A stretch of DNA of 64,000 nucleotides from Flavobacteriaceae bacterium (GTDB lineage: Bacteria; Bacteroidota; Bacteroidia; Flavobacteriales; Flavobacteriaceae). The position numbers were made by a program, and so were the translations under genes. The notes beneath the pieces are model-generated. The model had not been told where the DNA came from. It was given only the letters and a program-made list of their open reading frames with translations, and did no database searches. The DNA is taken from the NCBI GenBank assembly GCA_034005285.1, contig JAVEUZ010000010.1, positions 619 through 64,618 on the forward strand. Reading direction: 5' to 3'. Every line of letters starts with the position of its first letter. The stretch's first letter is position 1. This document shows positions 1-64,000 of the stretch, one piece after another.

Positions 1-1
1 T

Positions 2-1138
2 GAATATTTAGATGAGCTTGAGTTTTTGACATATACTGCGGGAGGTGAAGTTATAAAAAGATTTACTCAGAAATTAGATTTACCTAATCCAAAAACATTT
101 ATTGGAACCGGAAAAATAGAAGAAATTCATCAATATATAAAAGAAAACGAGATTAAAACTGTAATTTTTGACGATGAACTTTCTCCTGCACAACAAAAGA
201 ACATTACAAAAATTCTGGATTGTAAAGTTTTGGACAGAACCAATCTTATTTTGGATATCTTTGCTCAAAGAGCTCAAACTTCTTATGCTCGCACACAAGT
301 AGAGTTGGCACAATGTCAGTATTTATTACCCAGACTTTCCGGAATGTGGACACACCTTGAGCGTCAAAGAGGTGGTATTGGGATGCGTGGTCCGGGTGAA
401 ACAGAAATTGAAACTGACCGACGTATAGTAAGAGATAGAATAGCCTTATTAAAAGAAAAAATAAAGGTCATTGACAAGCAAATGTCTGTACAGAGAAGCA
501 ACCGCGGAGCAATGGTTCGGGTGGCTCTTATAGGATATACCAATGTAGGAAAATCTACTTTAATGAATGCCATTAGCAAAAGTGAAGTTTTTGTAGAAAA
601 TAAACTTTTTGCTACATTAGACACGACTGTTCGAAAAGTTGTTATAAAAAATTTACCGTTTTTACTTTCAGATACAGTAGGTTTTATCAGAAAATTACCT
701 ACCCAACTCATTGAAGCTTTCAAAAGTACTTTGGACGAAGTGAGAGAAGCAGATTTGCTACTTCATGTGGTAGATATTTCTCATCCGGATTTTGAAGATC
801 ATATTACTTCGGTAAACCAAATTCTTCAAGAGATTAAATGTGATGATAAATCCACTATAATGGTATTTAATAAAATAGATTCTTATCAATATGAAACTAT
901 TGAAGATGACGATTTAATTACAGTAAAAACGTCAAAACATTATACATTGAAAGAATGGAAAAAAACCTGGATGTCAAATTTTGGTGAACAAAATACCTTG
1001 TTTATTTCGGCAATAAATAAAGAAAATTTTGAGGAATTTAGAGAAAAAGTTTATGAAGCAGTAAGAAGCATTCATATTACAAGATTTCCTTATAACAATT
1101 TTTTATATCCCGAATATAAAGAAGCTACAGAAGATTGA
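2..1138 (+). CDS. hflX: GTPase HflX (5' end lies outside the window)
   Basis: Frame is open from base 2 (EYLDELEFLTYTAGG...). Motifs GxxGPGETxxExDRR, G1 GYTNVGKST, FATLD, DTVGFI and NKID are present. Confidence 0.96.
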   Translation, partial: EYLDELEFLTYTAGGEVIKRFTQKLDLPNPKTFIGTGKIEEIHQYIKENEIKTVIFDDELSPAQQKNITKILDCKVLDRTNLILDIFAQRAQTSYARTQVELAQCQYLLPRLSGMWTHLERQRGGIGMRGPGETEIETDRRIVRDRIALLKEKIKVIDKQMSVQRSNRGAMVRVALIGYTNVGKSTLMNAISKSEVFVENKLFATLDTTVRKVVIKNLPFLLSDTVGFIRKLPTQLIEAFKSTLDEVREADLLLHVVDISHPDFEDHITSVNQILQEIKCDDKSTIMVFNKIDSYQYETIEDDDLITVKTSKHYTLKEWKKTWMSNFGEQNTLFISAINKENFEEFREKVYEAVRSIHITRFPYNNFLYPEYKEATED

Positions 1139-1753
1139 TAATCAGTGATTTATAATATTAAAAATGTTATTGTTAATTATATTTTACAATCTATTGATTA
1201 TTAAGTAACTATAAATTAACACATCTTGTTGATAATTTTGAAAAGAAAATAAGAAGTTTTTTTGAAAACAATAAAAATTTTTACAAGCAAAAACCAAAAG
1301 AAGAAAACCAAATTTAGTTATCGCAATTTTTAGAAAAAGTATAAGCAACTTTTGAGCTTTTATCAACATAAAATTGAATGAAATTTTTCAAAATTTACGC
1401 TAAAAAATGGTTATTGACAGTTGTGAATAAATTTAAAATTTACATTCATTTATAAGCTCTTACATCTATAAAAATATGTTGATAAAACTAAATAACTTTT
1501 GAAAACAAGAAAAACAAGATTTAATACAAAAATTTATACTAACAATTAACATCCCATAATAACCATCATAAATAAAATTTTTAAAATTCTTTTTTTGTTT
1601 TTGTTTTTAATGATTGTTAAAAACATTTTTTTAAAGCCTGTTTAAATTTGTATTGTAAAAATGTTTATAGGTTATTTTTTAATTAAAACTAATCACTTAT
1701 TACTGTTTACTAATTACTATTTTGTACTTTTCAGCATTAATTAGAAAAGAATT
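1139..1753. other. AT-rich intergenic region with clustered DnaA-box-like 9-mers; candidate replication origin
   Basis: TGTTGATAA 1227-1235, TTATCAACA 1360-1368, TTATTGACA 1411-1419, TGTGAATAA 1422-1430 (reverse complement TTATTCACA fits TTWTNCACA), TGTTGATAA 1477-1485. No credible ORF. Confidence 0.45.
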
Positions 1754-3940
1754 ATGAGTAAGAAACATAGAAAATTTGGCAATAAAAGAAAAGATTTTAC
1801 AACGCAGATATATAAAATTTTAGCCAAAGAACCCAAAAAATCGTTTAACTATAAGCAGATTGCTGCCATATTAGAATTAGATGATACCAAAAGCAGAAAC
1901 GAAATTATTAGGGATTTAAAAATCTTAAAAGCAGAAGATAAAATCCATGAAATAGAACCCGGAAAATATCAGATGGTTACAAAAGCCGAATACTATGAAG
2001 GCTATGTTGATATGACCTCAAGAAAAACAGGATATTTTGTATGCGATGAACTAGAAAATGATGTTTTTATTCCGTTTATAAACCTTAACAAAGCACTTGA
2101 CGGTGACAAAGTAAAAGCATATATCTATAATAGAAGAAGTTCCCGCAGACCCGAAGCAGAAGTTCTGGAAGTTTTAGAAAGAGCAAAAACAGAATTTGTA
2201 GGCGTGATTGCTATTCAAAAGAATTTTGCATTTGTTACTACTGCCAATGTCAAAATGTACACAGATATTTTTATTCCTAAAGATAAAATAGGCGAAGCAG
2301 AGCACGGTGATGTAGTTTTGGTAAAAATGGAAGATTGGTCAAAAAAAGTTGATAGTCCGTTTGGAAAAGTTCTGAAAGTTTTAGGAAAACCGGGTGAACA
2401 CAATACAGAAATGCACGCCATACTTTCTGAATATGGACTGCCGTACGATTTTCCGGTAGAAGTAGAAGTATTTGCTAATAAAATAGATACTTCCATAACC
2501 GAAGAAGAAATTGCCAAACGCCGTGATATGCGTCATGTTCTTACCTTTACGATAGACCCGAAAGATGCCAAAGATTTTGATGATGCGTTGTCTTTTGAAA
2601 AGTTAGAGAACGGAAATTATGAAATAGGAATTCATATTGCCGATGTTTCGCATTATTTACGGGAAGGAACTATTTTGGATGATGAAGCTTATCAACGTGC
2701 TACTTCGGTTTATTTGGTTGACAGGGTTGTTCCGATGCTTCCCGAAGTGTTAAGCAATGATGCCTGTTCATTGAATCCGAATGAAGATAAATATACTTTT
2801 TCTGCAATTTTTCAACTCAACGAAAAAGCAGAAATTATTCATCAATGGTTTGGTAGAACAGTAATTTTCTCCAATCAAAGATTTAGTTATGAAGAAGCTC
2901 AATATATTATAGAAACTAAAAAAGATATTATTCCGGCAGAAATTTCGCTTACCGGAAATGATTTTAAAGCCGATAAAGAAATTGTAGAAGCCACTTTAAA
3001 ATTGGATGAATTAGCCAAAATTTTACGAATAAAAAGAATGGAAAACGGAGCTATTTCTTTTGATAAAGTAGAAGTAAAATTCAAGTTAGACGAAGAAGCC
3101 AATCCGACCGGCGTGTTTTTTAAAGTTTCAAAAGATGCCAATCATCTTATTGAGGAATTTATGCTTTTAGCAAACAGAAAGGTGGCAGAATTTATTGGTA
3201 AGCAGAAAAAAACTTTTATTTACCGTATTCATGATGAACCCGATACAGACAAACTATTTAATCTTCAAGGCGTAATTTCAAAATTTGGATATTCTATCAA
3301 CTTTAAATCTAAACAATCTATCTCAAAATCTCTGAATAATTTATTAGAAGAAGTTCAAGGAAAAAAAGAACAAAACTTGGTTGATACGTTGGCGATACGA
3401 AGTATGAGTAAAGCAGCTTATTCTACTGAAAATATTGGTCATTACGGACTCGCTTTTGATTATTATTCTCATTTTACTTCGCCCATTCGCCGTTATCCCG
3501 ATGTGATGGCTCATCGTCTTTTGCAACATTATCTTGACGAAGGAAAATCTGTAGATGCAGATTTGTATGAAGAAAAATGCCTTCATTCGTCAAATATGGA
3601 AAATCTCGCTGCCAATGCCGAACGCGACAGCATTAAATATATGCAGGTAAAATATATGATGAATCATAAAGACCGTGAATTTACAGGCGTAATTTCGGGT
3701 GTTACAGAATGGGGAATTTATGTTGAAATTATAGAAAATAAATGCGAAGGAATGGTTCGTGTACGTGAAATTAGAGAAGACTATTATGTTTTTGATGAAA
3801 AGCAGTATGCTTATATCGGACAAGAAACAAAAAATATGTTACAGCTTGGAGATGAAGTTGTTGTAAAAGTAAAAAACGCCGATCTGGTCAAAAAACAACT
3901 CGATTTTACTTATATCAGAAAAGCAGTATCAGAGAAGTAA
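1754..3940 (+). CDS. rnr: Ribonuclease R
   Basis: RNB catalytic motif TIDPKDAKDFDDALS, HFTSPIRRYPD and a C-terminal S1 domain; 728 aa. Confidence 0.95.
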   Translation: MSKKHRKFGNKRKDFTTQIYKILAKEPKKSFNYKQIAAILELDDTKSRNEIIRDLKILKAEDKIHEIEPGKYQMVTKAEYYEGYVDMTSRKTGYFVCDELENDVFIPFINLNKALDGDKVKAYIYNRRSSRRPEAEVLEVLERAKTEFVGVIAIQKNFAFVTTANVKMYTDIFIPKDKIGEAEHGDVVLVKMEDWSKKVDSPFGKVLKVLGKPGEHNTEMHAILSEYGLPYDFPVEVEVFANKIDTSITEEEIAKRRDMRHVLTFTIDPKDAKDFDDALSFEKLENGNYEIGIHIADVSHYLREGTILDDEAYQRATSVYLVDRVVPMLPEVLSNDACSLNPNEDKYTFSAIFQLNEKAEIIHQWFGRTVIFSNQRFSYEEAQYIIETKKDIIPAEISLTGNDFKADKEIVEATLKLDELAKILRIKRMENGAISFDKVEVKFKLDEEANPTGVFFKVSKDANHLIEEFMLLANRKVAEFIGKQKKTFIYRIHDEPDTDKLFNLQGVISKFGYSINFKSKQSISKSLNNLLEEVQGKKEQNLVDTLAIRSMSKAAYSTENIGHYGLAFDYYSHFTSPIRRYPDVMAHRLLQHYLDEGKSVDADLYEEKCLHSSNMENLAANAERDSIKYMQVKYMMNHKDREFTGVISGVTEWGIYVEIIENKCEGMVRVREIREDYYVFDEKQYAYIGQETKNMLQLGDEVVVKVKNADLVKKQLDFTYIRKAVSEK

Positions 3941-3965
3941 AACTATCAAATTGTAAATTTTAAGT

Positions 3966-3973
3966 TATATTTG
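3966..3973 (+). promoter_or_regulatory. Bacteroidota -7 promoter box for the LysE gene
   Basis: TATATTTG matches TAnnTTTG, 37 bp before the ATG at 4011. Confidence 0.6.
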
Positions 3974-4010
3974 TTTTTTAGCTTTTGGCTAAAGCAACTA
4001 TAACTTTTTT

Positions 4011-4694
4011 ATGTTAGACGATTTTCTGGCGGCTATTCCTTGGGGATTATTATTGGCTTTTTCCATCGGTCCGGGTTTTTTTATATTGCTTGAAACCAGT
4101 ATCACAAAAGGTTTCAGAGCTGCTTTTGTTTTCGATTTAGGCATTGTTTTCAGTGATGTTATTTTTATTCTCATTGCCTATTACAGCACAAACCAGATAC
4201 TCGAACAACTCAAAGACAACCCGATTCTTTTTATCATCGGCGGGCTTATCATGTTTGGTTACGGACTTATTTCTTTTATTCTTTTAAAACGAAATTTCAA
4301 AAGACAGAACATCGAAGAAATAGAAACCAATACTATTGATAAAAAAAATTATCCGGCATTGTTTTTCAAAGGTTTCCTGCTCAATTTTATCAATATAGGT
4401 ATTCTTGGTTTCTGGATGATGATTATCATTTCTTACGGACCTCAGTTAGAAATGAAATCAAACAGATTATTTATATTTTTTACTTCTATTCTGGTTTCAT
4501 ATTTATTGTTTGACATCGCCAAAATCCTCTTGGCAAAACAACTTAAAAACCGTATGACTTCCAATTTGATTTACAAGATAAAACGTGTAATCTCTATGAT
4601 ATTGATTATTTTCGGATTGTTCTTTATACTGCAAGGTGTTTTTCCCGGGAAAAAAGGAAAAATTACAGAACAGATTAATAAGTTTAAGGATTGA
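4011..4694 (+). CDS. LysE/RhtB family amino-acid translocator
   Basis: N-terminal GLLLAFSIGPGFF motif, several hydrophobic segments, LxFxNxxxxxFW-like motif. Confidence 0.85.
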   Translation: MLDDFLAAIPWGLLLAFSIGPGFFILLETSITKGFRAAFVFDLGIVFSDVIFILIAYYSTNQILEQLKDNPILFIIGGLIMFGYGLISFILLKRNFKRQNIEEIETNTIDKKNYPALFFKGFLLNFINIGILGFWMMIIISYGPQLEMKSNRLFIFFTSILVSYLLFDIAKILLAKQLKNRMTSNLIYKIKRVISMILIIFGLFFILQGVFPGKKGKITEQINKFKD

Positions 4695-4714
4695 TTCTTT
4701 AAAAATGATAAAAC

Positions 4715-4745
4715 AAAAAAGAGTTACCGTAAGCAACTCTTTTTT
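4715..4745. terminator. Bidirectional intrinsic terminator between LysE and tRNA-Cys
   Basis: AAAAAAGAGTT-9nt-AACTCTTTTTT inverted repeat between convergent genes. Confidence 0.75.
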
Positions 4746-4751
4746 GTTTTG

Positions 4752-4822
4752 AGGCATCGAGCGGATTCGAACCGCTGTACAAGGTTTTGCAGACCTCTGC
4801 CTAGCCACTCGGCCACGATGCC
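4752..4822 (-). tRNA. tRNA-Cys (GCA)
   Basis: Minus strand reads GGCATCG TG GCCGAGTGGCTAGGC A GAGGT CTGCAAA ACCTT GTAC AGCGG TTCGAAT CCGCT CGATGCC T. Full cloverleaf, GCA anticodon, U discriminator, CCA not encoded. -7 box (CAAATATA on +) at 4838-4845. Confidence 0.97.
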
Positions 4823-4934
4823 GTTTTTATTGGATTGCAAATATATAAAAAGTTTTTAATTGAAGATTACAGATTAACGATTTTTGATTCCTTTTCTACA
4901 ACAATCTATATTCGTAAATCGTCATTCTGAAATC

Positions 4935-5294
4935 TTAACTTCTGAATCCTTCTATCTGTATGGTAACCGCTTCTACATCGCCGCCAATAGGCGGATTGAT
5001 TTTTGAAACCGCTGCCATAACATAAGAAACCGCCGGAATTTCATCAAAAATCCGGTTTATGATACGTTGGGCAACGTGTTCTAACAAATTGGAGCGAACA
5101 GCCATTTCTTCTTTTACAATATTGTTGAGATGAACATAATCTACCGTATCTTCAAGATTGTCCGATACGGCAGATTTACGCATATCTGTTTTGATTTCCA
5201 GCTCTACAGTATAGTCAGAACCTATTTTGCTTTCTTCGTTCAGACAACCGTGATATGAAAAAGTCCTGATGTTTTTTAAACGGATAATACCCAT
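4935..5294 (-). CDS. folB: Dihydroneopterin aldolase
   Basis: Starts MGIIRLKNIRTFSYHGCLNEE; contains DTVDY, LLEHVA and KINPPIGG motifs. Confidence 0.93.
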   Translation of the reverse strand: MGIIRLKNIRTFSYHGCLNEESKIGSDYTVELEIKTDMRKSAVSDNLEDTVDYVHLNNIVKEEMAVRSNLLEHVAQRIINRIFDEIPAVSYVMAAVSKINPPIGGDVEAVTIQIEGFRS

Positions 5295-5310
5295 ATAGTT
5301 TTTTATAAAT

Positions 5311-6255
5311 TTAATATGTACACGGGCAGTTACTGATTCCCTGAAACAAATCCAACCCTATCGTAACCATGTGCGTACCCGAATTATAACTGAATAATTC
5401 ATTCATGGTTACCTGATAGGAATAGGCAAAATAAAAATTCTTCATTTTTAATCCGCCCATCGGACCAATATTTAAAGGCTCCAGCATCTGGTCATTCAGG
5501 AACCGATAAGATATTCCTGCCCAATAATAATCTTCAAAGTTATTAAAACGTACTTTCAAATTCAAATCTGTTGTAGATCTTCCGTCGCTTTCATAATATT
5601 GAAAATATCCTGAGGGTTCAACATCTATATCGTTATTTCCAACATTTCTTATTGTATATCCTGTATAAACTTGATAATTTCTAAGGGCAAGCGGTTCAAT
5701 ACCAGTAAACATATCCACATCTTTATTTAAAAGATTTGCTGCTGTAAAATTCATAAAAAATCCGTTTTTACGATATAAAATTCCTACATCAAAATTATGG
5801 TTTATCAGTCGTCTGTCATCAGTAACAGCCATATCTGTTCCGTTAAAATTTTCAATATCTATACGAAATTGATTCAGATTATACGAAATACCAAAAGACA
5901 GAAACTGTTCGGCATATCTATCTATTATGATATGATGGGCAAAAGACACTTTTCCGCCTGATTGACGTGTGTTTCCGTTGCTGTCATTATAAAGATAAAT
6001 TCCGAAACCCGATTTGTCATGAATTCTCATATCGGCTGCTAAAGTCATATTTTGAGGAGCATCTTTAATGCCAACCCATTGAGTGAATCCATTGGCTCTT
6101 ACTTTTACATAATCGCCTATTCCTGCATAGGTTGGGGCAATAATAAATGGGTTATCGGCTAGATATTGAGTAAAAGAAGGAAGCATTAGTTCCTGTGCTT
6201 TTGTTGGCATAAAAGCCAACGTAAAGAATACGAAAATTGGGGTAAATTTTTTCAT
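5311..6255 (-). CDS. sprF: PorP/SprF family T9SS outer-membrane beta-barrel (SprF)
   Basis: Signal peptide, then QELMLPSFTQYLADNPFIIAPTYAG, QWVGIKDAP and GTHMVTIG signatures. Lies directly downstream of the sprB-like gene. Confidence 0.88.
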   Translation of the reverse strand: MKKFTPIFVFFTLAFMPTKAQELMLPSFTQYLADNPFIIAPTYAGIGDYVKVRANGFTQWVGIKDAPQNMTLAADMRIHDKSGFGIYLYNDSNGNTRQSGGKVSFAHHIIIDRYAEQFLSFGISYNLNQFRIDIENFNGTDMAVTDDRRLINHNFDVGILYRKNGFFMNFTAANLLNKDVDMFTGIEPLALRNYQVYTGYTIRNVGNNDIDVEPSGYFQYYESDGRSTTDLNLKVRFNNFEDYYWAGISYRFLNDQMLEPLNIGPMGGLKMKNFYFAYSYQVTMNELFSYNSGTHMVTIGLDLFQGISNCPCTY

Positions 6256-6277
6256 AATTGTAGGTTTTTAGGGGAAA

Positions 6278-6308
6278 CCAACTCCGGGATTTGGGATGCC
6301 GGAGTTGG
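6278..6308 (-). promoter_or_regulatory. Intercistronic GC-rich hairpin between sprB and sprF
   Basis: CCAACTCCGG-11nt-CCGGAGTTGG, perfect 10-bp arms, followed on the minus strand by only TTT. Confidence 0.55.
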
Positions 6309-6328
6309 CGACAATCGTGTTATTATTT

Positions 6329-9300
6329 TTATCTGTATAAGGTTACGTTTCCGACAATTTCTCTTCCGTCATCGAGAGAAATGGTGTACCAATAATCTCC
6401 GGTAGGAAGTTCTTGTCCTTTATATTTTCCATCCCATGAACCGTTTTGTCCAAACTTGATTATATTTCTTCCGTATCGGTCATGAACTGTAATTGATATT
6501 CTTGGAAAACCTTCCATATTAGTAGGATGCCATACATCATTTTCTCCATCATCGTTGGGCGTAAAGAAGTTAGGAATATCTATATCAATAAATTCAATAT
6601 AAATAACCGCTTCGGCTTCACAACCCATAGAATCGCGAACAGTAATTACATAATTTCCGGTTTGAAAAATCTGAAAAACGTTATTTGAACCGTTTGGCAA
6701 TCCGTTGATGAAGTATGTATAATTACCATATCCACCTGTTGCGGTTGCCGTTATTTCATTCATTCCTGTTTCGGCAAGTGTTAGCGAAAGTGGTGTATAG
6801 TTTTGGATGGTAAATGTTACTTGGTCAGAACATCCGTTAGGGTGCATTACCAATACCGTATGAGAACCATTTGAAAGGTTTGTAAACTCATTAGAATTTT
6901 GAAACGGACTACCATCTAACGAATAAGTGACTACTCCGGAGATGCTTGGGTTTACACTAACCACAACAGTATTTTCGTTGTTGTTGCTTAAACATCCATA
7001 TAGAACGTCAACCTCTGCCCGAATATCAATTGTAGGATTTAAAGTGACAGACACAGAAGTTTCGCAACCATTAGCATCACGAACATAAACCGTATAAGTT
7101 TGACCACCTGCCAGATTATCAAATTCAAATTGGTTGATAATATAGGTTCCATTTTGATTTAAACTTGTACTGTATGGAGCTGTACCGCCTGTTACAGAAA
7201 CATCTATACTTCCTAAGTTATCTCCAAGACATATATCTTGTTCAATATTGGCAGTAGCCACAACCAAAGCATCCGGTTGGTCAATAGTAATATTCAGGCT
7301 AAATTCGCAACCAATATTATCACGAACAATAACGGTATAATTTCCTGCAGTCAGATTGTTGAATACATTGCTGTTTCCAAAATCTGATAAGTTTGGAGAA
7401 ATAGCAAATTCTAAAGGTGCAACTCCACCCGAAGCTGTAACAACAATACTTCCCGTATGGGTTCCATTACAACTTACATCCGTAGTATTTGCTGAAGCCG
7501 TTATTGGTGTTGACTGTGTGATTATAAAATCAACAGTTTTTTCACATCCATTAGCATGTTTAACTGTTATAGTATGATTTCCTACAGCTACATCTGTGAA
7601 TTCACCATCAGATTGAAAAGTACCACCGTTTAAAGAATAAGTAACATCCTGAGCTACAGTAACAGTAACAGTATTGCCTACCATATTATTATTACAGTTA
7701 TAATCTATATTAACAACCGGATTCAGTGTAACCGGAGCATTCAGTATAACCGGAATAGAAACAATGCAGTTATTGGCATCACGTACATAAATAGTATGGG
7801 TTTGTCCGCCTGTTAATCCAGTAAAAGTAAGTTGTCCTGCAACAAAATTATTAGTATTATTTAAACTTGTTTCATAAGGAGCTACTCCCCCACTAATTGC
7901 AATTGTTATAGAAGCATTTTGGTCTTCTGTACATAATTCCTGAACAATATCAGAAACAATAATATCAATTTCATCAGGTTGTGTAATAATAATATCCTGT
8001 GAAACAGTACACCCTATTTCATCCGTTGCAACAATAGTATAAGTTCCTGCCGCAAGATTGCTAAAAGTGTTTTCTGAACCAAAATCTGTTAGGTTTGGAG
8101 AAATAGCAAATAGTATAGTCCCTGTTCCTCCTGTGGTTAAAGCCGTTATTCCTCCGGTGCTTTCTCCAAAACATGAAACATGAGTGATATTGCTCAAGTC
8201 TAAGTTAAGCGGCGTATTTTCATCAATATTCAAATCAATGGTTTTTATACATCCATTTGTGTGTTGGACACTTACAGTGTGGTTGCCCGAAGTAAGATTG
8301 TAGAACACGTTGTCTGTTTGATACGGGCTTCCATCTAATGAATATTGAACATCTAAAGCAACATCCTGATTTACGGTTATTGTTACCGAGTTTGAAGGTA
8401 CGTTATTGATACATTCATAAGAAATTGAAAAACCGGGAATAACCTCAACAGGATGATTTAAAAATACATACGCTATGGTTTCACACCCGTTTGCATCTCT
8501 GATAAATATAAAGTAATCCTGACCACCACTGAGCCCCGAAAATGACAATTGATTGTCAACAAAATTAGCAGGGTCAGGATTGTTTAGACTAGTAGCATAA
8601 GGAGCTGTTCCGCCTGTAATAATTACATCAAAAGAACCATTTGAATCGCCTAAACACAACTCTTGCATAACATTATCAACATCGGCAACCAAAGGTTCAG
8701 GTTCAGTAATTTCTACATCAAGCAATATAAAACAGCCCACTTGGTCTTGTACAATAATTGTATAATTTCCGGGAGCCAGATTATTGAAACTTCCGGAGTT
8801 TACAAACTGATTCAGATTTGGAGAAATGGCATATTGAATTATTCCTGTACCGCCGGTTCCTGTTACTTGAACACTTCCGTTGGTTCCGCCATGACACAAC
8901 ACGCTGTTTACTGTTAGGTCTGCAATCATCAACGAATCTGGATCGGTTATTGTAATAATTTGCGAAACAACATTACAATCATTACTATCCACTTTTACTA
9001 TATAACTACCTGCGGGTAAACCTGTAAACAAACCTGAAGTTTGCGGTCCGGAAAGAACGTTGTTTGCACTGTCTAACAAAGTATAAGAATAGTTGCCCAA
9101 CCCACCACTTGCATCAGCAATAATTACCGCAGTAGATTCTCCGTAACAATTGATGTTGGCACTATTCAGATTCAAATTCAATTCTAATACCGGTATCGGA
9201 TTAATATCGATTTGATTGCTTAGAACAGCACTACAATTATTAGCATCTCTAACAAAAATTTGATAAGAACCTGAACCAACATTAAATACATTTTGTGTAC

Positions 9301-12300
9301 CAAAAGTTATTCCGTCTTGACTGTACAGATAAGGTGCTGTTCCACCCGAAGCAGATGCGGTTATCACAGCATTATTAGTACAAGTTAATGAAGTAGTTAA
9401 TGTTAAATCGGCTATTAAATTATTAGGTTCTGTAACAGTAACTGTATTGGTAGTAAAATCACAATCCCATCCGTCAACAATTGAGATGCTGTAAATGCCC
9501 GCACCAAGTCCGTTGAAAGTTGGTGAAGTTTGTGGGGCACCGCTCGACACAATGGTAGTTCCTGTTTCATCATATATATTCAAAATATATTGATAAACAC
9601 CTGCTCCACCCATGACATTTATTACTGAAATTGAGGCATTGCTATCACCATTACACAACAAATTTGTATTGGCTGAGGTCAGATTTGCAGAAATAAATGA
9701 AGGTTGGATTAAAATTACATTTTGAGTAACCAAACATCCGCCTTCATCCTGAACAGTAACAGTATAATTTCCTGAGGTTAATCCGATAAAAATATTATTA
9801 TTGTCAAATGCTTGAACAATAGTTCCCGTCGTATTGTTTTCCAATTGATATTGATAGTTGCCCCAACCCCCATTAGCAGAAGCTACAATCTCACCTGCAT
9901 TATTATTACAGGTTACATCGGCTGTTTGTGCAACACTCAAAATCAAAGGATTCGCTGGAGACGAAACATTTATCACACCTGTGATAGCCGTACAATAAGG
10001 AACATCTGTTGCTTGTACAACAATATGTAGGTTTCCGGCAGGTAAGCCAGAAACAGTCATTGGATTTGAAGATGTATGACTGTTTCCTGAAGCAATAGTG
10101 TTGCCCAGATTGTTTTGCACAATATAATCATAAGCACCGGTAAATCCTTGTACTTCAAAAGTTATAGTTCCGTTGTTTTCGCCAAAACAGATTACTGGTG
10201 TAGAAGAAATAGCAATGGCTTCAATCGTATCAAACGGATCTATAGTAAACGGATTTGACAATTCATAACAACCCGTAACGTTATCGGTTATTTGAAACAC
10301 ATAACTACCGGGTTCAGACAAATTAAATTGGACTGTAAACACACCATTTCCGGGTGTTATAGAAGGAAGAGTTCCAGTTGGAAGTAATTCAAAAGTAAAA
10401 TCTCCTGAACCTCCGATTACTGTTACAGAGACAGTTTCGTCAACATTACAATTAATTGCCGTAAGAGAGCTGACAGTAACAGAAGCAATTTCGGGTAATG
10501 GATTTATTATTACCGGCACTGTGATTTCACAACTATTAGCATCACGAACTGTAACTGTTAGGTTCTGAATACTTCCGTTATCTACTATTTCAAAAGTATT
10601 TGAAGCTACAAAACCACCTCCATTTAGGCTATACAGATACGGAGCTGTGCCACTTGAGTTTCCATTTATATCATCAGAAATAGTAATGGAAACAGTAGAG
10701 GTAGAAACCGTATTATTGGTGTCGCAGGCAAAATCTGTTGCAACAGCCGTTGCTTGAAGTTGCGAAGGCTCTGTAATTGTAATTACATCAGAAGCAGAAC
10801 ATCCTCTACTTGATGTTACGGTGATTGTATATGTTCCTGAAGACAGATTTATAAACACACCGTTATTTTGCACTATCGGACTTGAAACGCCGTCCTCTAA
10901 GGTATAAGTATAAGGTGGGTTATCGTTTAAAGTACCGAGTGTAGCTATAATGCTTCCGTCATTTCCTCCAAAACAGCTCACATTTTCAAATGTTGCCGAA
11001 AAAGTTACAGGAGTAGGATCCGGAATAGTAACCGGAGTCTGAGTTAGACAACCAGTAACCGTGTCTGTTATGATGATTATATAATCTCCGGAAGCTAATC
11101 CTGTTAGAGTCCCTGAGGTTTGGGCAGAAATTATTGGTGTACCCAAAGAATTTTGTAACTCATAGACATAATTTCCTGAACCCCCTATACCGGCAGCAAT
11201 AATTTCGCCATCATTGTTTCCGCACGTTGATAAAGCAGTTATTACCGAGCTAACACTTAACGGAGGATAAATAGTAACCGAAACCATATTTGTACATCCG
11301 TTAGCATCATTGATTGTTATATTATATGTGCCGGATGTAAGTCCGGTTAAGATAAATGTCGTATTGTTTTGGACAGTAAAAGCACCTCCATTTATACTAT
11401 AACTATATGGGGCTATACCATTTTGAATGCGGGTTACTTCAATTTCAAAATTTCCTTGTGTGGCTGTACAAGAATTTGTTACAGTAGCTGTGATTTGAGG
11501 TTCTGAATCTGTTGGAACATGAATTGAAGCCGCCTGAATACAATCATTACTGTCTTTGATGAAAATTATATAATCACCACCTTCTACGTTAAATACGTTT
11601 ACAGATGTTCCTGCCCAAGTATTGACTGTTGGAGCAGGATCTCCCTGAGCTACCAATTGATACTGATACGGAGCAGTACCGTATTGTCCTATTGCCGAAA
11701 TTTGTCCGGCATTTGGCATACAATTGTCATTTTTAATTAATGTTGCAGTAAGTTGTAATAGGTTTGAAGATTCTGTAATTGTAAATGGTGCAGAAGCTGT
11801 GGTACAACCTGAGAATGTTCCGCCATTTTCGGTAAATAAAACAAAATAAGTACCGGGTTCAAGAGGACCAAGACCTGTAACACTTATAGCACTTCCCGTA
11901 AGTGGTGAACTAATTCCACTGATGCTTGTGGCTACATTTGACTGTGCATGATAAACAGTATATGACACACTTGTTGCTCCGATATCATAGTTATCAAATG
12001 TAAAGTTTACATAACCATCATTATTACCTGTACATGATACATTTCCTATCACGTCTATCACAGATGATAATTGTGATGGAGAATTGATAGGCAAATCAGC
12101 TGTTTTGAAATAGTAACAATCTGTTACTAAGTCGTGAACGACAAAAGTGTATATCATACCCGGTATCAATCCTGTAAAAGTTGATGTTTCAGGTGTTCCC
12201 ATATCAGCCGGCTGATAACTACTTGAATAAGGTATCGTATTGGTTTCTAATATTGCAAATTCAAAATTTCCACTACTTACTAATGAAGTTACGGTTATAA

Positions 12301-15300
12301 TTGCCGTACCTCCGTTGATACAATCTGAGGTGGCTGTCGAAACATCTATTAACAAATCATCTGGTGGAGATGCTATAACGATGTTCGGGTTTTGCACAGA
12401 ACATCCATTAGCGTCAACTACATCTACTGCATAAATTCCGAAGTCAAGAATTTGGAAAGCGTGACTTTCGTTTGTAGTTGTTGTATAAGATTGATTGAAA
12501 CCAAAATTATTGGTTACATAATAAGTATAAGGAGCCACACCTCCCGTAACATTTTGAACAATTATTTCTCCATAAGTTGTACCACCGGGATTATTACAAG
12601 TAATATCTACTGTTGCAACGTTATACGTTATTACATTGGGCTCACTAAGTGTAATGGTTGCTGTATCTGTACAAGAATTTACATCTGTTACTGTGATTGT
12701 ATAATTTCCGGCAACTAAACCCGAAGTTTGGTTTCCATAATTTACTCCGGTAGTATTGTTCACTACACTGATAACAAACGGTGGTGTTCCACTAGAATTG
12801 GATAAAACAATAGATATTGCACCTGTTGATTCTCCATTACATAAAATTTCTTGTGTTTGTGTAATAGAAATAATTTCCGGATGAGTAAGCGGATTTACTG
12901 TAATTGTTCCTGTTGTAAAAGTACAGCCTGTAGCATCTGTTATCAAAAATTGATAAGCTCCTGCAGTTGAAGTATTGTATATAAAACTACCACTTACATT
13001 ATTGTTTGCTCCAAAAGGACTTCCATTAATAGAAACTTGCCAGATATACGGTGCCAATCCTCCGGAAATAGCAACATTTATTTCTGCATCAGGCGAAGAG
13101 GTACAATCCAGCCCGCTTACCAAAGATGCTGTTCCTGTAAGTTGCGGTTGTATGGTTTGCGAAATGGTATCGGTACATCCGTAAGCATCTGTTACGGTAA
13201 TGGTATAGCTTCCGGGATTCAGGTTGTTGAAAGTGTTTTGGCTTTGATTTGTTCCGCCGTTCAAGCTGTAAACATAAGGGGCAGTTCCGCCCGAAACGTT
13301 CACTACAAAGGTAGCTCCGTTGGCATCAAAACATAAGTCTGAAGCTGCATCCAAAGAAGCTACCGGGTTTGTAGGAACTACCAAATCAAATGTGTTATTG
13401 ATATCGCAACCATTTGCATCTGTTACGGTTATTGTATAAGTTCCGGGTTGTGTCAGGTTTGTAAAAGTTCCTGAAGTTTGTGGTCCCGAAACACTGTTAT
13501 CGGGTAATGTTAAAGTATATTGATAACTACCCCATCCTCCTGTTGCAGATGCAGTAACATTTCCATTTGATAAACAAGTTATAGGGTTTGAAACTATATT
13601 TATTGCTAAAGCAGTTGTTGGTTCGGCAATAGTTACTGCAGCTGTTGAGGTACAATTTGTTGTAGTATCTGTAACTGTAATAGTATATGTTGAAGCTGGT
13701 AATCCGGTTAACGGAATTGTTGTTACACTGGTATTTGAAACAGAAGCCACAGTAGTTCCTGAACCATTTACAATGGAATAATTGTAAGGATTTGAACTAT
13801 TTACAATAAAAGTAACAGCACCATTTGAATCACCTAAACAAACAACATTGGCCACCAAAACTCCAACAACAGAAATAGGAGTAATTGGATAAATAGTATA
13901 ATTTTCCTGATACGAACATCCGTTAGAATCTGTTACTAAAAAGGTGTAAGTTCCTGCAGATAAATTGGTAAAGGTAGCATTATTTCCGTTATTTACAGCC
14001 TGACCAGACGGGGCTATTATTTCATATACAAACGGAGCATTTCCTCCAACTGTGGTTACCGTTATAGTAGAAGAAAGTGCAGGACACGTTAAAGCAGTTG
14101 CTGTAAAGTTAAGGTCTGTAATTTCATTTAATGGATCAAAAGTTATTGCGTTTGTTGTGGCAATACAGTTGTTAGCATCTCTAATTGTGATGGTATAGGT
14201 TCCGTTAGTCAAACCCGTAAAAGAGGTTGTGGCTCCAAAGGTTATTCCGTCTATACTATATTGATATGGAGGAACTCCTCCGGAAACACTTCCCGCAACA
14301 ATATCAATTGAACCGCTATTTGTAATACAAGTATAATCTTGAATTATTATTGAATTTCCAACAATTGGTGTAGGTTCGGTTATGGTAAAATCATAAGTAA
14401 ATGTACAGGTTCTGTTACCTCTGGTTTGATTTAAATTTACGGTATAATTTCCTGCGGCTAATCCGGTGAAAACTCCAGACGGACCGGTATAAATAACATT
14501 TCCATTTTCATCTAACAATTCGTAAGAAATATTATATCCGTTGGCATTTGTAACTGTAAAATTTATAACACCATCAGAACCACCATTACAAGATACGTTT
14601 TGAACAGATGTATTTACAGTAACATTTGGCATCAAATCAATGGTTACCGGATTTGATAAAGTATAACAGTTGTTACTGTCAACCATGATAAAAACATAAG
14701 TTCCTTGACCTCCAAAATCAATATCAAAAATAACACTGGTTTGATAGTCAGCAGCAGTTGGATTTAATAAAACACCATTATAACTGTAAACAGCATAAAC
14801 ATAAGGAGGTTCTCCACCACTTGAATTCATTTGAATGTTTCCTTCATTACATGAAATATTTTGTGAAACATGTGCGGTGAGGTTTAATGTATTTGGTGTT
14901 AAAGTAACCGTGTCGGTAAATGAACAACCATCATCTGTTGAAACGGTTACTGTATAGGTTCCCGGATTTAGGTTGTTAAATGTATAATCATTATCCTGGA
15001 GCGGTCCAACTGATATTGAAGCAGGACCTGAAATTGTAAAATAATATTGTGGTAATACATTCAACGCTTGTAGCCTTATACTACCAAAACCATTACAATT
15101 TGCATTTTGTGGAATTACATTTACCTGAAAATTATTTTGAATGACACCAATATTCGGGATTTCAAAAACACAACCGTCTTCTACTCCAATTTGCCTGATT
15201 TGCACCAGATATGTGCCTGATTGAGTAATGGTAAATTCTGGATTAGACTGATATGAGACTAAAACGGTATTGGTATTTTGATTTATTAGTTGAAATTCGT

Positions 15301-17566
15301 AATCTACAGGTAGGTTTGTTATAGTTATTGAACCCGCCGTGTCACATATTATGTTGGTTACCGTGTGCTGAATATCTAAAAGGTTTGAAAAAACATTAAA
15401 ATAAAATCTTGTAAAACATCCGTTCTGATAGTTAAAAGTAACTCGATATTGTCCTGCTGTTGTGGCGTTAAAGTTTGGTCCGGTGCCCACTTGCGTCCAT
15501 TCACAAGATGGATTTTTATTAGCACAGTCTTCTACTCCTACCGGCGGACAACTACTTTCGTTTAAAACTTCCCATACGATGCTTTGGGCATCATTTACTC
15601 CGGTTTGTATTAACCGACTATCATTTACTCCACATAAAAATATTAGCGGAAGCTGTTCACCGTCATTCGGACAAACAACAACTTCATCTGCAAACGGAAT
15701 AACCGGATTGGTCTGGGTTTCTCCAAATAGAGTAACGTTAAAGGTTTGTGTAATGCCGATACAAGGAGGTTCTGCCGTATTTATTACCGTATAAACACCC
15801 GGAGATGATACTGTAACACTTTGTGTGTTTCCTATAATATTTCCATTACTGTTAAGCCATTGGTAGCCCACATAACCATTGGCGGCAGTAAGAACAATAT
15901 TATTTCCGCAGAGTATTTCGTTACTTTCAAAAATACAATCATCAATGTCAACCAAAAAATTTGCTGGTCCGGGAAACCCAAATCCGCAGCTGTCTAATCC
16001 GGCAAAACTTGGGTCATCAGATATAGTATTGCTATTTAGAACACCTTGATATGTCGTATAAGCTTGATTTTGTATAATGTTTGAACAAGCATCTTCCAGC
16101 TCGCTGCAAGTAGTAGCCACCTGAACTCTGATTCTAATCGTATAAATGGGATCCCCTATTTCTACCAAATTATCCGGAATTGAGAAAAAGAGTTCTTTGG
16201 TGGCAGGATTATAAGTGTAGGTTACCCCGGGAGCCCCACTTAAATCTACTGAAATAAAATTTGTATTAACGGGTAAAATGTCGCGAATAGTAGAATTTGT
16301 AGAATCATCGTTTCCTATGTTTTGAAACGTAACCACATAGTCTAATACTTGACCCAGGTTGACATTTGCCCCACCAATGTCACTGCCGCCTAAGTCATGA
16401 ACTGTCTTTACCAATTTTATATCGGGTTCAATGATTTCAACATTAAATGCGTTGAAAAACATGAAGTATGTGTCTTGTGTTGAGGTCATTCGCAAGGTTG
16501 CCGCTGTAGAGTTGTTTGGCAACACTTCATTATTCGGGTTGTTGATAGTGATAATATCTGAATCATAACCCAAAGTATTCCGGCTGTTTGGAGTTCTGTC
16601 CAAAAATTCTGTATCAAGAAGCGTAATGCGACTGTTAAAAAAGTTGTTAGCCGGTTTTAAAGCTCCCTGTAAGTTTGTAAATGTAGGAACTGTTGAAGCC
16701 CTGAACAATAATTGGTCTCCTGTAATTCTGTTATCTCCTTCTAATGCAGCCGAAGCCAGTTTTGCCCTTACAGGAAACGGTGGTGGCAGTGTTGTAAATC
16801 CGCTGTATTGAATGTCAGTCTGACCAATGGTTGCACGTACACCGGCAAAACCATCATAAGCAGTGATGTATCTTCCTGTCATCTGAGGATTTTCATAAAC
16901 AAAGAAAATAGTCCATCCTCCAGAGACTCCTCCCCCATTAGAATATCCTTGTGTAGCACGTATGTTTGCTACCGTATATTCTCCTTCCGGATTTGTCAAT
17001 CCGGCGACCAATGAGGTAATGTCTGCAAAACAGGTATATGGACTGTTTGCTATGAAATCAGGATGTGTAAATCCATCAAAAATTATCTCTCCGGAAATGT
17101 TGATATAGTTACCTCCGGGTAATTTGAGTTTTACTTGATTGAAGTCGTTTTCCCGGATATTATCTCCGTTTCCGGGAGCAGTAGAGTATCCGTTATTGAA
17201 TCTGTAAGTGGCAGACCAATACAATCCGGCATAGACAATTTTATTACAACCTTCGTTAGGTAAAGTAAGAACAGCACTACTCGAACTGAAAGTAGTCGGG
17301 TCGCTATCTATATCAACATATCTCATATTGAGGTTGTCGTTGTATTCTGAACTGTTTCCTAATAGATTATAAGGGTCATTTGGATTGCTGTTGTTGTTTT
17401 GCCGATTTACAATACTATTGGCAATTAGCGTCATGTCACCCTTGAGGCTATTTTCATAACGAACTGTAAAAGGAACAGCTACCTGTGCAGATACAGTCAG
17501 GGTCATTAATAGCAAACCAGTAAGTAGGTATAAGGTTTGCCGTTTTGGTGTTTTTGGGGCTTTCAT
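6329..17566 (-). CDS. sprB: SprB-like gliding-motility adhesin with T9SS type B C-terminal domain (3745 aa)
   Basis: Signal peptide, DUF11-like module (IKLVKTV...YVVTFQNIGND), many SprB repeats (V.C.G..DG.I......GG..PY.Y), type-B CTD IPNFFTPNDDGENDVW...LPTGDYWY, and sprC-sprD-X-sprF synteny. Confidence 0.9.
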   Translation of the reverse strand: MKAPKTPKRQTLYLLTGLLLMTLTVSAQVAVPFTVRYENSLKGDMTLIANSIVNRQNNNSNPNDPYNLLGNSSEYNDNLNMRYVDIDSDPTTFSSSSAVLTLPNEGCNKIVYAGLYWSATYRFNNGYSTAPGNGDNIRENDFNQVKLKLPGGNYINISGEIIFDGFTHPDFIANSPYTCFADITSLVAGLTNPEGEYTVANIRATQGYSNGGGVSGGWTIFFVYENPQMTGRYITAYDGFAGVRATIGQTDIQYSGFTTLPPPFPVRAKLASAALEGDNRITGDQLLFRASTVPTFTNLQGALKPANNFFNSRITLLDTEFLDRTPNSRNTLGYDSDIITINNPNNEVLPNNSTAATLRMTSTQDTYFMFFNAFNVEIIEPDIKLVKTVHDLGGSDIGGANVNLGQVLDYVVTFQNIGNDDSTNSTIRDILPVNTNFISVDLSGAPGVTYTYNPATKELFFSIPDNLVEIGDPIYTIRIRVQVATTCSELEDACSNIIQNQAYTTYQGVLNSNTISDDPSFAGLDSCGFGFPGPANFLVDIDDCIFESNEILCGNNIVLTAANGYVGYQWLNSNGNIIGNTQSVTVSSPGVYTVINTAEPPCIGITQTFNVTLFGETQTNPVIPFADEVVVCPNDGEQLPLIFLCGVNDSRLIQTGVNDAQSIVWEVLNESSCPPVGVEDCANKNPSCEWTQVGTGPNFNATTAGQYRVTFNYQNGCFTRFYFNVFSNLLDIQHTVTNIICDTAGSITITNLPVDYEFQLINQNTNTVLVSYQSNPEFTITQSGTYLVQIRQIGVEDGCVFEIPNIGVIQNNFQVNVIPQNANCNGFGSIRLQALNVLPQYYFTISGPASISVGPLQDNDYTFNNLNPGTYTVTVSTDDGCSFTDTVTLTPNTLNLTAHVSQNISCNEGNIQMNSSGGEPPYVYAVYSYNGVLLNPTAADYQTSVIFDIDFGGQGTYVFIMVDSNNCYTLSNPVTIDLMPNVTVNTSVQNVSCNGGSDGVINFTVTNANGYNISYELLDENGNVIYTGPSGVFTGLAAGNYTVNLNQTRGNRTCTFTYDFTITEPTPIVGNSIIIQDYTCITNSGSIDIVAGSVSGGVPPYQYSIDGITFGATTSFTGLTNGTYTITIRDANNCIATTNAITFDPLNEITDLNFTATALTCPALSSTITVTTVGGNAPFVYEIIAPSGQAVNNGNNATFTNLSAGTYTFLVTDSNGCSYQENYTIYPITPISVVGVLVANVVCLGDSNGAVTFIVNSSNPYNYSIVNGSGTTVASVSNTSVTTIPLTGLPASTYTITVTDTTTNCTSTAAVTIAEPTTALAINIVSNPITCLSNGNVTASATGGWGSYQYTLTLPDNSVSGPQTSGTFTNLTQPGTYTITVTDANGCDINNTFDLVVPTNPVASLDAASDLCFDANGATFVVNVSGGTAPYVYSLNGGTNQSQNTFNNLNPGSYTITVTDAYGCTDTISQTIQPQLTGTASLVSGLDCTSSPDAEINVAISGGLAPYIWQVSINGSPFGANNNVSGSFIYNTSTAGAYQFLITDATGCTFTTGTITVNPLTHPEIISITQTQEILCNGESTGAISIVLSNSSGTPPFVISVVNNTTGVNYGNQTSGLVAGNYTITVTDVNSCTDTATITLSEPNVITYNVATVDITCNNPGGTTYGEIIVQNVTGGVAPYTYYVTNNFGFNQSYTTTTNESHAFQILDFGIYAVDVVDANGCSVQNPNIVIASPPDDLLIDVSTATSDCINGGTAIITVTSLVSSGNFEFAILETNTIPYSSSYQPADMGTPETSTFTGLIPGMIYTFVVHDLVTDCYYFKTADLPINSPSQLSSVIDVIGNVSCTGNNDGYVNFTFDNYDIGATSVSYTVYHAQSNVATSISGISSPLTGSAISVTGLGPLEPGTYFVLFTENGGTFSGCTTASAPFTITESSNLLQLTATLIKNDNCMPNAGQISAIGQYGTAPYQYQLVAQGDPAPTVNTWAGTSVNVFNVEGGDYIIFIKDSNDCIQAASIHVPTDSEPQITATVTNSCTATQGNFEIEVTRIQNGIAPYSYSINGGAFTVQNNTTFILTGLTSGTYNITINDANGCTNMVSVTIYPPLSVSSVITALSTCGNNDGEIIAAGIGGSGNYVYELQNSLGTPIISAQTSGTLTGLASGDYIIIITDTVTGCLTQTPVTIPDPTPVTFSATFENVSCFGGNDGSIIATLGTLNDNPPYTYTLEDGVSSPIVQNNGVFINLSSGTYTITVTSSRGCSASDVITITEPSQLQATAVATDFACDTNNTVSTSTVSITISDDINGNSSGTAPYLYSLNGGGFVASNTFEIVDNGSIQNLTVTVRDANSCEITVPVIINPLPEIASVTVSSLTAINCNVDETVSVTVIGGSGDFTFELLPTGTLPSITPGNGVFTVQFNLSEPGSYVFQITDNVTGCYELSNPFTIDPFDTIEAIAISSTPVICFGENNGTITFEVQGFTGAYDYIVQNNLGNTIASGNSHTSSNPMTVSGLPAGNLHIVVQATDVPYCTAITGVINVSSPANPLILSVAQTADVTCNNNAGEIVASANGGWGNYQYQLENNTTGTIVQAFDNNNIFIGLTSGNYTVTVQDEGGCLVTQNVILIQPSFISANLTSANTNLLCNGDSNASISVINVMGGAGVYQYILNIYDETGTTIVSSGAPQTSPTFNGLGAGIYSISIVDGWDCDFTTNTVTVTEPNNLIADLTLTTSLTCTNNAVITASASGGTAPYLYSQDGITFGTQNVFNVGSGSYQIFVRDANNCSAVLSNQIDINPIPVLELNLNLNSANINCYGESTAVIIADASGGLGNYSYTLLDSANNVLSGPQTSGLFTGLPAGSYIVKVDSNDCNVVSQIITITDPDSLMIADLTVNSVLCHGGTNGSVQVTGTGGTGIIQYAISPNLNQFVNSGSFNNLAPGNYTIIVQDQVGCFILLDVEITEPEPLVADVDNVMQELCLGDSNGSFDVIITGGTAPYATSLNNPDPANFVDNQLSFSGLSGGQDYFIFIRDANGCETIAYVFLNHPVEVIPGFSISYECINNVPSNSVTITVNQDVALDVQYSLDGSPYQTDNVFYNLTSGNHTVSVQHTNGCIKTIDLNIDENTPLNLDLSNITHVSCFGESTGGITALTTGGTGTILFAISPNLTDFGSENTFSNLAAGTYTIVATDEIGCTVSQDIIITQPDEIDIIVSDIVQELCTEDQNASITIAISGGVAPYETSLNNTNNFVAGQLTFTGLTGGQTHTIYVRDANNCIVSIPVILNAPVTLNPVVNIDYNCNNNMVGNTVTVTVAQDVTYSLNGGTFQSDGEFTDVAVGNHTITVKHANGCEKTVDFIITQSTPITASANTTDVSCNGTHTGSIVVTASGGVAPLEFAISPNLSDFGNSNVFNNLTAGNYTVIVRDNIGCEFSLNITIDQPDALVVATANIEQDICLGDNLGSIDVSVTGGTAPYSTSLNQNGTYIINQFEFDNLAGGQTYTVYVRDANGCETSVSVTLNPTIDIRAEVDVLYGCLSNNNENTVVVSVNPSISGVVTYSLDGSPFQNSNEFTNLSNGSHTVLVMHPNGCSDQVTFTIQNYTPLSLTLAETGMNEITATATGGYGNYTYFINGLPNGSNNVFQIFQTGNYVITVRDSMGCEAEAVIYIEFIDIDIPNFFTPNDDGENDVWHPTNMEGFPRISITVHDRYGRNIIKFGQNGSWDGKYKGQELPTGDYWYTISLDDGREIVGNVTLYR

Positions 17567-17574
17567 AATGGGGC

Positions 17575-19461
17575 TTATTTAATGTTGATATTCATAATCC
17601 AAATCGTCTCAAAATATGTATTATCTACGTTGGTGTAGTAAGATATTAGGGCATCGTTCCAACTGTTGTATTTTTTTATATATACATATCTGAAATTATT
17701 TTTTGGGTTGATAAAATAATTAGCTTTTACTCCTTTCTTTTTCAACTGTTGTAAAAACTGGTCTGCAAAAGAAGGTTCAGAAAATACATTGGCAATAATG
17801 TAAAATCCGGGTTCTTGATTGGGTACTTCCAAAAAATTTCGCTTGGCAGTAGCACGTTGTTTTGTGGTTAGTTTAGAATAATACTCCTTAATCTCTTCAT
17901 CTGTCAAAGAGAATTTTTGACTGTTCTTTTCGCTCGGTGACTCTAAGGAGGCAAGTTTTGAGGCAAGGTCTTGTTTGTCTTCATGATTTTTGGTGTTTTG
18001 GGTTTTTATTATGGTTTGCTTTGATTCTTGTTTAGAACTATTTGTTTTATCAGTTCCAGAAACAGGTTTTACAGAAGTTATGGTTTCTGTTGTTATTGTG
18101 GTTTCTGTTGTTTCTACACAATTACAATCGTCTTTATCAGCTTTTTCGGCTATAGTTCTCTCTAATCTTTCTATATATTCTGTCATATTTTTGATTCTGT
18201 TCTCAAAATCTTCTTTCCTCATCTTTTCAACAGACTCTTGTTCTAATAGCATATCGAGCAGTTTGGTATGATTTTCATCTAAAGTCATACGGAGTTTTTC
18301 AATCTCTACTTCTTTTTCCAAGTTTTCAGAACTTTTTCTGTTTGAATGTTCTTCAGAAACATAACTTTTTTCGACTATAGAAACTTTAGAGTTTTTTGCG
18401 GATGGTCGTCTTACAACAGTTTCTTCATAATTAATATCATCTTCATCTGATATTATTTCTTCTCGAATTATCATTTTTTTTGTAACGATATTTTCTTCTT
18501 TGGAGCTGTTATCAAATCTGATGTTTTGATGTTTTGATGTCTTATGTGGAAATCGAAAAGATAGCGTTATTTCATGTGTAGGTCCTAAGTTTACCAATCC
18601 GTCATTGATAACTCTTTCATAAACATAACCCAAAGACAATCTGTTTGTTAAGTGTCCGCCTGCTCCAATGCTAATACCGTAATAATCATCAATTCCGGTT
18701 TGAATCCACCCTAAGTATGGAAAATTTAGCAAGACAGAACCACCGTATTTAAAGTCCTCAACCGGATTGAGTTTTCCTCTGAACATGAGTCTAAAAAATC
18801 CGTCTTCAAAAATGCCACTTCGTGTATTCATCTGATGATGATACATGATATGTCCCGAATAGGTTTTTTTGGAATAATCTTTAACCATTTCACTCGATTT
18901 AAAGTCATAATCCACAAGGTTTTCTGCATAAAACCCTACGTCAAAACTTCCCATTGTTATATTGATACCGGGTTTTAGCGTGAGAAGTGAATTGTTGGTA
19001 AGCGATAAAATTAATGGGTCGGGTTCGTTTGTTACAGCCCGATTTCTGTTTACGCCACTTGTATAGTAGGCAAGGTTAAAACCGGCAGATAAAAATATTT
19101 TTTCGTATAACTGAATGCGATAGCTAAAATTACCGATACCTCCAAAACTGGTTATAATACCTAAATTTTGCTGATAAATCCCGATTCCTACACCCGAATG
19201 CTCTCCAAACCGCCCCGAATAGGAGAGCATATACAACTCGGGCGAGTCATCAAATTGTATCCACTGGTTTCTGTGATATAGCGTAAGATGAGAATCTTCT
19301 TCCCTCACAACAGAAAAGTTTGGATTCATCAGAAATCGGTTAAATTGTAGCGTGTTTTGTGTAGGGATGTTAAAAGTAAGCACAGGACTGTCTTGTGCCA
19401 AAGTTATGTTTGGCACTAAAGCAAAAAATAATAACAGTAATATGTACTTATTCAACTTCAT
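17575..19461 (-). CDS. sprD: SprD-like protein: PorP/SprF barrel plus coiled-coil and SPOR-like C-terminal extension
   Basis: N-terminal ~300 aa carry PorP/SprF motifs (FNRFLMNP, RNQWIQF, GPTHEITL). These are followed by a charged helical region and a GFYIIANVFS...YVY domain. Positioned between sprC and sprB. Confidence 0.8.
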   Translation of the reverse strand: MKLNKYILLLLFFALVPNITLAQDSPVLTFNIPTQNTLQFNRFLMNPNFSVVREEDSHLTLYHRNQWIQFDDSPELYMLSYSGRFGEHSGVGIGIYQQNLGIITSFGGIGNFSYRIQLYEKIFLSAGFNLAYYTSGVNRNRAVTNEPDPLILSLTNNSLLTLKPGINITMGSFDVGFYAENLVDYDFKSSEMVKDYSKKTYSGHIMYHHQMNTRSGIFEDGFFRLMFRGKLNPVEDFKYGGSVLLNFPYLGWIQTGIDDYYGISIGAGGHLTNRLSLGYVYERVINDGLVNLGPTHEITLSFRFPHKTSKHQNIRFDNSSKEENIVTKKMIIREEIISDEDDINYEETVVRRPSAKNSKVSIVEKSYVSEEHSNRKSSENLEKEVEIEKLRMTLDENHTKLLDMLLEQESVEKMRKEDFENRIKNMTEYIERLERTIAEKADKDDCNCVETTETTITTETITSVKPVSGTDKTNSSKQESKQTIIKTQNTKNHEDKQDLASKLASLESPSEKNSQKFSLTDEEIKEYYSKLTTKQRATAKRNFLEVPNQEPGFYIIANVFSEPSFADQFLQQLKKKGVKANYFINPKNNFRYVYIKKYNSWNDALISYYTNVDNTYFETIWIMNINIK

Positions 19462-22400
19462 TTATTCGATTATTGTAATAGAACCTCTTTTTATGATTTC
19501 GTCATTTTCTGAAATAGTATAATATACCACAGGGTCTGTTTTAGACGGTTTATAAGTGTCGTTGGGCCAGTTATTTTGATAATTGCGACTTCTGAAAATT
19601 ACTTTTCCATTAGAATTATATATGATTATCTCTACGTTTTCTTTGTTTGTAAAAGTTTCTGGTACCGACCAAAAATCGTTTCTTCCGTCGTTGTTTAGCG
19701 TAACTACATTTGGAACCACAAGGCTGTTATTTTCAATTTTTGTAACAGTAATGGTTTTGATAATTTCACAGTTTCCGACAAACGCAATAAGCGTATAAAT
19801 TCCTTCTTCTGTTATCGTGATATTGTTGCCGTTGTTTATGTGTTGGTTTTCAAAATACCAATAATAACTCTCACCTCCACTAGCAAATATTGTTTTTGAA
19901 GAGCCTTCAAAAAGATTAATATGTTCCGGTTCGCTTAAACTAATGACAGATTCGTTCAGGTTATTTATTGTGATAGTGTTTGAGGTATAAGTACATCCGT
20001 CAAAATCAATTTCTACATAGTATTGCCCGGCAGTCGAAACCGTTATATTGTTTTGTGTGCCTATAACCGTGTTCTCCCCAATTCTATACCATTTTAATAT
20101 GTAATTTATATTTGAAAATTCGGTTGATAAAATTGCGGTATCGTTATTTTCACAAATTACTTCAGAGTCAGTTGTTATTACAAAATCATCAGAAACACCT
20201 AGATGAATTGAAACGATATTCGAAACTATTATATTAAACTCAGGGATAACGACACGCAATTCATACTCGCCGTTTTCTTCTCTTGAACTAATAAAATAGT
20301 CTGTTGATGTTGAAGAAATAATTAATACATTGTCTTTATACCATTGATATGTATAACCGTAATTATTGTTTAAAATAGAAACTTGTTCTGCTTGACTTTG
20401 AGCCATAAACGAAACAATCCTGAGTGTGGTTGATTGACTGTTACAGTTTTGATAGTTGCTGTCGGGAGCAATTACAACATTGAAACCTGTCGGATAAATT
20501 AAATTTACCACAACTTCTTGGGTAGCGGCACAATCCCCGGTTTGTGTTACGACGACTTTATAAGTTCCCGATTGTGTTGCGGTATATGACACTCCATTAG
20601 CTCCGGAAATAACTATATTATCTCTATACCATTGAAAAAAAGGCTGAATAGCATCGGTAGTAACAGTCAATATTTTTGATTCACCCGGTATGATTATATC
20701 AACTGACGCAACGTTAAGCGAAGCGGTAATGTTTGTTTCTTCAATATTTATAGCGTTAGAAGTTACACTACACGAAGCATGAGAAATCGACAAATGATAA
20801 TTACCGTTTTGGGTTACTTCAAGAGAAGGTTGGTTAACACCGGTTATGACAATGCCGTCTTTGTACCAGATATAAGTATATTCAGAATCGGTAACAGAAC
20901 TGTTCAACATCATAATTTCGCCTTCACAAAGGTTTCCAGATGCAGAGATATCAGGTGTTTCAATAGCAATAGACACAGTAAGATTGTTTGAAGCAATTGT
21001 TCCAAATCCCGGCAAAGTTATTTCAAGTTGATAGCTTCCGTTTTGCGAAGCATGATTAACCGTGTATGTTTCGCTTTGTGCACCATTTATATTTGCTCCG
21101 TTTCTTTTCCATTGCAAAGCATATAAACTGCTTATTCCCACATTAAATATTCCTTGTGAAGTATGTGCGGTAAAAGAATTGATAATTAAGTTTGCAGACG
21201 AACTGTTACAACTTTGATAATCGGAAGCAGCCTGAATTGTCAATGTAAAACTATCAGGATATGAAAGCGTAACAAAGTCTTCTAAAGTAATGTTGCAACC
21301 TGCTGTTTGTATAGCTTCTACTTTATAAACGCCATCTTGCGTAGCAGTATAAGAGGCTGATGTAGCTCCTGAAATTGCCACATTGTTTCGATACCATTGA
21401 TAAGTAGGTTGTGTTAAGCTCGTAGTGGTGTTTAAAACTTTTTGCTCACCGGGCAATATTATATCAACATCCGGATTAGTGATGTCAAGAGTTGCAGAAG
21501 GTCCTTCGATGTTTATATTATTGGAAGTAAGTGTACAGCTTCCGTAAGTAATAACCAAATGATAATTTCCGGTTTGATTGGTCGTGTACGAATTATTTAT
21601 GGCTCCCGAAATCACAGCATTGTTTCTATACCACTGATATGTATAACTGCTATCTGTCAAGTTGCTGTTAAAAGTGATATTGGTAGTGCTGTTGCAATAG
21701 CTTCCCGACTGTGTTATATTTAATGGTGTTGAAGAACCCAACGCAATAGTAATTGTGTTAGAAATTACCGGATTTGAAATTCCGGGCAATACAACTTGCA
21801 AATGATAATTCCCGTTTTGCGTTGCATCATAAGTGGTTTGTGTTGCTCCGCTTATTGGCTGATTGTTTCGATACCATTGATATGTATAACCGTAATTATT
21901 GTTTAATATGCTTATAGTATTTGCCCCGCTTATAGCATTAAAAACCGTAATATTTAGAGGTGCAATCGTGCTCATACATGATTGATAATCTCCGGTACTT
22001 CCGATTGCGAGGTGAAAATTATCCGGATATACAACATTTACTGAAACTTCCGCAGTTAGGTTACAATTCTGATTTTCTGTAACAACCAGCGTATAATTTC
22101 CGTTTTGTGTAATGGTGTATGAATCAGAGGTTGCTCCTGCTATGTTTACATTATTTCTTTTCCATTGATAAGACGGATTAACTGCATTTGTTATAGAATT
22201 TACAGTTAATGTCGTTCCCGGAATCAGTATTTCAGTCGCATTAACATCTAAATCTGCCTCTATGTCAATCAATTCCAAAAAGAAGTTGTTCGACTCAAAA
22301 GTACATCCGCCAACGCTGATAATAAGTTTATAAGTTCCTTCCAATGTTGCACTATAAGTTGATTGTGTTGCTCCGCTTATTGGCTGATTATTGCGATACC

Positions 22401-23199
22401 ATTGATAGTTATAATTACTGTTTTGATGTGATGATACCAATGTTTTTGAATAGCCACTACAAATGAAATCAGAGCCATCGCTTGTGTTAATAGTCAAATC
22501 TATTCCGGAAACCATATCAACGGTTACAATATTGGAATATGAATTCATCACACACGAGCCGTAATCTACAATAACATAATAATTTCCACTTTGGGTGATA
22601 GGCAAATTTGGACCGGTTTGTCCGGGTATTTCAGAAAAATTTCTAAACCATTTATAGGTTAATTCCGGGTAATAAAGCGGTGAAGAAGGTGTGCCGTTAT
22701 TGTCAATTTGTAATGAAAAACTCGAACCTTCGCAGACCATAAGGCTTCCTGCATTATTATTTATAGAAAAGGGCTGATTGTGAGTAGCATAATAAGCTGC
22801 AAAAGGACTACTTACCGGACTTGTTACAGCGGGAGCGGTACTTCTTACTCGTATTCTGTAATTTTCTCCAGCGGTATTTGTTGGTAACGAAAATGAAACG
22901 TTTGCTGGTGAAGTTGTAGTAGTTGAAGTGCCGACTGTTACAGGAGCATCAAAATTTCCTGAGGCATTCGATAATTCTATGATAAACTGATTTCCTGCTT
23001 GTACGTTTGATGCAGGATAAAAAGTAAAACTGATATTGTATGTGTTAAATCCGGAAGAAGCACAAGCTTGAGAAAAATTAAGCGTAGGCGTGCCAAAAAC
23101 GATTGTTTGGGACATAACAAGCGTAGAGTTGTAGAAAAACATCCACAACAACAAAAAACCGAACAGTTTTTTTGGGGTAATGCTCATTACCATACGCAA
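19462..23199 (-). CDS. sprC: SprC-like T9SS type B cargo with 12 Ig-like YQW repeats (start may be ATG 23193 or 23187)
   Basis: Signal peptide, repeated YQWYRNN..ISGAT units, type-B CTD VPNVVTLNNDGRNDFW. First gene of the sprCDBF-like operon, abutting sprD. Confidence 0.78.
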   Translation of the reverse strand: MRMVMSITPKKLFGFLLLWMFFYNSTLVMSQTIVFGTPTLNFSQACASSGFNTYNISFTFYPASNVQAGNQFIIELSNASGNFDAPVTVGTSTTTTSPANVSFSLPTNTAGENYRIRVRSTAPAVTSPVSSPFAAYYATHNQPFSINNNAGSLMVCEGSSFSLQIDNNGTPSSPLYYPELTYKWFRNFSEIPGQTGPNLPITQSGNYYVIVDYGSCVMNSYSNIVTVDMVSGIDLTINTSDGSDFICSGYSKTLVSSHQNSNYNYQWYRNNQPISGATQSTYSATLEGTYKLIISVGGCTFESNNFFLELIDIEADLDVNATEILIPGTTLTVNSITNAVNPSYQWKRNNVNIAGATSDSYTITQNGNYTLVVTENQNCNLTAEVSVNVVYPDNFHLAIGSTGDYQSCMSTIAPLNITVFNAISGANTISILNNNYGYTYQWYRNNQPISGATQTTYDATQNGNYHLQVVLPGISNPVISNTITIALGSSTPLNITQSGSYCNSTTNITFNSNLTDSSYTYQWYRNNAVISGAINNSYTTNQTGNYHLVITYGSCTLTSNNINIEGPSATLDITNPDVDIILPGEQKVLNTTTSLTQPTYQWYRNNVAISGATSASYTATQDGVYKVEAIQTAGCNITLEDFVTLSYPDSFTLTIQAASDYQSCNSSSANLIINSFTAHTSQGIFNVGISSLYALQWKRNGANINGAQSETYTVNHASQNGSYQLEITLPGFGTIASNNLTVSIAIETPDISASGNLCEGEIMMLNSSVTDSEYTYIWYKDGIVITGVNQPSLEVTQNGNYHLSISHASCSVTSNAINIEETNITASLNVASVDIIIPGESKILTVTTDAIQPFFQWYRDNIVISGANGVSYTATQSGTYKVVVTQTGDCAATQEVVVNLIYPTGFNVVIAPDSNYQNCNSQSTTLRIVSFMAQSQAEQVSILNNNYGYTYQWYKDNVLIISSTSTDYFISSREENGEYELRVVIPEFNIIVSNIVSIHLGVSDDFVITTDSEVICENNDTAILSTEFSNINYILKWYRIGENTVIGTQNNITVSTAGQYYVEIDFDGCTYTSNTITINNLNESVISLSEPEHINLFEGSSKTIFASGGESYYWYFENQHINNGNNITITEEGIYTLIAFVGNCEIIKTITVTKIENNSLVVPNVVTLNNDGRNDFWSVPETFTNKENVEIIIYNSNGKVIFRSRNYQNNWPNDTYKPSKTDPVVYYTISENDEIIKRGSITIIE

Positions 23200-23491
23200 C
23201 CGTATTGGCCGGTGCTTTTTACCCCCAAAAGCTTTTCCGGTATAATTAGAAACTCAGTTAGCTACTACACTTTTTTACCGCAATTTTTTCCCTGTTTTAC
23301 GGTTTTTCATGAATTTCTATTTCTAAAATTAGGAGTTTAAATCATTAATAAATGAACTTTAACAATAAAATCGATGAACGGAAACCAATATTGAGGAAAA
23401 CCGTAATGGGTTGTAATTAAAACCGTAATCAGTTGTGCAGTTCATCGATTATTAGGATAAAAATGATTATTTACACTCAGAGAATTTTGTG

Positions 23492-23499
23492 TATTTTTG
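23492..23499 (+). promoter_or_regulatory. -7 promoter box for glnS
   Basis: TATTTTTG 17 bp upstream of ATG 23517; supports 23517 rather than 23433 as the start. Confidence 0.6.
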
Positions 23500-23516
23500 T
23501 CATTCAATTTTATAGT

Positions 23517-25199
23517 ATGTCTGAGGAAAAATCACTCAATTTTATTGAGCAAATAATCGAAGAAGATTTAATAAACGGATTCCCAAAAGAAAAATTAAAA
23601 TTCCGTTTTCCACCGGAACCTAATGGCTATTTACATATTGGCCATGCCAGTTCTATTTGTTTAAACTTTGGGTTGGGAATTGACTACAATTCACCGGTAA
23701 ACCTGCGTTTTGATGACACAAATCCGGCAAAGGAAGAACAAGAATATGTAGATGCTATCAAAGCAGATGTACAGTGGCTTGGCTTTAACTGGGCAGAAGA
23801 ACGTTATGCGTCAGATTATTTTCAGCAGTTGTACGATTGGGCGGTTGAATTTATTAATAAAGGATTAGCCTATGTTGACAGTCAGTCTTCCGATGCAATG
23901 GCCCAGCAAAAAGGCACTCCCACACAACCAGGAACCAACAGCCCGTACAGAAATCGTTCTGTTGAAGAAAATATGAAATTGTTTGAAGGCATGAAAAACG
24001 GCGAATTTCCCGAAGGAACACACGTGTTGCGTGCTAAAATAGACATGGCTTCGCCCAATATGTTGATGCGTGACCCGATTATGTACAGAATCCTGCATAA
24101 ACAACATCACAGAACCGGAGATAAATGGTGCATTTACCCGATGTATGACTGGGCTCATGGCGAAAGCGACTATATAGAAGGGATTTCGCACTCTCTTTGT
24201 ACACTAGAATTTCTACCGCACCGTGAGCTGTATGACTGGTTTTTGAATCAAATTTATGATTCGTCTAAAGTAAGACCAAAGCAGCGTGAATTTGCCCGGA
24301 GGAATTTATCACATACGGTTGTGAGTAAAAGAAAATTATTGCAATTAGTCGAAGAGAAACATGTTTCTGGTTGGGACGACCCACGAATGAGTACAATTTC
24401 AGGAATGAGAAGAAGAGGTTATACACCTACTTCTATCCGAAATTTTGCCAAAACAATCGGAATTGCCAAACGAACCAATTTGATAGATGTTTCTCTTTTA
24501 GAATTTTGTGTTCGAGAAGATTTGAACAAAATTGCCCCTCGTGTCATGGCTGTTCTCGACCCGGTAAAATTGGTAATTACCAATTATCCCAAAGGTCAGG
24601 AAGAATGGTTAGATGCCGAAAATAACCCCGAAGAAGAAGCAATGACCTTTCGGAAAGTTCCCTTTTCTAGAGAGTTATATATTGAACGTGAAGACTTTAT
24701 GGAAAATGCAAACAGTAAATATTTCCGTTTGACTATTGGCAAAGAAGTTCGTTTAAAAAATGCTTATATCATCAAAGGTGAAAGCGTTGTAAAAGATGAA
24801 AACGGAAATATTACCGAAATTCATGCGACTTACGACCCTGATTCTAAATCAGGTAGCGGAACAGAAGCTAGTATGCGTAAGGTAAAAGGAACCATTCATT
24901 GGGTTTCTGTGCCGCATGCAATTGAGGCAGAAGTAAGAATTTATGACCGTTTATTTACACACGAAAACCCTGATGGAGATAAAGATATAGATTTTAAAAC
25001 ATACATAAATCCCGACTCTTTGAAAATAGTAACCGGTTTTATGGAACCAAGTTTAAAAGACGCACAAATTGGAACAGGATACCAGTTTCAACGTCTTGGA
25101 TATTTTTCGGTTGATAGAGATTCTACTTCAGAAAAATTAATTTTTAACAAAACAGTAGGTTTAAGAGATACTTGGGCAAAAGTTGAAAGTAAGGGTTAA
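23517..25199 (+). CDS. glnS: Glutamine--tRNA ligase
   Basis: [15 protein letters not shown] (HIGH), [20 protein letters not shown] and FQRLGYF motifs. Confidence 0.96.
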
Positions 25200-25216
25200 A
25201 TCATAAATTTTATTTA

Positions 25217-25247
25217 TTAAAAAACTCGCCAATAGGCGAGTTTTTAA
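25217..25247 (+). terminator. Intrinsic terminator after glnS
   Basis: AAAAACTCGCC-AATA-GGCGAGTTTTT hairpin. Confidence 0.8.
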
Positions 25248-25404
25248 TTATTACAAATACATATTGATTTTTAAAATACAATAGTTTTTATTTATTAAAA
25301 TCAACCTCCATAAATTGGTTTAATTTAATGAAAAAAATTTCCCAATGAGTTTGGATGTTTCAATATTCAAAATAGGCTTAAATCGCTTTATTTTGAGTTT
25401 TTAC

Positions 25405-25437
25405 ATTTAAAAAGTGGCTTTATGCCACTTTTTAAAT
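25405..25437 (-). terminator. Intrinsic terminator after the SPFH gene
   Basis: Perfect 14-bp arms ATTTAAAAAGTGGC / GCCACTTTTTAAAT immediately after the stop at 25438. Confidence 0.8.
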
Positions 25438-26403
25438 TTATTCTTCTGAAAAATCTTCAAAACGATTATCTTCTTTTTTGGGTTCATTTTTTTTCTGATT
25501 TTTCCCGACTCGTTTCATCGCCTCACCAACTTGGTTACTTGCCGTAAAACTTGCTACCATATTATTCAACATATCACTACCTGCTTGTGGTGAGTTTGGC
25601 AATAATATTAAGTTAGAGTTTGCATCGGCACCAATGGCTTGCAAAGTATCATAATGTTGTGTAACAACAATCAGAGCCGAAGCCTCTTGAGAATTGATTC
25701 CCACATCATTCAATACTTCAACACTTTCTACCAATCCACGGGCAATTTCTCTTCTTTGGTCGGCAATACCTTGACCCTGAAGTCTTTTACTTTCTGCTTC
25801 TGCCTTGGCTTTGGCAACAATTCTAATACGTTGAGCTTCAGCTTCATACTCAGCAGCGGTTTTTTCACGGTCGGCAGCATTGATTCGGTTCATCGCATTT
25901 TTTACTTGAATATCCGGATCAATATCGGTAATCAAAGTGTTGATGATGTCATAACCATAAGTGGTCATCGCATCGTTTAATTCTTTCTTTACGGCTACCG
26001 CAACATCATCTTTTCTTTCAAATACGTCATCTAATTTCATCTTAGGAACTTCTGCCCTAACCACATCAAAAATGTATGAAGTTATCTGGTCATGCGGATA
26101 TTCTAATTTATAAAACGCTTCGTAAACTCTGTCCTGAATTACTTTGAACTGAACAGAAACCTTTAATTTTACAAATACATTGTCTTTTGTTTTGGTTTCT
26201 ATGATAACATCCAATTGCTGTACTCTCAGATTTACGCGTCCGGCAATTCTGTCAATAACCGGAATTTTTAGTTGTAACCCGGAATGTCTGATACTGTTAA
26301 ATTTTCCGAAACGTTCTACAACGGCAGAGGTTTGTTGTTTTACGGTAAAAAAGGATGCTAATAAGATAAAAAGGGCAAATACAATAATTAAGTAACCGAA
26401 CAT
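25438..26403 (-). CDS. SPFH/band 7/PHB domain protein
   Basis: N-terminal TM helix, VVERFGKF, TKTKDNVFV, alanine-rich coiled coil and TLITDIDPD. Confidence 0.92.
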   Translation of the reverse strand: MFGYLIIVFALFILLASFFTVKQQTSAVVERFGKFNSIRHSGLQLKIPVIDRIAGRVNLRVQQLDVIIETKTKDNVFVKLKVSVQFKVIQDRVYEAFYKLEYPHDQITSYIFDVVRAEVPKMKLDDVFERKDDVAVAVKKELNDAMTTYGYDIINTLITDIDPDIQVKNAMNRINAADREKTAAEYEAEAQRIRIVAKAKAEAESKRLQGQGIADQRREIARGLVESVEVLNDVGINSQEASALIVVTQHYDTLQAIGADANSNLILLPNSPQAGSDMLNNMVASFTASNQVGEAMKRVGKNQKKNEPKKEDNRFEDFSEE

Positions 26404-26479
26404 ATAAAAATAGTTTAAAAGTTAGTGTGTAATGATACGAAAAATCCCTTAGGTTTGTTACAGTTTTAAAGATAAATAA

Positions 26480-27133
26480 ATGAAAAGAATTCTTTTGGGG
26501 TTGTTTTTTATAACCCACGGGCTTTTTGCCCAATTTGGAAGTGGAAATTATAATCATATAGGCATTACTGTCGGAGCGACACATACGTCTTTATTTACTG
26601 ACCAGTTGAATACAAAACCCGAAATGAGTTGGATTGCGGGCTTATCTGTCAGAGGCAATTATTATAACAATTTTGCCATGGTTTATGGCATGCACTTTAC
26701 CGAAAGCAGTTTTTCTGTAGAAACATACAACGGATTAGTAAAAGAAGATGTGGCTGTAAAAGCCATGTCGGGACAGGTTTATTTGTTGTTGAGCTATAAA
26801 ATTGCGGGTAGTTTTGTAACACTCGATTTTGGCCCGGCTTTGCAATTTAACGGAAAGCTATCTTATGACAAATCAAAAGAAAATCATCAGGTTTTGGTTA
26901 ATCAGGATTTGTTGCGGTTAAAGAATATAGAAAAAGTATCCACGTTTAACGGATTGGCTCACGCCGGACTCACCGCCGGATTCGAAAATATCCGTTTGAA
27001 TGTGAGTTATCAATATGGTTTTACTAACTTTTTGGGAGCAGTTAACGACCAAAAAGAAGTAAAAGATTTGAATATAGACAAGCTCAAAGGCAACACCGGA
27101 ACGATTATCGGTGCTGTGATATTTTACTTTTAA
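26480..27133 (+). CDS. Outer-membrane beta-barrel (porin/PorT-like family) protein
   Basis: Signal peptide, alternating amphipathic strands, C-terminal aromatic VIFYF. Confidence 0.65.
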   Translation: MKRILLGLFFITHGLFAQFGSGNYNHIGITVGATHTSLFTDQLNTKPEMSWIAGLSVRGNYYNNFAMVYGMHFTESSFSVETYNGLVKEDVAVKAMSGQVYLLLSYKIAGSFVTLDFGPALQFNGKLSYDKSKENHQVLVNQDLLRLKNIEKVSTFNGLAHAGLTAGFENIRLNVSYQYGFTNFLGAVNDQKEVKDLNIDKLKGNTGTIIGAVIFYF

Positions 27134-27139
27134 TCATAA

Positions 27140-27165
27140 AAAAATCCCGAGAAATCGGGATTTTT
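27140..27165. terminator. Bidirectional terminator between the beta-barrel gene and gltX
   Basis: AAAAATCCCGA-GAAA-TCGGGATTTTT. Confidence 0.82.
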
Positions 27166-27169
27166 CTTT

Positions 27170-28693
27170 TTATAAATTTGTGATTGCTTTCTCAATCCGT
27201 TTTATCGTTTCTTCTTTGCCAAGCAGTTCGGCAATATCAAATAAATGCGAACCTTTTAAAGCTCCCACAAGGCTTAATCTGAATGGCTGCATTACTTTCC
27301 CCATGCCTATTTCGTTCCGCGTAAGCCATTCTTTTACAATGGTTTCGATATTTTGAGAAGTAAAATCTTCAATGTTTTCCAAAACAGAAATAAGCTGTTT
27401 CATCAAACCAGGTGTTTCTTCTTTCCAGTTTTTGGCAGCTTTTTCGTCATAAGATGCCGGAGCTACAAAAAAGTAGTCTGAAAGTTCCCAAAAGTCGGTT
27501 ACAAAATTTGCCCGTTCTTTTATCAACGAAACGATTTTTGTCATGAACACTTTGTTTGTCATTTCGACGAAGGAGAAATCTTTTTCCTGTAAATCGTTAA
27601 CAAATAATTCTGCCAGTAACTCATTACTTTGCTTTTGCAAATACTGATGATTAAACCATTTATTCTTCTCCGGGTCAAATTTTGCCCCGGCTTTGTGTAC
27701 ACGGTTTAAATCGAATTTTTCAATCAATTCTTGCAGCGAAAAAATTTCCTGTTCTGTGCCGTCATTCCAGCCTAATAAAGCCAGAAAATTTACGACCGCT
27801 TCAGGGAAAAATCCTTTTTCTCGGTAACCGGATGATATTTCGCCCGAAATCGGGTCTTTCCATTCCAGAGGAAAAACCGGAAATCCCATTTTATCACCGT
27901 CACGTTTGGAAAGTTTTCCGTTTCCTACGGGCTTTAAAATTAAAGGTAAATGGGCAAATTCTGGTGCTTCCCAGCCAAACGCTTTGTATAACAAATGGTG
28001 CAGAGGCAAACTCGGTAGCCATTCTTCGCCACGAATCACGTGCGAAGTTTCCATTAAATGGTCATCGACAATATTGGCAAGATGATAAGTAGGCATGCCG
28101 TCACTTTTAAACAATACTTTATCATCGAGTAAATTGGTTTCAAATTTCAAATCGCCGCGAATCATGTCGTGCAATTCTAAAGTTTCGTTTACAGGCGTTT
28201 TAAAACGGATAACATACGCTTCGCCGCTGTCGATTCTTTTTTGGACTTCTTCTTTTGAAATGACCAAAGAAGTATCCAGTTTCTCGCGGTTATGCCAGTT
28301 ATAAATAAAGGTTTTGCCTTCGGCTTCGTGCTGTTTTCTGTGTGCGTCCAATGCTTCGGCAGAGTCAAAAGCATAGTAAGCCCAGCCGTTTTCAATGAGT
28401 TGGTCGGCATATTGCTTGTACAGATGTTTTCTTTCGCTTTGACGGTATGAGCTAAATTTTTCGTTGTGATTTACCGTTTCATCAGGAAAAATATGCAGCC
28501 ATTTCAATGCTTCAAAAATATATTCTTCCGCACCGGGAACAAACCTGTTCCGGTCGGTATCTTCAATTCTCAGGTAAAAAGTACCACCGTGTTTTTTGGC
28601 AAACAGATAATTAAACAAAGCTGTCCTCACGCCGCCTATGTGAAGCGGGCCCGTGGGACTTGGTGCAAAACGAACTCTTACGGGTTTTGACAT
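27170..28693 (-). CDS. gltX: Glutamate--tRNA ligase
   Basis: VRVRFAPSPTGPLHIGG, LRIEDTD, YHLANIVDDH, RGEEWL and KLSKR motifs. -7 box (CAAAGATA on +) at 28713-28720. Confidence 0.96.
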   Translation of the reverse strand: MSKPVRVRFAPSPTGPLHIGGVRTALFNYLFAKKHGGTFYLRIEDTDRNRFVPGAEEYIFEALKWLHIFPDETVNHNEKFSSYRQSERKHLYKQYADQLIENGWAYYAFDSAEALDAHRKQHEAEGKTFIYNWHNREKLDTSLVISKEEVQKRIDSGEAYVIRFKTPVNETLELHDMIRGDLKFETNLLDDKVLFKSDGMPTYHLANIVDDHLMETSHVIRGEEWLPSLPLHHLLYKAFGWEAPEFAHLPLILKPVGNGKLSKRDGDKMGFPVFPLEWKDPISGEISSGYREKGFFPEAVVNFLALLGWNDGTEQEIFSLQELIEKFDLNRVHKAGAKFDPEKNKWFNHQYLQKQSNELLAELFVNDLQEKDFSFVEMTNKVFMTKIVSLIKERANFVTDFWELSDYFFVAPASYDEKAAKNWKEETPGLMKQLISVLENIEDFTSQNIETIVKEWLTRNEIGMGKVMQPFRLSLVGALKGSHLFDIAELLGKEETIKRIEKAITNL

Positions 28694-28847
28694 AATTCAA
28701 AATTTTTTTTGGCAAAGATACAACATCAATCTTATTTTGGTTTGTATTCCTGGTGGTATAGCCGGAAATCTTAGTTATCAAATTTTTAACTTTTACTAAC
28801 TCTAAAATGTGTACTTTTATCGGTTATAATGGGATGTTTGTGTTTTT

Positions 28848-29375
28848 ATGAAAGTAATTTTAGAAACAGAAAGACTTTTGCTAAGGGAATTACATCCGTT
28901 TGATGCAAAGAATTTTTATGAATTAAACCTTAATCCGGATGTTATAAAATATACAGGGGATAAGGTTTTTGGAAGTGTTGAGGAATCTGAATATTTTTTA
29001 AAGAATTATAAAGATTACAAAATTAACGGATACGGACGCTGGGCTGTAATCGAAAAGAAATCGGATGAATTTTTAGGCTGGTGTGGTTTGAAATATCATA
29101 ACGATTCTGATGAAATCGATATTGGTTTTCGGTTTTTTGAGAAATATTGGAACAACGGTTTTGCAACCGAAAGTGCAAAGGCTTGTATTGTTTACGGATT
29201 TAAAAATTTACAGCTTGAATCTATAATAGGAAGAGCAATGAAAGAAAATACGGCTTCCGTAAAAGTGCTTGAAAAAATAGGATTGGAGTTTGAAAAAGAA
29301 TTTGATTTTGAAAATAAAGAAGGAGTGATTTATAGAATTAGAAAAGATGAACAAGATAAATCTGATATATCATAA
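28848..29375 (+). CDS. GNAT family N-acetyltransferase (RimJ/RimL-like)
   Basis: ILETERLLLRE, DIGFRF..YWNNGFATE and NTASVKVLEKIGL motifs. Confidence 0.9.
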   Translation: MKVILETERLLLRELHPFDAKNFYELNLNPDVIKYTGDKVFGSVEESEYFLKNYKDYKINGYGRWAVIEKKSDEFLGWCGLKYHNDSDEIDIGFRFFEKYWNNGFATESAKACIVYGFKNLQLESIIGRAMKENTASVKVLEKIGLEFEKEFDFENKEGVIYRIRKDEQDKSDIS

Positions 29376-32300
29376 ATTAGAGCAGTTTGTCCGAAAATAT
29401 TATACCAACGAATTACTGAAAGGTTTGATTTTGTTTGTGGGTATCGGACTTTTATATTTCTTTTTCACGCTGCTTGTCGAGCATTTTCTTTGGCTGAATA
29501 CTTCCGGCAGAACAGTGCTTTTCTGGCTTTTTATAGCAGTTGAGCTTTTTTTGCTGTTCCGGTTTATTCTTTTTCCGCTGTTTAAGCTCTTTCATCTTCA
29601 AAAGGGAATTACAAATGCCGATGCCTCAAAAATCATCGGAAATCACTTTCCCGAAGTAGGCGATAAGCTAATCAATTTTTTACAGCTTTCAGAAAGCCGC
29701 GAACAATCGGAGCTTTTGCTGGCTTCGATAGAGCAGAAAGCAACGGCTTTGCAACCTGTGCCGTTTGCCAATGCGGTTAGTTTTAAAAAGAATGTTAAAT
29801 ATTTGCCATGGGCGTTGATTCCGTTGTTGATTTGGTCTGTTTTCCTGATTTCCGGCAACGGGAATATTCTGGCAGACAGCATGAACCGCGTGGTAAAGTA
29901 TAACGAAAAATTTTCGCCGCCTGCCCCGTTTTCTTTTGTGATTCAGAATCAGGATTTGCAGGCAGAACAAAATAAAGATTTCGTTTTGCAGGTTAAGTCC
30001 GAAGGGAAGATTGTGCCCGAAAACGTGATGATTGCCATAGGCGAAGAATCCTATTATATGGAAAGCGTGAAACCCGGTTTGTACGAATATCGTTTTGTAA
30101 AACCCTCAAAATCTGTTGCTTTTCATTTACAGGCAAATCAGGTTGTTTCCCCCGACTACCAACTTCAGGTGGTCGAAACGCCCACGATTGCCAACTTTGA
30201 AATGCTGCTTCAGTTTCCGGGTTATCTCAACAGAAAATCTGAATCTGTCAAAGGTTCGGGTAATGCTATTGTACCCGAAGGAACAAAAGTAACGTGGAAA
30301 GTCAAAGCTCAGGCAACCGAAACTATCGAATGGGCAGACGAATCAAAATCTGCGACATTTCAAAAGGTTGATTCCGATTTTTTGCTGTCACAAAATATTT
30401 CACAAAATACAGATTATCAGATATTAACGTCTAATAACAGGATAAAGCATTACGAAAAGCTTCAGTATAAAATTTCTGTCGTAAAAGACCAATATCCTAC
30501 GATTAATGTGAATCCGGCACCCGATAGTTTAAAATTAAACAGGAATGTTCTGGTCGGACAGGTTTCAGACGATTACGGACTTTCTAAGCTGCAAATTGTC
30601 TATTACCCGAAAGGGAATGAAGACAAAGCACAAAAAACGGCTTTAAACGTAAAAAAAGAGGTATTTGACCGTTTTGTTTATGTGTTTCCGGGCAAGCTTC
30701 CTGTAGAAGAAGGTGTGAGTTATGATTTTTATTTTGAAGTATTTGATAATGATGTCCTGCACGGATATAAAAGTACCCGTTCGGGCGTGTTTTCAGACCG
30801 TTTGGCAACACAGGAAGAAAAAGAAGACCAGTTGCTTCAGGATAAGAATAACAATCTGAATAGTTTGCAGAAATCGCTCAAAAATCAGGATAAGCAGTTG
30901 TCGGAATTAGATAAGTTGCAAAAGCTTAATAAAGAGAAAAATTCGCTTGAATATAAAGACCGTCAGAAGATCGACGATTTTATCAAAAGGCAGAAGCAGC
31001 AGGAGCAGATGATGAAGGAGTTCTCTAAAAAGCTCGAAGACAACCTGAAAGAATTTAAGCCCGACGAACAGGATTCTAAAAAAGAAGCCTTACAGGAACG
31101 CATGCAAAATGCCGAAAAAGAAGCAGAAAAGAACGAAAAGCTTTTGGACGAATTACAGCGTTTGAGCGAAAAAATGCAGGAAGAAGATTTGTTTGACAAA
31201 ATGGATCAATTCAAGCAATCTTCCAAAAACCAGATGAAAAATTTAGAACAATTGGTTGAGCTTACCAAACGATATTATGTTGAAAAAAAGGCTGAGCAAT
31301 TGGCAGATAAGCTCGACAAGCTGGGCGACAAGCAGGAAAAGCTGGCAGATGATAAAAACAATAATACAGACAAGCAGGAAGAATTGAACAAAGAGTTCGA
31401 TAAGATAAAGGAAGAGCTTCGCGACCTTGAAAAAGAGAATAATGATTTAAAGAAACCGATGGATATTCCTACTGACGAAAAGCAGGAAAAAAGCATCGAT
31501 GAAGATCAACAGAAAGCCACTGACGAACTTCAAAAGGAAAATCAGGACGGAGCAAAGCCAAAACAGAAATCTGCCGGACAGAAAATGAAGCAAATGGGCG
31601 GACAGATGATGGAGGCAATGGGTGGCGGACAAATGGAGCAGTTGCAGGAAGATGCCAGAATGTTGCGTCAAATATTGGATAATCTGTTGGCGTTTTCTTT
31701 TACTCAGGAAGATTTGATGAAGCAGTTTAGAGGGCTTAAAAAAGGAGCACCGTCCTATAACAAATACCTTAAAGAACAGCAAAACCTGAAACAACAGTTC
31801 AGGCACATTGATGACAGCCTGTTTGCGTTATCTTTACGAAATGAAAAAATTACCGAACAGATTACCGAAGAGATAGGAAACGTTCATTATAACGTTGATA
31901 AATCGCTCGAAACGCTGGCAGAAGCTATGATTCCCAAAGGTGTTTCGCATCAGCAATACACCATTTCGGCGGCAAATCGTCTGGCAGATTTCTTGAGTGA
32001 TATTATGAACCAGATGCAGATGCAAATGTCTGGTTCAGGTTCGGGCGGAGAAGGAATGCCCATGCCGGGACAAGGACAGGGTGCAGGTAAGCAGCTTCCC
32101 GATATTATCCAGAAGCAAAAGGGCTTGGGCGAAAAGATGAAAGAAGGCATGGAAAAGCAAGGAGAGGACGGTGAAGGTAAAGAAGGCGATAACGGAAAAC
32201 AGAAAGGAAACCAAAAAGGTCAGCAGCAAGGCGAAGGTCAGGGCGGCGGCGGAAACGGCGACGGCGAAGAAAATGCCCGTGAACTGATGGAAATTTACAA

Positions 32301-32679
32301 GGAACAACGCAGGTTGCGGGAACAGTTGCAGGATGCACTGCAGAAACAAGGCATGACACCCGACGGTAAAAAGGTTTTAGACCAGATGAAAGATGCTGAA
32401 AAGCAGTTGTTGAACAAAGGCTTTAAAAACGAAGTCTTGCAGAAGATTTTAAATATACAGTACGAAATGCTAAAGCTTGAAAACGCCATTCAGCAGCAGG
32501 GAGAAGACGAAAAACGCCAGTCTGAAACCAACAGAAAAGAATTTAACAGCAATGCGAATGCCTTGTCGCCTGCACTTCAGGATTATTTGAACAGTATTGA
32601 AATTTTAAACAGACAAACATTACCTTTGCGGTCGCATTATAACCAAAAAGTACAACAATATTTTAAGTCAAATGATTAG
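29347..32679 (+). CDS. DUF4175-like membrane-anchored coiled-coil protein
   Basis: 1110 aa. N-terminal TM helices, Ig-like middle (VVKDQYP.I), long Q/E/K-rich coiled-coil tail. Overlaps the ybeY start. Family assignment from memory. Confidence 0.65.
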   Translation: MNKINLIYHKLEQFVRKYYTNELLKGLILFVGIGLLYFFFTLLVEHFLWLNTSGRTVLFWLFIAVELFLLFRFILFPLFKLFHLQKGITNADASKIIGNHFPEVGDKLINFLQLSESREQSELLLASIEQKATALQPVPFANAVSFKKNVKYLPWALIPLLIWSVFLISGNGNILADSMNRVVKYNEKFSPPAPFSFVIQNQDLQAEQNKDFVLQVKSEGKIVPENVMIAIGEESYYMESVKPGLYEYRFVKPSKSVAFHLQANQVVSPDYQLQVVETPTIANFEMLLQFPGYLNRKSESVKGSGNAIVPEGTKVTWKVKAQATETIEWADESKSATFQKVDSDFLLSQNISQNTDYQILTSNNRIKHYEKLQYKISVVKDQYPTINVNPAPDSLKLNRNVLVGQVSDDYGLSKLQIVYYPKGNEDKAQKTALNVKKEVFDRFVYVFPGKLPVEEGVSYDFYFEVFDNDVLHGYKSTRSGVFSDRLATQEEKEDQLLQDKNNNLNSLQKSLKNQDKQLSELDKLQKLNKEKNSLEYKDRQKIDDFIKRQKQQEQMMKEFSKKLEDNLKEFKPDEQDSKKEALQERMQNAEKEAEKNEKLLDELQRLSEKMQEEDLFDKMDQFKQSSKNQMKNLEQLVELTKRYYVEKKAEQLADKLDKLGDKQEKLADDKNNNTDKQEELNKEFDKIKEELRDLEKENNDLKKPMDIPTDEKQEKSIDEDQQKATDELQKENQDGAKPKQKSAGQKMKQMGGQMMEAMGGGQMEQLQEDARMLRQILDNLLAFSFTQEDLMKQFRGLKKGAPSYNKYLKEQQNLKQQFRHIDDSLFALSLRNEKITEQITEEIGNVHYNVDKSLETLAEAMIPKGVSHQQYTISAANRLADFLSDIMNQMQMQMSGSGSGGEGMPMPGQGQGAGKQLPDIIQKQKGLGEKMKEGMEKQGEDGEGKEGDNGKQKGNQKGQQQGEGQGGGGNGDGEENARELMEIYKEQRRLREQLQDALQKQGMTPDGKKVLDQMKDAEKQLLNKGFKNEVLQKILNIQYEMLKLENAIQQQGEDEKRQSETNRKEFNSNANALSPALQDYLNSIEILNRQTLPLRSHYNQKVQQYFKSND

Positions 32680-33091
32680 CTTTCATTACGAAATCAATTT
32701 TGAATTTTTTTCAGAAAAATCTTATAAATATTGGATTTCTAAAGTTATTGCATCAGAAAGCAAAGAGTTGGGCGAAATAAACTATATTTTTTGCGACGAC
32801 AGCTATCTTTTGAAAATCAATCAAGATTATCTTAACCACGACACTTATACGGATATTATAAGTTTTGATTACAGTAAAGGAAATATCTTAAGCGGTGACA
32901 TCTTTATTTCTGTTGAAAGAGTTAGGGATAACGCACAGGATTTTGGAGTGAGCTTTGATGAAGAACTACGTAGAGTAATGGCTCACGGAGTGTTGCATTA
33001 TTGTGGTTACAAAGACAAAACCGAAGCTGACCAAAAATTTATGCGACAAAAAGAAAACGAAAAAATAAAAATGTTCCACGTGGAACAGTAA
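32672..33091 (+). CDS. ybeY: rRNA maturation endoribonuclease YbeY
   Basis: YLNHDTYTDIISF, GDIFIS and HGVLHYCGYKD metal-binding motifs. Confidence 0.95.
   Translation: MISFHYEINFEFFSEKSYKYWISKVIASESKELGEINYIFCDDSYLLKINQDYLNHDTYTDIISFDYSKGNILSGDIFISVERVRDNAQDFGVSFDEELRRVMAHGVLHYCGYKDKTEADQKFMRQKENEKIKMFHVEQ
33072..33087. promoter_or_regulatory. parS centromere site 1 (inside the ybeY 3' end)
   Basis: Perfect palindrome TGTTCCACGTGGAACA matching the parS consensus tGTTNCACGTGNAACa. Confidence 0.85.
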
Positions 33092-33196
33092 TAGAGAGAA
33101 TAGAGAATAGAACATAGAAAAAAGATTTCAAACCCTCGTCAGTTTTCCCTCACGTTATTCTAAATCTATAAAAGTATAAGAATGACAAAACGAACT

Positions 33197-33229
33197 CCCC
33201 TCTCTTTTGGAGAGGGGTTGGGGGAGAGG
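33197..33229 (+). repeat. REP-like palindromic element
   Basis: CCCCTCTC-TTTTG-GAGAGGGG hairpin followed by TTGGGGGAGAGG. Resembles a REP type seen in Bacteroidota (recalled, not searched). Confidence 0.5.
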
Positions 33230-33238
33230 AAAAGACAA

Positions 33239-33254
33239 TGTTCCACGTGGAACA
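33239..33254. promoter_or_regulatory. parS centromere site 2
   Basis: Perfect TGTTCCACGTGGAACA. Confidence 0.85.
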
Positions 33255-33260
33255 ACAGTC

Positions 33261-33286
33261 TGTCATTGCGACGAACGAAGCAATCT
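33261..33286 (+). repeat. REP-like hairpin, copy 1 (cassette leader)
   Basis: TGTCATTGCGACGAACGAAGCAATCT; 23/26 identical to 33892-33917. Confidence 0.7.
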
Positions 33287-33300
33287 AAAAAATATAAATT

Positions 33301-33851
33301 ATGCACGAATATACTTCTATTTATGGTTATATAAAAATATATCCCAGCAGTCGTTTAGATTCATATAGTAAGGCTGTTGATTTTATTAAAAGTCTTGGAA
33401 AAGATGAATCATATCCGTTTATTAATTCTAATATGTTTAGTTTTGGAGATTGTGAAATTCCATATTATTATGAAGATATTATGCTTGGTTTTGCCTCTAC
33501 TTATAAATATTTTGGTTATGAATTAAAAGATTGGAATCGTTTTGTATTAAAAATAGAAAATATACTTCGTAATATTGATTTTGAAAATGCACAATTTCAT
33601 ATTGATAGTGCTTGGGGAGAATTTACGATGTATTGGCAATCAAAAAAAATCTTACAAGATTATTAACGAATGAAGAGTTAAAAGAAAAAACTACAAGATT
33701 TACAGAAACAGAAGAGTGGTATTTTGGTTTTGGCAAAAGAACCCCTGATATTGGTTGGTTAGAAGATGAAAAATATGATGAAGAAATGGAGGGTTTAAGA
33801 AGTGAAAAATATGATTTTATTGGTTTCAAATATCCAATACCTAAAAAGTAA
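33301..33851 (+). pseudogene. Orphan ~183-aa protein split by a 1-nt frameshift in an A8 run (ORFs 33301-33666 and 33612-33851)
   Basis: Adding one A at 33642-33649 gives ...YWQSKKNLTRLLTNEELKE...FKYPIPKK*. AT-rich, acidic/aromatic composition. Confidence 0.65.
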
Positions 33852-33863
33852 TAAAAAATAAAA

Positions 33864-33879
33864 AGTTCCACGTGGAACA
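33864..33879. promoter_or_regulatory. parS centromere site 3
   Basis: AGTTCCACGTGGAACA, one mismatch to the palindrome. Confidence 0.75.
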
Positions 33880-33891
33880 AAAACTATACTT

Positions 33892-33917
33892 TGTCATTAC
33901 GAGGAACGAAGTAATCT
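33892..33917 (+). repeat. REP-like hairpin, copy 2 (cassette leader)
   Basis: TGTCATTACGAGGAACGAAGTAATCT; compensatory G-C to A-T change versus copy 1. Confidence 0.7.
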
Positions 33918-33930
33918 AAAATAATATAAA

Positions 33931-34374
33931 ATGGGAGCAGTAGGATTAGAGCTTAAATTTATATTTGATAAAATTGAGCCGATTGAAAAATATTTAGAAT
34001 TAAGAGAAAAATATAATTTTGATGCTCGTAATGGTTTAAATTTAATTATGACAGGAGAACATTGGTCTGAAATTGAAGATGAAGGAAGGTTAATGACAAT
34101 GTTAGAAAAAAAGCTAAATATTGATTTGTCCATTTTAGATTATTGGAATGAAGATGATAATGGCAATTTTGTAGATTTAGATTTGTTACTACCTAAATTG
34201 GTTGAATTTAAAAATTGCATTCAAAATAATCCTGATTTTTATAAAGAAATTTTATATAATATTGAAGATTATTATTTGAAAGAACAATTAAAAAGGGATA
34301 TTGAATTTTTAATTGAACGAGTGAATTTTAATATCCAAAACGGAGCAAAAAAAGTAAGATTTGAAACATTATAA
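33931..34374 (+). CDS. Hypothetical acidic protein (147 aa), low-GC cassette gene
   Basis: Intact ORF with an A-rich leader. No recognisable motif. Confidence 0.7.
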   Translation: MGAVGLELKFIFDKIEPIEKYLELREKYNFDARNGLNLIMTGEHWSEIEDEGRLMTMLEKKLNIDLSILDYWNEDDNGNFVDLDLLLPKLVEFKNCIQNNPDFYKEILYNIEDYYLKEQLKRDIEFLIERVNFNIQNGAKKVRFETL

Positions 34375-34410
34375 ACGATTGAACAAATCAACGATTAAAC
34401 CAAAAAAACA

Positions 34411-36279
34411 ATGTTTAGTGAATACGATGTAATAGTAGTAGGAGGAGGACACGCAGGTTCGGAGGCGTCTGCCTCGTCTGCCAATATGGGTTGTAAGACG
34501 TTGCTGATAACGATGAGTTTGCAGAACATAGCCCAGATGTCGTGCAATCCTGCAATGGGAGGGATTGCAAAAGGGCAGATTGTTCGGGAAATTGATGCAC
34601 TCGGAGGGTATTCGGGCATTGTTTCGGATAAAACGGCTATTCAGTTTAGAATGTTGAACAAGTCCAAAGGACCTGCAATGTGGAGTCCGAGAGTGCAGAG
34701 TGACAGAATGCGTTTTGCAGAAGAATGGAGATTGATGTTGGAGCAGACACCAAACCTCGATTTTTATCAGGAAATGGTAAAAGGCATTATGGTCGAAAAC
34801 GGAAAAGTAACGGGAGTTATTACCAATTTAGGTATTAAAATCAGAGCAAAAGCAGTGATTTTAACCAACGGAACTTTCCTGAACGGGCTTATCCATATAG
34901 GGGAAAAGCAGTTCGGAGGAGGCAGGGCAGGAGAGGGAGCGTCTTACGGAATTACCGAAGATTTGGTTAATCTCGGCTTTGATGCAGGACGTATGAAAAC
35001 GGGAACACCACCTCGTGTGGACGGACGTTCGCTTGATTTTTCTAAGATGGAAGAGCAGCCCGGAGACGAAAAACCGAGTAAATTTTCTTATTTGGATATT
35101 ACAAAACCGCTCACCAAACAGCGTAGTTGTTTTATGACCTATACTTCACAAACAGTACACGATTTGTTGCGTGAAGGATTTGATCGTTCGCCTATGTTTA
35201 ACGGAAGAATTAAAAGTATAGGACCAAGATATTGTCCGTCTATTGAGGATAAAATCAATCGTTTTGCAGACAAAGAAAGACATCAAATTTTCGTTGAGCC
35301 GGAGGGTTGGAATACGGTCGAGGTTTACGTAAACGGATTTTCGACTTCCTTGCCCGAAGACATACAGTTTAAAGCCTTGCGTTCTGTTACCGGTTTTGAA
35401 AACGTAAAATTTTTCAGACCGGGTTATGCAATTGAGTATGATTATTTTCCTCCGACACAACTAAAATATACACTCGAAACAAAACTGGTCGAAGGACTGT
35501 TTTTTGCCGGACAAATAAACGGCACGACAGGTTATGAAGAAGCAGCCTCTCAAGGTTTGATGGCGGGGATTAATGCGGCTTTGCAGGTTCAGGAAAAAGA
35601 ACCGTTTGTTTTAAAGCGTGATGAGGCTTATATTGGTGTTTTGATTGATGATTTGATAACAAAAGGAACAGAAGAACCATATAGAATGTTTACTTCTCGT
35701 GCCGAATACAGAACGTTGCTCCGTCAGGACAACGCAGATTTCAGACTTACACCGATGTCTTACCAAATAGGTTTGGCAAAAGAAGACAGAATGCGTAGAA
35801 TGGAACAAAAATTGGTTGCGTCAGAAAAGATGGTAACGTTTATGAAGCAAACAAGCATTTCTCATAATGTTGTAAATCCGTTATTGGCTGAAAAGGGCAG
35901 TTCGCTGATGTCACAAACCGATAAATTGTTTAAGGTTTTTTCTCGTCCGGAAATTGATTTTGAAGATATTCTGAGTTTTGATGCTATCAAAGAGTATGTG
36001 TCTGAACATGATTTAGACCCTGAAATTGTTGACCAAGCATTGATTCAGGTAAAATATTCGGGTTATATTGAGAAAGAAAAACAAAGTGCTGACAAGATTA
36101 AGAGATTAGAAGATTTAAAAATACCTACCAATTTTGATTATGACAAAATTAAGTCTTTGTCGCATGAAGCGAGAGAAAAACTAAAAAGAATCTGTCCGGA
36201 AACAGTATCACAAGCCTCCAGGATCAGCGGAATTTCTCCGACAGAAATTTCCTTACTTTTGATATATATGGGACGTTAG
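34411..36279 (+). CDS. mnmG: tRNA uridine 5-carboxymethylaminomethyl modification enzyme MnmG (GidA)
   Basis: DVIVVGGGHAGSEA FAD motif, MSCNPAMGGIAKG, GPRYCPSIEDK, AGQINGTTGYEEAA and EEPYRMFTSRAEYR. Confidence 0.97.
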   Translation: MFSEYDVIVVGGGHAGSEASASSANMGCKTLLITMSLQNIAQMSCNPAMGGIAKGQIVREIDALGGYSGIVSDKTAIQFRMLNKSKGPAMWSPRVQSDRMRFAEEWRLMLEQTPNLDFYQEMVKGIMVENGKVTGVITNLGIKIRAKAVILTNGTFLNGLIHIGEKQFGGGRAGEGASYGITEDLVNLGFDAGRMKTGTPPRVDGRSLDFSKMEEQPGDEKPSKFSYLDITKPLTKQRSCFMTYTSQTVHDLLREGFDRSPMFNGRIKSIGPRYCPSIEDKINRFADKERHQIFVEPEGWNTVEVYVNGFSTSLPEDIQFKALRSVTGFENVKFFRPGYAIEYDYFPPTQLKYTLETKLVEGLFFAGQINGTTGYEEAASQGLMAGINAALQVQEKEPFVLKRDEAYIGVLIDDLITKGTEEPYRMFTSRAEYRTLLRQDNADFRLTPMSYQIGLAKEDRMRRMEQKLVASEKMVTFMKQTSISHNVVNPLLAEKGSSLMSQTDKLFKVFSRPEIDFEDILSFDAIKEYVSEHDLDPEIVDQALIQVKYSGYIEKEKQSADKIKRLEDLKIPTNFDYDKIKSLSHEAREKLKRICPETVSQASRISGISPTEISLLLIYMGR

Positions 36280-36313
36280 AAAACAGAACATAGAGAAAAG
36301 ACTCTAACAACAA

Positions 36314-36369
36314 CGTCAGTTCGAGTGTTTTTTGCGAAATGTAGTGTAGAAAAGAATGTATCGAGAACC
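36314..36369 (+). repeat. REP-like interspersed element after mnmG
   Basis: GTCAGTTCGAGTG...GTATCGAGAAC arms. Resembles a Flavobacterium intergenic repeat (recalled). Confidence 0.4.
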
Positions 36370-36401
36370 TAAAAATCGAATCCTCGCAATTACGAGTCAA
36401 A

Positions 36402-36417
36402 TATTTCACGTGAATCA
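36402..36417. promoter_or_regulatory. Degenerate parS site 4
   Basis: TATTTCACGTGAATCA, two mismatches to TGTTTCACGTGAAACA. Confidence 0.5.
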
Positions 36418-36474
36418 AAATTTATCAACCCGTACTATTGTTGGATTTTACAAAACAACAAAAATAGTTTTTAT

Positions 36475-37314
36475 ATGAAATTTGAAAATGTTCCAAATAT
36501 AAAGGTTAAAGACCATTCTGTTTCTAAAGAAGACTTCGAGTTGAAATACAATTCGGAATATGACTTATTTCAAACGCATCCAATTCCAGAACATATAGAA
36601 AAATATTACCAAAGCGAGGATTATATTTCACATACCGATTCCAAACGTTCGTTATTTGAAAAAGCTTATCATTGGGTAAAGCAATATACCTTATCTAGAA
36701 AAGAAGCGTTGATTTCGTCTTATATAAAAAAGAAAGGTAATCTTTTGGACATAGGAGCAGGAACAGGAGATTTTTTGGCTTATGCAAAATCCAAGAAATG
36801 GGAAGTTATTGGAATCGAACCCAACCAAAAAGCAAAAGAATTAGCTCAAAAAAAAGGAGTTTCGTTTGTGGAGAATACAGAAGAATTGTCAAATAACTCT
36901 TTTGATGTGATTACGATGTTTCATGTTTTGGAACACGTAACGGATTTGGACAGACAGTTAGTAGAACTCAAAAGAATTAGCAAACCTGGTGGATATATAA
37001 TCATTGCTGTTCCGAATTTTAAATCGTATGATGCTAAGTTTTATAAAGAATTTTGGGCTGCTTATGATGTGCCAAGACATTTGTGGCATTTTTCAAAAAC
37101 ATCCATTTCAAAACTTTTTGCTGAAAAAGAAATCAAATTAGAAAGAGTTTACCCCATGTGTTTTGACAGTTTTTATGTTTCGTTATTGTCCGAAAAATAT
37201 AAAACCGGAAAAATGAATTTTGTCAAAGCTATTTGGGTCGGATTTAAATCGAATATTTACGGCATGAAAACCCATGAATATTCTTCACATATTTATGTTT
37301 TGAAAAATGAGTAG
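36475..37314 (+). CDS. Class I SAM-dependent methyltransferase
   Basis: LLDIGAGTG motif I, FDVITMFHVLEH, IAVPN and YDVPRHLWHF. Confidence 0.9.
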   Translation: MKFENVPNIKVKDHSVSKEDFELKYNSEYDLFQTHPIPEHIEKYYQSEDYISHTDSKRSLFEKAYHWVKQYTLSRKEALISSYIKKKGNLLDIGAGTGDFLAYAKSKKWEVIGIEPNQKAKELAQKKGVSFVENTEELSNNSFDVITMFHVLEHVTDLDRQLVELKRISKPGGYIIIAVPNFKSYDAKFYKEFWAAYDVPRHLWHFSKTSISKLFAEKEIKLERVYPMCFDSFYVSLLSEKYKTGKMNFVKAIWVGFKSNIYGMKTHEYSSHIYVLKNE

Positions 37315-37375
37315 TTCTTAGTTTGTTTCTTTATTCTATATTCTTACTTTTGCCAATCTTAAATACAAAAAACTT

Positions 37376-37969
37376 ATGAAAAAATCGATAATTCTTACAA
37401 CGTTTATGGCTGTAATGATTTCTTGCAACAAAACAGAATCTGAAAAAACCTCAACTGTTTCGGGTGATTATAACACGGCTTATGTTGATACAGCCAAATT
37501 AATGGAAGAAAACATTGAAGCAAAGGATATCAAGGCAAAATTTGAAGCCATTCTTGAAGAAAAAGGCAAAAGATTTGATGCTGAAGTTGCCCAATTTCAG
37601 TCCGAAGCGTCAAATTTCGAAAAAAATGCTCAACAGTACGGGATGCAATGGGCTCAAAAAAAAGGAGAAGAATTGAGAAAAAAAGAACAATATCTTGCCC
37701 AGCAGGAACAATTAATCGTTAGAGAAGCTCAGTTTGAAGGCGGAAAAGAAATGGACTCTTTGGTAAAAAGAGTTAAAGATGTTATTAAAGAATACGGCAA
37801 AGAAAAAGGATATGACTATATCTATGGAACAGGAGAATCTGCTAATGTGCTGTACGCTAAAGACAAATTTGACATTACAGATGAATTAATAAAACTGATT
37901 AACGATAAGTATAAGCCTTCAGAATCATCTTCTAAGCCGCAAACAGAAGAAACTAAAGAAGAAAGATAA
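37376..37969 (+). CDS. OmpH/Skp family chaperone (lipoprotein)
   Basis: Lipobox MISC, AYVDTAKL, helical core, GYDYI and DITDELIK. -7 box TACTTTTG at 37345-37352. Confidence 0.88.
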   Translation: MKKSIILTTFMAVMISCNKTESEKTSTVSGDYNTAYVDTAKLMEENIEAKDIKAKFEAILEEKGKRFDAEVAQFQSEASNFEKNAQQYGMQWAQKKGEELRKKEQYLAQQEQLIVREAQFEGGKEMDSLVKRVKDVIKEYGKEKGYDYIYGTGESANVLYAKDKFDITDELIKLINDKYKPSESSSKPQTEETKEER

Positions 37970-38010
37970 AATGAATATTCGTTTTTGAAAATAATTTGTG
38001 TTTAGTTTGA

Positions 38011-38041
38011 AGACCTCAAGTTTTTAAACCCCTTGAGGTCT
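38011..38041. repeat. REP-like palindrome or terminator after ompH
   Basis: AGACCTCAAG-11nt-CTTGAGGTCT, perfect 10-bp arms. Confidence 0.5.
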
Positions 38042-38094
38042 GAAAATCAAATCAAAAACCCTTTTATGACATTAAACGGACATTCATATAAAAT

Positions 38095-38123
38095 AAAAAC
38101 CGCTTAAATTCAAGCGGTTTTTT
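38095..38123 (+). terminator. Intrinsic terminator upstream of the lspA promoter
   Basis: AAAAACCGCTT-AAATTC-AAGCGGTTTTT(T). Confidence 0.7.
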
Positions 38124-38214
38124 ACTTAAAAATAACCTAAAGTTTGTCTTCATTTTTATAGAATTATTTTTTATTAACTAATATTGTTATTTTTGCACGT
38201 CAATTTTTTAGCGT

Positions 38215-38841
38215 ATGTCTTTACGGAAAGCCTCTATCCTTATTGTTTTAATTCTTTTAATCGACCAGATTTCAAAAATCTACATTAAAACTAATTTCAT
38301 TTTAGAAGAAAAAATTGAGGTATTTTCTTGGTTTCAAATTTATTTTATCGAAAATGAAGGCATGGCGTGGGGTGCTGTTATTCCGGGAGAATATGGCAAA
38401 TTGTTTCTCACATTGTTTAGAATTATTGCAGTTGTGGCTATCGGATATTGGCTTTGGGACAGCATCAGAAAAAACAGCTCTAACTATTTAATTGTTGCTA
38501 TTGCCGTGATTTTTGCCGGAGCCTTGGGCAACATCATCGATTCTGTTTTTTACGGGGTTATTTTCAACGATAGCTATCACGCACCCGCAACCTTGTTTGC
38601 CGAAAATCCTTATGGAACATTATTTCATGGAAAAGTAGTCGATATGCTTTACTTTCCAATCTGGGAAGGCAACTTACCCGAATGGCTTCCTTTCTGGGGA
38701 GGAGAAAACTTTAAATTCTTCAATGCCATTTTTAACGTGGCAGATACCGCCATTTCTACCGGCGTAGGAATTCTGATTGTTTTTAATAAAAAAGCTTTCG
38801 GAACAAAGAGTTCAAAAGGAAAAGAAAAAGATAGTATATAA
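38215..38841 (+). CDS. lspA: Lipoprotein signal peptidase (signal peptidase II)
   Basis: IDQISK, ENEGMAWG, GALGNIIDS, VVDML and FNVAD motifs. -7 box TATTTTTG at 38188-38195. Confidence 0.94.
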   Translation: MSLRKASILIVLILLIDQISKIYIKTNFILEEKIEVFSWFQIYFIENEGMAWGAVIPGEYGKLFLTLFRIIAVVAIGYWLWDSIRKNSSNYLIVAIAVIFAGALGNIIDSVFYGVIFNDSYHAPATLFAENPYGTLFHGKVVDMLYFPIWEGNLPEWLPFWGGENFKFFNAIFNVADTAISTGVGILIVFNKKAFGTKSSKGKEKDSI

Positions 38842-39041
38842 TAAATTTTTTATTTTCCGGTATCGCCAAATACTTTTTTTGACGTATAATTATTATCATA
38901 TCACCAATATTTCTTGTTGAACTTTTTGCTATACAAAATGCATTTTACATCGGTAAATATTTTACTATATCCGAATTCTATAAATGATAAACAGAAAAAA
39001 ACCACAAGTTTTTTTGCTAAAAATTGTATAAAATAAAAATT

Positions 39042-39256
39042 ATGTTAAATTTGCTTTTGCCATTCTTACATTTGCCTTTATTTTTGCTAGTTGTTCAAGT
39101 GATGATGATAAAGGACAGAGTTGTGAGCAATTGGGACAAAAACTTGCTGATGCCTTTGAGGTATATGTGAATGACCCTTCAGACGAAAATGAACAAGCTC
39201 TGGATGCAGCATATGCAGCTTATGAAAATGCTGGTTGTGACACAGATGAAGATTAA
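39042..39256 (+). pseudogene. Small lipoprotein (~71 aa) not in the ORF track; ATG is 1 nt out of frame
   Basis: Frame from 39047 reads KFAFAILTFAFIFASC-SSDDDKGQSCEQ...AGCDTDED*. One extra A after ATGTTA restores MLKFAF...FASC, a full lipoprotein signal. Confidence 0.7.
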
Positions 39257-39260
39257 ATGA

Positions 39261-39289
39261 AATTCCCCGCCACTTTGTGGCGGGGAATT
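39261..39289. terminator. Bidirectional terminator between the lipoprotein gene and 5-formyl-THF cyclo-ligase
   Basis: AATTCCCCGCCAC-TTT-GTGGCGGGGAATT, perfect 13-bp arms. Confidence 0.8.
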
Positions 39290-39301
39290 AAACCAATGAG
39301 A

Positions 39302-39865
39302 TTAAAACCCATAAACCCCATCCGGAGTCACACAAAAATCGAGTTTCACATCATCCGGAGAAATGTCTTTAATCTGTTCTTCTGGTTCAAAAAAAGACAA
39401 GCCTATCTTTATCACATCCGGACGGCATTTTTGTAAAAAACGGTCATAAAAGCCTTTGCCGTAACCTACGCGGTTTCCTTTTTTGTCATACGCCAAAAGC
39501 GGTACAAACACAACATCTATTTTAGAAACCGGAACCTCCAATCCGTTGACAGGTTCAGGAATCCCGTAATCGTTATTAATGAATTTAGTGTTTTCGGTAA
39601 GCAGAAAATGGGTCATTTCTCCAGTAGCAAAATCGCTTTTTGAAACGACAATTTCCTTATCTTTTCCAACAAGAATCTGCAAAACAAATTCGGTTTGAAT
39701 TTCCTTGTGTCTTTCAATAGTAAGAAACAAATGAAAATAGGTTTTATCCCAAATGTCTAATGAGAGTAACCTGTTGGCAACCGCCAGGCTCTTCTCTTCT
39801 ATTTGCTCTTCTGAGAGTTCTTGCCTTAAGGTTTTATATTTCTGCCTTAATTCTTTTTTCAGCAT
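39302..39865 (-). CDS. ygfA: 5-formyltetrahydrofolate cyclo-ligase
   Basis: MLKKELRQKY start, YGIPEP, IDVVFVPLLAYD..GNRVGYGKGFYDRFL and DVKLDF. Confidence 0.93.
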   Translation of the reverse strand: MLKKELRQKYKTLRQELSEEQIEEKSLAVANRLLSLDIWDKTYFHLFLTIERHKEIQTEFVLQILVGKDKEIVVSKSDFATGEMTHFLLTENTKFINNDYGIPEPVNGLEVPVSKIDVVFVPLLAYDKKGNRVGYGKGFYDRFLQKCRPDVIKIGLSFFEPEEQIKDISPDDVKLDFCVTPDGVYGF

Positions 39866-41096
39866 TGTGATACATTTTCAAATCTTCTATAAAATTAGTC
39901 AAATGTTCCACTTCTACGTGATCCATTAGGACAATTTTATACCATTGGTTATGCTCGTTATGTTGTTGCGGTACCAAAGTATATTTTTCGGCAATATCTT
40001 CGGGGATATATTCTGACTGAATCGTAACGATATTCATAAATGGATTACGATAGTATTTGATGTTTAGCTTGTCTAACTCGTTGCACAAAAACAGGGTTCT
40101 CATTTGTAGAATACTTATTTTCTCGAACCATCCATGTGGACCGTAAGTGAAAAGTATCATCCAAACAGCTACCGCATTTGCTCCCGAACGGCTTCCGCAA
40201 AGTGTCAAATCCATACCTTCAACATATTCAGCTTCTTTGGTCAGAACATTTTCTATCAACCCTTTACGGCAGACAAAAATGCCGGTTCCGTATGGTGCTT
40301 GTAACATTTTATGGGCATCAATGGTAATGGAACAAATCTTAGGATTTTCAAAATTTATTATAGATTGGCTGTTGCTAAAAGGATATACAAATCCGCCATA
40401 AGCACCGTCAATGTGAAGTTTATATGTTAAGTTGTATTTTTCCAAAACATCGGTATAATCATCAGGATTGTCAACAGAACCAAACATAGTCGTACCCATA
40501 TTGGCTACGGCAATAAAATATTTTTTGCCTGCTGCAACAGCTTTTATGATAATGTTTTCTAAAGCAGTTTTGTCTATTTCTCGATTTTCAAAGTGAACAG
40601 GGATATTTAGCCAATCAACTTGTAATAAGTTAGCCCCTTTCGGGATGGAATAATGCGTGTCTTCCGAAGCCAAAATGGCAATTTCATTTGGTTTTGCCCC
40701 AAAGTAATTAAAAAAATAATTTCTGAAAACCCAGATTGCTTGGATATTAGCCTCGGTTCCGCCGGGAGAAATATAGCCGTCAAATTCGTTTTCCCTACAT
40801 TTAAAAATATCGGAAGCAATAACATTCAGTACATTTCTTTCTATTTCCTGTGTACCGCTAAAAGCTTTTTCTGAAGTTCCATAAGTATGACAGCCAATAT
40901 TGTTTGGATTGGCAACATAAGCCTGCAACGTTGGAGCATCTTTAAGAAACGGAGCATCGTCATAAAAAACTTTCCCGTCTAATTTTGAAGCCGGATAGCC
41001 CAAAGAGGTGTCTTGCGAGAAATTTACATTTTCCAGAAGAGCTTGTTGTATTCTTGTTCTTCTTTCGTTTTGAGTGAGTTTTTTCCAAAATTGCAT
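39834..41096 (-). CDS. Group II PLP-dependent amino-acid decarboxylase (MfnA/PanP-like)
   Basis: SPGGTEANIQA, GTTMFGSVD, LHIDGAYGG and SITIDAHKM (PLP lysine). Start placed at ATG 41096 because a -7 box (CAAAAGTA on +) sits at 41113-41120. Confidence 0.85.
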   Translation of the reverse strand: MQFWKKLTQNERRTRIQQALLENVNFSQDTSLGYPASKLDGKVFYDDAPFLKDAPTLQAYVANPNNIGCHTYGTSEKAFSGTQEIERNVLNVIASDIFKCRENEFDGYISPGGTEANIQAIWVFRNYFFNYFGAKPNEIAILASEDTHYSIPKGANLLQVDWLNIPVHFENREIDKTALENIIIKAVAAGKKYFIAVANMGTTMFGSVDNPDDYTDVLEKYNLTYKLHIDGAYGGFVYPFSNSQSIINFENPKICSITIDAHKMLQAPYGTGIFVCRKGLIENVLTKEAEYVEGMDLTLCGSRSGANAVAVWMILFTYGPHGWFEKISILQMRTLFLCNELDKLNIKYYRNPFMNIVTIQSEYIPEDIAEKYTLVPQQHNEHNQWYKIVLMDHVEVEHLTNFIEDLKMYHNAEKRIKAEI

Positions 41097-41300
41097 AATC
41101 CAAATTTTAGTGCAAAAGTACCTCAATATATTGTTTTATTATATGATATTTGTTAGTTGTTTTTCACTTTTGCCCAAAAAATTCTCTTGTGATGTTTGTG
41201 AAACAATGAGATTCTGTTTGTTTACTGTTTTTTTCAAGTACCCGATGTTTTTTGTTATTTTTGGAACAGAAATTGCCATTGTAGTAAAAAAAACAAATTA

Positions 41301-42092
41301 ATGATGAAGAAGATAGCTATAATACTTTTGTTTTTGTCAACAGGTAGTTTTATTGCACAAACGGAAGTTACAAAACGAGAAAAGGCTTTTGATGTAGGAG
41401 AATGGTTTCAGTTTAGAATCCATTACGGAATTATCAATGCCGGAATAGCTGAGCTTGAGGTCAAAGAAGCTGTTCAGAATAACAAAAAAGTTTTTCATGT
41501 CAAAGGAAGGGGATATACCACCGGAATAACAAAATTTTTCTTTAAAGTTGATGATGATTATCAAAGCTATATAGACAAAGAGTCCGGTGTTCCGTATAAA
41601 TTTATCAGGAAAATATATGAGGGAGGCTATACCAAAAACCAGGAGGGGTATTTTAACCACTCTAAAAAAAATGTACTAGTAAAAGACCATAAAAGAAAAA
41701 CAGAGAGCACTTTTCCGATAACAGAAAACGTCCAGGATATATTATCTACTTTTTATTATTTGAGAAATCATCCGGATATAAACAAGCTTAAAGTAGGCGA
41801 ATCTATTGATGTTGATATGTTTTTTGATGATGAGACGATAAAATTTAAGTTAAAGTTTTTAGGAAAAGAAGATTTAAAAACTAAATTTGGGGTCATTCCT
41901 ACGATGATTTTTCGTCCGTATGTTCAGGCAGGCAGGGTTTTTAAAGAACAAGAGAGTTTAACTGTTTGGATATCAGACGACACAAACAGATTGCCTATAC
42001 GTGTTAAAGCCAGTCTGGCTGTTGGATCGCTCAAGGCAGATTTAGAAAAATTTAAAGGACTGAAACATCCTTTTACAGTAAAATCAGAATAA
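41301..42092 (+). CDS. DUF3108 domain-containing secreted protein
   Basis: Signal peptide, AFDVGEWFQFRIHYG and TVWISDD..RLPIRVKA.L.VGS patterns. Confidence 0.75.
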   Translation: MMKKIAIILLFLSTGSFIAQTEVTKREKAFDVGEWFQFRIHYGIINAGIAELEVKEAVQNNKKVFHVKGRGYTTGITKFFFKVDDDYQSYIDKESGVPYKFIRKIYEGGYTKNQEGYFNHSKKNVLVKDHKRKTESTFPITENVQDILSTFYYLRNHPDINKLKVGESIDVDMFFDDETIKFKLKFLGKEDLKTKFGVIPTMIFRPYVQAGRVFKEQESLTVWISDDTNRLPIRVKASLAVGSLKADLEKFKGLKHPFTVKSE

Positions 42093-42094
42093 TT

Positions 42095-43027
42095 ATGACT
42101 TCAAAAACAAACGAATTAATAGAGGAACTTGAAGAAAAGTTTAAAGCGATAGACCAAAACACAGACACACATCTCGAAGGGTTACTATGGGCAAAACCAA
42201 TAACTTATTGGGATTATATTCAGACCGATGCCCTTTTAAATCTTCAGACACAACGCACAACACTTCCCGATGAAATGGTGTTTATCATGTATCATCAGAT
42301 AAATGAACTTCTTTTTAAAATGATACTGTGGGAAATAGAACAAGTATGTCACACCCCAAAACCGGAAACAGCCTATTTTACAGAAAAACTCATGCGGATA
42401 AGCCGCTATTTCGATATGCTTACCACTTCTTTCAACATTATGAAAGACGGAATGCAAATTGAACAATATATGAAGTTCAGAAATACGTTAACACCCGCCA
42501 GCGGATTTCAAAGTGCCCAATATCGGTTGATTGAGTTTGCCTCTACAGACCTAATTAACCTAATCGACTATCGATTTAGAGCCACTATAGATAGAAACAC
42601 ACCCTATGAACATGCTTTTGAACATTTGTATTGGCAGGCTGCCGGAAAAGATTATCAAACTGGAAAAAAATCATACTTAATTCTCGAGTTTGAAAGAAAA
42701 TACAAAAAGAAATTTCTGCTTTTTATGGAAGAACATAACACCATAAATCTTTGGAAAAAATTCAAACAACTACCCGATGAAGACCAAAAAAATGAAAATC
42801 TAGTCAAAGCCATGCGACACTATGATTATACGGTCAATATAACTTGGGTAATGGGACATTTTTATGCAGCAAAAAAATATATAGAAAGTGGCCAAGGAAG
42901 CGGAGAAGCCACCGGAGGAAGTGATTGGAAAAAATATATGTTACCAAAATACCAGCGTAGAATATTTTTTCCAGAACTATGGAGCGAAGAAGAACTCAAA
43001 AATTGGGGAGAAAAGGAAAGCATCTAA
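42095..43027 (+). CDS. Tryptophan 2,3-dioxygenase family protein
   Basis: YWDYIQTDALL.LQ, DEMVFIMYHQ..EL.FK, PASGFQS.QYR and ATGGS motifs. Confidence 0.9.
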   Translation: MTSKTNELIEELEEKFKAIDQNTDTHLEGLLWAKPITYWDYIQTDALLNLQTQRTTLPDEMVFIMYHQINELLFKMILWEIEQVCHTPKPETAYFTEKLMRISRYFDMLTTSFNIMKDGMQIEQYMKFRNTLTPASGFQSAQYRLIEFASTDLINLIDYRFRATIDRNTPYEHAFEHLYWQAAGKDYQTGKKSYLILEFERKYKKKFLLFMEEHNTINLWKKFKQLPDEDQKNENLVKAMRHYDYTVNITWVMGHFYAAKKYIESGQGSGEATGGSDWKKYMLPKYQRRIFFPELWSEEELKNWGEKESI

Positions 43028-43071
43028 AAACACACATCAATCATTAATATCGCAACTGCCCAAATAACAAA

Positions 43072-44304
43072 ATGAGATTATATATTTTTCTATTATCAGC
43101 CTTAATAACCTTAGTTTCCTGTCAAGATAAAGAAGACAAAAAAGTTACAGAACCTAAAGAACTCAAAGAAAAATCAATTGTTGAATACGGCTTTGTGCTA
43201 AATGATTTTATCGTAGAAAGAGACACAATCAAAAGCGGTGATACTTTTGGAAAACTACTTGAAAATTATAATTTAGGAACCTATAAATCACACGAAATAA
43301 CTGAAAAAGTTAAAGATTCCTTCAATCTTAGAAATATTAGAATAGGACATCCTTATACTGTTTTAAAAGATAAAAATGACCCTCATGTTCTTAAAGCTTT
43401 TATATACGAAATCAACAACATAAGATATTCGGTAGTAGATTTAAGAGATTCTATATCAGCCTACAACCGCTCAAAACCCATTACTATTAAAAAAAGAACA
43501 ATAGCGACAGAAATTGAAGGCTCTTTGTTTGAAACTCTTGCAAAAACAGGTACAGACATTAATCTCGCCATAAGTCTTGCAAAAATTTATGAATTTTCTA
43601 TTGACTTCTTTAAAATTCAGAAGGGTGATAAATTTGCTGCGGTTTTTTATGAAAAATTCATAAATGACACTATTTATGCCGGGGTTGAAAAACTTGAAGC
43701 CTCATTTTTTGAACACAAAGGAAAAAAACAATACGCTTTTCCTTTCAAGAAAGATTCCGGTTCTTCAAAATTTGAATATTATGATGAAAATGCCAAGGAA
43801 CTCAAAGCGATGTTTCTGAAAGCTCCGTTAGATTTTTTCAGAATTACTTCAAAATTCAACCCCAAACGATTTCACCCGGTTCAGAAAACATGGAAAGCCC
43901 ATAACGGAACAGATTATGCCGCACCACACGGAACACCAATTCGTGCCACAGCTGCGGGTGTCGTAGAAAGAACAGGATATACTGCCGGAAACGGAAATTA
44001 TGTTAAAGTAAAACACAACGGAACATATTCTACCCAATATTTACACATGTCCAAAATATTAGTCAAAAACAAACAAAGGGTAAGTCAGGGAGAAATCATC
44101 GGAAAAGTAGGAAGTACCGGATTGGCAACAGGACCCCATGTCTGCTATCGATTTTGGAAAAATGGTGTTCAGGTAGATCCACTTCGTGAAAAACCTATTG
44201 GTTCCGAACCTATGGAAGAACATCTGAAACCCCGTTATTTTGAAGAGATGAAACCCATGAAGAAAGAGTTAGACAGTATTGCTTCTACGGTGTTTAAAGA
44301 CTAA
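43072..44304 (+). CDS. M23 family peptidoglycan DD-metalloendopeptidase (lipoprotein)
   Basis: Lipobox LVSC, HNGTDYAAP (HxxxD), Y.HMS and GSTGLATGPHV. Confidence 0.92.
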   Translation: MRLYIFLLSALITLVSCQDKEDKKVTEPKELKEKSIVEYGFVLNDFIVERDTIKSGDTFGKLLENYNLGTYKSHEITEKVKDSFNLRNIRIGHPYTVLKDKNDPHVLKAFIYEINNIRYSVVDLRDSISAYNRSKPITIKKRTIATEIEGSLFETLAKTGTDINLAISLAKIYEFSIDFFKIQKGDKFAAVFYEKFINDTIYAGVEKLEASFFEHKGKKQYAFPFKKDSGSSKFEYYDENAKELKAMFLKAPLDFFRITSKFNPKRFHPVQKTWKAHNGTDYAAPHGTPIRATAAGVVERTGYTAGNGNYVKVKHNGTYSTQYLHMSKILVKNKQRVSQGEIIGKVGSTGLATGPHVCYRFWKNGVQVDPLREKPIGSEPMEEHLKPRYFEEMKPMKKELDSIASTVFKD

Positions 44305-44320
44305 TTTTATTTAAAATATC

Positions 44321-45964
44321 ATGGCATTAGAAAATACAAACCCCACAGGAACAGTTGCTTGGCAAAATTTAAGAAAGCACTTTGAAGAAATTTACCTTGA
44401 AACAATGCAGGAAATGTTTGCGAAAGATACTTTGCGAACAGAAAAATTTCATATTCAATGGAATGATTTCCTGATAGATTATTCAAAAAACATCATCAAT
44501 GATGATACAATAAACCACCTTTTGGCTCTAGCAGATGAAGTTAACCTGAAAGATGCCATCCAAAAATATTTTTCGGGAGATATAATCAATCAAACAGAGC
44601 AAAGAGCAGTGCTTCATACAGCATTGCGAGCAAGAGAACACGAAGATATAAGAGTAAACAAAACCAATATAGTACCCGAAATATATACCGTTAAAAATAA
44701 AATCAGAAGTTTTACGGACGAAGTTCTGAACGGTGACAGAAAAGGGTTTACCGGAAAAAACTTTACAGATGTGGTAAATATTGGTATTGGCGGTTCAGAT
44801 TTAGGACCTGCAATGGTTGTAGATACTCTAAAGTTCTATCAAAAAAATCTCAACATTCATTTTGTGTCAAATGTTGATGGCGACCATGTAAGCGAAGTAA
44901 TTAAAGGGTTAAATCCTGAAACAACCCTATTTGTTATCGTTTCAAAAACCTTCACAACACAAGAGACGTTGTCCAATGCAGAAACGATTAGAAAGTGGTT
45001 TTTACAGTCGGCCGCACAAGAAGATATTGCCAAACATTTTATAGCTGTTTCTACCAATATTCAGAAAGTAAAAGAATTCGGAATTGACGAAAACAATATT
45101 TTCCCTATGTGGGACTGGGTGGGTGGTCGTTTTTCTTTATGGAGTGCTGTTGGTTTGTCTATTTCTCTTGCTTTAGGTTACGACAATTTTGAAGAATTGC
45201 TTACCGGAGCTTACGATATGGATGGTCATTTCAAAAACACGCCTTTTGAAAAAAATATCCCGGTAATGTTAGCATTATTGAGCATTTGGTATAACAATTT
45301 TTTCAATGCTGAAAGCGAAGCGATTATTCCGTACACACAGTATTTACAAAAGCTTGCTTCGTACCTGCAACAAGGCATCATGGAGAGCAACGGAAAAAGC
45401 ATTGACCGCAACGGAAACCCCGTAAATTATCAAACAGGAACAATTATTTGGGGCGAACCCGGAACCAACTCGCAACACGCATTTTTTCAGTTGATTCATC
45501 AAGGAACAAAACTTATTCCGGCAGATTTTATCGGATTTTTAAAATCACTATACGGAGACAAAGACCACCACAACAAATTGATGTCAAATTTCTTTGCTCA
45601 AACAGAAGCGTTACTCAACGGAAAAACAGAAAAAACCGTAATTGCCGAACTTCGGAAACAAGGAATTGCAGATGAAGAATTGCAGTTTCTGACTCCTTTC
45701 AAAGAATTTGTTGGAAACAAACCCACCAATACGATTTTGATAGAAAAACTAACACCAAAATCTTTAGGAAGCTTGATTGCTTTATACGAACACAAAATTT
45801 TTGTTCAAGGTGTTATCTGGAATATTTTTAGCTATGACCAATGGGGTGTAGAACTTGGAAAGCAACTGGCAACAGGAATTTTGGAAGAAATAAACACGGG
45901 CAAATTGAAAGAACACGATGCCTCGACTTTGTTTTTAGTTAATCATTATATAAAATCACTATAA
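44321..45964 (+). CDS. pgi: Glucose-6-phosphate isomerase
   Basis: [44 protein letters not shown] and [10 protein letters not shown]. Confidence 0.97.
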
Positions 45965-45970
45965 ATAGGG

Positions 45971-45995
45971 AAAACCTCACTTAAGAGGTTTTTTC
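45971..45995 (+). terminator. Intrinsic terminator after pgi
   Basis: AAAACCTC-ACTTAA-GAGGTTTT followed by a T-run. Confidence 0.7.
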
Positions 45996-46029
45996 TTTTT
46001 TATATTTGTGGAAAACAAATAAATAAACT

Positions 46030-46458
46030 ATGGATTTTTACAACATTATTCAAAAATTTCACTCCGGATGGGCGTATTTGGTCTTATTGTTCCTTTTTAT
46101 AGCCATTGTCAATTCGTTTGTAGGGCATTCAAAAAAAAGAGTATTTACCGCTAAAGACCGAAAAATTGCATTATTAGGATTGGTTTCAACGCATATCATG
46201 TTTGTAGTGGGTATGATTCTTTATTTTGTTTCTCCACTTGGATTAGATTCTTTAGGTGAAATGAAAATCGCAGACATAAGACTTACTTCTTTAGAGCACC
46301 CGCTTATCAATCTTATCGGTATTATTTTAATTACCGTTGGCTGGTCAAAACACAAAAGAGTCGGAGTTGCTCTTAAATTCAAACAAATCTATGTTTTCTA
46401 TGGACTGGGTTTACTTCTAATCTTATTGAGAATCCCTTGGAAAGCATGGTTTTCATAA
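46030..46458 (+). CDS. Conserved four-TM membrane protein of unknown function
   Basis: HSGWAY, four hydrophobic helices, EHP motif. -7 box TATATTTG at 46001-46008. Confidence 0.75.
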   Translation: MDFYNIIQKFHSGWAYLVLLFLFIAIVNSFVGHSKKRVFTAKDRKIALLGLVSTHIMFVVGMILYFVSPLGLDSLGEMKIADIRLTSLEHPLINLIGIILITVGWSKHKRVGVALKFKQIYVFYGLGLLLILLRIPWKAWFS

Positions 46459-46832
46459 TTTAAAAACATACCCGTAAGCGGGTTTGTTTTATTTTTGGCA
46501 CAATATTTATTTCATAATAAACCAAAAATATTATGAAAAAGTATCTTTACATAATTACCGCTTTGCTGCTCGTTATACCTTTGTTGTACGGATTTATGAC
46601 TCCGAAAAAGTATGTCGTTAAAACAAACCCTATCTATTGATAAATATAGTATTTCTACCTATTGTATAGTATCTGACAGCCTTTTTATCGAAGATTCTGT
46701 TACTTACAAATTGCTCGACATCATGGCTATGGCACGATAAAAATCACTATAGAAATTGTTGACTAAAGTTTTTGTATTCTGGTAACTTCACAGAAAAGAC
46801 CTCAAAACATTTAACACAAATTTAAGCTCACA

Positions 46833-46854
46833 TAGTTCGGTAGTTGCCGAACTA
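46833..46854. promoter_or_regulatory. Palindromic operator overlapping the efflux-operon promoter
   Basis: TAGTTCGG-N6-CCGAACTA, directly upstream of the -7 box TATTTTTG at 46859-46866. Confidence 0.65.
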
Positions 46855-46879
46855 ACCTTATTTTTGCACTTTATTTAAA

Positions 46880-47389
46880 ATGATTCCAGCATTGAATACT
46901 GATGTAGAAAGAGAAGAGCTGATAGAGATGATGGGCATCCATCTTCAAAATCAACATTCCATTTCACCTCTTACGGGTAGAATTTGGGGTACGCTCATTA
47001 TGGAAGGCAAAGACAAAGGCCTTACTTTTGACTATCTGGTAGAGAAGTTTCAGGCAAGTAAAAGTAGTATCTCTTCGAGTCTGAATTTACTCGTGAAAAA
47101 GAACAAAATTTATTACAATACTATCGAAGGAGATCGAAAAAAATATTTTAGGGCTTATCCGTTTAGCGAACGATTCGCAAGGTTCTTGAAAAATATGGAA
47201 TTTGAAAAAGCATTACTTGATAAAATTATCTTGTATAAAAGCAAAGAAGAAAAAACAGCCGAAAACAATTGTTCTTTACAAAACATCAAAGCCTATAAAG
47301 AACACCTTAACGAAATAGAGCAGCTAACCAAAAGAATGCTGGAAAAATTAAAAAGAATAGAAGAAAAAAACCTTATCAACAATAATTAA
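46880..47389 (+). CDS. GbsR/MarR family transcriptional regulator
   Basis: Winged-HTH pattern GRIWG.L...LTF..LVE....SKSSIS.SL..L, then GDRK.YF. Confidence 0.82.
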   Translation: MIPALNTDVEREELIEMMGIHLQNQHSISPLTGRIWGTLIMEGKDKGLTFDYLVEKFQASKSSISSSLNLLVKKNKIYYNTIEGDRKKYFRAYPFSERFARFLKNMEFEKALLDKIILYKSKEEKTAENNCSLQNIKAYKEHLNEIEQLTKRMLEKLKRIEEKNLINNN

Positions 47390-47404
47390 ATATAACATTG
47401 AAGT

Positions 47405-48520
47405 ATGAGCAAATCAATTATTTGGAGTGGATTATTAGCTTCTTTATTACTCGTTTCTTGTAATAAAGGAAATAACAACCAACAACAGGCACCTGCTGCC
47501 CTACCCTTTCCGGTTGTAGAGGTTCCAACAAAAACGGTTATCGGATATGACAACTATCCGGCAAACATCGAAGGAACAACCAATAGTGACGTAAGAGCTA
47601 AAGTTTCGGGTTATATTACCAAAGTTTTGGTTGATGAAGGACAAAGAGTTCGCAAAGGACAAGTTCTTTTTACTTTAGAAACGCAATCCATGAGTCAAGA
47701 TGCTCAAGCGGCAAAAGCTAACGTAAATGCAGCTCAGGTAGAAGTGGACAGACTGATTCCGCTGGTTGAAAAAAACATCATCAGTAGTGTACAGTTAGAA
47801 ACAGCCAAAGCGAGATTAGCTCAAGCAAAAAGCAATTATAGTAGTGTAGCAGCAACTATTGATTATGCCAATATCCGCAGTTCTATTGACGGATATGTAG
47901 GCTCAATCAATTTCAGAGAGGGAACTTTGGTCAGTCCTGCCGACCCTACACCTCTGACAACCGTTTCCACTACAGATGACGTTTATGTTTTCTTTACACT
48001 TAACGAAAAATCATACCTTGACTTTTTGAGTAAAACCGAAGGAAAAACAAGAGAAGAAAAACTTAAAAACTTCCCTCAAGTAGAATTACAACTGGCTAAC
48101 AAAGCTATTTATTCCGAAAAAGGAAAAATCGAAACCGTAACCGGTCAGGTTGATAAAACAACAGGAACAGTTAGTTTCAGAGCTAAATTCAAAAATCCAA
48201 ATGGAATTTTGGCTAACGGAAACAGCGGAACTATCCGTATTCCGAAAGAATACAAAGATGTGGTTGTCGTTCCGGAAGTAGCTACTTTCGAACAACAAGG
48301 AATAAACTATGTCTATACCGTAAAAAATGATACAGCTTATACTACTATCATCGACATAGTGGACAAAGTAAACAGACTTGCCATTATCGAATCCGGGGTA
48401 AAACAGGGAGATAAAGTAGTGGTTGAAGGGCTTATAAGACTACGAAACAATACTCCGGTTGTACCACAACCCGTAGATGATTTTGATACGTTTGTCAATT
48501 CCTTAAAAACTGTATTCTAA
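47405..48520 (+). CDS. RND efflux periplasmic adaptor subunit
   Basis: Lipobox LVSC, VRAKVSGYI, lipoyl/hairpin segments and QVDKTTGTV.FRA.F.NP. Confidence 0.93.
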   Translation: MSKSIIWSGLLASLLLVSCNKGNNNQQQAPAALPFPVVEVPTKTVIGYDNYPANIEGTTNSDVRAKVSGYITKVLVDEGQRVRKGQVLFTLETQSMSQDAQAAKANVNAAQVEVDRLIPLVEKNIISSVQLETAKARLAQAKSNYSSVAATIDYANIRSSIDGYVGSINFREGTLVSPADPTPLTTVSTTDDVYVFFTLNEKSYLDFLSKTEGKTREEKLKNFPQVELQLANKAIYSEKGKIETVTGQVDKTTGTVSFRAKFKNPNGILANGNSGTIRIPKEYKDVVVVPEVATFEQQGINYVYTVKNDTAYTTIIDIVDKVNRLAIIESGVKQGDKVVVEGLIRLRNNTPVVPQPVDDFDTFVNSLKTVF

Positions 48521-48537
48521 AAAAAATCTATAAGATT

Positions 48538-51500
48538 ATGCTAAAGACATTTATAGAAAGACCGGTATTATCTACCGTTGTTTCGATTATCATAGTTATT
48601 CTTGGTGTTTTAGGAATTACTGCACTTCCTATTACCGAATATCCTGAAATTGCACCTCCTACGGTTCAGATTCAGGCAAATTATACAGGAGCAAACGCTC
48701 AAACCGTTTTGGAAAGTGTGATTGTTCCGATTGAAGAACAAGTAAACGGAGTGGAAGGAATGGATTACATTACTTCTACTGCTACCAATAACGGACAAGC
48801 CACCATTCAGGTAATTTTTAAACAGGGAATCGACCCGGATATTGCTACGGTAAACGTACAAAATCGCGTATCTCGGGCAACACCGCTTTTACCAGCCGAA
48901 GTTACACGTTCGGGAGTGGTTACTCAAAAACAACAAACCAGTGCGTTGATGTTTGTTTCGTTTTTTGCTCAAGATGATAGATATGACCAAACATTTATAC
49001 AAAACTACCTCAATATCAACGTTGTACCACAACTAAAAAGGGTAAACGGAGTAGGAGATGCAAGTGCTTTCGGACTTCGTAATTATGCGATGCGGGTATG
49101 GCTTGACCCTGTAAAAATGGCAAGCTACGGATTGGTTCCGTCTGATGTTACGGCTGCAATTAACGAACAAAGTTTGGAAGCAGCAGCCGGACAGTTAGGA
49201 GAAGATAATGCAGAAGCATTTCAGTATGTAATCCGATATAGTGGAAAATACAAAACACAAGAGCAGTACGAAAACATCGTTATCAAATCATTAGACAACG
49301 GACAAATTCTCTATCTAAAAGATGTGGCAACCCTCGAAATGGGAGCTCAAGCCTATTCGGGAGTTTCTCGGTACAACGGAAAACCGGCTGCCGCTATGGC
49401 AATTTACCAAACTCCAGGTTCGAATGCACAAGAAATTATTCACGAACTAAAAGCGGAATTAGAAGAAATTGCTATCGGAATGCCAGACGGATTAGAATAT
49501 ATAGTTATGTTCGATACCAATCAGTTTCTTGAAGCATCTATCTCTAAAGTGATTTCAACACTTATTGAAGCCTTTATTTTGGTGTTTTTGGTGGTGTTTA
49601 TTTTCTTACAGGATTTCCGTTCGACACTCATTCCGCTTATTGCGGTTCCGGTTTCGATTATCGGTACGTTCTTCTTTTTGAATTTATTCGGATTTTCAAT
49701 CAATATGCTTACGCTTTTTGCTTTGGTATTGGCTATCGGAATTGTGGTAGATGATGCCATAGTCGTCGTCGAGGCCGTCCACGCAAAAATTGAAAAGACA
49801 GGGCAAGGCGGAAAAGAAGCTTCTATCAGCACGATGAGCGAAATATCAAGTGCTATTATATCAATTACATTAGTAATGGCAGCCGTATTTATTCCGGTTA
49901 CCTTTGTTTCGGGACCTACAGGAGTTTTCTACAAACAATTCGGTATTACGCTTATTGTAGCTATTATTATTTCGGCAGTAAATGCCCTTACGTTAAGTCC
50001 GGCTTTGTGTGCGTTATTTTTGAAACCTCATCAAGAAGAAACAGAAAACGGAAAGAAAAAAGGGCTATGGAAACGTTTTACCACTACTTTCAACCGGGTA
50101 TTTGAAGCAATGACAAACCGTTATGCAAGAAGTTTTAATTTTTTATTACGACACAGATGGGTAACATTTGCTATTCTTGCGGCTTGTATAGGGCTTATTT
50201 ATGTGGCTAACAAAACAATGCCAACCGGATTTGTTCCCGGAGAAGACCGAGGTTTCGTTATGGCAAACTTTGAATTACCTCAAGGAGCAAGTGCTGACAG
50301 GGTTATCGAATTTCAGGAGCAATTCAGACAAAGAGCCTTACAGATTCCTGAAATAGAAGGAATTACACTTGTATCAGGATTCAGTTTCATTAGTGGACAG
50401 GGTTCTAACTACGGAATGGGAATGATTCGTCTGAAAAGTTTTGACCAAAGAAAAGAAGAAGGTTCTTCTACCAATGACGTAATCGGAAAACTCTTTGGAG
50501 TAGCTGCTCAATTGCCGGAATCGAGAACTATTTTCTTTTCTCCTCCAAGTATTCCGGGATACGGTATATCATCAGGTTTTGAACTAAAATTATTGGATAA
50601 ATCAGGTGGAAGTTTGCAAGAATTTGACGATGTAGCTAAACAATATTTAGCGGCTCTATCAGAACGTCCTGAAATTATGTATGCTCAAACTTCGTTTAAT
50701 ACTTCGTATGCACAGTACGAAATCGAACTGAATGTACCAAGAGCTAAACAATCGGGAGTTACCGTAAGTAGTATTTTCTCTGCACTTCAAGGGTATGTCG
50801 GAGGAATTTATGCAGCTGATTTCGTCCGTTACGGAAAACAATTCCGTGTGATGATTCAGGCACTTCCGGAAGACAGAACATCAGAAAGCGATTTGAATAA
50901 AATATATGTACGTACTGCATCAGGACAAATGACACCCATTACACAATTTGTCAATCTGAAACGAGTTTACGGTCCTCAAATTGTAAACCGATTCAATCTC
51001 TTTACTTCTGCTAATATTTCAGGAGCTAATAATCCGGGCTACAGTACGGGAGATGCTATTAAAGCCGTTCAGGAAGTGAGTGAGCAGAATCTTTCGACAA
51101 GTTACGGAATTGACTTTACCGGACTTTCCAGAGAAGAGATTAATGCCAGTTCAGATACTGCTATGATTTTCATCTTGTGTATCGTATTCGTTTATTTTAT
51201 TCTTGCGGCTCAATACGAGAGTTATTTATTACCTTTATCTGTAATTATATCTCTACCTGCAGGAATTATGGGAGCTTTTTGGGCTCAAAAATTGGCTGGA
51301 TTAGAAAATAATATTTATTTCCAGATTGCACTAATTATGCTTGTCGGACTTCTCGCCAAAAATGCCATTTTGATTGTAGAATTTGCCATTCAAGGAAGGC
51401 GAAGCGGACAAAGTATTGCCCAGTCTGCCATTACCGCAGCCAAAGCACGTTTACGTCCGATTTTGATGACATCATTTGCCTTTATTTTAGGGTTAATGCC

Positions 51501-51693
51501 ATTGGTATTTGCAACTGGAGTAGGATATGTAGGAAACCGTTCTATCGCGACAGGAGCTGCTTTCGGATTGCTTATCGGAACAATAATCGGAGTATTCAAT
51601 ATTCCGGTATTGTATGCTATTTTCCAATGGTTACAGGAAAAAATAAGTCCAATGAAATTTGAAAAAGCAACTGACGAAAATTCTAATTTGTAA
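48538..51693 (+). CDS. RND efflux permease (HAE1/AcrB family)
   Basis: FIERPVLS, LP..EYPEIAPP, GIVVDDAIVVVE, KNAILIVEFA and RLRPILMTS. Confidence 0.95.
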   Translation: MLKTFIERPVLSTVVSIIIVILGVLGITALPITEYPEIAPPTVQIQANYTGANAQTVLESVIVPIEEQVNGVEGMDYITSTATNNGQATIQVIFKQGIDPDIATVNVQNRVSRATPLLPAEVTRSGVVTQKQQTSALMFVSFFAQDDRYDQTFIQNYLNINVVPQLKRVNGVGDASAFGLRNYAMRVWLDPVKMASYGLVPSDVTAAINEQSLEAAAGQLGEDNAEAFQYVIRYSGKYKTQEQYENIVIKSLDNGQILYLKDVATLEMGAQAYSGVSRYNGKPAAAMAIYQTPGSNAQEIIHELKAELEEIAIGMPDGLEYIVMFDTNQFLEASISKVISTLIEAFILVFLVVFIFLQDFRSTLIPLIAVPVSIIGTFFFLNLFGFSINMLTLFALVLAIGIVVDDAIVVVEAVHAKIEKTGQGGKEASISTMSEISSAIISITLVMAAVFIPVTFVSGPTGVFYKQFGITLIVAIIISAVNALTLSPALCALFLKPHQEETENGKKKGLWKRFTTTFNRVFEAMTNRYARSFNFLLRHRWVTFAILAACIGLIYVANKTMPTGFVPGEDRGFVMANFELPQGASADRVIEFQEQFRQRALQIPEIEGITLVSGFSFISGQGSNYGMGMIRLKSFDQRKEEGSSTNDVIGKLFGVAAQLPESRTIFFSPPSIPGYGISSGFELKLLDKSGGSLQEFDDVAKQYLAALSERPEIMYAQTSFNTSYAQYEIELNVPRAKQSGVTVSSIFSALQGYVGGIYAADFVRYGKQFRVMIQALPEDRTSESDLNKIYVRTASGQMTPITQFVNLKRVYGPQIVNRFNLFTSANISGANNPGYSTGDAIKAVQEVSEQNLSTSYGIDFTGLSREEINASSDTAMIFILCIVFVYFILAAQYESYLLPLSVIISLPAGIMGAFWAQKLAGLENNIYFQIALIMLVGLLAKNAILIVEFAIQGRRSGQSIAQSAITAAKARLRPILMTSFAFILGLMPLVFATGVGYVGNRSIATGAAFGLLIGTIIGVFNIPVLYAIFQWLQEKISPMKFEKATDENSNL

Positions 51694-51696
51694 AAA

Positions 51697-53085
51697 ATGA
51701 AAAACATAAAATATATAGTGGTTTTAAGCAGTACTTTGGTATTACAATCGTGTTTTGTAGCAAAGAATTACGAAAAACCAGAGTTAGATACAGACGACTT
51801 ATACCGTACAGAAGTAGTTGCAAAAGACACAACTTCGATGGCTGATATGTCTTGGGAAGAATTGTTTAAAGACCCTATTCTTCAGAATTATATCAGAAAA
51901 GGATTGCAAAACAATTTTGACATCAGAATCGCTATGCAAAATATTGTAGCGGCAGAGGCAAATCTGAAACAGAAAAAAGCAGGTTATCTTCCCTCTTTGA
52001 ACGCAAATGGAAACTGGACACATCAGGAAATTTCCGGAAATAGTCAGTTTGGAGCTATGTTTAGCAATTTAGACCAATATCAATTAGCTGCCAACTTATC
52101 TTGGGAAGCTGATATTTGGGGAAAAATCAGAAGTAACAAACGGGCTGCAAATGCCGGATATCTGCAAACTATTGCAGCCAATCAGGCTGTAAAAACACAG
52201 GTAATTACCGGAATTGCTTCGATGTATTACCAACTTTTGGCTTTGGATTCACAGCTCGAAATAGCTCAACAGACCCTTGAAAACCGAAACAAAAGTGTCG
52301 AAACCATTCAAGCTCTGAAAGAGGCAGGACAAGTAACCGAAGTGGCTGTAAAGCAAACCGAAGCTCAAAAATTCAGTACGGAAATTATCGTAGAGGATTT
52401 GAAATACAACATTACGATTCTCGAAAATTCGTTGAGTATATTGTTGGGAGAAACTTCTCAAGCCATCGAAAGAAGTACTTTTGAGCAACAGGAGTTAAAT
52501 CCTGAAATCAAAACAGGAGTTCCTGCTAATCTGTTGAGCAGACGTCCTGATTTGATTGCAGCAGAATACGGTTTGGTAAACGCTTTTGAACTGGTAAATG
52601 TTTCGAGAAGTCAGTTTTATCCCTCATTAACCATTACCGCAACAGGTGGTTTTCAAAGTTTGGAGTTGAAAGATTTGATTGATAGTGGTTCTTTGTTTGC
52701 CACGATTGTTTCCGGACTTACACAGCCTATTTTCAACCAAAGACAAATCAGAACGCAACACGAAATTGCAAAATCCAATCAGGAAAAAGCGTTGATTCAG
52801 TTTGAAAAAGCCTTGAAAACAGCAGGAAAAGAAGTTTCTGATGCCTTGGCAAATTACGAAAACGAAACCAATAAAATCGAAATCAGAACACAACAAGTTG
52901 ATGCACTCAAAAAAGCATCTGACTATTCTGAAGAGTTATTGGCTTACGGATTAGCAACTTACCTTGAAGTACTGACAGCTCAAGACAATGCACTTAATTC
53001 GGAATTAGGTCTAATTGACAATAGATACAAACAATTTAATGCCATCATCACACTTTACAGAGCTTTAGGTGGTGGTTGGGAATAA
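51697..53085 (+). CDS. RND efflux outer-membrane factor (NodT/OprM type lipoprotein)
   Basis: Lipobox LQSC, GLQNNFDI, SWEADIWG, LLSRRPD and LYRALGGGW. Confidence 0.93.
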   Translation: MKNIKYIVVLSSTLVLQSCFVAKNYEKPELDTDDLYRTEVVAKDTTSMADMSWEELFKDPILQNYIRKGLQNNFDIRIAMQNIVAAEANLKQKKAGYLPSLNANGNWTHQEISGNSQFGAMFSNLDQYQLAANLSWEADIWGKIRSNKRAANAGYLQTIAANQAVKTQVITGIASMYYQLLALDSQLEIAQQTLENRNKSVETIQALKEAGQVTEVAVKQTEAQKFSTEIIVEDLKYNITILENSLSILLGETSQAIERSTFEQQELNPEIKTGVPANLLSRRPDLIAAEYGLVNAFELVNVSRSQFYPSLTITATGGFQSLELKDLIDSGSLFATIVSGLTQPIFNQRQIRTQHEIAKSNQEKALIQFEKALKTAGKEVSDALANYENETNKIEIRTQQVDALKKASDYSEELLAYGLATYLEVLTAQDNALNSELGLIDNRYKQFNAIITLYRALGGGWE

Positions 53086-53094
53086 TTTTAGACT

Positions 53095-53928
53095 ATGAAA
53101 AAGATACTTTTTCCGACTGATTTTTCTGATGCTGCAAACAATGCTTTTGTTTTTGCTTTGAATGTTGCACAAAAAAATAATGCGGTAATTTATGTATTGC
53201 ATATTTATAAAAGTCCGATTATAAACAGTCGCATTCCGGCTGAAATTATATCGGACTACAACCTTGATGCAGAGCTGAAATCATTTGAAGATTTTAAAGA
53301 AAAATCAAAAGCAATGCACCAATTTGCAGACGAAAATGGCTTTTCGGATGTAGAGTTGAAGTTGGTTCTGAAAGAAGGTTATTTTTCGCCTAATATTAAA
53401 GGATTTGTAGCAGAAGAAAAAGATATTGATTTGATAGTAATGGGAACAAACGGAGCTTCTTCGTACCTTGAAAAAACTTTTTTCGGTTCAAATACTGTTC
53501 ACACTATCGAGAGTCTGGATATTCCCGTTTTGAGCGTTCCTGCAAAAGCCAAAATATCTGAACCAAAATCTATTGTTTTTGCAACGCTATTCAAAGAAAA
53601 AGACAAAGAGGCTTTAGAACGAATATTAAAAATAAACGAAAAATTCGGAGCCGAAATACATTGTTTGCACGTTACTAAAAACAGACAAAATATTGAAACT
53701 GTTTTGGCAGAATGGAAAGAACATTTTGCAGGAAAACCTATAAGTTTCAAGATTCTGGATTATAGTGATTCCGTAAACAAAACCATACTGAAATTTGTTG
53801 AAGAAAATCAGGTTAATGTGATTGTAGCTGTTTCGAGGAATCTGAACTTTTTTGAAGAATTGTTCAGTCCGAGTTTTACCAAAAAAATCAGCTACGAATC
53901 AAATGTTCCGATTTTTGTTTTCAAGTGA
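53095..53928 (+). CDS. Universal stress protein (tandem USP domains)
   Basis: KKILFPTDFS..A, DLIVMGTNG, FGSNT and IPV motifs. Confidence 0.92.
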   Translation: MKKILFPTDFSDAANNAFVFALNVAQKNNAVIYVLHIYKSPIINSRIPAEIISDYNLDAELKSFEDFKEKSKAMHQFADENGFSDVELKLVLKEGYFSPNIKGFVAEEKDIDLIVMGTNGASSYLEKTFFGSNTVHTIESLDIPVLSVPAKAKISEPKSIVFATLFKEKDKEALERILKINEKFGAEIHCLHVTKNRQNIETVLAEWKEHFAGKPISFKILDYSDSVNKTILKFVEENQVNVIVAVSRNLNFFEELFSPSFTKKISYESNVPIFVFK

Positions 53929-54054
53929 AATAATATACGATAAAAAGCAGTAAATATCATTTTTTAGCCAATTGAAAAAAGTCAAGATGAGTTCATGACA
54001 TCAACCTGACAAAAATTTAAAACAACTATTAAATACGTTTAACCCTAAAGTTTC

Positions 54055-54089
54055 AGCCTCGAACCCTAAAGAAGTTTGGGGCTTTTTTG
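54055..54089 (+). terminator. Intrinsic terminator between USP and CYTH
   Basis: AGCCTCGAAC-9nt-GTTTGGGGCT (10 bp with GU pairs) plus a T-run. Confidence 0.6.
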
Positions 54090-54122
54090 TTTCACTCATT
54101 AAGAATCCAACATAATAGACCT

Positions 54123-54596
54123 TTAAAGACTTTCAAAGGGATAGACATTTTTACTCAGATAAACGTTATAATATCGTTCGTCATCGGTTACTTCTTCTCC
54201 CAACCAATCAGGTTTTTCAAAAAATTCATCTTCACAGTTCAGTTCAATTTCTGCAACGACCAAACCGGTGTGTACTCCTTCAAAAATATCCACTTCAAAA
54301 ATGTGTTTACCGAGAGGAACTTCATATCTAGTTTTGAAAATTATTTGAGGTTCGCATAAATTAAGCATTTTTTGTGCTTCGTCTAACGCAATTTCAGTTT
54401 CCCATTCAAAACGAGTAATCCCTCCTTTAGAGCTTTTTCCTTTCACGGTTATAAAACCTTTTTCATCTCTAATTCTAATGCGAACCGTGCGGTCGGGGTG
54501 AGAATTAAGGTATCCTTGTGCAATAATACACTTTCTTATAGCATCATTTTTAAAGTCTTCTGATAGGACTAAAAACTTTCTTTCTATTTCGAGCAT
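54123..54596 (-). CDS. CYTH domain protein
   Basis: EIERKFLV (ExExK), QGYL, RTVRIR, KTRY, FEVD.F and AEIEL. Confidence 0.93.
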   Translation of the reverse strand: MLEIERKFLVLSEDFKNDAIRKCIIAQGYLNSHPDRTVRIRIRDEKGFITVKGKSSKGGITRFEWETEIALDEAQKMLNLCEPQIIFKTRYEVPLGKHIFEVDIFEGVHTGLVVAEIELNCEDEFFEKPDWLGEEVTDDERYYNVYLSKNVYPFESL

Positions 54597-54895
54597 AACT
54601 GTCTTGTAAAAAAATAAATATCGATTGTAAAGATAAATATAAGTTAGAAGTGATTTAAACTTTTTTCAAACGGCTAAAAAAAACACTCTTTTTTGCCCTG
54701 TTTTTCATCTTTTTCTTACTCCATAGCTCAGCTATGCAGTGCATAAAAGCACTCAAATAGAATAAAAATATTCATTTTTCGCTTCACCCGAGAGCTTTGC
54801 TCGAACTGGCGAAGCAATCAAAAAAGTTTAAATCGCTTCTTATTTTAATATCGTTTAAATTAACATCTATTGCTATTTCAGAGTAACTTTGTATT

Positions 54896-56695
54896 ATGAG
54901 TCCGATTTCTTTAGAATTACAAATACAAACGCTCCCCGACAATCCGGGTGTATATCAATTTTTTGATAAAGACAGAAAAATTTTATATGTAGGTAAGGCT
55001 AAAAACCTTAAAAAACGAGTTTCTTCCTATTTCAATAAAACGCTCGACAACTATAAAACAGCGGTTCTGGTCAAAAAAATTGCAGAAATCAGGCATATAG
55101 TTGTAGAAACTGAGTCGGATGCATTATTATTAGAAAACAATCTTATCAAAAAACTTAAGCCTCGGTACAATATTTTGCTCAAAGACGACAAAAGTTATCC
55201 GTGGATTTGCATTAAAAAAGAACCATTTCCGCGTATATTTTCAACCCGGAAAATGATTAAAGACGGCTCTGAGTACTACGGACCTTATACCAATTTTAAA
55301 ATTGTACATACGTTGCTCGACTTCATTAAAGAATTATATCCTTTACGTACTTGCAATTATGATTTAAGCCAAAGCAATATCCGTTCGGGCAAATATAAAG
55401 TTTGTTTGGAATTTCATATCAAAAACTGTGAAGGACCGTGCGAGGACTATGAAACAGCCGAAAACTATCAAAAAAAGATAGATGCTATCAGGCAAATTTT
55501 GAAAGGAAATTTTAAAGACAGCATTCGTGATTTTAAAAAACAAATGAACAAATTATCCGCCGAGCTCGAGTTTGAAGAAGCTCAGCAGATAAAAGAAAAA
55601 ATTGAGATACTCAAAAATTATCAGGCAAAATCTACCATTCTAAATCCAAAAATTTCCAATATAGATGTGTTCTCGATTGTGTCTGATGAAACTATGGCAT
55701 ACGTCAATTTTCTTCAAATCTCACACGGAGCGATAGTTCGGTCACACACGCTCGAACTCAAAAAAAAACTTAACGAATCAGACGAAGAATTGCTCGAACT
55801 TGCTGTTATAGAGCTTCGGGAGCGTTTTAAATTATCTTCAAAAGAAGTTGTATTGCCTTTTCCACTCGATTTAGGAGAAAAAATAAAAGTAACGGTTCCG
55901 CAGTTGGGCGATAAAAAACAGATACTCGAACTCTCTCAACGAAATGCCAAATATCACCGTTTGGAACAACTCAAGCAGATTCAGATTGTTGATCCCGAAA
56001 GGCACACAAACCGCATCATGGCTCAGATGCAAAAAGATTTGCGGTTGACTGTAGAACCCCGACACATTGAGTGTTTTGACAACTCAAACATTCAAGGAAG
56101 CAATCCGGTTTCGGCATGTGTTGTCTTTAAAGACGGCAAACCAAGCAAAAAAGATTACCGCCATTTCAACATAAAAACCGTTAGTGGTCCCAATGATTTT
56201 GCCTCTATGGAAGAAGTGATTTATCGTCGATATAAACGACTGATTGACGAGAATCAACCACTTCCGCAACTCATCATTATAGATGGCGGAAAAGGTCAGC
56301 TTTCGTCGGCTTTAAAAAGTCTCGAAAAACTCGGATTACGGGGAAAAATAGCCATTATCGGTATTGCCAAACGCCTCGAAGAAATTTTCTATCCCGGCGA
56401 TTCAGTACCGCTTTACCTTGAAAAAAAATCAGAAACACTAAAGATTATCCAACATCTTCGCAATGAAGCCCACCGTTTTGGCATCACCCACCATCGTAAC
56501 AAACGCAGCAAATCTGCCTTGCAGACATCACTCGAAACCATTTCCGGCATTGGCGAAAAAACCGTCATAACGTTATTAAAACACTTTAAATCTGTTAAAA
56601 GATTGACTCAGGCGACAGAAAATGAAATTTCTGAAGTTGTAGGTATCACAAAAGCCAAAAAAATTTACGATTTTTACAGAGAATTGAATAAATAA
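54896..56695 (+). CDS. uvrC: Excinuclease ABC subunit C
   Basis: GIY-YIG-like LPDNPGVY...LYVGKAKNL, IECFDNSN, IIIDGGKGQL, RNEAHRF and HhH tail GIGEKT. Confidence 0.96.
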   Translation: MSPISLELQIQTLPDNPGVYQFFDKDRKILYVGKAKNLKKRVSSYFNKTLDNYKTAVLVKKIAEIRHIVVETESDALLLENNLIKKLKPRYNILLKDDKSYPWICIKKEPFPRIFSTRKMIKDGSEYYGPYTNFKIVHTLLDFIKELYPLRTCNYDLSQSNIRSGKYKVCLEFHIKNCEGPCEDYETAENYQKKIDAIRQILKGNFKDSIRDFKKQMNKLSAELEFEEAQQIKEKIEILKNYQAKSTILNPKISNIDVFSIVSDETMAYVNFLQISHGAIVRSHTLELKKKLNESDEELLELAVIELRERFKLSSKEVVLPFPLDLGEKIKVTVPQLGDKKQILELSQRNAKYHRLEQLKQIQIVDPERHTNRIMAQMQKDLRLTVEPRHIECFDNSNIQGSNPVSACVVFKDGKPSKKDYRHFNIKTVSGPNDFASMEEVIYRRYKRLIDENQPLPQLIIIDGGKGQLSSALKSLEKLGLRGKIAIIGIAKRLEEIFYPGDSVPLYLEKKSETLKIIQHLRNEAHRFGITHHRNKRSKSALQTSLETISGIGEKTVITLLKHFKSVKRLTQATENEISEVVGITKAKKIYDFYRELNK

Positions 56696-56701
56696 TTTGT
56701 T

Positions 56702-59026
56702 TTGAAGCAAAACATAGATACTTATCAACAAACCCTTTTCCCGCTTTCGCCTTTATCTTTTCGCTTCGCTACAAGGATATCGGCTCTATCGGGGCTAAAA
56801 TACATTTGTCTTTTTGCTTTTTATTTTTTGTTTTTCGTTTTATCTTCCCAAAAAATCAATGCTCAAATCGATAGCATTTCGTTAGAAAAACAACCTAAAA
56901 TAGGTTTAGTCCTCAGTGGTGGCGGTGCAAAGGGTTTGGCACATATCGGTGTCTTAAAAGTAATTGAAGAACACGGTGTAAAAATAGACTATATCGGCGG
57001 AACAAGTATGGGAGCCATTATAGGAGGCTTATATGCATCGGGCTATTCGGCACATCAGTTGGACAGCATTTTTAATTCTGTAAACTATGATGCCATAATC
57101 CGGGATTTTATTCCGCGTAGTTCAAAGAATTTTTACGAAAAAGACAATGATGAAAGATATGCACTTACACTCCCAATTAACAGATTAAAAGTAGGCATAC
57201 CCATTTCTTTGTCCAAAGGAATATATAACTTCAACCTGATATCAAGACTTGCACATCATGTGCGGCACATAAAAGATTTTAATGATTTGCCCATTCCATT
57301 TGTGTGTATTGCTACAGATATTGAAACCGGAGAAGAGGTTGTTCTAAACAAAGGGTCTTTGGCTCAGTCTGTTTTAGCAAGTGGAGCTTTTCCTTCTTTG
57401 TATTCACCTGTTGAAATTGATGGGAAATATTTAATAGACGGCGGAGTAGTAAATAACTATCCCATTGACGAATTAAGAAAAATGGGAGCAGAAATTATCA
57501 TCGGCATAGATGTACAAGACGACCTGAAGGATCGAAGCCATCTTAAAGATGCTACAAGAATGTTGGTGCAGTTGTCAAACTTGCAGATGATTCAGAAAAT
57601 GGAGAATAAACGCAAAATGACCGATATTTATATAAAACCGGATATTAGTGAGTTTAATGTAATTTCATTTGACCAGGGAAAAAAAATTATAGAGCAAGGA
57701 GTAGTTGCAGCAAGAGAAGTATCCGACAGACTCAATCAACTTTCTTCTAATAATTTTTCAAAACAAAAAATAATTCCGAATACAGAAAAAGACAGTTTGT
57801 ATATTGCCACAATCTCTGTTCCGGAAATGAAAAACTATACACGGGCGTATGTAATTGGAAAGCTCCAGTTTCGGTCAGATTCCAAAATTACACACAAAGA
57901 GTTGAACAAAGGAATAGAAAATCTTGATGCAACACAAAACTTTAGCACCATCAGTTATAATTTTGAATCGAAAAATAACGGTGATATTCTACACATGAAT
58001 CTGATTGAAAATTCACAAAAAACATATCTTAAATTAGGACTTCACTATGATGGTTTATACAAAAGTTCTGTATTGTTGAATGTTACACGAAAAAAAGCAT
58101 TTTTTAAAAATGATGTGCTTTCTGCAGATGTCGTATTAGGGGATAATTTTAGGTATTATTTAGACTATTATATCGACAACGGATTTTACATAAGTTTTGG
58201 GCTAAAATCAAGACTCAACAGGTTCAATCGCAATATTCCGTCAGATTTCGGAACAGGCATTTTGCTTGAACAATCAGGGATAAACTCATTAAATATCGAT
58301 TTTTCGGATTTTACAAACCAAATGTATTTTCAAACAATTTTTGCTCAGAAGTTTGCCTTAGGAGTCGGAGCGGAACTAAAACACTTGAAAATAAAGTCGC
58401 AAACCTTAGACGAAGTTACACCTTTGTTCGAAAGTAGTGATTATTTCAGTTTGTTTGGATATTTAAAATACGATTCTTTTGACAACAAGTTTTTTCCAAA
58501 AAGTGGTTGGCGTTTTTTGGGAGACAGTCAGATTTTTTTGTATTCTAATGATTATACCAATCAATTTTCTCGTTTTTCTCAGTTTAAAGGCAATCTCTCC
58601 ATTGCAAAAACTTTCTATAAAAAAGCAACTGTTATTTTACAATCCGAAGCAGGTTTCTCAGTTGGAGAAAAGACCGTTCCGTTCTTCAATTTTATTTTAG
58701 GCGGTTATGGCTTTTATGCCATCAATAGCTTCAGACATTTTTATGGATACGATTTTTTAAGTTTGGCGGGAAACAGCTATATAAAAGGAGCCGTCACATT
58801 AAATTATGAGTTTTACAGAAAAAACCATCTCAATTTTACGGCAAATTACACAAATATAGGACACAACATCTATGACACCGATGGCTGGTTCAAAACTCCC
58901 GATTATTCAGGATATGCATTTGGATATGGATTAGAAACCATATTGGGACCAATAGAAATCAAACATAGTTGGTCTCCGGAAACCAAAGATCATTATACAT
59001 GGTTTAGTGTTGGATTCTGGTTCTAA
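56702..59026 (+). CDS. Patatin-like phospholipase fused to a C-terminal OM barrel (PlpD-like); start uncertain
   Basis: LVLSGGGAKG, GTSMG (catalytic Ser), DGG, then a barrel-like C-terminus ending GFWF. Confidence 0.88.
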   Translation: MKQNIDTYQQTLFPLSPLSFRFATRISALSGLKYICLFAFYFLFFVLSSQKINAQIDSISLEKQPKIGLVLSGGGAKGLAHIGVLKVIEEHGVKIDYIGGTSMGAIIGGLYASGYSAHQLDSIFNSVNYDAIIRDFIPRSSKNFYEKDNDERYALTLPINRLKVGIPISLSKGIYNFNLISRLAHHVRHIKDFNDLPIPFVCIATDIETGEEVVLNKGSLAQSVLASGAFPSLYSPVEIDGKYLIDGGVVNNYPIDELRKMGAEIIIGIDVQDDLKDRSHLKDATRMLVQLSNLQMIQKMENKRKMTDIYIKPDISEFNVISFDQGKKIIEQGVVAAREVSDRLNQLSSNNFSKQKIIPNTEKDSLYIATISVPEMKNYTRAYVIGKLQFRSDSKITHKELNKGIENLDATQNFSTISYNFESKNNGDILHMNLIENSQKTYLKLGLHYDGLYKSSVLLNVTRKKAFFKNDVLSADVVLGDNFRYYLDYYIDNGFYISFGLKSRLNRFNRNIPSDFGTGILLEQSGINSLNIDFSDFTNQMYFQTIFAQKFALGVGAELKHLKIKSQTLDEVTPLFESSDYFSLFGYLKYDSFDNKFFPKSGWRFLGDSQIFLYSNDYTNQFSRFSQFKGNLSIAKTFYKKATVILQSEAGFSVGEKTVPFFNFILGGYGFYAINSFRHFYGYDFLSLAGNSYIKGAVTLNYEFYRKNHLNFTANYTNIGHNIYDTDGWFKTPDYSGYAFGYGLETILGPIEIKHSWSPETKDHYTWFSVGFWF

Positions 59027-59117
59027 AAGAGAAGTTTTTTATTTTTTTTTACGATATTTGTATGATATTCAATTTAGAAATGGTTGAAAAATTTATTATA
59101 GCTAACAAGTTACGCGG

Positions 59118-59300
59118 TTTCTAATCAAGAATGTAAAATGAAAATATTTTGGCAAGGATTATTAGGGCACCTTCAGTTCCTTATGAAGCGGAATCCTGAG
59201 TGATTGTTTACAAGCCGGATAGTCTTTAATAAGCACATCCGGTTAGAGTCTTTTGCGGAGTATTTAACGAATTCGATTTAAGTATTCTGTTTGTTAGAAA
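59118..59300 (+). ncRNA. Structured non-coding RNA, possibly 6S RNA-like
   Basis: Manual fold: closing stem 59118-59132/59284-59300, internal bubble, second stem 59142-59160/59247-59265, and two apical hairpins. GC-richer than its flanks; ~183 nt. Confidence 0.45.
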
Positions 59301-59330
59301 TTATTTATCTAATTTAAAAAATTTTAAAAA

Positions 59331-60488
59331 ATGCCTTTTTATCACAAACTCGGAGAAATACCGCACAAAAGACATATACAGTTCAGAAAACCCGACGGAG
59401 AATTGTATTATGAACAACTTTTCGGAACAGTAGGTTTTGACGGTATGTATTCAAACATATATCATGTTCACCGTCCTACTCAGGTAAAAGAAATTTTGAA
59501 ACAATATAGTGTGGCTCCAAAAATTGCAAAAACCAATAATATGCAATCATATCGGCTATATGGCTTTGAAACAAAACCCGAAAAAGACTATCTCGAAAGC
59601 CGGAAAATTGTATTGACAAATCAGGATTGTCACATCACACTGGCAGCTCCGCAGAACAAAACACAAGACTATTTTTATAAAAATACCGATGCTGATGAAA
59701 TGATTTTTATTCATAAAGGTTCAGGTACATTGCGTACTTTTATTGGAAATTTGGATTTTAAATACGGAGATTACTTGGTGATTCCTAGAGGAATTATTTA
59801 TAAAATAGATTTTGACACAGAAGACAATCGTTTGTTTATTTTAGAATCTCGTCAGCCAATTTATACACCAAAAAGATATCGAAACTGGTTTGGGCAATTG
59901 CTCGAACATTCGCCGTTTTGCGAACGAGATATACGCCGTCCCGAAAAGTTGGAAACCCATGACGAAAAAGGAGAGTTTCTAATTAAAGTGAGAAAACGAG
60001 ATGAAATTTTTGATATGCTTTATGCTTCGCACCCGTTTGACGTAGTGGGTTATGATGGTTATAACTATCCGTATGCTTTTTCAATACACGATTTTGAACC
60101 TATAACCGGACGCATCCACCAACCACCGCCGGTACATCAGACTTTTGAGACTTCGGCATTGGTTGTGTGTTCGTTTGTGCCACGTTTATACGATTATCAT
60201 CCACTATCAATTCCGGCTCCGTACAATCACAGCAATATTGACAGCGATGAAGTGTTATATTATGTTGATGGCGATTTTATGAGTCGAAATGATGTGAAAC
60301 CCGGTCATATTTCGTTGCACCCGGCAGGGATTCCACACGGACCGCATCCGGGAGCTTATGAAAGAAGTATCGGAAAAGCAGATACAAAAGAACTTGCTGT
60401 GATGGTTGATACTTTCAGTCCTCTGATGGTTACAGAAGAAGCTCTGAAAATCGCAGACGACACATACTATAAAAGCTGGATAGAATAA
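59331..60488 (+). CDS. hmgA: Homogentisate 1,2-dioxygenase
   Basis: NTDADEMIFIH.GSG, HPFDVVGYDG, PPPVHQTF, YNHSNIDSDEV and LHPAGIPHGP. Confidence 0.93.
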   Translation: MPFYHKLGEIPHKRHIQFRKPDGELYYEQLFGTVGFDGMYSNIYHVHRPTQVKEILKQYSVAPKIAKTNNMQSYRLYGFETKPEKDYLESRKIVLTNQDCHITLAAPQNKTQDYFYKNTDADEMIFIHKGSGTLRTFIGNLDFKYGDYLVIPRGIIYKIDFDTEDNRLFILESRQPIYTPKRYRNWFGQLLEHSPFCERDIRRPEKLETHDEKGEFLIKVRKRDEIFDMLYASHPFDVVGYDGYNYPYAFSIHDFEPITGRIHQPPPVHQTFETSALVVCSFVPRLYDYHPLSIPAPYNHSNIDSDEVLYYVDGDFMSRNDVKPGHISLHPAGIPHGPHPGAYERSIGKADTKELAVMVDTFSPLMVTEEALKIADDTYYKSWIE

Positions 60489-60498
60489 GAACGGTTAT

Positions 60499-60942
60499 AT
60501 GAAAACCCTGATGAACAAGCACAAGTTGTCGGCAGACCCGATGTCACTTATATTGTCAATCATCGCCATTGTTATCATTATTCCCGGTTTTTGTTGCGGA
60601 TATTTTATTTTTGTTCCGTTGATTCTCGGCATTATTGCCTTGGCTACGTCAAACAATAGTTTAAGTGTTTACCAAAAAAATCCTGATTATTATCTGTTGG
60701 AAAGCAGAAATAATGTGCACAAAGCAAAAATTATTAGTATCATTGTTATCATAATAAGTTCTATAATATTACTTCTCAACATAGTTTTTCGGATTTTTTT
60801 TAATGGTTTTTACCCATCAACATTTTTTGAGCAGACAAAAATTTTTAAAGAAAAAACAGAAGATTCAGAATATATATGGGAAACAGAGGAATATGATATT
60901 TATGAAGAAGATACAATTTATTACATAGATTCAATACAATAA
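60499..60942 (+). CDS. CCC-motif/DUF4190-like membrane protein
   Basis: Three TM helices with GFCCGY and ILGIIAL. Confidence 0.6.
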   Translation: MKTLMNKHKLSADPMSLILSIIAIVIIIPGFCCGYFIFVPLILGIIALATSNNSLSVYQKNPDYYLLESRNNVHKAKIISIIVIIISSIILLLNIVFRIFFNGFYPSTFFEQTKIFKEKTEDSEYIWETEEYDIYEEDTIYYIDSIQ

Positions 60943-60963
60943 AATTAATAAAAAATTACAATT

Positions 60964-62124
60964 ATGTCACAAGAATTAAAATCAGTAGAGTACGGATTAG
61001 AAAAGATTTTTGAAGGAGCACAAGACTTCCTTCCAATTTTAGGAACAGATTACGTTGAGTTTTACGTAGGAAATGCCAAACAAGCGGCACACTATTACAA
61101 AACCGCTTTTGGGTTTCAATCAGAGGCTTATGCGGGTCTGGAAACAGGCTTAAAAGACAGAGTTTCGTATGTGATAAAACAAGATAAAATCCGTATGATT
61201 TTGACAACAGCTTTGAATTCGCAATCACCAATTGGAGAACACGTTAAAAAACACGGTGACGGAGTAAAAGTTATTGCTCTTTGGGTAGAAGATGCAAGAA
61301 AATCTTTTGAGGAAACCACCAAAAGAGGGGCAAAATCTTTTATGGAACCAACGGTTACTTCAGATGAAAACGGAGAAGTAATACAAGCGGGAATCTATGC
61401 TTATGGAGAAACGGTTTTTATGTTTACAGAACGCAAAAACTACAAAGGGCTTTTTATGCCGGGTTATGTAAAATGGGAATCGGATTACAATCCTTCACCA
61501 ACAGGACTAAAATTCATCGACCACATGGTAGGAAACGTAGGTTGGAATCAGATGAATGTTTGGGTAAAATGGTTTGAGGAAATAATGGGATTTGTAAACT
61601 TCTTGTCGTTTGATGACAAACAGATTACAACAGAATATTCTGCGTTGATGTCAAAAGTAATGGCAAATGGAAACGGAAGGATTAAATTCCCGATTAACGA
61701 ACCGGCAGAAGGAAAGAAAAGATCTCAGATTGAGGAATATTTGGATTTTTACGAAGGAGAGGGAGTGCAGCATATTGCTGTAGCAACTGATGATATCATC
61801 AAAACAGTTTCGGATTTAAAATCACGCGGAGTTGAATTTTTGTCCGTTCCTCCACAGGCGTATTATGATGCAATTCCCGAAAGATTGAAAGACCACATGC
61901 ATAAGTTTAAGGAAGATGTAAAAGAGCTTCAGAAACTCGGAATTATGATTGATGCTGACGATGAAGGTTACCTACTTCAAATCTTTACCAAACCAGTAGA
62001 AGACCGCCCAACTTTGTTTTACGAAATCATTCAAAGAATGGGAGCAAGAGGATTTGGAGCAGGAAACTTCAAAGCTTTGTTTGAATCTATCGAAAGAGAA
62101 CAAGCACTAAGAGGTACGCTATAA
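60964..62124 (+). CDS. hppD: 4-hydroxyphenylpyruvate dioxygenase
   Basis: HGDGVK, IDHMVGNV, KFPINEP, GVQHIA, YLLQIFT and GFGAGNFKALFESIE. Confidence 0.96.
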   Translation: MSQELKSVEYGLEKIFEGAQDFLPILGTDYVEFYVGNAKQAAHYYKTAFGFQSEAYAGLETGLKDRVSYVIKQDKIRMILTTALNSQSPIGEHVKKHGDGVKVIALWVEDARKSFEETTKRGAKSFMEPTVTSDENGEVIQAGIYAYGETVFMFTERKNYKGLFMPGYVKWESDYNPSPTGLKFIDHMVGNVGWNQMNVWVKWFEEIMGFVNFLSFDDKQITTEYSALMSKVMANGNGRIKFPINEPAEGKKRSQIEEYLDFYEGEGVQHIAVATDDIIKTVSDLKSRGVEFLSVPPQAYYDAIPERLKDHMHKFKEDVKELQKLGIMIDADDEGYLLQIFTKPVEDRPTLFYEIIQRMGARGFGAGNFKALFESIEREQALRGTL

Positions 62125-62147
62125 TAGCTTTTATAATAACATCATTT

Positions 62148-62174
62148 AAAAACAAGCCATAAAGGCTTGTTTTT
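62148..62174 (+). terminator. Intrinsic terminator after hppD
   Basis: AAAAACAAGCC-ATAAA-GGCTTGTTTTT(TT). Confidence 0.8.
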
Positions 62175-62243
62175 TTGCTAATGTTTAGTTAAAATAGCGT
62201 TTTTATTGAAAAAATTTCAAAACAAACAGCTATCTTTGCACCG

Positions 62244-62361
62244 TAAAGAGGAAGAGTGGTTACTTTCTTTTTATAAGTGAAAATTTTTCATAATTTATAG
62301 TTTTTTGGTTAGTTAATAGCATAAAACCCGATAATATATCGGGTTTTATGCTGTTTTTTTT
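62244..62361 (+). ncRNA. Candidate sRNA with its own promoter and terminator
   Basis: -7 box TATCTTTG at 62231-62238, a 5' hairpin, a U-rich core, then a perfect 15-bp hairpin (62318-62352) with a T-run. No ORF on +. Confidence 0.55.
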
Positions 62362-62398
62362 CGACTATATTTTAGCAATAAAAATAACTTGATTCAGG

Positions 62399-63565
62399 TT
62401 AATAACTCATCTCTATAATATTCTTAATTTTTTCTAAGGTTACTTGTCGGTTTTCGCCTAGACCTTTCCAGCCTCTTTCTTCAAAACGTTTTAGAATAAT
62501 TTCAGAAGTTTTTTCATAATCTGAAATATATTCAGATAGTTTAGTATTCATTCCCATTTTATGTAAAAACAATACTGTTTTTTCTATAGCTTGAGTTGCT
62601 TTTTCATCAAGTGAACCTTCTGTAATGTTCCAAACACGTTCGCCATATTGAGCCAATTTTTCTTTTTTTACATCAAACATAACACGGTATAGATTTGGAC
62701 CAATGACAGCCAATGTTCTCGCATGGTCTATTTCGTATAGTGCCGTCAGTTCATGTCCAATCATGTGTGTTGCCCAATCCTGCGGAACGCCTTTCTGAAT
62801 GAGCCCGTTAAGAGCCATTGTACAACACCACATAAAGTTGGAGGCCAGTTTATAATCAGAAGGGTTTTCAACAACTTCCGGTCCGATTTGAACTAATGTT
62901 TGCAAAATACTTTCTGAAAATCTATCCTGCAAAAAAGCGTCGGTTAGATAAGTAAGATATTGCTCCATGACGTGTATAAAAGCATCAACAACCCCATTTT
63001 GCAGTTGTCTTTTAGGTAGAGATTCTATAACAGTTGGGTCGCACACTGAAAACTTTGGAAACAAAGCACTACCGCCTAAAGTAAGTTTTTCTTGAGTCGT
63101 TTCAATAGAAATAACAGCCCCGGAATTCATTTCGCTACCAGTTGCCGGTAAGGTTAGAACTGTTCCAAACGGAACTACTTTAGAAACATCTTTAAACAAT
63201 ATTTTTTTTCTAAGAATATCTAACGTATCTCCGTCAAAATGTACTGCTCCAGAAATAAATTTCACGCCGTCTATTACACTTCCACCACCAACAGCCAGTA
63301 TGAAACCGATTTTTTCTTTTCGGATAATCTTTACAGCTTTCATCAGGGTTTCATATTTTGGATTTGGCTCTATTCCGCCAAATTCAACAATTTCAACACC
63401 ATCAAGAGCAGATTTTACCTGATTATAAATTCCGTTCTTAAAAATGCTTCCACCGCCATAAGCCAATAGTATTTTGATGTTTTTGGGGATTAATTCGTCT
63501 AATTTTTGTATTTGACCTTTCCCAAAAATATAATGCGTTGGGTTATATAATTCAAAGTTTAGCAT
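62399..63565 (-). CDS. Iron-containing alcohol dehydrogenase (YqhD/BdhA family)
   Basis: YGGGS, GIEPNP, LAVGGGSVIDG.K, TLPATGSEMN and HMIGHELTA. -7 box (CAAAGATA on +) at 63588-63595. Confidence 0.92.
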   Translation of the reverse strand: MLNFELYNPTHYIFGKGQIQKLDELIPKNIKILLAYGGGSIFKNGIYNQVKSALDGVEIVEFGGIEPNPKYETLMKAVKIIRKEKIGFILAVGGGSVIDGVKFISGAVHFDGDTLDILRKKILFKDVSKVVPFGTVLTLPATGSEMNSGAVISIETTQEKLTLGGSALFPKFSVCDPTVIESLPKRQLQNGVVDAFIHVMEQYLTYLTDAFLQDRFSESILQTLVQIGPEVVENPSDYKLASNFMWCCTMALNGLIQKGVPQDWATHMIGHELTALYEIDHARTLAVIGPNLYRVMFDVKKEKLAQYGERVWNITEGSLDEKATQAIEKTVLFLHKMGMNTKLSEYISDYEKTSEIILKRFEERGWKGLGENRQVTLEKIKNIIEMSY

Positions 63566-63635
63566 AAGTATTTAGTTTAGAAAGTATCAAAGATACGAAT
63601 AACAAATGCCGAATCTGCCAAAGAATGTTGAGGAA

Positions 63636-64000
63636 TTATTTGACATAAAAACCACACCTGTCGATATATTCCCATACCTTTTCGGGAAGCATAGGGCGTA
63701 TGTTTTTTTCGCTTTTGATACTTTCGCGGATAAATGTTGAAGAGAGTTCTATAACCGGAGCTCCGACACGGTGGATTTTCGGGTGGTTGATAAACTGTGT
63801 GTCTATTTCTCCCGATGCCATTCTTGGATATACATATATATGATGATGCTTTAAAATCACCTCATAATTTTTCCATTTATGAAGCGAGTTGAGGTTATCT
63901 TCGCCCATAATCAGTGAAAACTCATGTTTTGGAAATTTTTCCTGCAAATATGCCAAAGTATTCACCGTATAATTTGGCTGCGGAAGTTTAAACTCAATAT
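63636..64000 (-). CDS. nadD: Nicotinate-nucleotide adenylyltransferase (5' end lies outside the window)
   Basis: Frame continues to the edge (IEFKLPQPNYTVNTL...). Contains IMGEDNL..L.KWKN and ISST-like LSSTFIR. Confidence 0.9.
   Translation of the reverse strand, partial: IEFKLPQPNYTVNTLAYLQEKFPKHEFSLIMGEDNLNSLHKWKNYEVILKHHHIYVYPRMASGEIDTQFINHPKIHRVGAPVIELSSTFIRESIKSEKNIRPMLPEKVWEYIDRCGFYVK

Follow-up and report, generated by a model that had tools for sequence, protein, structure and literature searches.

How does the spacer between two core genes come to hold small, AT-rich genes that change from one relative to the next, each of them placed behind a parS palindrome and a hairpin? The window analysed here, i.e. 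the whole stretch of 64,000 nucleotides from a Flavobacteriaceae genome, raises this question between ybeY (32672..33091, plus strand), coding for endoribonuclease YbeY (Pfam PF02130, E = 2.5e-29), and mnmG (gidA; 34411..36279, plus strand), an open reading frame that forms the conserved right border of the region and whose orthologue at the related locus L031 carries the GIDA Pfam families. The original prediction, made from the letters of the window, saw here an integron-like hotspot in which parS-containing repeats serve as insertion or exchange sites for accessory genes. The positions that it gave for the parS sites, the hairpins, the copied ybeY end and the AT-rich reading frames were all confirmed; the interpretation had to be changed in several respects.

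Results

parS sites and repeats between ybeY and mnmG

The palindrome GTTCCACGTGGAAC is present three times in the window (33073, 33240 and 33865), compared to 0.1 occurrences expected. All three sites are 16-bp palindromes, without strand assignment, that fit the parS consensus TGTTNCACGTGAAACA (PMC7022226): parS1 (33072..33087) and parS2 (33239..33254) read TGTTCCACGTGGAACA, which is one base off the Myxococcus (M. xanthus) variant TGTTCCACGTGGAACG given in the same source, and parS3 (33864-33879) reads AGTTCCACGTGGAACA. A genome-wide search of the 2.6-Mb assembly returned these three sites only, all of them at ybeY-mnmG. A degenerate parS-like site (TATTTCACGTGAATCA, 14/16, likewise unstranded) lies directly past mnmG at 36402..36417, where relatives carry a perfect parS, just after mnmG and ~1.9-2.3 kb past the ybeY end.

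parS1 lies within the 3' end of ybeY and is overlain by its last codons (..MFHVEQ*). The C-terminal FHVE(Q/R) together with parS is kept in those same-genus relatives whose reading frames were read, and at every same-genus locus parS is found at position -9 to -15 relative to the ybeY end. Moreover, the ybeY-end sequence AAAAATAAAAATGTTCCACGTGGAACA (33061-33087) recurs with one T fewer at 33854..33879, a block that contains parS3 together with an 11-nt copy of the ybeY 3' flank, AAAAATAAAAA. As the genome-wide frequency of this flank is 2.6e-5 per position, the match is not due to chance.

Downstream of parS2 and parS3 the hairpin TGTCATTRCGASGAACGAAGYAATCT is found, with two copies in the window vs 0 expected. 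Copy 1 (33261..33286, plus strand; TGTCATTGCGACGAACGAAGCAATCT) has a 5-bp stem, ATTGC/GCAAT, and an RNA fold energy of -3.7 kcal/mol, and copy 2 (33892..33917, plus strand; TGTCATTACGAGGAACGAAGTAATCT) carries a compensatory stem change, ATTAC/GTAAT; such compensatory variants exist across the copies, and the stem is weak throughout (-1.4 to -3.7 kcal/mol, RNA fold). Both copies are part of a module of the same order, namely parS, 6-12 nt, hairpin, a 14-15-nt A-rich leader and ATG, so that parS, spacer, hairpin and AATCTAAA constitute direct repeats of ~50-70 bp. A second dispersed repeat, REP-B (CTCCCCTCTCTTTTGGAGAGGGGTTGGGGGAGAGG; 33195..33229, plus strand), with nine copies genome-wide, lies between parS1 and parS2. 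It is located at the equivalent position in L038 and L068 and is missing from the L035 locus. The array of this genome thus runs parS1, REP-B, parS2-hairpin, gene 1, parS3-hairpin, gene 2, mnmG.

The hairpin is not a site specific to the cassettes. Depending on the mismatch tolerance, this genome contains ~7-9 copies, and those beyond the locus are located 16-119 nt upstream of ordinary genes (e.g. MurD-like and GH65-like reading frames) or form an intergenic inverted pair. Across genomes there are 0-65 copies per genome, confined to this genus and often arranged as inverted pairs ~60 bp apart. The hairpin is a genus-wide dispersed REP-like repeat that in most cases precedes housekeeping genes. 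An Rfam scan of 32500-34600 gave only a chance match (E = 4.3), and the hairpin corresponds to no known RNA family in it. A link to RAYT proteins was considered and rejected, since the two Y1_Tnp genes of the genome are flanked by another palindrome, CCGCAAAGTCAGGAGACTTTGCGG.

Two small genes of foreign composition

Two cassette genes had been proposed. Their positions hold, but the first was misread, as it is a single gene of 183 codons (33301..33851, plus strand) that is split into the reading frames 33301-33666 and 33612-33851 by a frameshift at an A8 run (33642-33649). Its homologues are full-length at 158-185 aa and cover 97-100% of the joined reading, which identifies the two frames as one frameshifted gene. 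Gene 1 belongs to a conserved family of ~175 aa with 45 homologues, the best of which reaches 77% identity across 99% of the joined protein, and the copy in this genome appears to be decaying. Gene 2 (33931..34374, plus strand) codes for an acidic protein of 147 aa; apart from the protein of the window itself, six homologues were found in other records, and one homologue, 88% identical, is located at the equivalent locus in CAYVUB01. The GC contents of the two cassette reading frames are 27% and 24%, vs 32% for ybeY and 41% for mnmG.

Gene 1 shares 55-59% identity with proteins from Chryseobacterium and Mucilaginibacter, compared to only 38-47% between the housekeeping proteins of this genome and those of Chryseobacterium. 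This excess over the housekeeping identity indicates that the cargo moves between distant lineages. Outside the clade, the homologues of both genes occupy unrelated loci and lack parS and the hairpin, so that the expectation that they would carry the same leader elsewhere was not borne out, except for one ectopic array with decayed parS that is described below. An assignment of this genome to Chryseobacterium was rejected, with identities of 82% for S7 and 47% for ferritin; the MAGs closest to it bear the labels Flavobacterium or Flavobacteriaceae.

The composition of the genes had been likened to that of immunity proteins, a resemblance that was not confirmed by searches against known folds and defence systems, which gave no match. 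For the gene 1 family (pLDDT 88) and for gene 2 (pLDDT 84), AF2 models had no match below E = 0.15 in a Foldseek search against the PDB, and a profile search of PDB sequences with the cargo returned nothing. Gene 1 has no Pfam match, and the name 'DUF600', attached in UniRef to one distant gene 1 match, was not confirmed by Pfam. For the cargo as a whole, Pfam, NCBIfam and PADLOC yielded nothing but DUF6985, in the cassettes of relatives, and a sub-threshold UDG match; a literature search returned no paper on DUF6985. The cargo proteins are small, acidic and soluble, and an immunity or antitoxin-like role would be only a guess.

A predicted centromere conserved in Flavobacteriales

The parS sites, too, are not particular to the cassettes, as the relatives show. 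parS is present at the ybeY 3' end or in the ybeY-mnmG spacer in all 49 relatives for which the ybeY locus was fetched, and in a first set of loci, covering 6 families, 30/30 had it at the ybeY end or beyond. The ybeY-mnmG gap, 7-632 bp in length, contains no genes in 47 of the 49 relatives, and the parS array, with 1-8 copies, is gene-free. In 8/8 complete or high-quality relatives all parS sites of the genome lie within ~2.7 kb at ybeY-mnmG. As the locus holds the sole parS of this genome and parS is found at the ybeY locus of 49/49 relatives, the three palindromes are a predicted chromosomal ParB-binding centromere rather than a cassette-specific site. The Flavobacteriales centromere predicted from these comparisons occupies the ybeY 3' end, the ybeY-mnmG spacer and the region just past mnmG, usually as a gene-free tandem array, and the gene-free parS spacer is the predicted ancestral state.

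ParB is present in 24/24 same-genus relatives and in 39/41 relatives overall; ParB_N was not found in the assembly studied here, which comprises 100 contigs and is estimated to be 95% complete. In five complete relatives the distance from dnaA to parS is 0.5-1.2 Mb, and parAB and dnaA are both 0.2-1.2 Mb away from the parS cluster in complete relatives. The window contains a cluster of DnaA boxes 32 kb upstream of the locus, and no sign switch of the GC skew occurs within the window. A literature search for parS in Flavobacteriia returned no paper.

Turnover of genes behind conserved modules

Gene-bearing arrays are found in one subclade, probably of the genus Flavobacterium, that consists of this genome and eight other genomes or contigs, i.e. 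nine loci from substantially diverged species. As the original prediction had anticipated, gene content varies behind conserved parS-hairpin leaders. The nine loci contain at least nine unrelated families of small, AT-rich, acidic reading frames between modules (all-against-all blastp), all on the strand of ybeY and mnmG, no plus-strand terminator was found between cassettes, and no extant locus has more than two cassette units. L034 has an intact gene 1, L031 a deletion remnant of gene 1 followed by gene 2, and L035 gene 1, an unrelated gene termed geneX and a fourth site, parS4. L038 contains a geneX::DUF6985 fusion and a DUF6985 paralogue, each ending in KKWWQFWK* directly ahead of a parS, and L068 combines a geneX::DUF6985 fusion with a new 200-aa gene behind the AT-type module seen in this genome. 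L039 contains a 196-aa and an 85-aa gene, and L047 and L048 two further genes.

The clearest trace of exchange comes from L035. The two genomes share a block of 118 nt with 100% identity, which extends from the gene 1 3' end across parS3 and the hairpin; beyond it an unrelated gene replaces gene 2, and identity resumes at AAACGATTGAAC ahead of mnmG. As gene 1 is otherwise ~82% identical to that of L035, the block indicates recent exchange. Taken together, the marks of turnover are deletion remnants, one tandem duplication and sharp replacement junctions.

Searches for the exact module yielded 3/185,579 species genomes and 2 metagenome contigs, always with the module at ybeY-mnmG. Its AT-type (stem ATTAC/GTAAT) lies ahead of a different gene in each of this genome, L035 and L068, i.e. 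of three genes. Across loci, the type of module is not consistently linked to the gene upstream or downstream of it, so that the cassette boundary is not polarised. In another genome an ectopic array beside a carboxyl-transferase gene has kept the module while its parS has decayed, a hint that modules may move along with genes.

Discussion

Chromosomal parS clusters of ParABS systems are known in B. subtilis, C. glutamicum, P. aeruginosa (parS1-4) and M. xanthus (22 sites). The locus described here is like these in having a 16-bp palindrome in several copies at one genome-unique locus that is conserved across the order. Unlike them, it is not located beside parAB or dnaA, has one site inside the coding end of ybeY and, in this subclade, contains variable protein-coding genes interleaved with parS.

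Based on our findings we consider it rather probable that the locus is a recombination hotspot on centromere direct repeats, where reading frames turn over by homologous exchange without a dedicated integrase. In one subclade REP-like hairpin copies adjoin the parS sites, which generates direct repeats of ~50-70 bp, and small AT-rich reading frames acquired horizontally lie between the repeats, co-directional with ybeY and mnmG. As no plus-strand terminator was found, the cassettes are probably read through from ybeY. Homologous recombination, gene conversion or slippage probably drives the turnover, and would act between repeated modules inside one array and also pair incoming related DNA with the conserved modules or the ybeY/mnmG flanks. 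The genome codes for nine tyrosine recombinases (PF00589), none of them on this 65-kb contig, in agreement with the original statement that no integrase is nearby, and no recombinase Pfam families were found among the called genes of the related loci. Some observations speak against homologous exchange. A site-specific crossover would equally account for junctions that are sharp at the hairpin's 3' edge, the ectopic array with decayed parS is left unexplained by simple allelic replacement, and the lack of linkage between module type and genes would require many events or crossovers inside the modules.

Integrons have an adjacent IntI-type tyrosine recombinase with attI and Pc, and their attC sites are imperfect palindromes of 57-141 bp at the 3' end of each cassette. 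Like integron arrays, composed of IntI, attI and attC, the locus has co-directional, apparently promoterless small reading frames split by a repeated palindromic element, cargo that varies between relatives and sharp junctions at the repeat. It differs in having no adjacent IntI-type integrase, in its arrays of only 1-2 units, in a repeat of ~50 bp in total that joins a perfect 16-bp parS to a REP with 5-bp stem and lies upstream of each reading frame, and in the last cassette of this genome, which has no trailing repeat. Thus, of the integron-like hotspot first proposed, the hotspot with variable genes stands, but the integron-like site is not supported, as there is no recombinase on the contig and the module is unlike attC. 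The locus acts like an integration hotspot with core-gene flanks. The hairpin itself resembles REP/BIME elements, being a short imperfect palindrome that is intergenic, dispersed, lineage-specific and often present as inverted pairs; unlike in REP/RAYT systems, the RAYT genes are flanked by another repeat and the hairpin is fused to parS in fixed order and orientation.

A precedent from the same phylum is provided by rAID-1 (recombinase-associated acquired interbacterial defence), arrays of orphan immunity genes in Bacteroidales that have been called integron-like (Ross et al., 10.1101/471110). They are defined by a 5' XerD-like recombinase >44% identical to BF9343_RS08045 and at least two co-directional downstream genes with GC <= 41% and repetitive intergenic sequence; their cargo is homologous to T6SS immunity genes, and the arrays comprise up to 31 genes and reside on mobile elements (10.1101/471110). 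Co-directional small genes of low GC (24-27% here), repetitive intergenic sequence and variable content are shared with the locus studied here, which however has no XerD-like recombinase, gave for its cargo no match in the PADLOC and PDB searches and only DUF6985 in Pfam, and is located in the centromere instead of a mobile element.

With this precedent, the module could alternatively be a site analogous to attC, at which a recombinase from another part of the genome, or some activity linked to ParB, excises and inserts gene and module as one unit, each gain bringing or duplicating a parS. Such a system would account for a boundary between variable and constant sequence that always falls right after AATCTAAA of the hairpin, before at least seven different genes, for a number of parS sites that approximates the cassettes plus 1-2, for the joint duplication of a gene tail and its parS in L038, for the persistence of modules in the ectopic array at an unrelated locus and for the uniform direction of the cassettes with no terminators between them. 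Yet the 65-kb contig lacks a recombinase, both RAYT genes have another repeat at their flanks, the module is missing from cargo homologues outside the clade, the hairpin is a general, weakly folding REP ahead of housekeeping genes, gene-free parS arrays reach eight copies and the exact module is restricted to its few ybeY-mnmG occurrences, and we regard this explanation as possible but unlikely. Its bolder form, for which we see slender prospects, would have the centromere double as a gene-capture platform, with the parS-REP module as attC-like recombination site without linked integrase, a recombinase in trans perhaps acting on it or the ParB/SMC nucleoprotein complex helping, units of gene plus parS module being inserted, swapped and exported, and the ectopic array as a footprint of this traffic.

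Alternatively, there may be no ongoing exchange at all, the present loci having arisen from an ancestral multi-gene island in the centromere spacer by differential loss and divergence only. The remnant of gene 1 in L031 and its frameshift in this genome are what such decay would leave, and the cassette loci do form one subclade, in which the first 150 aa of MnmG are 87-99% identical to those of this genome, vs 80-88% in gene-free relatives. The ancestor, however, would have needed at least nine families where extant loci hold two units at most, and neither the AT-type module ahead of three different genes, nor the identical 118-nt block in an 82% background, nor the horizontal distribution of the cargo families across families fits loss alone, which makes this course of events improbable. 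Least convincing, to the point of being very improbable, is the idea that the cargo is tied to centromere function, e.g. by modulating ParB, the loading of SMC or replication, and that its position was selected for regulation by ParB spreading. That ParB spreads over flanking DNA is well established (PMC7333895), and the genes lie within ~60 bp of parS on both sides, a support that is positional only. But the cargo families are mutually unrelated and freely replaced, their homologues elsewhere are found in unrelated contexts, 47/49 relatives fetched have no genes there and gene 1 is broken in this genome. Homologous exchange on the centromere repeats is thus the reading that we favour.

Arrays of parS are regarded as DNA with a purely structural role, namely the loading of ParB and SMC. 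In Flavobacteriales the predicted centromere is anchored at ybeY-mnmG, remote from parAB and dnaA, with one parS encoded in the C-terminus of YbeY, and in one lineage the array houses accessory genes of fast turnover, with centromere repeats marking the exchange junctions. As the locus has two core-gene anchors and a size under 2.5 kb, it is accessible to PCR in environmental Flavobacteriaceae. If confirmed, our findings would imply that cassette-like shuffling of genes can start from essential repeated cis-elements with no integrase involved, and would provide a tractable locus at which to study whether DNA bound by ParB promotes recombination or protects from it.

Results

The palindrome GTTCCACGTGGAAC is found at positions 33073, 33240 and 33865 (three copies in the window vs 0.1 expected), and TGTTCCACGTGGAACA matches the chromosomal parS consensus TGTTNCACGTGAAACA; a Myxococcus parS variant differs from TGTTCCACGTGGAACA by one base (PMC7022226). 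These are the only parS sites in the 2.6-Mb assembly. In a first set of ybeY loci from 29 relatives (24 of the same genus, five from other families of the order) parS is located at or just past the end of ybeY in all 29, with one to eight copies, spaced about 45-70 bp, across the ybeY-mnmG gap. Moreover, in all eight complete or high-quality relatives every genomic parS lies within about 2.7 kb at ybeY-mnmG, one or two of these perfect sites being situated just past mnmG, where the spacer of this genome contains as its only such remnant a degenerate parS-like site, TATTTCACGTGAATCA (14/16; 36402-36417). Based on the consensus fit, the sole genomic occurrence and the conserved locus we conclude that the ybeY-mnmG cluster is the predicted chromosomal centromere of Flavobacteriales, lying partly within the sequence that codes for the YbeY C-terminus. 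In all same-genus ybeY loci the palindrome encodes this C-terminus, ..(M/L)FHVE(Q/R) (33072-33091, here ..FHVEQ), i.e. across the genus one stretch of DNA would be both ybeY coding sequence and centromere site. The 11-mer AAAAATAAAAA from the ybeY 3' flank recurs ahead of the third parS and, as its genome-wide frequency is 2.6e-5 per position, this parS seems to have arisen by local duplication of the one at the ybeY end. On the plus strand an A-run precedes each parS (33061-33087, 33229-33254, 33854-33879), and on the minus strand palindrome and T-run score as an intrinsic terminator that may keep antisense transcription from entering ybeY. From ybeY through the cassettes to mnmG, the plus strand has no intervening terminator.

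Of 41 relatives, 39 encode ParB, and ParB_N is present in all 24 same-genus relatives; its absence from the assembly of this genome (95% complete, 100 contigs) is probably an assembly gap. Whereas dnaA, gidA and parAB lie together in a classical origin region, the complete relatives G008, G010, G020, G028 and G037 have an unusual layout, their only parS cluster being separated from parB by 0.2-1.2 Mb and from dnaA by 0.5-1.2 Mb. Four DnaA-box-like 9-mers (TTATCCACA, up to one mismatch) are located within 1 kb (1000-2000), 32 kb upstream of the cluster, and no GC-skew switch is visible within the window.

The second and third parS belong to modules with the order parS, 6-12 nt, a 26-nt hairpin, an A-rich leader of 14-15 nt and ATG. 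The window holds two copies of the hairpin, TGTCATTRCGASGAACGAAGYAATCT (33261 and 33892; none expected), which is a dispersed REP-like repeat. About seven to nine copies exist in this genome, depending on mismatch tolerance; those outside ybeY-mnmG either precede ordinary genes, with the same orientation and at a distance of 16-119 nt, or make up an intergenic inverted pair. Genus-wide, each genome has 0-65 copies, frequently arranged in inverted pairs with a separation of about 60 bp, whereas the 16 other genera tested have none. The stem has just 5 bp (-1.4 to -3.7 kcal/mol) with compensatory variants, ATTAC/GTAAT in this genome (the AT-type) and ATTCC/GGAAT in the relative G011. The hairpin corresponds to no Rfam family. 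A RAYT-linked REP was rejected, as the two near-identical RAYT-like (Y1_Tnp) genes of this genome (contigs C43:33212-33481 and C48:33556-33825) are each flanked by another palindrome, CCGCAAAGTCAGGAGACTTTGCGG(AGCGGGG). One or two hairpins each have also entered the gene-free ybeY-mnmG spacers of two other lineages, L063 and L066 (genomes G153 and G092), which carry no cassette. Another repeat, REP-B (CCCCTCTC-N4-GAGAGGGG, then TTGGGGGWGAGG; 33195-33229), has nine copies genome-wide (also on contigs C7, C20, C71, C79, C83 and C88) and lies between parS1 and parS2 here and in the relatives' loci L038 and L068. Past mnmG (36313-36369) there is a third family, ACGTCAGTTCGAGTGTTTTTTGCGAAATG ... AATGTATCGAGAACC, a similar copy of which adjoins a hairpin on contig C83.

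The parS sites, hairpins, leaders and the copy of the ybeY end named in the original prediction are thus all present. Its two genes behind modules are AT-rich as claimed (24-27% GC vs 41% in mnmG) and both modules stand, but the first is a single gene (gene 1, 33301-33851) broken at an A8 run (33642-33649); in the joined reading 97-100% of its length aligns to homologues of 158-185 aa. Gene 2 spans 33931-34374.

Among 49 relatives' loci, i.e. the first set of 29 plus 20 picked as closest by YbeY, the gap is gene-free in 47 (7-632 bp), which we take as the ancestral state. Genes in the gap are confined to a subclade that shares 87-99% identity with this genome over the first 150 aa of MnmG; parS bounds each gene and a hairpin usually precedes it. 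From ybeY to mnmG this genome has parS1, REP-B, parS2-hairpin, frameshifted gene 1, parS3-AT-type hairpin and gene 2. L031 (MAG CAYVUB01) has parS1, a 3' remnant of gene 1 (about 55 bp), parS-hairpin and gene 2 (88%); L034 has parS1, a degenerate parS2-hairpin, intact gene 1 and parS3-hairpin; L035 has parS1, parS2, gene 1, parS3-AT-type hairpin, an unrelated 163-aa gene (geneX) and parS4. L038 (G204, CAYPCZ01) comprises parS1, REP-B, parS2-hairpin, a 434-aa geneX::DUF6985 fusion, parS3-hairpin, a 204-aa DUF6985 paralogue and a degenerate parS4, both genes terminating in KKWWQFWK* with parS directly after each. L068 (G355) shows parS1, REP-B, parS2-hairpin, a 407-aa fusion, parS3-AT-type hairpin and a new 200-aa gene, and L039 (CAKUPQ01) parS1, parS2..hairpin, genes of 196 and 85 aa, an inverted hairpin pair and parS3. 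Finally, L047 contains a DUF6985-type gene, parS-hairpin and a new 172-aa gene, and L048 parS1, parS2-hairpin, a new 144-aa gene and parS3. The predicted variation in gene content is borne out by these nine loci, which come from diverged species and carry nine unrelated families (all-against-all blastp). The exact parS+hairpin pattern was found in 3 of 185,579 species genomes and in two metagenome contigs, every time at ybeY-mnmG.

The encoded proteins are nearly all acidic (pI 4.4-5.3) and have no hydrophobic segment. DUF6985 is the only family recognised; AF2 models are confident, yet match no solved fold, and PADLOC gave no match.

Discussion

Gene 1 is about 82% identical between this genome and L035, but a 118-nt block comprising its last 43 nt, the stop codon, parS3, spacer, hairpin and AATCTAAAAT is 100% identical; beyond it, gene 2 and geneX have nothing in common, and identity returns at AAACGATTGAAC before mnmG. 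Three different genes (in this genome, L035 and L068) have the AT-type module in front of them and two different genes have it behind them, and module types move between positions one and two among loci. Together, the shared block, the changing partners and the changing positions indicate that the modules, or their edges, have recombined repeatedly. The evidence is mostly against the modules belonging to mobile units: of the homologues expected elsewhere with the same leader, those of gene 1 in Chryseobacterium occupy a conserved YCII-DUF5995 site and those of gene 2 three unrelated sites, all lacking parS and hairpin. The exception is a metagenome contig (ERR13725800_1369, L072:3930-4640) in which an 81% geneX homologue adjoins a carboxyl-transferase gene in the order gene ending KKWWEFWK*, decayed parS (AAACCCCACGTAAAACA), hairpin, geneX, decayed parS, hairpin, followed by repeats resembling the mnmG leader. 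Thus, a piece of the array seems to have moved at least once together with its modules. This genome has no array at the matching place.

We consider it fairly probable that the direct repeats of the centromere, lengthened by REP insertion, provide portable homology: deletions (L031) and duplications (L038) would then result from unequal crossing-over or slippage, and incoming DNA of relatives would be patched in via modules or the flanking core genes. An integron-like process that is truly site-specific, as suggested by the original prediction, is favoured by the fixed position of the junction directly behind the hairpin and by the ectopic L072 array. We regard it as unlikely: taken singly, the palindromes (a predicted centromere) and the hairpin (a REP) are both ordinary, and, as had been noted, the contig contains no integrase or transposase. 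Among systems described in the phylum, the nearest analogue is the rAID-1 orphan-immunity arrays of Bacteroidales, which are defined by a XerD-like recombinase (10.1101/471110) that is absent from the ybeY-mnmG array. Loss alone from a large ancestral island is quite improbable, fitting poorly with both the nine families and the identical 118-nt block.

Taken together, the original interpretation is partly supported: the array is variable and cassette-like, and it lies within a predicted chromosomal centromere. The joining of parS and REP in such a fast-turnover gene array inside a centromere is undescribed in the literature searched.

Follow-up and report, generated by a model that had tools for sequence, protein, structure and literature searches.

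Small RNAs (sRNAs) of the RsaE/RoxS class in Firmicutes pair with Shine-Dalgarno (SD) regions by means of UCCC or C-rich motifs. In Bacteroidota, Bacteroides thetaiotaomicron reportedly has trans-acting sRNAs such as GibS (Ryan et al. 2020).

The closest described relative of the locus presented here is Rfp18 of Flavobacterium psychrophilum, from a transcriptome study of that species which yielded 85 new RNAs (Guérin et al. 2021, ISME Commun 1:33; PMC9723704). This RNA of 97 nt (THC0290_N_0179, 284741-284837, + strand) was mapped experimentally by its transcription start site (TSS) and by RNA-seq. Its promoter is of class SM1 (sigma-A), hppD (283454-284614) lies directly upstream on the same strand, and read-through transcription between hppD and Rfp18 is on record as segment THC0290_N_0178. 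The RNA folds into four stem-loops, the last of which is the terminator. Array signals were low in exponential phase (log2 about 10), reached up to 14 in late and stationary phase, and went up to 15.5 on agar. Rfp18 is conserved within the genus Flavobacterium and was detected by RT-PCR in F. columnare. Its CopraRNA targets include four metalloproteases and a T9SS adhesin, and in all of the published IntaRNA/CopraRNA duplexes positions 33-66 of the sRNA are opposite about -25 to +8 of the mRNA, as in AACCAACC...AAAUUAUGAAAA for the M43 protease FP1619. A Δrfp18 mutant had less mRNA for Fpp1 and THC0290_0300 in stationary phase; its growth and the total protease activity it secreted did not change (Guérin et al. 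2021). A literature search on Rfp18 returned no follow-up study beyond this paper.

Rfp18 shares with the GibS-type sRNAs an intergenic location in a member of the Bacteroidota, a TAnnTTTG promoter, an intrinsic terminator, Hfq independence, and (predicted) pairing near start codons. The sequences are unrelated, and Rfp18 was found only in Flavobacteriaceae. With the RsaE/RoxS class there is no homology in sequence or structure; what is alike is a conserved unpaired motif complementary to the generic ribosome-recruitment signal of the lineage, with many potential targets. The RsaE/RoxS class mirrors the SD sequence, whereas Rfp18 mirrors the A-rich, SD-less start context of Bacteroidota together with the AUG.

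The locus downstream of hppD

In the window, i.e., the whole stretch of 64,000 nucleotides that was analysed (contig JAVEUZ010000010.1 of a Flavobacteriaceae bacterium), an Rfp18-like element sits in the 274-bp spacer between hppD and an ORF resembling an Fe-alcohol dehydrogenase (Fe-ADH) (Table 1).

Table 1. Features of the sRNA locus and its neighbours (positions in the window)
Feature	Position	Strand	Basis or remark
hppD	60964-62124	+	Stop at 62124; upstream neighbour
hppD intrinsic terminator, ACAAGCC-ATAA-GGCTTGT plus T-run	~62148-62176	+	Sequence read; hairpin also in Rfam-search alignments
Bacteroidota sigma-A -7 box TATCTTTG (TAnnTTTG, perfect)	62231-62238	+	Motif match only
Predicted transcript, putative Rfp18 orthologue, about 117-119 nt	62243-62361	+	Promoter, fold, homology
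Stem-loop 1, 12-bp stem, loop AGUGGUUA	62243-62274	+	Fold prediction and covariation
Stem-loop 2, weak, GUGAAA/UUUCAU, CAU inside	62277-62291	+	Fold prediction
Conserved, mostly unpaired U-rich core AAATTTTTCATAATTTATAGTTTTTTGGTTAGTTAATAGCATAAAA, predicted mRNA-pairing region	62281-62326	+	Alignments, target statistics
CAU, complement of the AUG start codon in predicted duplexes	62289-62291	+	Sequence, published duplexes, register scan
GGUUAGUUAA, equivalent of the published GGUUGG seed	62307-62316	+	Comparison with published Rfp18
Intrinsic terminator, whole	62315-62361	+	Hairpin scan, fold, covariation
Terminator stem, perfect 15 bp, AGCATAAAACCCGAT / ATCGGGTTTTATGCT	62318-62332 / 62338-62352	+	Extended to 19 pairs by scan
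T-tract, eight T	62354-62361	+	After terminator stem
Fe-ADH-like ORF	62399-63565	-	Downstream neighbour, convergent

The gene of the sRNA and hppD are set apart by the terminator of the latter. Judged from the sequence, the TSS of the sRNA probably lies at about 62243-62245. At 62315-62361 a hairpin followed by a T-tract is read on the + strand only. The folding energy of the predicted 119-nt RNA is -38.5 kcal/mol, as compared to -16.8±2.8 for dinucleotide shuffles (z = -7.8). An earlier note, made from the letters alone, had postulated an independent + strand sRNA gene here, with a -7 box past the hppD terminator and a predicted RNA of ~115 nt ending in a 15-bp hairpin plus U-tract. All of this is borne out: the box is preceded by the hppD hairpin and T-run, the stem and its eight T are in place, the promoter, the covariation of the hairpins and the terminator are conserved, and the F. 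psychrophilum orthologue was mapped by TSS and RNA-seq.

The sRNA gene is no new element, as it was published in 2021 as Rfp18, and the region at ~62243-62361 (+) is almost certainly its orthologue. The window RNA and the published one can be aligned over their entire length, 48 of 55 positions in the central region are identical to those of F. psychrophilum Rfp18, and the core is identical (41/41) to that of the F. johnsoniae homologue printed by Guérin et al. (2021). Homology of the core, synteny with hppD, the TAnnTTTG box, and stem-loops ending in an intrinsic terminator are all found in the window. Likeness to the F. psychrophilum RNA extends from the core sequence, the place and strand after hppD and the sigma-A TAnnTTTG promoter to stem-loop 1 with its GUGGUU loop, the U-rich core with CAU, the GGUUNGUUAA seed, the intrinsic terminator, and the predicted pairing over -25 to +8 of mRNAs for exported proteases and adhesins. 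There are differences as well. The seed reads GGUUAG in the window and in F. johnsoniae, and GGUUGG in F. psychrophilum; stem-loop 2 is degenerate in the window; and the terminator of the window RNA is another, longer hairpin, which takes the conserved AGCAUAAAA into its stem. According to the predicted fold, the third stem-loop of published Rfp18 is incompatible with this extended terminator. Downstream, the window has the convergent Fe-ADH-like gene and F. psychrophilum a same-strand gene.

At permissive E-values, the best Rfam hits at the locus scored 23-25 bits against gathering thresholds of 45-60, which is sub-threshold noise, and with the whole window as query only a tRNA scored above threshold. 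As Rfp18 has no Rfam entry, a family could be built from the alignment and covariance model described below.

Structure, conservation and distribution

When 24 congeneric genomes were searched at the DNA level (BLAST), 22 had a match, which began at the -7 box and stopped where the terminator starts; identity over the 41-nt core (62286-62326) was 93-100 % in these 22. This conservation in congeners argues that the element is real and not a product of chance. A covariance model built from 21 sequences found a match in all 24 congeneric genomes, with one copy in each. The same model had matches in 106 of 300 genera of Flavobacteriaceae and none in other families of Flavobacteriales. Rfp18 thus extends beyond Flavobacterium to about a third of the sampled genera of the family, usually beside hppD. 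Homologues from other genera are plainly related, e.g., ...GGGGTGGTTCCC...TTTTTCATAATTTAAAG..TTTGGTTGGTTA... Linkage to hppD (within 1.5 kb upstream and on the same strand) was seen in ~50 of 62 homologous loci, other genera included, while ~12 had no hppD nearby. The linkage is old since it is kept in genera in which HppD is only 64-68 % identical. At least 120 species records under the names Flavobacterium, Paenimyroides, or Myroides contain the exact 41-mer. This 41-mer was also seen on MAG contigs labelled Limnohabitans sp. (JASGCW010000014.1) and Dyadobacter sp. (JBQGDD010000174.1), which suggests that these contigs are mis-binned. Two Rfp18-like copies in tandem, separated by 180-320 bp, are present in a few genera of the family (G273:C7:237925-238321; G129:C1:245387-245673; G086:C123:29495-29924); Flavobacterium genomes have one.

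In all 20 congeneric loci that were aligned, the TAnnTTTG box is present at the same distance. Box, core, and GUGGUU loop are constant across these loci, whereas the stem of stem-loop 1 and the terminator vary in sequence with their pairing kept. Covariation was tested by explicit pair counts on an Infernal-fitted alignment of 57 distinct sequences. Stem-loop 1 is paired in 94 % of the cells, with double changes in all six of its counted pairs, and the terminator in 99 %; compensatory changes are present in all 14 pairs of the two elements, 12 of which were already in the model, so that the alignment leans towards them. None of 500 shuffles reached the observed values, and pairing dropped to 32-53 % in slid controls. 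RNAalifold did not recover stem-loop 1 from a MAFFT alignment, in which indels put its stem out of register. Stem-loop 2 has 7-9 bp in most other species, with CAU in or beside its loop. In the predicted fold of the window RNA a weak local hairpin can engage the CAU, and the terminator stem sequesters AGCAUAAAA.

The loop of stem-loop 1, GUGGUU (62255-62262), and the G-rich 5' arm (AAGGGG/AAGGAG) are near-invariant across genera, with the stem below them covarying. The arm bears a loose likeness to an SD sequence. Past the Rfp18 terminator, at a distance of 10-25 nt, most Flavobacterium loci have a conserved second TAnnTTTG box, TACATTTGGAA, which presumably drives a same-strand downstream gene; this arrangement has been lost in the window.

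Complementarity of the core to translation start sites

The start profile of 2103 genes (called crudely at the first ATG of each non-shadowed ORF with 90 aa or more; these ORFs cover 85 % of the genome) shows the SD-less context of Bacteroidota, A-rich at -14 to -11, with an A at -3 and an A-rich second codon. When its CAU is placed opposite the AUG, the reverse complement of the core shows T at positions -1 and -2 and A from -3 to -5 as well as from -10 to -15, with AAA as codon 2; the UUAACYAACC box falls at about -17 to -26 in this mirrored start region. With the ATG left out, the log-odds score of the complement is 9.7, which corresponds to the 97th percentile of genuine starts (3.0±4.0). 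No flank shuffle out of 5000 reached this score, and it peaks in the correct register. The core thus mirrors a high-scoring translation-initiation region (TIR) in an SD-less lineage.

Duplexes were predicted with RNAduplex, which ignores accessibility, between a 40-nt core (62281-62320) and the region from -32 to +12 of all 2103 starts. The real core gave 72 sites at or below -18 kcal/mol and 32 at or below -20. Dinucleotide-shuffled cores (40) gave 6.2±4.4 and 1.5, respectively, and shuffles in which CAT was fixed (28) gave 8.4±4.5 and 2.1; no shuffled core of either kind reached 72. When the real core was paired with 2066 internal ATGs, 16 and 2 sites were obtained. The effect was weaker in a second genus, for which its own Rfp18 core and 400 kb of genome were used: 13 sites at or below -20 kcal/mol as compared to 3.9±2.4 (0/60 shuffles), and 22 at or below -18 as compared to 11.3±4.7, a value reached by 2 of the 60 shuffles. 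Complementarity to the start context is therefore more than AT composition and is statistically real. The analysis adds this controlled demonstration of an anti-TIR signature, along with the covariation support, the distribution across the family and the linkage to hppD given above, to the published description of Rfp18. As the complementarity is real, start-site regulation without SD pairing can be tested with one small conserved RNA, for which F. johnsoniae is a tractable laboratory species.

The same results bear on what the earlier note had read from the core, namely complementarity to an A-rich start region plus ATG-AAA, with exported proteins starting with MKK as targets. It had also named, as an outcome that would speak against the idea, target scores no better than those of composition-matched controls. 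The real scores exceed these controls (72 starts as compared to 6-8 at -18 kcal/mol), the TIR likeness is confirmed by the 97th percentile and by the published duplexes over -25 to +8, and MK-starting exported proteins are enriched among the strong predicted duplexes. Signal-peptide-like N-termini make up 67 % of the sites at or below -18 kcal/mol and 39 % overall (odds ratio 3.3, p = 1.6e-6), and 78 % of those at or below -20; part of this enrichment is due to the MK start. A genuine sRNA gene was thus recognisable from raw sequence, and its anti-start-site logic had been read correctly. The part of the note that singled out sprF stood only in that the 12-mer TTTTTCATAATT (62284-62295) is indeed present a second time, at 6248-6259, antisense to ATTATGAAAAA of the sprF start. 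The complement of this 12-mer, AATTATGAAAAA, has 25 copies in the genome, of which 16 fall on called gene starts, and sprF ranks 136th of the 2103 starts (-16.1 kcal/mol). As a specific target of Rfp18 it is discarded for these reasons; it is an ordinary background member and not a lead.

Other genomic sites that BLAST matched to the core were considered as possible paralogues. All six that were inspected are antisense at gene starts, and they are therefore regarded as candidate targets and not as copies.

The 20 best predicted targets include, by Pfam, an M43 peptidase at C44 91735-93369 (-) (rank 16 of 2103), an M23 peptidase, a TonB-dependent receptor at C68, GldL, a Por_Secre_tail protein (T9SS cargo), a TolC-like OEP, FixP, and an FtsL-like protein; some are cytoplasmic, e.g., a C-5 cytosine DNA methylase. 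The top published Rfp18 target also belongs to the M43 family (Guérin et al. 2021). The three M43 genes of the genome rank 16, 379, and 1078 of the 2103 starts, which is modest support since the best of three genes would by chance rank 16th or higher with a probability of ~2 %. The second of them (rank 379) has CUAACCAAAA in its leader, a 10-nt seed match. A search for M36 proteases in the genome returned no match, with an uninformative control.

The start region of gldL, cacttaactaactaaaatttttaaattATG (contig C20, minus strand, GldL_N domain), ranks within the ten best predicted partners (-21.9 kcal/mol). Such a pairing would tie Rfp18 to the T9SS/gliding motor by way of gldL and not of sprF. 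A cluster of paralogous genes for small exported proteins (MKNI...), located at G000 C38:1929, 3407, 4155, 4916, and 6029 (+), has near-identical leaders, TAATTAATAAAAAAAATAAAATTATGAAAAAT, that count among the top antisense matches of the core.

Mode of action and alternative explanations

Taken as a whole, the region at ~62243-62361 very probably specifies a trans-acting sRNA of ~100-120 nt of the Flavobacteriaceae that is transcribed by sigma-A and terminated Rho-independently. Base-pairing of its core at TIRs, as modelled by the duplex predictions, is fairly likely. Over about -25 to +8, the core would pair with a set of mRNAs, most of which would encode exported or envelope proteins, M43-type metalloproteases included, and the pairing would alter the translation and/or stability of these mRNAs. 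By analogy with F. psychrophilum, in which Rfp18 is induced under these conditions, it would act mainly in stationary phase and during growth on surfaces. Occlusion of the 30S site or TIR would predict repression; the published knockout points to stabilisation or protection of two mRNAs, or to an indirect effect. As these two target mRNAs go down and not up in Δrfp18, plain start-codon masking is at most a candidate mechanism. The near-invariance over ~40 nt is greater than pairing by a seed would require, possibly because of some other constraint; with the invariant GUGGUU loop it goes beyond a simple seed model and so leaves room for a protein partner.

Rather than a small regulon, the core could serve a global anti-start-site RNA that, on accumulating, dampens the translation of a large share of the MK-starting exported proteins. 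The rank of its reverse complement among genuine TIRs would fit this, as would the strong predicted duplexes, 9-15 times commoner than for shuffles, the ~140 starts that pair at or below -16 kcal/mol with exported proteins enriched among them, and the very high abundance of the orthologue on agar (log2 about 15). We consider it possible but rather unlikely: Δrfp18 is without a phenotype in growth or bulk proteolysis and has lower amounts of the target mRNAs (Guérin et al. 2021), enrichment in the second genus is only two- to threefold, and stoichiometric cover of more than 100 mRNAs is demanding. The box that pairs with UUAACYAACC lies outside the general TIR profile, which favours a selected subset. 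It is quite doubtful, too, that Rfp18 is a family-wide "anti-Kozak" RNA, abundant in stationary phase and surface growth, that globally retunes the exported proteome at the level of translation or stability, its invariant core having evolved as the mirror of the SD-less initiation signal plus the AUG-AAA of signal peptides. If this were true, T9SS cargo, proteases, TonB receptors, and GldL would be retuned, well beyond a handful of proteases. The near-invariant loop above a covarying stem, and a stretch of 40 near-invariant nt that exceeds the need of a seed, might also be explained by an RNA that binds a protein, the GUGGUU loop and the UGGUUGGUUAA tract forming repeated GGUU sites that titrate an RNA-binding protein, with complementarity to TIRs being secondary. 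With only about three GGUU motifs and a purely hypothetical partner protein this is improbable, and it leaves the register-specific TIR match, with CAU opposite AUG, unexplained.

That the region is no gene of its own, being the 3' untranslated region or terminator of hppD or the leader of the downstream gene, is highly improbable. The tight linkage to hppD across genera and the published hppD-Rfp18 read-through (segment THC0290_N_0178; Guérin et al. 2021) could be taken in its favour, but the region has its own conserved TAnnTTTG box, with the TSS mapped in F. psychrophilum (Guérin et al. 2021), in the window hppD is followed by a terminator of its own, and ~12 of the 62 loci have no hppD nearby. 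As the downstream gene is convergent in the window, the region cannot be its leader, and this variant is ruled out. The minus strand reads ...AACCAAAAAACTATAAATTATGAAAAAT... across the core, an ideal start context with an ATG opposite the CAU behind a perfect TIR, and might accordingly be thought to encode a small peptide. The frame, however, has six codons (MKNFHL*) and varies in length and sequence, from 6 to more than 12 codons, in the aligned species; promoter and T-tract are on the + strand, and the orthologue is transcribed from the strand of hppD. This micro-ORF, which is unconserved and has neither promoter nor terminator on the minus strand, is rejected, and the peptide can be virtually dismissed in favour of the + strand sRNA.

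The Fe-ADH-like gene, which lies on the minus strand and stops at 62399, lacks a separate terminator in 62362-62398. When the hairpin it shares with the sRNA is read on that strand, AUUAACUAACC comes next and not a U-tract. Read-through from this gene along the minus strand (62361-62243) would give an RNA that is fully antisense to Rfp18.
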